A stretch of DNA of 22,560 nucleotides from Paraspadella gotoi. Its lineage: Eukaryota; Animalia; Chaetognatha. This document shows positions 1 through 22,560 of this stretch, one piece after another (position 1 is the stretch's first letter; the number at the start of each line of letters is the position of its first letter). The notes below the pieces were generated by a model. The model was not told the origin of the DNA. It ran no database searches and was given only the letters and a program-made list of their open reading frames with translations. The position numbers and the translations under genes were made by a program. The stretch lies in the NCBI GenBank assembly GCA_051294375.1, contig JBJCIZ010000223.1:1-22560 (forward strand), in the 5' to 3' direction.

Positions 1-210
1 ATCGTTAACAATGTGAAAAAACGGTGGGGAAGCTATATATAGCTATATATATATACAATATGTTCATACAATGACGTTTACTTTAATTTAGTTAAAATAC
101 ATAACAACTCAATGTTTAAAAATATGTTTAGAATTTCAGTTTCAACTTTCCAAACTCACTCGTTTTTTAGTGTATATATTGTCAAAAACATAAATCATTA
201 CAGAATATTA

Positions 211-663
211 NNNNNNNNNNNNNNNNNNNNNNNNNNNNNNNNNNNNNNNNNNNNNNNNNNNNNNNNNNNNNNNNNNNNNNNNNNNNNNNNNNNNNNNNNN
301 NNNNNNNNNNNNNNNNNNNNNNNNNNNNNNNNNNNNNNNNNNNNNNNNNNNNNNNNNNNNNNNNNNNNNNNNNNNNNNNNNNNNNNNNNNNNNNNNNNNN
401 NNNNNNNNNNNNNNNNNNNNNNNNNNNNNNNNNNNNNNNNNNNNNNNNNNNNNNNNNNNNNNNNNNNNNNNNNNNNNNNNNNNNNNNNNNNNNNNNNNNN
501 NNNNNNNNNNNNNNNNNNNNNNNNNNNNNNNNNNNNNNNNNNNNNNNNNNNNNNNNNNNNNNNNNNNNNNNNNNNNNNNNNNNNNNNNNNNNNNNNNNNN
601 NNNNNNNNNNNNNNNNNNNNNNNNNNNNNNNNNNNNNNNNNNNNNNNNNNNNNNNNNNNNNNN
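211..663. other. Assembly gap (N run)
   Basis: 453 consecutive N; ORFs 112..705 and 208..693 are artefacts of the gap. Confidence 0.99.
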
Positions 664-773
664 AAAATTTTTAAAAATACTGATTTTCTTCATTGGATGG
701 TTTGAAACCTTATATTAAGCCAGTCGAAGTGTACTTTAATCGTTAATTCCAAGTTTGACTTTTAAATATTTGA

Positions 774-1367
774 TTTACGCCAACTGATTTACGTCAATTT
801 GGAGTAACGTTTCTGCCTTCTTACTGCTATCAAGGATATTCAACCAAAATTTTGGAAAACGCTTTTTTTTGATTAAAATACATAGTAGTATTGGATTCCG
901 ATTTGATTTCTTTTTTTACATGTTTGTTGGCGCTGGTGGCGTAAAAAGTACGCCAAAACATATTATTTCCTAGTTAAATATGTGGCGTTAATGATTTTTC
1001 AAAAAAGAATTTTAAAATATATCATATTAAATAAGTGTAATGTTTATATTTAAATTGGAAAAGAATTGTGGCGTAAAATGGCGTGAAATGAACAAAAAAC
1101 GATATAAATATTATCTAATTCTGTGGCGTAAAGACTTTTTGTTTATTTTCTAGTAAAAACTACTCAGTTAAGTTGATTTAAATATTTTTCCAGCCTTTTT
1201 TTACAAAGTTTGGCGTAGAATGGCGTAAAATGAACAGAAAACCATATTAATATCATTTAATTTTGTGGCGTAAAAACTTTTTTTCATTTTCCAAATAAAG
1301 CTATTAATTAAGATGCTTTGGCGTAGAATGGCGTAAATTGACGTAAAACTGCGCCACTTTATCCCCT
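774..1367. repeat. Cluster of TGGCGTAAA/TTTACGCC motifs, probably subterminal repeats of a non-autonomous DNA transposon
   Basis: About ten (T)GGCGTA(A/G)A copies; a ~75-bp block is duplicated at 1068-1140 and 1211-1284; TTTACGTCAATTT (788-800) is the reverse complement of AAATTGACGTAAA (1335-1347). Termini and TSD are not resolved. Confidence 0.55.
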
Positions 1368-2237
1368 CATCTCTTTCCCTTTCCTCCCTTTTCTTTTCTC
1401 TTTTATTTTTATACAATCTCCGATTCTAAGTCGATTACTTTTGGTTTTGATTCTTTAAAATCAAAGAAAAAACGAATACCGAAAATAAAACTCAAATCAT
1501 AGATAAAAAGAAACAAAGATATACCACGTAAAAGTCAGTGGACCAATTTTATTAAAAGTATCAGAAATTGTGGATCAACAATGTCCTTGAGGTTTATATT
1601 TGAACTTAGTTAAAAAAAAGATTATGAATAAAGATATTACCCATTATAATAATTATAGGTATCATGTATATTTAGCAAAGGAGGAATTGTTGTAGGCAGA
1701 AAAAAGCATGATAAATCTTAAGATCATAATAAATATATTATATCAGTTTCATACATATTGATGATTCATAGGCCTTAATATACAATAGGAAAGATGATAT
1801 AAAATGACTATCGCCAGAACTGCTGCTGGCGCATTTTTGCGCATCATTTTGGGAATCAATAATGATCAATATGTTGAGAGAAAACCCATTTGCATCTCTG
1901 TAACCAGAGGTTTTGCGAGGAAAGCCTAGTTTTTGCGCAACAATAAAAATAAATTGCTTTCTGTACTATTCCAATATTTTTCTTATTTGAAAGATTCTTT
2001 TTCGGTTTTTAGTTAGACTTACCCTTACAGTACCTATATTTAAAAAATAAAATTTTTCTTTTAGTATTTTCCATACAGTAAATATTTCAAAAAGCCTTGT
2101 TTTTTGGAATGAAATTCCCTATTATTTTTCGGCCGATAGAAAAATAAAAATTTCGTCGAATACTGCTAATCCCTATCAAAGCATTATCTTGTGTGTACAT
2201 TGCACAATGTATCATTTATTATTTATTTATCCCTGTT

Positions 2238-2238
<1 letters not shown>

Positions 2239-2268
<30 letters not shown>

Positions 2269-2369
2269 AAGTTTCACTTCTTTTCAAACTTATTCAATCT
2301 GTCCTCATCTTGACTGTCCTCTCATCTGACCACTATTCTGTCTCACACTTTGTTGGAAAACTTTACCCA

Positions 2370-2400
<31 letters not shown>
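2239..2400. repeat. Two (CT)n microsatellites
   Basis: CT runs at ~2243-2268 and ~2372-2400. Confidence 0.9.
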
Positions 2401-2401
<1 letters not shown>

Positions 2402-2433
2402 TCTTCATGCACAAATTTTAAACCATTCTGTCA

Positions 2434-2477
2434 AAACGCTGATGAAGACTTGTAAAACAAGTCGAAACATGTCAGTT
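2434..2477 (+). ncRNA. Minimal type I hammerhead ribozyme of the Penelope-like element (pLTR) kind
   Basis: CTGATGA-A-GACTTG-taaaa-CAAGTC-GAAA-CATG-TC: intact core boxes, 6-bp stem II, palindromic ACATGT stem III, predicted cleavage after GUC (2473), weak stem I (AAC/GTT). Confidence 0.85.
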
Positions 2478-3188
2478 CAACTATAAATAAAATTCGTTGA
2501 AAAACAAAAACTTTGTCAATTCTCTAAGCATAATTAATCATAATTCGATGTTCTGACATGATATAAGTGTGTGCCCGACAATATTGAGGGGGCGGACTGA
2601 CGGACCGACAAAGTGAATTATAGAGTCGGGATAAGCAGATCAGACTAAAAATCTAATTTCTAGCTTAAGCCAAAATTGTATAACAAGCAAAATCAATCAG
2701 TTCGTACTTTAAAATTTCATATCTTAAAAAAATTTCAGCTGCAGTAACTTGAAATACCGTACAATTACCGGGATTAGGTTCCTGACTTATCGATCTATGT
2801 AATTTATACGGCATAATATATTATGTTACTAGTATAAAGTAAGATTTCCTTTAATATAATTTCTCCAAATTTTGGCCTCAGGGCATTATGTCCCATAAAA
2901 TACAGTATCTAAATTCATTTTGATATTGCAGTATGGGGCGAATTAAATGTAACACTCAACAGTACTTGTAACCGGAATTACATCAATCTCGGCCCATTAT
3001 TGAATACACAGTGGTACCAAGAATGTAAAGACTTTTTCATATCGTCTACTCATCTTTGGAAGGGTCTTATTGAAGGTATACTTCATAAATGAGTACCTGA
3101 TATGAGCTAAACATGAAGTAAAATGACCAATGAAATAATTGTTAAAACTAAATTTTTCAGTACAAATTAGTACAAATTATCGAGGGGA

Positions 3189-4335
3189 TTAGTAATTTTT
3201 TCTATGGAGGGTAAGTTTTAAGTCCGAACCCTGTAGGTGCCCAAAGTGCCTGTGGATTCGCGTTGTGTTCTGTTCGGCACAGTTTGGTGGGACCACGAAT
3301 TTCCTTGTGGGTGTCTCTGCTTTATAACCCTTGATGATTAGGATCCCATTTTCGGTGACATCAAGGTCGGCAAAGCTGTTGGAGAGGTACCTCTCGGTCA
3401 ATGTTCTCCTCTTTTGCATTTTCTCTTCCAGCTTTCTTTTTGCCCCTTCGCGGTCGCCCTTGCTCAGAGCGTCAGTCACCAGATGGATGGTCTCATCTTT
3501 GCGTTGCCAGGCTTTGATTTCTGAACCCATAAGGACTATCCCTTGGATCCTCTCCTGGGGCCTAGTGACTTCCTCCATGATCTCATCCTCAGTTGCATCA
3601 ATGTCGGCTTCAAGGGTGCTATCGACCATCGCCTCCTGCCCCATTTTTGGATCTGCTGTCTTGACAATTTGTACAGTGTCGCCACTTTTTATTGCTGCAA
3701 GGGGCGGCGCGTGGGCTTGGGTTTCTGTTTCCACCTGGATGTTTACGAGGTCATCTGGAAGAGCGTCAGCATGGTGGGTATTGACTTGTAGCCGTTTTGG
3801 CCTCTTTTGTCTTTCAGGTCGCCTGAGGGTGGCTACCTCAATTGTCTTGATCGGACTAGTTATGGAGTGGGCGTTGCTGGAGTTGGTCGCTGATGAGGCT
3901 CACTTGACCTGTAATGGTCCTGAAGATTTTCATTTGTCTGTTGTATGTGTTGGCGCCATATACTCTTTCAAACTTGCAGCCGGCCTCCTGTGTGGAATCC
4001 TCATCCATCATGACAATTTTGACTCCTGTCATCTCACTGAGGAGTTCCAGCTCAGGGTGGCCGAGGCTCCAGTCCTTTGCCGATATTGTCCTGATAAAAG
4101 TGTCGCATCTTTGGTCTTTGGCTTCCATAGAGTTTGCCAATGTTGTCTCTTTTTGATTGAAACTTGCGCACAAATTCAAAGAATTTTGCTCTAAATGCTT
4201 TGGTATCTTCCTGGAGGTTTGCGCCATTAGAGCCAGAGTGGGAGCGTGTCCAGTGCGCGAGCATAAATACAAGATATGATTAATGACCTCTTGTGTCCCC
4301 TTAATTTTTGTGATTTGATATAATACTATGCCCAA
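3189..4335 (-). pseudogene. Truncated, frameshifted Gypsy-like pol fragment (pre-integrase linker and start of integrase Zn-binding region) preceded by an OTU-like segment
   Basis: GC-richer island; EIKAWQRKD...ENGILIIK...KFVVPP...RIHRHFGH matches the Gypsy segment leading into the integrase HHCC; upstream WSLGHPELELLSEMTGVKIVMMD resembles an OTU helix; frameshift near 3900. Confidence 0.6.
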
Positions 4336-4521
4336 AGATAAAAAAAATGAAAATTCGCTCGCTCAATTTTCCCGTTCTATCCATTTTAAAAGCAATTTTA
4401 TGTAAAAAAATTGTAAAAAAATAACAAAATTTGATATCAAAGAAAGCTGGTTAAGTTCACTTTTTAAAGTAAAATATAGCTAAAACAAAGAATTTAAACC
4501 CGTTTTTATCCATAAAAATTT

Positions 4522-5363
4522 AAAATGCATAAAAGTCCTACAAACAAAGATACATAGCTGGCTCTAAAATATGTTCTCTCAAGGCAATATCTAAACATTT
4601 TTCAAAATGTTTAAAGCTAATGCTAAATCATCTTAAAGTATACTATCAAGTAGTTTTTCAAAGATCTGGAATAAAACATTATTGGATAATTGATAATTCT
4701 TTGGAGTTTTTTGGAAAAAATTTCTCAATTAAAAACAGATTTTCTAGAAACATATGATTTTTCAACATTATATCCATCACTTCCTCATTATGAAATCAGG
4801 AGTAAGCTAATAATTACATTCAGAACAATTTTTTCTAGGGAAAATAAAACATATATAAATGTAAATCATAATAAAGCTTATTTTTCAAATACTAAGAATA
4901 AGGGGTATATTTTTTTTACTGAGAAAGATTTGAATATTGTCCTCAACTTTATTTTAGATAATGTTTTTGTCAAATTTGGCTCCTTAATATACAAAACAAA
5001 CATTAGGAATACCAATTGGACTAGATTCTGGTCAAGATATTGCCAATATGTTGTTTATTTATTTTTTGAATCAACATATATGGAAAATATGTCAAAAAAT
5101 AATTTAGGAATCGCAAGACAATTTAAAAATTGCTCAAGATATATTGATGACCTATTTATTCAGCCGATTTTAAGGATTTTAAAATACATTTTGCGAACAT
5201 ATATCCAGCCGCACTGACTGTAAATAAATCTAATAGTACAGATACAAATGTAGATTATCTAGACATTAATATTAAATCAGAAAATAAAAATCTTACTCTT
5301 TCAGTCTATGATAAAAGGGATTCCTTTTCTTTTGAAGTAGTTAATTACCCATATATGGACAGT
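4522..5363 (+). pseudogene. Penelope-like element reverse transcriptase, frameshifted and truncated (Naiad/Chlamys-like motifs)
   Basis: Across frames: KMHKSP..YIAGS, HYWIIDNS, TYDFSTLY, QTLGIPIG, RYIDDL, VDYLDI, YDKRDSFSFEVVNYPYMDS; several single-base indels. Confidence 0.88.
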
Positions 5364-6122
5364 AGGGCGGATCATATGCACATATAATTTTTCAAAATAT
5401 GTTGCCTGTCGGTGATTCCTTTACCTAATGTCGTTTTATTTGATTACACAATAATAAATTCCAAAAAAATATTCAGGATCCATTGCAGATTTTACAATTT
5501 TTAAAAGAATCTTCAATTGCGATCTGTGATTGGTGGAAATTGGTCATGTGACCATCCAATTTTAGTTTTGGTTTTATTTTTACTTAATAAAAAGTTGTTT
5601 CTCGGTTAGCAATATAAATTTTACGTATTATAGATATTGTATATTATAATATATTATATTATATATATTATAGATTATAAGATTTATGAACAATATCGGA
5701 ATTTGTATTTATCGGGTCACAAGTGATAGAAGGAGAAGACGATGCTAGATATTCTTCACTTTCTCTTATTTAAAAATTGTAAATTTCAGATAAAACAAAA
5801 TGGACAGAAATTACTTAGAGGGTAACACACTTTCTTTCTTTCTTTGCCCCAATTGCTCATTGATACCATTTCCCTCATTTAATTTTCCTGCCCTGTCATC
5901 AATTTGGCAAGACAAAGTCTCCTTATGTCTGCCTCCAACCGCCAGACAATGTTGGGTGTCTTTTTTGAGATTGATAATTGTTACGCAATTTTTAGTTGAA
6001 TATTTTTTACAATTGTTTGCTGCTTTGAGAATTATGTTAAAGATATCTCGCCTCGCTTAACCTTTTTCGTCATTTGACCGCTTTTAGGCCAATTAATTTT
6101 ATGGTCATATATTCGCGGGCAG

Positions 6123-6236
6123 TTGTCTCCCGCCTCAATTTTCCGTTGTTTACGGGAGAGATACGTAAAGGAGGATTGCCGTTCAGAGAGCCGTTGCGGT
6201 GCCTGCAATGGGCTACATCACACGTCGCTTCATGAT
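6123..6236 (+). pseudogene. Short remnant of a BEL/Pao gag Cys-His region
   Basis: FRCLRERYVKEDCRSESRCGACNGLHHTSLH fits the BEL/Pao C..C-x2-C-x3-HH-x2-LH knuckle; no flanking ORF. Confidence 0.7.
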
Positions 6237-7882
6237 GAGTTCCATGAATGTTTGAGCTGCCTCAACTTTCTGGGTGACTTTCGAGATGGCGACGATCGTG
6301 ATTTCAAATGTTTGTCTATTACAAAATGATTAAAAACAGTTCACAAATCATAAAAAGTCCATTAATATATAAACAAACGGTCTTAAAACCTCAATTTTCA
6401 GAGAGATTTTTCGATCGTAGTAGTTAGTTTCACTTGAAATCTCACAAATACTGTTTCGCCCGGTGAAAGAACGTTTTGCCTCGTCTTTATATCTTTATCT
6501 CGGTCACATGAACGCGTCCTTATTGTAAGCATTTTTACGGTCAATTTTTGCTCTGGTCGTCTCAACGTTTAGCGAGAATCTCGATCAATTTTAATTTGTT
6601 TTCTGGATCGAATCATGAACTTTTAATCGTCCGTTCGAAACTTAGTTTCTACGCGTTTCTATACCGTGTTTTGTGTGTTTTCCAAATAAAATTCGTTTCT
6701 AGAACTCTTGTCGATTTATTTTGAATGGACGACGCTTGGAACGTTAGTCTCCGCGGGCGAGAATATAGATTCTTCTACAGTAGAAACGAAGAAACTGCTT
6801 CGCGGATATAACGTCGAATTTTTGCAATAAAAAAAAATGATGACTCTCAAAATTCTCTCGTCTATCGACGATGTTCATTTTCATTTATGTAAAAAAGTGC
6901 GCGCTTGAATTTCCTTCAACATTTATTGAAGTTTCAATGGATTTGAAAAAGATTCTTGTTACTGGTCTGAAAGAAATAAAGGCTATGAATGAAACAAAGA
7001 CTAAAGAATTCGCTAACGAAATCTTTGGAAGAATTGAAGGATTCGGAAACCTTGAAAAACAATTTCGTGAATCCATTGCCCTCAATGAGGCGGCGATGAA
7101 AAGGATTATGACAGAGACTTGGGCTCAATTTGGAAAAAATGAAAGAAGACGAGATTTCTGCTAAAGATCATGAGCTTTTTCAAAATCAAAATAATTTTTC
7201 AAAATCTGACCACTATTCTTTCTCAATTCTGTGTTGGAAACTCTCTCTCTCTTTGTAAAAGTCTTATTTTTTTATTCGCGACGTTTTCTCTTGGAAACTC
7301 ACGTTAAACTGTTCGACTGGGTGAAATCACGAACGCTTGTCTCCGCGGGCGTGAAGTCAAAAAGATGTTGAAAAGTGTTGAAGGTAATAAGCACACTAAT
7401 AAATATCTGTTTGGTAGTATCCTTATAACGGTCTGTAGGACAAAAAGCATTTATGGATTGATAGATTGATAGATTCAGAAAGGGTTTTCAACCTAAAGAA
7501 AAACTGAATATGCTGGAGTTTATACTAATGTTTACCATTTCCTTTTTTTCACATACCAAAATGACAAAAGAACAAAAACCTTCCCTGGTTAGACTTTTTG
7601 CATTATGGATGAAATGGGAACAAAGTTCAGTTATGGATTTCTCATTTAATATTTTAAGAATTCTGAACTCCATAAACATTATCCATAAAAGAGTCAATAC
7701 TTTTTATTGATCGAACTCTTAATGTAAATGCATCAGTGAGTAGTGATTTTTAAAAAAATTCTGGTTTTGCTGGATATATATGTAAGTTAAAATAAAGACC
7801 ATAACATACTGGTTTAAAATTGACTAAGAGGGTTACGAAGCAATATATTTTTCACAAAACTTGCAGGGACCTGCTATGTCAT

Positions 7883-7944
7883 TATCTTGTAAGAGTGATG
7901 GAGCCTTAAACCACCAAAGCCTGTCCAAAGTCAGGGGCAAGATA
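7883..7944 (+). ncRNA. Twister ribozyme type P5, family A copy 1
   Basis: TATCTTGT AA GAGT GATGG AGCCT TAA ACC AC CAAAG CCTG TCCAAAGT CAGG G GCAAGATA; one G missing in P1 relative to the other copies; predicted cut 7907/7908. Confidence 0.78.
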
Positions 7945-8204
7945 GCTTATTTATTAAATGAATGGATAATTTTTATATTGGTTGTACCAATTTCATAAAA
8001 TTCAGCTCCTTGTATTTTGATGCTAGTGCGGAGTACAATAGTATTCCCCGATCTAATACTTAAGGGAGTGGTCTTTTCATACAATTGAAAACATTCTTTG
8101 AAATATTTTCCACTTCATTGATAGGGAAGCCAGGTACTCTGGGAGTGAATAAACGAGACTGTGAAAGAGTCTTGATTGAAACCTTGCAGGGACCTGCTAG
8201 TCAT

Positions 8205-8267
8205 TATCTTGTAAGAGTGATGGAGGCCTTAAACCACCAAAGCCTGTCCAAAGTCAGGGGCAAGATA
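8205..8267 (+). ncRNA. Twister ribozyme type P5, family A copy 2
   Basis: P5 TATCTTGT/GCAAGATA; L1 GATGG and TAA; T1 TGG/CCA; T2 AC/GT; P4 CCTG/CAGG; predicted cut 8230/8231. Confidence 0.85.
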
Positions 8268-8531
8268 GATTATTTATTAAATGAATGGATAATTTTATAT
8301 TGGGTTGTACCAATTTCATAAAAATTCAGCTCCTTGTATTTTGATGCTAGTGCGGAGTACAAAGAGTATTCCCCGATCTAATACTTAAGGGAGTGGTCTT
8401 TTCATACAATTGAAACATTCTTTGAAATATTTTCCACTTCATTGATAGGGAAGCCAGGTACTCTGGGAGTGAATAAACGAGACTGTAGAAGAGTCTTGAT
8501 TTGAAAAACTTGCAGGGACCTGCTATGTCAT

Positions 8532-8594
8532 TATCTTGTAAGAGTGATGGAGGCCTTAAACCACCAAAGCCTGTCCAAAGTCAGGGGCAAGATA
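8532..8594 (+). ncRNA. Twister ribozyme type P5, family A copy 3
   Basis: Same core as copy 2; predicted cut 8557/8558. Confidence 0.85.
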
Positions 8595-8964
8595 GCTTAT
8601 TTATTAAATGAATGGATAAATTTTTATATTGGTTTGTACCAATTTCAAAAGACTTTCGGGTGCAATCTTTACTTTTTTAGCCCGGATCGCTTTCGGTTTT
8701 GAGTGCACATCGCTTCCTTCCTTTAGAAATTTTACATTTGTTATTATTTATAAAATACTTTCTTTAAGACATGTAATTCATTGGTAGAATAATTTTAAAC
8801 AATCTTTTTTGTTAACAAATAATAACAAGTAAAATTTTACTATGAAAAATTGTAAGATTTGTAAGATTGTAAGAATCGTTCGAGTGGAAATAAGTTTAAA
8901 TGAAAAAACAAAAAACCTGTTTCCCTATTTGCTTTTTATTTTTTATTAAATGTAAATACAAGCT

Positions 8965-9502
8965 GCATTAATTATTCAATTAATTAATAAATCAATCAAT
9001 TAAAAAATCAACTAATCCATCAAAAAATTAATGAATCAATAATTTTATCAATCAATCAATTAATTAACCAATTAATTTATCAATCAACTAATTAATAAAT
9101 TTATTTATCAATAAATTATTAAAAGAACCAATTAAATAATTAATCAATCAATTAAACAATGTCAGTATTATCATTATCGTCATCTCCAACGTCGTTGTTG
9201 CTTTTATCCTGGTCAGTTAAGCAATTAAATTTCATTTAATTGATAAATCAATCATTTAATTAATCATGATGGTGTTATCCTCGTCGTCATCATCATCATG
9301 GTCGTCATTTCTTTTGTCATAATGAAAAGACAAAAAAACAAACAAGTTTGAGCTAATAATGCCAGAACTGATCAGTTAATTAATTATTCAATCAATTAAT
9401 CAAATATTCAATCAATCAATCAAAAAATTAAGCAATCAATCAATAAGTCATCGTCGGTGTTATCATTGTTGTGGTCGCCATAATTAATTATTTAATTAAT
9501 TG
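8965..9502. repeat. Low-complexity AATC/AATT tetramer-rich tract with (TCG/TCA)n patches
   Basis: Degenerate AATCAATC/AATTAATT runs visible directly. Confidence 0.75.
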
Positions 9503-10955
9503 AAATTTTTTTATGTTTGCGGTGACTCAAAACAAGAATTTATAGAAAAATTTGAGGCGTGTTTTTTGTGATAAAGAAAAACTGGTATTGTCAAAAACAG
9601 TAAAAAAGCAAAAATGATAAAAATAATAACAACAACAACTAGTATTTACATTGGCTGAGAAAAAGGTCAGCCATAACAAGGTCGGGTAAGAACAAGTTAT
9701 TCTTATTGACCACTACTTTACTACAGGTCACAAAGTACAATGACTTTGTTGTCGTCTTTGTCATTGTATTCGTTGTCGTTGTCGTCTTTGTTCAAATCAT
9801 TTGAGCTCTCAAATGTTTGATGTTATTCTTTTAATTAATCAATATATAATTATTTAAATAATTTATTTTTTTTAAACTAATTAATAAATTAATTAATTAC
9901 CGTTAATGACCGTGGGCAGATCCGGCATTGTTTGCTCAAACTTGTTTATTAATAATTTTGATTTATTTATTTTATATATATTTTTTTTATTTGCTTTTTT
10001 GTTCAGTGCGAGAGGGGAAAAAAAGAAAAGATAGAGAGTGTTAAAGATATAAGTATGTATAAGCACAACATTATGCAATATTGCCAATAAAAAAGATCCA
10101 TCCTTTTGGTTCAAACTTGTTTGTAATATGAAAAACCTTATGGATTTAAAAAAAGTAGACTTAAATTTAAAGAAAAACAACAAAATTATAAGAAATAAAA
10201 TTTTTAGTTTTATAAAATTAAAAAAGTTTAATTATATTTTAGTTTAACTTATAATTACAGTTTTTTCAGATAAAAAAATCTTTTGTTCAGCTCAGATTTT
10301 ATTTCAATATATTAAAAAGAATAATTAAAAAAATAAATATATAATTTTTTTCATAGATTCTCGACCAAAGAGGAAGAGAGAACAAAAGAAAACAAAAAAA
10401 TAAAAGAAGAGAATGAGAAAACGTGAATAAAAAAATTAAGAGCAAACAATTTTAAATATTGAAAATAAATATTGAAAAAAAATTAAAAAAAAAAATCAAG
10501 AGAGAGCAGGGGGTTGCAAAGATTTTAATACATTAAATACCTTTCATTTCTAACCAATAAAAACAAATGACCAGGAAGCGAACACGCAGGGTTATTATAG
10601 CTTCCGTGTTCAATCCTTTATTCTCAATTTTTCTATCGCTCCCGGTTTCGGGTTCTTCAAAAATCGGCCGCTTCCACAGTGTTCGCTTACGCTTTCCGGA
10701 TTGCGTCCACATCTCTGAAAGAAAGCAATATATGTTTGATTAAATAATATCGATTAAATACTAAATCCTGCGATGATAGAAAAATAGAAAAATAGAAAAT
10801 AGTGAAACAAGTAATTTGCAAATTTTCATAAAGGTTATTAATACAACTGTATGGTAGACTAAAACCCACCAACCGTTTCATCAGCGCCATTGGTGCCGGA
10901 GGCAAGTCATTCGCCTCCCAACCCAAGGTCCGGGGTTCTAGCCCGGTGGTCGTCT

Positions 10956-11031
10956 GGCAGTTAAGAGGGACGGGGCGCTTAACCCGCCTGTAACATGTGT
11001 TACAAGCCTGATCCGAAGCTCAGGGACTGCT
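10956..11031 (+). ncRNA. Twister ribozyme type P5 in LTR1 (family B)
   Basis: GGCAGTT AA GAGG GACGG GGCGCT TAA CCC GC [P3 CTGTAACA..TGTTACA(A)G] CCTGA TCCGAAGC TCAGG GACTGCT; predicted cut 10980/10981. Confidence 0.85.
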
Positions 11032-11252
11032 TATATTGAACGGTTCTGTCACTAACAGATAACAATAATTACTGTCTCTTCATTGGTAGGCCCGACTTCC
11101 GAACACAACAGCAACAACAACACTTTCAGGCGACATGCCTCAACCTGGCGATGCACTTTCCGCCCACACACATCAGGCAACATGCCTCAACTTGGTGACG
11201 CACTTTCCACCAACAACAATTCACTGAAGAGACGCAACAGACATCTTCCTAC

Positions 11253-11264
11253 AGGAGGGGGGGA
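11253..11264 (+). promoter_or_regulatory. Polypurine tract of family B element
   Basis: AGGAGGGGGGGA abutting the TG of LTR2; repeated at 11672-11682. Confidence 0.9.
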
Positions 11265-11299
11265 TGTATGGTGGACTAAAACCCACCAACCGTTCATCA

Positions 11300-11371
11300 G
11301 CGGCCATTGGTGCCGAGGCAAGTCATTCGCCTCCCAACCCAAAGGTCCGGGGTTCTAGCCCGGTGGTCGTC
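11300..11371 (+). promoter_or_regulatory. tRNA-derived (Gly-CCC-like) head with Pol III A/B-box-like motifs inside the LTR; also in LTR1 (10884-10954), LTR3 and the solo LTR (18917-18989)
   Basis: Acceptor-like GCGGCCA/TGGTCGT, T-arm CCGGG-GTTCTAG-CCCGG, anticodon-loop-like CTCCCAA, ~72 nt; anticodon stem is broken, so not a functional tRNA. Confidence 0.7.
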
Positions 11372-11372
11372 T

Positions 11373-11448
11373 GGCAGTTAAGAGGGACGGGGCGCTTACC
11401 CGCCTGTAACATGGGTGTTACAGCCTGATCCGAAGCTCAGGGACTGCT
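11373..11448 (+). ncRNA. Twister ribozyme type P5 in LTR2 (family B)
   Basis: Same fold; the TAA is read as TA here (real loss or homopolymer error). Confidence 0.72.
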
Positions 11449-11500
11449 TATATTGAACGGTTCTGTCACTAACAGATAACAATAATTACTGTCTCTTCAT

Positions 11501-11513
11501 TGGTGAGCCCGAC
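11501..11513 (+). promoter_or_regulatory. Primer-binding site (tRNA-Trp-like) of family B element
   Basis: TGGTGAGCCCGAC one base after the LTR CA; 12/13 match to TGGTGACCCCGAC, the complement of the common animal tRNA-Trp 3' end. Confidence 0.8.
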
Positions 11514-11791
11514 TTCCGAACACAACAGCAACAACAACACTTTCAGGCGACATGCCTCAACCTGGCGATGCACTTTCGCCCACAACACATCAGGCAACAT
11601 GCCTCAACTTGGGTGACGCCACTTTCCACCAACAACAATTCACTGAAGAGACGCAACAGACATCTTCCTACAGGAGGGGGGATGTATGGTGGACTAAAAC
11701 CCACCAACCGTTTCATAGCGGCCATTGGTGCCGGAGGCAAGTCATTCGCCCTCCCAACCCAAAGGTCCGGGGTCTAGCCCGGTGGTCGTCT

Positions 11792-11869
11792 GGCAGTTAA
11801 GAGGGACGGGGCACTTAACCCGCCTGTAACATGGTGTTACAGCCTGATCCGAAACTCAGGGACTTGGCT
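11792..11869 (+). ncRNA. Twister ribozyme type P5 in LTR3 (family B), T2 pair mutated
   Basis: L4 reads TCCGAAAC instead of TCCGAAGC; P1 GGCACT; otherwise the same fold. Confidence 0.68.
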
Positions 11870-12058
11870 TATATTGAACGGTTTCTGTCACTAACAGATA
11901 ACAATAATTACTGTCTCTTCAACTTTTTAAAATTTTTTGTTTATTAATGAAAATTTAAAAGAAAAAAATTCAGCCAATAATGATGATGATGACGATTTTT
12001 TAAGGTTTTTTCTATTTTTACTAATTTTTTCAAAATTTGAAAAAAAATTATAGTACTA

Positions 12059-12673
12059 TGTAGGATCGAACCACGGACTTTTTCGTTTGGAGTGATCCGG
12101 TCATCATCCGGGACCAGCCAGGGTCACAAAAGAATCATTTTTCGAATGTACATAATTATCTTATAAACTTTACAATTACAATAAAAGGATCACCAACGGG
12201 ATTCGATCCCGTAACTTTGTAGCCACGTTCATAGCCTTAATCAAAGTCGCCACAGCGACATATTGCGTATTGATATTCCATTGGTTTACTTATGATTGTA
12301 GCATATATACTATTATAATACTAAGACAAAAGAACACCATAAAACCGCTAGATAGCACTAGCAATAATTGTTATGAATTCTACTTGTAGAATCTTTCCAC
12401 TTTAATTTCTTTGCTCTCTTACAAAGGACATTTTATATTGTTAATGTTTATTTACATTGTTGTTTATTTACATTCTTTATATTTAATGTTAATGTTTATT
12501 ATTGTGTGTGATATAGATATTGCAATTGCTTGCTGATAAAAGCATTTGAATATCTATATGCTTTGATTATTTTATTAAGTCTGTTTTTATACTTGAACAA
12601 ATAAAGACTTTGTTCTGGGAAAATTTTAATTATTCAAAGTGAACTCTTGAAGTCAGTGACGAAAACCGCCACA
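12059..12673 (+). repeat. 5' LTR (615 bp)
   Basis: TGTAGGATCG...CCGCCACA, direct repeat of 17419-18037. Confidence 0.97.
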
Positions 12674-12676
12674 TCT

Positions 12677-12690
12677 TGGTGAAACCCGAC
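12677..12690 (+). promoter_or_regulatory. Primer-binding site (tRNA-Trp-like, imperfect)
   Basis: TGGTGAAACCCGAC three bases after the 5' LTR. Confidence 0.75.
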
Positions 12691-12761
12691 ATCGAAATCG
12701 ACGCCTCCCAAATTCTCTAGAGGCGCCTTCCAACCTTCTGAACTCCAACATCGGCCCACCG

Positions 12762-13904
12762 ATGCCGCTCAAGCCAGAGGGCCCAACTACTCGGTCGCAG
12801 AGCATCGCCAATCGCCTCACGACGCCATCCTGTCCCCGACGCCTCACCCCCTCTCCCCGTTATAGCGAAGAAGAAGTTGAAGCACCCCCAGCAAACCGTA
12901 AAGGCGGCCCAACGTTCTCCTTCTCTCCTGAGGACGTCAACGCCTTTGAGGACGCCCAGGCAACTATGGCTGAAGCTCCGCCAACTCAGGCAGAGATGCA
13001 GGCGCTCCGCACCGCCCTCGACGCTGCAATGGCGGCGACCAAGGCTGCACAAGATGCTTTGGCCCGTAACGACAGGCCAAAAAAGCCTGAGCTCCCTCCA
13101 TTTGACAAAGACAATATTGAAATATGGATTCGCCGCGTTGAAGCGGCCTACGTCCGCGCTAAAATTATTTCTCCCACGGATAAGTTCGCGTTTCTTGAAT
13201 CAAAAATTTCCGTCGACGTCAACCCAAGGATCAACGCTTATCTTTACGGCGAAGCATCGGACGCCAACTGGGCGGCGTTCCTCGTTTATCTCCGCTCCGA
13301 GTACGGCCTCTCCACGCGGCGCCAAGCCGAAAACCTGCTCGACGGCCGCGTCAACCGAGATGGCATGAAACCATCTCAGCACTTGGCCAGGCTCACCGAC
13401 CGTACGGCGACCGTTTCCATCGACGATGTCCGTAAGGAGATAATCATGCGAGGCCTGCCCCCGGAAATCCGCGCGAATCTCGTCGACCGCGCCAACGAAA
13501 TGACCGCCGTACAATTTGCAGAAGCCGCCGACCGCCACTTCGACGCGGAGGGAAAGCCGTTGCACTCAAGCACAGCTCCGCAAATTAATTTGGCCGACGC
13601 TCAGAGGGACGTCAGCGACGACGAAAGCGATCAGGAGCCTCTCAGCGGCATCAACGCGGTTCAAGGTCGTCATGAAAAACGCCGCCCCTTCATTCCGCGC
13701 GGCCACCCAAAATTCGACGACGTCAATCAACGTCAACCGGAAACGAGCGGCGCCCAGACTTCCAAGCTCAGGCGTATTTGCAGATTCCATCTCAAATATG
13801 GCGACGCAGCATTCCGTTGCGAAAAAGGTTGTGCTCGAGCAAATGAAAAGCGCAACGAGAAGGAGATGAAAGCGGGAAACGCCATGGCGGGCCGGCGACG
13901 GTGA
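12762..13904 (+). CDS. gag: Gag (380 aa)
   Basis: LPPFDKDNIEIWIRRVEA capsid-like N-terminal motif; CRFHLKYGDAAFRCEKGC = C-x2-H-x9-C-x3-C knuckle typical of the CsRn1 clade. Confidence 0.95.
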   Translation: MPLKPEGPTTRSQSIANRLTTPSCPRRLTPSPRYSEEEVEAPPANRKGGPTFSFSPEDVNAFEDAQATMAEAPPTQAEMQALRTALDAAMAATKAAQDALARNDRPKKPELPPFDKDNIEIWIRRVEAAYVRAKIISPTDKFAFLESKISVDVNPRINAYLYGEASDANWAAFLVYLRSEYGLSTRRQAENLLDGRVNRDGMKPSQHLARLTDRTATVSIDDVRKEIIMRGLPPEIRANLVDRANEMTAVQFAEAADRHFDAEGKPLHSSTAPQINLADAQRDVSDDESDQEPLSGINAVQGRHEKRRPFIPRGHPKFDDVNQRQPETSGAQTSKLRRICRFHLKYGDAAFRCEKGCARANEKRNEKEMKAGNAMAGRRR

Positions 13905-13920
13905 ACGCCGTGCCCCGCCA
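13874..13920 (+). promoter_or_regulatory. -1 programmed ribosomal frameshift signal
   Basis: G GGA AAC slippery heptamer (13874-13880) in the gag frame; GC-rich hairpin TGGCGGG-C-CGGCG...CGCCG-TGC-CCCGCCA (13885-13920); the -1 frame is open from 13874 into pol. Confidence 0.88.
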
Positions 13921-16900
13921 AACCAAAGATTCGCCCACAAGATCCTATCTGCTCCACGTCGTCGACGCCAGCGACGGCCGAGCATGGCTTGTGGATGGCG
14001 GCGCCCTACTATCACTTATACCACCTACGCCAGAACAACGCGCCGCTGGCCCACAAGGTCCACAATTGCAGGCCGCCAATGGTAGTGCAATTGCCTGTTA
14101 TGGCACTAAGCAGATGCGAATTACCCTTGGCCCCCGCATTTTCCCCTTTGAAGTTCTCGTCGCCGATGTAACCCAAAATATTCTCGGCGCCGACTTCCTC
14201 GCCGAATTTTTCTTGGCACCAAACCATCGCGATGGAATCCTTTTTGATCTCAGAGATTATTCTACCATCTCCTGCGCCAAGTCAATCGGCCAGCCCCCTT
14301 CTCCAATCAATTTTGTCGGGCAGAAGGACGACCGTTTTTACCAACTGCTTGACAGCTTCCCAGCCCTGTCTAAGCCAACTTTCGAAGTTAAGGAGCCAAA
14401 GCATGGGATCCACCATTTCATCCCAACTCAAGGCCGTCCATGCCAAGCACGTGCCCGCCGACTGTCTCCGGAGAAGTTGGCCATTGCCAAGGCCGAACTC
14501 GATCGCATGGTGGCACTTGGCATCGCGGTCCGCGCCAAGAGCCCCTGGTCCTCGCCGCTGCATTGCGTTCCAAAGTCTGACGGCGGCTGGAGAGTGTGCG
14601 GCGACTACCGCCGTTTGAACGCCCAAACAGTTGCCGACCGTTACCCGGTTAAATTGTTGGCCGACTTCAACGCTCAACTGGCCGGCAAACACATCTTCTC
14701 GAAGGTGGATCTACTGAAAGGTTACCACCAAATTCCAGTAGCCCCAGAGGATGTGCCAAAAACCGCCGTCATAACGCCTTTTGGACTATATGTCTTCCTC
14801 CGGACGCCCTTTGGCCTGAAAAACGCTGGCCAAGATTTCCAGCGGCTCATGGATGAAATCTTGGGAGAGCTGCCGCGAGTCTACGTCTATTTAGACGACA
14901 TCCTGATCGCCAGTGAAACTCCCGAGCAGCACCTTGAGGATCTCAGGGCCGTTTTCTGCGCCCTGGAGGAGAATGGACTCGTGGTCAACAGGAAAAAATG
15001 TCTCCTTGGCAAATCGTCACTCGAATTTCTCGGGTATTTCGTCGACGAGAGTGGCGTCCGTCCCTTGCCCCAACGCGTCGAAGCCCTCCGTCAAACGACG
15101 CCGCCAACGACGGTCAAGGAGTTGCAGCGTTTCTTGGGGATGATTAACTATTATCGGCGTTTCATCCCCAAGATCGCTCACCACGCAACGCCACTCTACG
15201 ACTCACTTCAAGGCAAACCAAAGCACCTCGAGTGGACGCCAGAGTGCCAGCGTGGTTTTGACGCCGTCAAGGAGGCACTCGCAAACTCCGTCCTCCTCCG
15301 TCACCCACGAACCGGTGCTCAGCTTGCGTTGACAACGGATGCTTCCGACCATGCTGTAGGCGCTGTACTGGAGCAGCGTGGAGACAGGGGGTGGGAGCCT
15401 CTCGCCTTCTTTTCGGCCAAACTCTCCGACAGCCAAAGGAAGTGGCCCCCCTTTGACCGCGAACTATATGGCGCTTTCCGCGCCTGCCGTCATTTCCGGC
15501 CATGGCTCGAGGGGAGGGCGTTCACGCTCTACACAGATCATATGAGCCTGATCCCCGCCCTCCACAAGAAAAGTGAGCCCCAAACGGCGCGCCACACTTT
15601 CCAGTTGTCCGTCATTTCGGAGTACACAACGGACATTCGCCATGTCGAGGGCAAGGCTAACGTCGTTGCGGATGCCTTGTCCCGTCCAAACCCACCTCTG
15701 CCCCCGGTTGTGGCGTCAATCGACAAGCCCGTCGAAGCCGCAAAGGAAGAGGATCTCTCACTAGTCGCCGCGGCGCTCGCCCCTCAAGGCATCGACCTTC
15801 AAGACCTTGCTCGCTGCCAGCCACTCGACCGGGATTTCCGCCAACTAATGGAGGATTCCCGCACTGGCCTGAGATTCCGCCGAGTTAACATTGGCGACCA
15901 GGAAATCATTGTCGATGTGTCAAATGGGCCGGCACGCCCGTTTGTTCCCGAATCTTGGCGCCGGCGAGTTTTTGACGCCATTCATGGCCTTGGTCACCCA
16001 GGGATCGCACGTACCCGCGAAACAATCGCGGAAAAGTTTGTCTGGCCCACAATGCGAGCGGACGTCACCCGCTGGGCCCGAGACTGCATCCCATGTCAAC
16101 AAGCCAAGGTCTCGCGACACGTCGTCCCACAAATTGGCGAATTCGAAGTCCCTCCACGCCGTTTTCAACATATTCACGTCGATCTGGTCTCCATGCCCAC
16201 CTCAAACGGTCACTCATACCTGCTAACTGCAGTTGACCGTTTCACAAGGTGGCCAGTGGCCATTCCAATCAAGGACATGTTGGCTACCACGGTCGCCGAC
16301 GCCTTCACACATGGCTGGGTTGCCTCCTTTGGCATCCCGTCCGACATCACAACTGATCGTGGATCACAGTTCCTCTCTGCAATTTGGCGCCAACTCGCGA
16401 AATCCTGGAACTGCAGGCTCCACCACACTGCAGCCTACCATCCAGAAGCCAATGGACTGGTCGAGCGCTTTCACCGCCGCCTTAAAGAGTCATTAATCGC
16501 TCTCGGCGTCGAGGAGCCCGCCAAATGGTACTGGCGCCTTCCTTCCGCCCTCTTGGCGATTCGTACGACCATCAAACCCGATATCGGCGCATCTCCAGCT
16601 CAACTCGTCTATGGCGACGGCCTCACGATTCCTGGCGCCGTCTTAAACTCCAGCGCCAACGCCCAAGAGGAAGCTGAGGCACGGCGCCACCTTCGCGATC
16701 ACCTTCGCCTCGAAGTGGAACGACTGCAGCCGGCGCCCACCAGTAACCATCGCCAGCCCCGCGTCCACCTTCCGGACAGCCTCGTAACCGCATCTTACGT
16801 TTTCGTCCGACGAGGCGGCGTGAAACCGGCATTGACCGCGCCCTACGAAGGCCCCTTCAGGGTAGTCGGGCGTGATAATTTGAACTTCCGAGTGGAACTT

Positions 16901-17455
16901 CCAGGAAGAGGAGTAGAAACTATCGCAATCTCCAGAATCAAGCCAGCGAACGTCTGGGACGACGTCATCGAGGACGACGCCCCTCCGGAAGAAGCGTCAC
17001 CGCCAACGCCGCCGCCTCGCGGCCGGCGACCTGGCCCCCGAACTCGGAACATTCCCCCATCGTCAATCGTCACTCGCTCAAAAGCAAAAAGAGATAATAG
17101 AACTCAAGCAGTGAGTGAATCTCACGTCGAAGGCGAAGACCTCGCGGCGCCACTTCCGGCCACGCCCTCCCTCCATTCGGAGCAAATCGGCGAATCAACA
17201 GAAGCGGCCCGGGCTCATCCCGCCGCTGATCCGTTTCCCGTGACACCTCAACGCTTAGATCTCGCCGTCCAAGCATCGCCAGATGATCCCCGGCCGAACG
17301 TCAACGCGTCGTCACGCCCAGACTACGCATCGGTCCTCAGATTTATCCTCGCGAAGCAAAAGGAGCCCAAACGTGTCTCTCTCTCCTCGTCTCCCTCAGT
17401 CAACTCGTCTGGGGGGGATGTAGGATCGAACCACGGACTTTTTCGTTTGGAGTGA
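13874..17455 (+). CDS. pol: Pol polyprotein (protease, RT, RNase H, integrase), expressed as a Gag-Pol frameshift fusion
   Basis: LVDGGA protease; YLDD RT; TDASD...ADALSR RNase H; HGLGH...CIPC, HVD/TDRGSQF/VER integrase; PYEGPF GPY/F motif; no stops. Confidence 0.97.
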   Translation, partial: GKRHGGPATVNAVPRQTKDSPTRSYLLHVVDASDGRAWLVDGGALLSLIPPTPEQRAAGPQGPQLQAANGSAIACYGTKQMRITLGPRIFPFEVLVADVTQNILGADFLAEFFLAPNHRDGILFDLRDYSTISCAKSIGQPPSPINFVGQKDDRFYQLLDSFPALSKPTFEVKEPKHGIHHFIPTQGRPCQARARRLSPEKLAIAKAELDRMVALGIAVRAKSPWSSPLHCVPKSDGGWRVCGDYRRLNAQTVADRYPVKLLADFNAQLAGKHIFSKVDLLKGYHQIPVAPEDVPKTAVITPFGLYVFLRTPFGLKNAGQDFQRLMDEILGELPRVYVYLDDILIASETPEQHLEDLRAVFCALEENGLVVNRKKCLLGKSSLEFLGYFVDESGVRPLPQRVEALRQTTPPTTVKELQRFLGMINYYRRFIPKIAHHATPLYDSLQGKPKHLEWTPECQRGFDAVKEALANSVLLRHPRTGAQLALTTDASDHAVGAVLEQRGDRGWEPLAFFSAKLSDSQRKWPPFDRELYGAFRACRHFRPWLEGRAFTLYTDHMSLIPALHKKSEPQTARHTFQLSVISEYTTDIRHVEGKANVVADALSRPNPPLPPVVASIDKPVEAAKEEDLSLVAAALAPQGIDLQDLARCQPLDRDFRQLMEDSRTGLRFRRVNIGDQEIIVDVSNGPARPFVPESWRRRVFDAIHGLGHPGIARTRETIAEKFVWPTMRADVTRWARDCIPCQQAKVSRHVVPQIGEFEVPPRRFQHIHVDLVSMPTSNGHSYLLTAVDRFTRWPVAIPIKDMLATTVADAFTHGWVASFGIPSDITTDRGSQFLSAIWRQLAKSWNCRLHHTAAYHPEANGLVERFHRRLKESLIALGVEEPAKWYWRLPSALLAIRTTIKPDIGASPAQLVYGDGLTIPGAVLNSSANAQEEAEARRHLRDHLRLEVERLQPAPTSNHRQPRVHLPDSLVTASYVFVRRGGVKPALTAPYEGPFRVVGRDNLNFRVELPGRGVETIAISRIKPANVWDDVIEDDAPPEEASPPTPPPRGRRPGPRTRNIPPSSIVTRSKAKRDNRTQAVSESHVEGEDLAAPLPATPSLHSEQIGESTEAARAHPAADPFPVTPQRLDLAVQASPDDPRPNVNASSRPDYASVLRFILAKQKEPKRVSLSSSPSVNSSGGDVGSNHGLFRLE
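17411..17418 (+). promoter_or_regulatory. Polypurine tract
   Basis: GGGGGGGA abutting the TG of the 3' LTR. Confidence 0.9.
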
Positions 17456-18037
17456 TCCGGTCATCATCCGGGACCAGCCAGGGTCACAAAAGAATCATTT
17501 TTCGAATGTACATAATTATCTTATAAACTTTACAATTACAATAAAAGGATCACCAACGGGATTCGATCCCGTAACTTTGTAGCCACGTTCATAGCCTTAA
17601 TCAAAGTCGCCACAGCGACATATTGCGTATTGATATTCCATTGGTTTACTTATGATTGTAGCATATTATACTATTATAATACTAAGACAAAAGAACACCA
17701 TAAAACCGCTAGATAGCACTAGCAATAATTGTTATGAATTCTACTTGTAGAATCTTTCCACTTTAATTTCTTTGCTCTCTTACAAAGGACATTTTATATT
17801 GTTAATGTTTATTTACATTGTTGTTTATTTACATTCTTTATATTTAATGTTAATGTTTATTATTGTGTGTGATATAGATATTGCAATTGCTTGCTGATAA
17901 AAGCATTTGGAATATCTATATGCTTTGATTATTTTATTAAGTCTGTTTTTATACTTGAACAAATAAAAGACTTTGTTCTGGGAAACATTTTAATTATTCA
18001 AAGTGAACTCTTGAAGTCAGTGACGAAAACCGCCACA
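17419..18037 (+). repeat. 3' LTR (619 bp)
   Basis: Differs from the 5' LTR by about four single-base insertions, by eye. Confidence 0.97.
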
Positions 18038-18365
18038 CTAACTTTCATTTAACTTTTTAAGCTCTACAAGAACCCGTTCTTAAAAAAATAACATTTTTAA
18101 ATTTTTTTTGTCATTTGTTATATATTAATAAATATTTAAAAGCTTCATTGCAACAACCCAATGAACTAATTCAAAAAGTTACATTGAAAATCGATTTAGT
18201 AGTAGAAGGAAAAAAGAAATTTTTTTCAGAGAACTAGAAGTTATAAAAAGTGATTAAACATTGTTATCGGAATAATAATTTTATCAATTTTATGTATTTT
18301 GTAAGTATTTTAAGTATTTTTATTCAGTGAGTAAAATAACAACTTTTTTATTCGCTAATTTTTAT

Positions 18366-18440
18366 CTCTCTCTCTCTCTCTCTTTGCAATTGCAACGATC
18401 CTTATGCTCATTTTTCTGCTCTCTCTCTCTCTCTCTCTCT
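18366..18440. repeat. Two (CT)n microsatellites
   Basis: CT runs at ~18366-18384 and ~18419-18440. Confidence 0.9.
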
Positions 18441-18881
18441 GGAGAAAGCGATGCCTTTTTATTTGCGTATAATTGTTTAGTTTCGTTTAGATTGATAGAA
18501 TCATTTGTTTCCGTTGAATATCTGAATTTTCTCTTCCCCGCGATCAGCTGTTTCGAGAGCTAACTAACGAGCATGTTTCAGTTTAATCTTTCACAAGTCT
18601 TTTACTCTCAATTCAAACACGTGTAAAAATGAAAAGGAAAATACTTTAAATAATGTTTGTGCTATAAAGCTGCCAATGTTTTATTCTCTATTCTGGAACC
18701 CAAATTGAAGGTTAATTTGCATTGGATTTATATTGAATTGTACTTAGGTTATATATATTACTTTTAAGTTTAAAGTTTAAGGTTTATTTAATACTAATTT
18801 AGCATTGTCTATTTTTTGTAGTTTTAACTTCTTCTTGAACTTGCCTACCTTGTCCTTCTTCTTCACATCACATTGGTTCCT

Positions 18882-19117
18882 TGTATGGTGGACTAAAATC
18901 CACCAACCGTTCATCAGCGGCCATTAGTGCCGGAGGCAAGTCATTCGCCTCCCAACCCAAAGGTCCGGGGTTCTAGCCTGGTGGTCGTCTGGCAGTTAAG
19001 AGGGACGGGGCACTTAACCCGCCTGTAACATGGTGTTATAGCCTGATCCGAAGCTCAGGGACTGCTTATATTGAACGGTTCTGTCACTAACACATAACAA
19101 TAATTACTGTCTCTTCA
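18882..19117 (+). mobile_element. Solo LTR of family B miniature element
   Basis: TGTATGGTGG...CTCTTCA, near-identical to the LTRs at 10848-11921; no PBS or PPT in the flanks. Confidence 0.95.
18991..19066 (+). ncRNA. Twister ribozyme type P5 in the solo LTR
   Basis: Intact core; P3 has a G-C to G-U change that keeps pairing; predicted cut 19015/19016. Confidence 0.82.
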
Positions 19118-19685
19118 CTTGCTTATTTGTCTACTTACCATGAATATTTGTACCTGAGATTGGAAATTGTATTATCTCAAAATGTGGCTACTGTTTCTGC
19201 TTTATTACATGGTTCTAAGAATATAAGGTTATAGTTAAGGTGTTTTACATGTTAGAACTGTTTGGTTTCCAAAGATACTTATTTGAGAGCAGGTTATTTG
19301 ATTTGAATTGATTTGAATTCAATAATTAATTAGGGCACAGATTAGGGCACTCTAGAAGAATAGATATGAAACTTAGATTTGTTTTATTTGCGATAATCTC
19401 GGATTATCTAGGTCGCGCGTTAAGAAGCGCTTCAGTTTAAAACTTCAGATTTCTGAGTGCCAGTTTGTGGCTTCGATTCTCTTGTGCCCTTTTTTAATTT
19501 ACTTGGTTTTATGATTTAAGCTTAAGGCTTACTGATGTTGCTGCTTTATTGTTCTCAAACCCTTGGGAGTTCAAGTAAGAAGGTTTGGCCTTCTCCTGTT
19601 TGACAGGACCAAGCCTCAAGGCTTTTGTCTATTGCTCATTTTGTCTATAAGGATTCATTGATTTTTATGCCATGGCTAATAGCCA

Positions 19686-20947
19686 TTGGCTATGGCTAAG
19701 TCACTGGAAGACGTTCTTGAGGATCTGAAAAGAGAAGCTGAACAGGCATCATTAGTTGCTCATCATGCCATTGCAGCTGCAAGGACCGCGCCTAGAGTTG
19801 AGCGCTTAAGGTCAATACAGAGTGCCAAGGATGCTTTCTTAAGATTTTGTGACAAAGTGACAAACGTTCCGCCAAGAGGGTGGAAAGACTCGTACCATAG
19901 AGATTAAGATCAAGAGAGCCTTAAGTAGGTTAGGCTCTACTCGTGAACAATACAAAGCCAGTCTTGATGCTATTGGAAAAACTCCTCCTTCTTCACCCAA
20001 TCTAGAATCTGTATCAACAGCAGCTACTTTTTCTGCTGATTTGGCTGTGAGTACTATAGCATCAACAACCTTGCCTTCTACTTCAGTGACAGTCGTTTCC
20101 CTTCCGCCGCCTCCTGCTTTGTCTAGGAGAACCTCTACATATGCATCTGCTGGTAGCCATTCTCGTCATTCATCTAAAAGCAGATCTACCGGGAGTTCTA
20201 CTTCTTCTAAGCGTGATCAACGTACAGCAACAAAGGCTGCTATTGAGCTTAAAAAGCAGCAATTAAGGTTTCAGTTCCTTAAGGAACAACATGGTAGAAA
20301 ACAGATAGAAATGGAGGACGAGCAAAAGCGTAAGCAGTTGGAATTTGAAGAGGAACAAAAGAGAAAGCAACAAGAGCTTGATGAAGAACTGAAGGAACAA
20401 GCCTTGGAGCTCAATATGCCCAACTTGATCTGGAAGGTGCTCTGGAGAATGTGCGAACCAGTGAGGAGGGGATTCAAGAGGACCCCATGTCACATCTAAT
20501 GATCGCGTTCAGAGCTTTCTTGAGAAAGTAGGACAACAGCCAGATTGTTCTGGCACAGGCGCACCAGATATTGTCATTGAGCCAGCTACTGGGTCAGCCC
20601 CTTCAGGATCTGTTTTTCAATTTCCTCACTATCCTCTCAGGCTGTGGCGGGCAGTCCTACTGGGCGTCCTCCTCTGCCTCCATCCTCCTACTCTCTACTA
20701 GTCTGCCCATTATACCTCCAACCCATTTGACTCAGCCTTCCATCCTGTTCCCATTTCAACCTTGACTTTACTCAGCCGCCACAATCGCTGCCATTTCTTT
20801 TGCCCAATTGCCCTTTACCAATCCTTATCCTATTATCAGGCTCCACTGACTCTCCTACAACAGCTACAACAGACCATTTCAACAACCCATTTTTTCTCAA
20901 ACTTCTATTCGCCCACCCATCACCATTCCACAGTGCGTTATGGCGAC
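19686..20947 (+). pseudogene. BEL/Pao gag N-terminal region, frameshifted
   Basis: Ser-rich SHSRHSSKSRSTGSSTSS followed by an E/K/Q coiled coil and a Pro/Ser/Gln-rich stretch; continues past the hAT insertion into a capsid-like segment. Confidence 0.7.
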
Positions 20948-20955
20948 ATCAGCAC

Positions 20956-22235
20956 TAATTCCGTAACCGTTAATTTTTTAGGAAATTCACTTACCGTTAA
21001 AACTAACATAACGGTTACACGTTAAGATCGGTTTAATTTTATAATTTAACTTTAAATTTAAAATATTAAGATTTAAAACAAACTAAAGTATTTAATGGTA
21101 TTTTCTCTTAACTCTGGCTCTTGAATGCGCTGATAAAGACTTGAAACAGAGTCGAAACATGTCTGTTGTTTATGTCAAATTATATTGTTGTTGTAACAAA
21201 ACAAATATTTTTGCTAATCTCATAACACAACGAAACGAAAGGATACCATCAAATTCTAATTCTATATTTTGTTTTCTCTTTCTCTCTTTTGCCTTCTCTT
21301 TTTCTTTTCTCTACTTCTTCTCTTCCTCATTTTTTTGTAGTTGTTAGTTTCTTAAACGCTTGTTTTCTGTTGTTAGTCTTTCATAAACTATGACCAATGG
21401 TCATTGACCATAAATATAAATACGACAACAACCGCGACAATGAAAACTGACATTTGACCAAGGTCAAGTTCCTGACCTTAAATCAACCTTACCTTTACTA
21501 CTGTTACTTTAACTATTTTAATTTATTGATAGACTAGTTGATTTATCGATTGATCAAAATATTTATTGATGAATAAAAATAATTTCAGTTTTAATTAAAA
21601 AGTATATCATCATTATTCTTTTTATATGTCTTTTTAAGATTCATTCCTTCTATTATTAATTTTTAAATTTTTAAAATAATTTTTTTTTTTGGTTTTTTAT
21701 TTAATTTTTTTTATTCATTTGGTTTTATTTCATTTGCTTCTTTGATCGTTTTAAAGAAGGAAAGAAAAAGAGAGAAAAAGTAAAATAAGAGGGATTATTT
21801 ATTTTTAGCAAAATTGAATATATATTATTGCATGAAATGGCAAAAAATGGAAAAAGGTAAAATCAAAGGGCGAAAAAAGGAGAAAAAAGAAAGGGGGAAA
21901 GAAAAAGGGGAAGTGAGAAAGAAAAAGAAAGGAACAGGAGGAGATAAATAAAGGGGAGAGAGAGATTAGGAAAGAAAAAAATAAAAAATAACAAAAGAAA
22001 AAAGTGGAGAAGAGAGAGACGGGTAAAAATATGGTAAGAAGGGGAGAGGAGAATAAGAGAAAACAGGAAAAAAATATATTTTTTTTTAAATTTAAAGATT
22101 TCATACCAAAAAATGAAAAAAATCACATTTGAAAATTAACCGAATTTAACCGTTAAAATAAATATATTAACGGTTAAGTTAAAAATTTTTTTAACCGTTA
22201 ATAACCGTTAACAGTTAACGGTTATCGGAACACTA
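20956..22235. mobile_element. Non-autonomous hAT-type DNA transposon (1280 bp) inserted in the BEL gag
   Basis: 8-bp TSD ATCAGCAC (20948-20955 and 22236-22243); imperfect TIR TA(GTG/A)TTCCG(A)TAACCGTTAA; subterminal TAACCGTTA/TAACGGTTA repeats; low-complexity interior. Confidence 0.88.
21128..21166 (+). ncRNA. Penelope-type minimal hammerhead, G8-to-A variant (probably inactive)
   Basis: CTGATAA-A-GACTTG-aaa-CAGAGTC-GAAA-CATG-TC; closely related to the motif at 2434-2477. Confidence 0.7.
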
Positions 22236-22243
22236 ATCAGCAC

Positions 22244-22523
22244 TCAACCCTGCAGCAGCTTCATGGTTTCCGACTTGCATCACAGCATTAGGCACTGGAG
22301 CCTCACAACTCCACAGATGCACACTGAATCGGTTATCGCTGTTCAGAACCGAGTGGCTTCGCTTCGTCCAAAACGCAAATTTAAGGGTGATAGGTTTCTC
22401 ACTCAGTTTGCGACTAAGGTTGAGAGTTCTTGCTTGACCTCTCAGGAGAAGTTTAGGGAATTGTTGGAGTGGGTAGAGGTTAAGGCCTATGATTTGATTC
22501 AGAGATTTGAATATGAGCAGTAA
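22244..22523 (+). pseudogene. BEL/Pao gag capsid-like (DUF1759-like) fragment
   Basis: KFKGDRFLTQFATKVESSCLTSQEKFRELLEWVEVKAYDLI fits F-x-GD..F...F...V...K...L...A..LI. Confidence 0.7.
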
Positions 22524-22560
22524 AAGTGAGGAATGAACAATATTATATTAATGAACATTT

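Follow-up and report, generated by a model that had tools for sequence, protein, structure and literature searches.

The plant LTR retrozymes (Cervera et al. 2016, PMC4918200) are non-coding elements of the order LTR-PBS-internal-PPT-LTR with a ribozyme in each LTR and a 4-bp target-site duplication (TSD); they have Gypsy-like boxes and occur also as solo LTRs and three-copy tandems. Metazoan non-LTR retrozymes (Cervera and de la Pena 2020, PMC7229834) are short tandem units bounded by self-cleaving motifs, known as 170-400-nt circles and with dimer-dependent cleavage where one helix is minimal. Twister ribozymes have been described in viroid-like circles and in non-LTR elements, where they lie at the 5' end, and type III hammerheads in insect genomes are cited as work in preparation (PMC7761336, PMC7936874). 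The Helenus/TRIMp3 elements (PMC10886601) are TRIMs below 1 kb with a tRNA-like segment in the LTR, tandem arrays and, in the animal families, a 4-bp TSD; Kojima (2024) proposed that Helenus LTRs arose by SINE insertion (PMC10886601).

Here we describe a small element in a 22,560-nt stretch of DNA (the window) that is like the plant LTR retrozymes in each of the features just named (its ribozyme being a putative one), like the metazoan retrozymes in its short tandem units bounded by (putative) self-cleaving motifs, and like Helenus/TRIMp3 in size, arrays, TSD and a putative tRNA-like segment. We put the probability that this miniature LTR element, with its tRNA-like head and twister-like core, works as a Pol III-driven twister LTR retrozyme at roughly 60%.

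A miniature LTR element in tandem

The element forms an LTR-I-LTR-I-LTR array at 10850-11921 (three LTRs and two internal regions, period 417/419), held in a GC-rich island; the surrounding window, which includes 453 N, is scaffold sequence from a eukaryote. All features below lie on the plus strand unless stated otherwise. LTR1 (10850-11082), whose TA...CA ends follow from alignment and junction contigs, leads into the non-coding internal region 1 (11083-11266). This opens with a PBS-like site of the tRNA-Trp type (11083-11096, by sequence match), contains a 47-bp repeat in 1.9 copies (11126-11215) and closes with a PPT (11253-11264) followed by TG and then LTR2 (11267-11499). Internal region 2 (11500-11684) has its own PBS (11500-11513) and PPT (11672-11682) and is followed by LTR3 (11685-11921). 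The PBS at 11500-11513 shares 13 of 14 letters, and an identical one-T spacer, with the Trp PBS of Gypsy-32_NVi and Helenus-2_SyJa (PMC10886601 supplement). At the 3' end of the LTR, nine nucleotides (11074-11082) are fully complementary to 11225-11233 in the internal region near the PPT, a complementarity equalled in 9 of 2000 shuffles.

Two LTRs, a PBS and a PPT within 650 bp (below 1 kb) of non-coding sequence, sharp recurrent termini and a short TSD are the characters of a TRIM. A solo LTR of the same family at 18884-19117 has a perfect TSD (CTTG/CTTG, 4/4), and the array is flanked by ACTG (10846-10849) and ACTT (11922-11925), a 3/4 match. ORFs across the array are short (97-110 aa), and the one array ORF scanned, 10690-11019 on the minus strand, had no match in Pfam. 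Pairs of array LTRs are separated by 1-3 substitutions and 8-10 gap columns (many of the latter in homopolymer runs), the solo LTR is 6-7 substitutions away from them, and the two internal regions differ by 2 substitutions. Non-coding LTR-PBS-internal-PPT units in tandem with a period of 417-419 bp, as first proposed in the sequence-only reading, are thus borne out by alignment, PBS and PPT sites and short ORFs. That reading placed the element at 10848..11921; the end holds, while the integrated element begins with TATGG at 10850, two nucleotides after the TG.

Eleven sequencing runs from five studies contain the stretch or part of it; nine are labelled as one organism and none is recorded as RNA. 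Contigs of four runs were aligned, and X10 (two contigs) and X11 (one contig), both of low depth, were left out as evidence. Run X3 yielded 17,281 contigs, with 4,684 at least 99% alike, 6,868 at 95-99%, 4,643 at 90-95% and 1,086 below 90%. Loose contig ends in X3 pile up before 11267 (132), behind 11082 (113) and behind 11499 (104), so the integrated ends are TATGG...TCTTCA. It is with the start at 10850 that the solo LTR has its perfect TSD and the array its three matching positions; TG...CA ends with a 2-bp duplication were rejected on the X3 junction contigs. The small element is a high-copy non-autonomous miniature LTR retrotransposon.

By X3 depth, all three array LTRs carry two minority alleles of the family, C at 11282 (93% T) and G at 11058 (87% C), which indicates that the array came from one template. 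Such an origin fits rolling reverse transcription and sister-copy unequal crossing-over alike. Rolling reverse transcription had been offered as the explanation of the tandem, and it is compatible with what we see; the layout is not diagnostic of it, as TRIMs without ribozymes commonly form LTR-I arrays too, which are ascribed to unequal recombination (PMC6934838), LTR-11_DR being another arrayed family (PMC10886601).

A full-length Gypsy element lies at 12059-18037, with gag at 12660-13904, pol at 13847-17455, a Trp-like PBS at 12677-12690 and, like the small element, a G-rich PPT (17410-17418). RT, RNase H and integrase are found in a 1202-aa frame beside a gag-like ORF, and the TSD is 3 or 4 bp depending on the LTR end chosen. 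It is a candidate for the type of helper that the small element would use; its LTR is unrelated to that of the small element, and the helper role therefore stays a candidate one. Only two of its best 120 homologues are named, both from a cestode. Its Gag motif CX2HX9CX3C suggests the label CsRn1, for which PMC2774666 gave no match. Relatives of a nearby Penelope-like fragment bear a GIY-YIG at the N-terminus. Inspection by eye also suggested BEL/Pao-like ORFs, which remained unconfirmed, with none of 72 ORFs reaching Pfam cut-offs and no homologues found.

The twister-like core and its relatives

LTR1 contains a type-P5-like twister at 10957-11030, made up of P5 (10957-61/11026-30), P4 (11007-11/11020-24), L4 (11012-19) and P3 (10989-11004). 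Within its core are L1 GACGG (10969-73), a palindromic hexamer (10974-79), the U^A step (10980/81), a P2 of 2 bp and the T2 letters GC (10986-87). Cleavage is predicted at 10980/10981, after 11397 in LTR2 and after 11816 in LTR3, which would yield monomers of 417 and 419 nt.

The Rfam twister models did not match the LTR motif, either at E<=1 over the whole window or at E<=10 on 453 and 86 bases. The Twister-P5 covariance-model check suggested by the sequence-only reading thus came out negative for the LTR, and it is by motif parsing and comparison that we call a twister here. The Rfam P5 model has no P3, and the LTR family has a P3 hairpin in the linker. Rfam hammerhead models likewise matched nothing in the LTR or the window. 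LTR1 and the solo LTR both have the catalytic G in L1, U^AA, L4, T1, T2 and P4. LTR2 has one A rather than two at the site, where contigs show an extra A; in LTR3 and the solo LTR the hexamer is non-palindromic (GGCACT), and in LTR3 T2 is broken as well. Of the initial claim that each LTR carries a type-P5 twister, the core is upheld by motif parsing, whereas every feature as assembled is found only in LTR1 among the four window copies.

A second, otherwise unrelated tandem at 7856-8650 (period 324, 2.4 copies) carries three twister-P5-like cores with sites at 7907, 8230 and 8557. It lies about 2 kb from the array, BLAST links none of it to the LTR unit, and no PBS was seen in it. The Rfam Twister-P5 model gave three weak matches there, at 23.6-25.8 bits (gathering 37.6) and E 0.11-0.42. 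A pattern drawn from both window families had a single match among metagenome contigs, L001 (Twister-P5 E 0.014, below gathering), which has P4 and a palindromic hexamer though the pattern asked for neither. The unit around L001 is 974 nt long and terminally redundant over 123 nt, and would be either a circle or a collapsed tandem. Family-specific patterns matched nothing in viral, metagenome or genome contig collections, and the one genome-contig match, L037, was by eye without P4 and was taken as chance.

By motif parsing, the seven window copies and L001 have a common order: P2', GA[C/T]GG, hexamer, U^AA, P2, T2, linker, P4, L4. T1 can pair in 8/8 of these and T2 in 7/8. Pairs also change in a compensatory manner across lineages: where the LTR family has C-G as its third T1 pair, the second tandem and L001 have U-A and the Rfam consensus has G-C; T2 is GC/GC or AC/GU, and P2 is CC/GG or AC/GU. 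In the LTR, P2 consists of two Watson-Crick pairs plus A-C. We also built a model from the second tandem and L001 only, two lineages that lack P3, with the LTR copies excluded. Three LTR 5' halves came out at the top of its 18 matches outside the second tandem (E 0.032, 0.032 and 0.051); LTR2 scored 1.5, and the 3' halves, split off by P3, 1.1-6.7. The pattern common to the LTR and the second tandem, although written from these very copies, matched six times in the window versus never in 100 shuffles. As a control, 35 viral rows match the bare core, and 33 of them fail P2 and P4, both of which the LTR copies pass. These comparisons support a twister-type core in the LTR.

Folding gave a mixed picture. 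P3, P4 and P5 are predicted to pair at 0.93-1.0, except for the outer P3 pair (0.43). In the predicted ensemble, where pseudoknots lie outside the model, the catalytic strand falls in a non-native helix (p 0.99) and the native P2 is absent. The isolated twister region has a fold z-score of -0.4 to -1.0, and the circular monomers reach -2.7 and -3.3 (60 shuffles) with 54-58% of positions paired. Conservation was compared on 40 of the 110 variant rows, less those in the P3 loop and three others next to indels. Variants fall on 1 of 70 twister positions and on 6 of 52 positions of the LTR tail (Fisher p 0.04), a faint hint that the core is conserved relative to the tail. The sole variable twister site is a G>A change in L4 at a position that pairs in T1; it accounts for about 14% of X3 depth, and no partner change is seen among the same 40 of 110 rows.

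Three lineages have a self-complementary hexamer (GGCGCT, AGGCCT and CAATTG, with duplexes of -8.3, -9.1 and -3.0 kcal/mol), where chance would give a palindrome in 5.3% of cases and 2 of the 33 failing viral control rows have one. The hexamer is non-palindromic in two of the four window LTR copies and in a twister-like phage motif (L030 and L036, identical in the motif) that passes both P2 and P4, and the second tandem has one five-letter copy. In the LTR, P1 would be a single base pair closing four nucleotides as a monomer, or 6 bp as a dimer; two LTR hexamers pair with p at most 0.006 in folding, which leaves pseudoknots outside the model. P1 is dispensable in twister according to a review (PMC6154101). 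By analogy with the dimer-dependent cleavage of animal retrozyme hammerheads with a minimal helix (PMC7229834, PMC7761336), we give dimer-assisted cleavage through the palindromic P1 about even odds. A dimer-cleaving minimal twister, if true, would parallel the dimeric hammerheads.

The tRNA-like head and the putative ribozymes behind it

Upstream of the twister lies a tRNA-like head of 71-72 nt (10883-10953 in LTR1, 11300-11370 in LTR2), which we read by the usual tRNA anatomy (acceptor stem, T-arm, boxes). A 7-bp acceptor-like stem is present in 3/4 copies, as is an adjoining 5-bp stem with a 7-nt loop, and the box B-like motif GGTTCTAGCCC at 10934 is exact in 2/4 (14 of 2000 shuffles). The acceptor and T-arm pass a joint test in two of four copies versus 7 of 5000 shuffles. 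Box A is imperfect and deviates from the Helenus TRGCY pattern, and neither ARAGORN nor Rfam called a tRNA on the head. Two common contig variants in the acceptor-like stem, at 11367 and 11370, turn G-U into G-C. The unit has no T4 run, which is at chance level (2644 of 5000 shuffles). The head is likely a Pol III promoter, and, as judged from the sequence, a tRNA-like head upstream of the twister resembles the Helenus/TRIMp3 layout. Neither this head nor the second tandem figured in the sequence-only reading.

We compared the element with the Helenus families themselves. TA-starting LTRs are found also in eight listed Helenus families, and Helenus-2_SyJa likewise has a Gypsy-type Trp PBS (PMC10886601). 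Among the 24 complete named Helenus LTRs inspected by eye in the supplement, 22 have a run of at least four T behind the head, where the small element has its twister and no such run. Three motifs of the small element are absent from this supplement (PMC10886601), and identity with Helenus-1_MLe of Mnemiopsis was rejected, as the sequence differs. Six twister L4 motifs occur there at five places, none in a twister context by eye, in a text whose line breaks can hide motifs.

Two of these published LTRs, Helenus-2_SyJa-LTR and Helenus-2_SyUm-LTR from Synergus wasps, appear by eye to carry a type III hammerhead directly behind the tRNA-like head (PMC10886601). The parts so recognised are the site GUC, stem I of 7 bp, stem II, the cores CUGAUGA and GAAA, and loops complementary to each other over 12 nt. 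Both elements have a Trp PBS, and their putative hammerhead occupies the position of the twister in the small element. This hammerhead seems to have gone unremarked in the two wasp LTRs.

Proposed mechanism, rival readings and known systems

Under our main reading, Pol III would start at the head of one LTR and continue past the PBS, the internal region and the PPT until it enters the next LTR. The twisters would cut after 10980 and 11397 to release a 417-419-nt monomer, probably aided, in the manner of dimeric hammerheads, by the palindromic P1 of one LTR copy pairing with that of the other within a single transcript. Twister cleavage leaves a 5'-OH and a 2',3'-cyclic phosphate, and these would be the ends of the monomer. 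A host ligase of the RtcB type may then circularise it, by analogy with the animal retrozyme RNAs that RtcB circularises in vitro (PMC7229834). Following the argument made for plant retrozymes (PMC4918200), a doubly cut monomer would be without the terminal repeat R, so that a circle would be needed to finish reverse transcription. The circle would be reverse-transcribed by a tRNA-Trp-primed Gypsy.

A wider proposal, to which we give somewhat less than an even chance, is that animals have Pol III-driven LTR retrozymes: Trp-primed Helenus-type TRIMs with an interchangeable ribozyme behind the tRNA head (a twister here, a type III hammerhead in Synergus Helenus-2), moving via RNA circles. The twister would then belong to a minimal P5 subtype whose palindromic P1 makes cleavage depend on a dimer, so that it fires only after transcription of two LTRs.

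The twister could instead be active as a 3' end-maker of a linear Pol III transcript, cutting only in the 3' LTR, so that about 98 nt kept at both ends form the R region and a linear TRIM RNA moves with no circle. The position of the twister, where nearly all the Helenus LTRs inspected have their T run, would suit such a role, and twister variants process the 5' end of linear Perere-3 RNAs (PMC8501958). One-sided cleavage is also plausible because folding predicts a ribozyme that is blocked by default. Yet both LTRs have the same ribozyme, which leaves no evident cause of asymmetry, and the same twister subtype occurs in a non-LTR tandem and a terminally redundant contig, settings typical of circles. 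We regard this linear route as unlikely.

Slightly less likely still is an ordinary Helenus-type TRIM that captured a SINE made of tRNA head plus twister, with the ribozyme a passenger and the array formed by unequal crossing-over. Kojima's SINE-insertion origin of Helenus LTRs (PMC10886601) would provide for the capture, and the commonness of ribozyme-free TRIM arrays (PMC6934838) for the tandem; moreover, three of the four window LTR copies have defects, and C>T plus G>A make up 42 of 90 variant places in X3. Against a mere passenger, the core appears less variable than the LTR tail, if faintly so, and the one-template array would fit rolling copying as well as crossing-over between sister copies. 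That the twister resemblance is chance, as the missing Rfam match of the LTR and the isolated-region z of only -0.4 to -1.0 might suggest, is very improbable in view of the pattern common to an unrelated tandem (six window matches versus 0/100 shuffles, for a pattern written from these copies) and the 33 of 35 viral bare-core rows that fail P2 and P4 where the LTR copies pass.

Should the Pol III-driven twister LTR retrozyme hold, it would contradict the statements (PMC7761336, PMC7229834) that animal retrozymes are without LTRs, PBS and PPT, and that all genome-encoded ribozyme circles use hammerheads. It would unite retrozymes and Pol III TRIMs, classes described apart, would suggest how a Pol III transcript without a terminator in the LTR gains defined ends, and would give twister ribozymes a part in LTR retrotransposition. 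A minimal twister can escape the Rfam models, and therefore further such families may be undetected. The sequence-only reading knew of no described twister-bearing LTR retrozyme in an animal-like genome, and this stands for the open literature (subscription papers, Repbase, Dfam and bioRxiv supplements being outside the scope), where we found neither a twister LTR retrozyme nor an animal LTR retrozyme. Neither type appears in the available parts of PMC4918200, PMC7761336, PMC5680766, PMC6765202, PMC8501958, PMC7229834, PMC7936874, bioRxiv 2022.07.19.500677, bioRxiv 2026.09.16.752053, PMC13725137 and PMC12859917.

Among known twisters, the core agrees with Twister-P5 (Rfam RF02684) in having L1, U^AA, T1, T2, P4 and L4 in P5 order, and shares with the S. 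mansoni T-variants a link to retrotransposons. It departs from RF02684 in its inserted P3, 2-bp P2 and 6-nt palindromic P1 and lies below Rfam detection; the S. mansoni T-variants belong to a non-LTR element and lie at its 5' end (PMC8501958). The metazoan non-LTR retrozymes have type I hammerheads and are stated to be without LTR, PBS and PPT (PMC7229834, PMC7761336), all three of which the small element has; it is the second tandem whose layout is nearer to theirs, but with a twister. With the animal Helenus families the small element shares the 4-bp TSD and Gypsy-type PBS, and it differs from Helenus in its imperfect box A and in its ribozyme, none being described in the available text of PMC10886601, where the word occurs once, in a reference. 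Compared with plant LTR retrozymes (PMC4918200), it has a twister-like core rather than a type III hammerhead, a tRNA-Trp rather than a tRNA-Met PBS, a predicted monomer of 417 rather than 600-1000 nt, a tRNA-like head and a likely animal host. In its working, the small element most likely resembles a plant LTR retrozyme, with a twister-like core in the place of the type III hammerhead by which that class is defined.

Retroelements, possible retroelement fragments and a simple repeat in the window

The Gypsy element at 12059-18037 is full-length and has a near-identical LTR pair. Its gag and pol frames are both open, and its Gag contains a CX2HX9CX3C motif; it likely inserted recently. A Penelope-like reverse-transcriptase fragment, whose relatives carry a GIY-YIG domain at the N-terminus, lies at 4690-5217. 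By eye, the ORF fragments at 6078-6329, 19861-20499 and 22212-22523 resemble BEL/Pao gag; Pfam supported none of the three, and no homologues were found for that at 22212-22523, the only one searched. Two GC-richer ORFs of 236 and 168 aa at 3189-4362 (-), one with a weak OTU-like Pfam match (E 0.013), are possibly a retroelement fragment. A degenerate (ATTA/ATCA)n microsatellite occupies 8967-9444.

Ribozyme-like motifs outside the window

The metagenome contig L001 carries, at 395-437 (-), a twister-like core of the same subtype as the window copies, with a palindromic hexamer in stem P1. It sits in a 974-nt unit with a terminal repeat of 123 nt and a longest stop-to-stop frame of 129 aa; this unit may represent either a circular RNA or a tandem that was collapsed. 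The viral contigs L030 and L036 share an identical twister-like P5 motif, at 597-638 (-) in both, in which P2 and P4 passed and P1 is 6 nt and non-palindromic.

In the wasp elements Helenus-2_SyJa-LTR and Helenus-2_SyUm-LTR (PMC10886601 supplement), inspection by eye points to a type III hammerhead 3' of the tRNA-like head, with a 12-nt loop-loop pseudoknot in each. PMC10886601 does not mention this hammerhead. Both families are candidate insect LTR retrozymes.

A second tandem with twister-like cores

The tandem at 7856-8650 (period 324, 2.4 copies) contains three twister-P5-like cores, and no PBS was seen in it. It looks like a non-LTR retrozyme with a twister replacing the hammerhead.

Follow-up and report, generated by a model that had tools for sequence, protein, structure and literature searches.

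How could a short, non-coding LTR element, in which a tRNA-like unit runs directly into a ribozyme-like fold, be transcribed and obtain the ends of its RNA? This question is raised by positions 10850-11921 of the window, by which we mean the whole stretch of 22,560 nucleotides that was analysed. The preliminary description of this DNA proposed that the element supplies its own Pol III promoter and that a twister ribozyme then trims the primary 5' end. We found that the region is a tandem TRIM of three LTRs of ~233 bp and two internal parts of ~184 bp, and that the window also holds a solo LTR:

10850-11082 (+): LTR1, 233 bp with TA...CA ends, its start at TATGG taken from contig loose ends at the equivalent position 18884 and from the host-junction consensus
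11083-11266 (+): internal part 1, with a PBS (11084-11096), two 47-bp repeats, a PPT (11253-11264) and 2 bases lost on integration
11267-11499 (+): LTR2, head at 11300-11371
11500-11684 (+): internal part 2, PBS at 11501-11513
11685-11921 (+): LTR3, in which a G>A change in L4 breaks a pseudoknot pair
11924-11928 (+): T5 run in the host flank, outside the element (the LTR ends at 11921) and overlapping the right target-site copy
18884-19117 (+): solo LTR with a perfect 4-bp TSD (CTTG/CTTG), head at 18917-18989

Both internal parts begin with a PBS and end with a G-rich polypurine tract (PPT), and the PBS of copy 2 matches 12 of the 13 bases of a tRNA-Trp 3' end printed in the available part of the Helenus supplement (PMC10886601). 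Two LTRs, a PBS, a PPT, no coding sequence, a monomer of 650 bp (below 1 kb) and a short TSD are the features by which TRIMs are recognized. A TG follows the PPT, and the LTR start at TATGG lies two bases inward of it; a start at this TG (10848) was dropped because contigs from public runs have their loose ends concentrated at the TATGG position (157 at 18884, 43 at 18883 and 37 at 18882 in run X3). With the start at TATGG, the TSD of the solo LTR is perfect and that of the array (ACTG/ACTT) has one mismatch. The family has a high copy number: 16,064 contigs of run X3 align to the solo LTR region, 234 X3 contigs pass the LTR end into unlike, AT-rich DNA, and the public runs hold hundreds of other insertions. 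The three array LTRs differ mostly by single-base indels; as these are absent from the contigs, they are read as assembly errors. The coverage of run X9, which is presumed to be RNA, extends into the host flanks and is hence not read as expression. The family variation used below is that of one species, drawn from assembled contigs of public runs, and not cross-species covariation. Pattern searches for relatives gave no match in viral contigs, one in metagenomes, within a bacterial gene, and four in prokaryote genomes, with a likeness confined to the pattern; the small-share run X10 (2 contigs) is no evidence of relatives. By contig depth, 10777-10827, just upstream of the array, is a second high-copy repeat, and repeated sequence flanks the solo LTR too.

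The segment preceding the ribozyme-like fold had been described as a tRNA-Gly(CCC)-like unit in which the acceptor and T arms pair and the anticodon stem is broken. Its parts in LTR1 are:

10884-10954 (+): degenerate, probably tRNA-derived head, acceptor stem intact and anticodon stem broken
10891-10902 (+): A-box-like segment TGGTGCCGGAGG, with C at the A14 position
10915-10921 (+): anticodon-loop-like CTCCCAA, with CCC at positions 34-36
10934-10944 (+): B-box-like segment GGTTCTAGCCC, with one mismatch, at position 57

The unit occurs in all four LTR copies and measures 73 nt in the solo copy (18917-18989); the LTR1 head is short of one acceptor 5'-strand G (an insertion behind 10885) that the other three copies and the public contigs keep. 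The acceptor stem pairs at 7 of 7 positions, and the A and B boxes lie at tRNA spacing. The T stem does pair, but solely in a register slipped by one base. The broken anticodon stem around CTCCCAA was borne out, as was the alternative GGAGGC/GCCTCC hairpin, which is present in the minimum-energy fold of the head; this fold is not a cloverleaf. The head RNA is predicted to form a three-way junction (z -0.7 to -2.1), which, with no cloverleaf, fits a promoter acting at the DNA level.

At its normal threshold ARAGORN found no tRNA in the window, and Rfam gave no tRNA match at E<=10. When lowered to 86% of the threshold, ARAGORN called tRNA-Gly(CCC) in two of the four copies, each time at the equivalent place in the LTR, and any call at this setting appeared in 7 of 1000 shuffled LTRs; lower thresholds are noise, because 24 calls arise in the window at 80%. 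We also used a tRNA covariance model for which 60 of 142 phage tRNAs served as input. Among its 24 window matches, two heads ranked 3rd and 4th (rough E 0.017 and 0.49), and the LTR1 and LTR3 heads were not listed at E<=10. The alignment given by the model is in register, with T8, G18-G19, U33, the variable loop, GGTTC, A58 and C61 at tRNA spacing, A14 replaced by C and one T-loop base missing. Moreover, the head matches a phage tRNA in register at 79% over 38 nt, and GGTTC is also kept by the Helenus B box in the available text of PMC10886601. Among family variants, an A at the A14 position makes up 3.5-12.6% of depth in four runs, and T10950C (9-22% of depth), T10953C (24-66%) and G10956A (22-52%) keep or improve head pairing; two common changes turn acceptor-stem G-U into G-C. 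These variants support the tRNA register of the head, whose conservation equals that of the ribozyme and exceeds that of the LTR tail. We therefore hold with high confidence that the head derives from a tRNA, although standard thresholds miss it and the isotype Gly is read only from the CCC triplet. The A box, the B box, their spacing and their conservation in the family make a tRNA-derived type-2 Pol III promoter in the LTR well supported, and we predict, with somewhat better than middling confidence, that the element uses Pol III.

The head indeed ends just before twister P5, as noted earlier: P5 begins at 10956/10957, two bases after the acceptor stem. The fold that follows comprises:

10957-11030 (+): type-P5-permuted twister-like fold, identified from the Rfam Twister-P5 consensus, the S. 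mansoni table and a descriptor, with P3, P4 and P5 in the predicted fold
10969-10973 (+): GACGG, with the putative general-base G at 10969
10974-10979 (+): 6-nt linker in place of P1
11011-11020 (+): L4
10980/10981 (+): predicted U/A cleavage site, from the position of the U-A step in twister ribozymes
near 11397 (LTR2, one A fewer), 11816/11817 and 19015/19016 (+): predicted equivalents of the cleavage site

The landmarks follow in P5 order, namely P5, a P2 strand, GACGG, the linker, UAA, CCC, GC, a 7-pair P3, P4 with a 10-nt loop and a closing P5 helix. Against the Rfam type-P5 consensus, which was obtained via natural twisters from viral contigs, the changes are compensated: the 3-pair pseudoknot T1 reads CCG/CGG for CCC/GGG, an A-U pair replaces G-C in closing L4, and P4 is CUG/CAG. 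Catalytic residues and both pseudoknots, one of them compensated, are intact, and P3 nearly equals that of S. mansoni twisters in the available table of PMC8501958. In its element order, catalytic residues (UAA step and general-base G), 10-nt L4, two pseudoknots, and P2 and P4 in P5 order, the fold resembles type-P5 twisters (RF02684) and, as far as the available table shows, Perere-3 T-variant twisters (PMC8501958). Unlike RF02684 twisters, it has no P1 hairpin, a CCG/CGG pseudoknot and a closed P5 helix, it lies within an LTR, and it falls below Rfam detection: its RF02684 score does not exceed 37.6 bits, and Rfam reports no twister even at E<=10.

All four LTR copies carry the fold, so that a ribozyme motif stands in each LTR, and two of the four match the full descriptor, which is missed by LTR2 (without an A) and LTR3 (broken pseudoknot pair). 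This descriptor of the twister core was written after the sequence had been seen and makes no use of P3 or P5. By chance it matched 1 of 60,000 shuffled LTRs, and 300 shuffles of the window yielded 2 matching places. Among 290 fetched loci it gave 21 matches, 18 of which are Rfam twisters above the gathering score; of the two others with an Rfam result, one scored below it and one had no match, and one confirmed twister (L003) was missed. P2 has two direct pairs and, in addition, a mismatch or bulge. Its 3-nt strand, one base shorter than in the Rfam consensus, has counterparts in 8 of the 18 confirmed phage P5 twisters (L012, L015, L016, L022, L034, L047, L068 and L078, all above the gathering score), whereas the linker at the place of P1 has 6 nt here and 15-30 nt in these 18. 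In the available account of a large test of natural twisters, which covers type-P1 ribozymes only, P1 and P2 defects were tolerated and pseudoknot and catalytic defects were not (PMC11662667). The linker GGCGCU is the family majority (97% of depth at its varying base) and pairs with itself over six bases at -8.3 kcal/mol; about 1 in 20 random 6-mers is self-complementary. It recalls the dimeric hammerheads with palindromic loops presented in parts of PMC7229834 and PMC6765202. Among the variants listed, the fold has no non-CpG site that varies at 5% or more (0 of 70), against 7 of 51 for the LTR tail (P 0.002), a count that excludes CpG-type changes and five P3 loop bases, takes the error-ridden 10996-11007 from the solo copy and treats variants that are not independent. 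An alternative twister register via GAGGG was rejected, as it breaks P2 and one pseudoknot pair. On the landmarks, the compensated pseudoknot and the intact catalytic residues, we regard the twister fold as very probably real, and the predicted ribozyme as likely to be active.

The absence of T4 runs from the array, despite AT-rich surroundings, and the T5 run behind it had also been taken to favor Pol III. Indeed, no TTTT occurs in 10848-11921 and a T5 starts at 11924; the statistics did not bear out a depletion. A 417-bp unit is free of TTTT in 22-25% of dinucleotide shuffles (P 0.22-0.25) and in 52-54% of mononucleotide shuffles (P 0.52-0.54), and the whole array in 2% of shuffles, a figure that counts one unit 2.6 times. 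The AT-rich surroundings are the wrong background, because the array is ~50% GC. The T5 is host DNA; a T5 begins within 5 nt of 4.8% of host positions, and behind the solo LTR the first T4 lies at 19243, 126 nt downstream. Pol III could read through only a unit free of TTTT, but for a single unit this absence is not significant, and the proposal of an own Pol III promoter draws its support from boxes, spacing and conservation and none from the T runs.

Cassandra TRIMs carry 5S-derived Pol III promoters in their LTRs. The 5S rRNA-derived LTR sequence that marks Cassandra and Ajax was not found here (no Rfam 5S match at E<=10); on this result, derivation from 5S was also rejected for the segment that follows the head. 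The Ajax LTRs available for comparison share a 9-base word with the cleavage region, and by eye the rest of the core is absent from them. For the head, Helenus is a closer precedent than Cassandra. The available text on Helenus and TRIMp3 TRIMs (Kojima 2024, PMC10886601) describes tRNA-derived LTRs and puts forward their Pol III use as a proposal. Like Helenus as described there, the element is a TRIM below 1 kb with tRNA-derived sequence in each LTR, a PBS, a PPT, solo LTRs and tandem arrays; like animal Helenus families, it has a 4-bp TSD (with a mismatch in one of two) and a Gypsy-type PBS, and its TA...CA ends are shared with some wasp families. With putative tRNA-derived A and B boxes within the LTR, weaker than standard thresholds, the element carries the sequence features that define Helenus. 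It is unlike the Helenus elements described in that a ribozyme fold follows the head and T4 is absent. By eye, a run of T4 or longer follows the tRNA part in 28 of the 30 wasp Helenus LTRs in supplement parts 8-9, and several bivalve Helenus LTRs are without one in the available sequences (PMC10886601). None of the Helenus families in these sources matches the motifs searched.

The only 2 of those 30 wasp LTRs (parts 8-9, by eye) without a T4 run belong to the gall-wasp families Helenus-2_SyJa and Helenus-2_SyUm. In part 9 of the supplement (PMC10886601), their LTRs show by eye a short U3, a tRNA-like B box and then a complete type III hammerhead whose loops 1 and 2 are complementary over ~12 bases. 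This is the layout of our TRIM, with a short U3, a B box, a ribozyme, no T4 in the LTR and a tRNA-Trp PBS. The two families differ, as far as their printed sequences go, in having a hammerhead rather than a twister, no sequence likeness by eye and longer internal parts with T4 runs, because of which the Pol III reading is weaker for them. In the available text of PMC10886601, the word 'ribozyme' appears in one reference title only and the hammerhead is unmentioned. Helenus-2_SyJa and Helenus-2_SyUm are apparently animal LTR retrozymes.

With plant LTR retrozymes, as described in the available parts of Cervera et al. 2016 (PMC4918200) and PMC9695139, the element shares a ribozyme in each LTR, a PBS, a PPT, a 4-bp TSD, solo and tandem copies, a proposed Gypsy helper and an LTR promoter upstream of the ribozyme. 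Plant LTR retrozymes differ in having type III hammerheads, tRNA-Met and a length of 600-1000 nt; the reports of them come from plants, and those parts do not speak of a tRNA-derived head. For them, circularisation and reverse transcription round the circle have been proposed (PMC4918200, PMC7761336, PMC9695139, in the available text). Animal retrozymes are described in the available sources as having no LTR, PBS or PPT, and the accessible part of a 2026 preprint places LTR retrozymes primarily in plants (10.64898/2026.07.22.740005). No hammerhead core was found in our element; it appears retrozyme-like in its working, yet it is no member as defined, because its ribozyme is not a type III hammerhead. 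The Schistosoma Sm-alpha SINE-like repeats, in the available account (PMC6765202), likewise contain a tRNA, are apparently transcribed by Pol III, and have a ribozyme that frees units from multimers and leaves the promoter at the 3' end. They differ in being non-LTR and bearing a type I hammerhead; here, the LTR mechanism would return the promoter to the 5' end.

We propose that the element may be a Pol III-driven retrozyme, a chain whose steps taken together we consider evenly balanced between right and wrong. TFIIIC and Pol III would start near 10884, and the transcript, with no T4 in the unit, would read on through the internal part to the next LTR. Twister cleavage at the corresponding U/A step of each LTR would take a 97-nt head off the 5' end and set the 3' end without a terminator. 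Released in this way would be a unit of ~417 nt with no terminal redundancy, whose ends are the two ribozyme halves; since cleavage falls in the middle of a P5-type ribozyme, P2, P5 and one pseudoknot would hold these ends together for a host RtcB-type ligase. A Gypsy reverse transcriptase primed by tRNA-Trp would then copy the circle into solo LTRs, monomers and LTR-internal arrays, and the head, travelling at the 3' end of the unit, would be regained by both LTRs. P1 may consist of one pair and a tetraloop, or form between two copies, which we suggest because the 6-nt linker is self-complementary. Cutting at the 5' end was part of the preliminary description, which was incomplete: since the 3' LTR holds the ribozyme too, a transcript cut at both ends fits better than 5' trimming alone. 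A circle and reverse transcription round it would explain the solo LTRs and arrays. The circle that runs from cut to cut is predicted to fold better than its shuffles do (z -2.9 and -2.2), its junction sequence is that of the tandem array, and it is paired at 54-58%, below the >70% reported for retrozyme RNAs in the accounts available. Such a ribozyme-driven circle would follow the same logic as plant LTR retrozymes and the Schistosoma Pol III hammerhead SINE.

Among other explanations, the best survivor, though an unlikely one, is that the head is the relic of an old SINE insertion, that Pol II reads through from host DNA or an upstream unit, and that only the ribozyme matters, as in plant retrozymes. 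Most copies lack A14, the B box has its mismatch and the TTTT absence is not significant, as a relic would allow; the available text of the retrozyme review permits read-through by any polymerase (PMC7761336), and by eye T4 runs are present in the printed internal parts of the two wasp Helenus families with hammerheads. A relic sits poorly, however, with a head as conserved as the ribozyme and more conserved than the LTR tail, with pairing-compatible variants, and with the absence of AATAAA and TATA(A/T)A, and hence of a poly(A) signal or TATA box, from the element. An active ribozyme would also require productive transcripts to start upstream of the cut site, and it is there that the head is located.

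Trimming of the 5' end alone, with Pol III starting at the head and the RNA ending at a downstream T run, is less likely still. Partial cleavage would keep a redundant end for ordinary strand transfer, and in the available part of PMC8501958, Perere-3 RTE elements are trimmed at the 5' end by twisters; those twisters are type P1 and cut near their own 5' end, whereas here a P5 fold stands in both LTRs. The T5 three bases after LTR3 at this locus could end such an RNA, but it is host DNA and has no counterpart after the solo LTR.

We give a similarly low probability to an inactive twister-like fold, by reason of a competing hairpin or the missing P1, in an ordinary Helenus-type TRIM replicating from linear RNA. 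The minimum-energy fold pairs GGACGGG with CCCGCC, a hairpin that would block both pseudoknots; folding programs omit pseudoknots, and plant retrozyme hammerheads are predicted in blocked folds too in the available sources. The lack of an Rfam match, and the tandem arrays that also occur in the ribozyme-free Helenus LTR-11_DR (PMC10886601, available text), speak for inactivity, but they are outweighed by the compensated pseudoknot, the intact catalytic bases, the chance rate of 1 in 60,000 and a fold free of non-CpG variation.

tRNA-headed TRIMs (Helenus) and ribozyme LTRs (plant retrozymes) are known. Their combination as a tRNA head with a twister was not found in the largely open-access literature searched, nor was any report there of twisters within LTRs or of Helenus elements with a ribozyme. 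If the element cleaves, the LTR-retrozyme strategy would reach a likely animal host and a second ribozyme class, LTR retrozymes would be linked to tRNA-headed TRIMs, and the element would show how a Pol III TRIM sets its 3' end without a terminator. It would also be a natural minimal P5 twister missed by Rfam, giving a simple test of dimeric twister cleavage. More speculatively, and with doubts that exceed our confidence, animals may hold an unrecognized class of LTR retrozymes that are driven by Pol III and linked to Gypsy elements primed by tRNA-Trp. In these, a ribozyme would replace the T-run terminator of Helenus-type LTRs and its class would be interchangeable (a twister here, a type III hammerhead in two wasp families), the twister cleaving as a domain-swapped dimer with P1 formed from two self-complementary linkers.

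A possible source of the reverse transcriptase lies next to the array:

12059-18037 (+): full-length Gypsy-type LTR retrotransposon with Pfam RT, RNase H and integrase domains in order, and a PBS and PPT of the TRIM kind

Its LTRs are 99.35% identical and differ by indels only, its gag-like and pol frames are open, and its RT is ~70% identical to many ENA proteins; no relatives were found in viral contigs. Together with the 4-bp TSD and the primer type, the Gypsy relatives suggest an invertebrate animal as the host. The element is young and is a candidate for the kind of helper the TRIM would need, and the two share no sequence beyond words of PBS or PPT size. Its LTRs contain antisense tRNA-like segments at 12185-12259 and 17545-17619 (minus strand), and also at about 12059-12136 and 17410-17480; 12185-12259 (minus) is the best window match of the phage tRNA covariance model (rough E 0.011).

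Elsewhere in the window, a 324-bp tandem repeat occupies 7856-8647 (2.4 copies, 95% matches) and contains no hammerhead or twister core, and a Pfam search of four other window ORFs gave no match. An ORF fragment at 4690-5217, without a Pfam match, has motifs that resemble what we take to be a Penelope-like reverse transcriptase. A minimal hammerhead-like core at 2439-2475, with a palindromic short helix III and a helix I that looks degenerate, is presumably of the kind described for Penelope-like elements.
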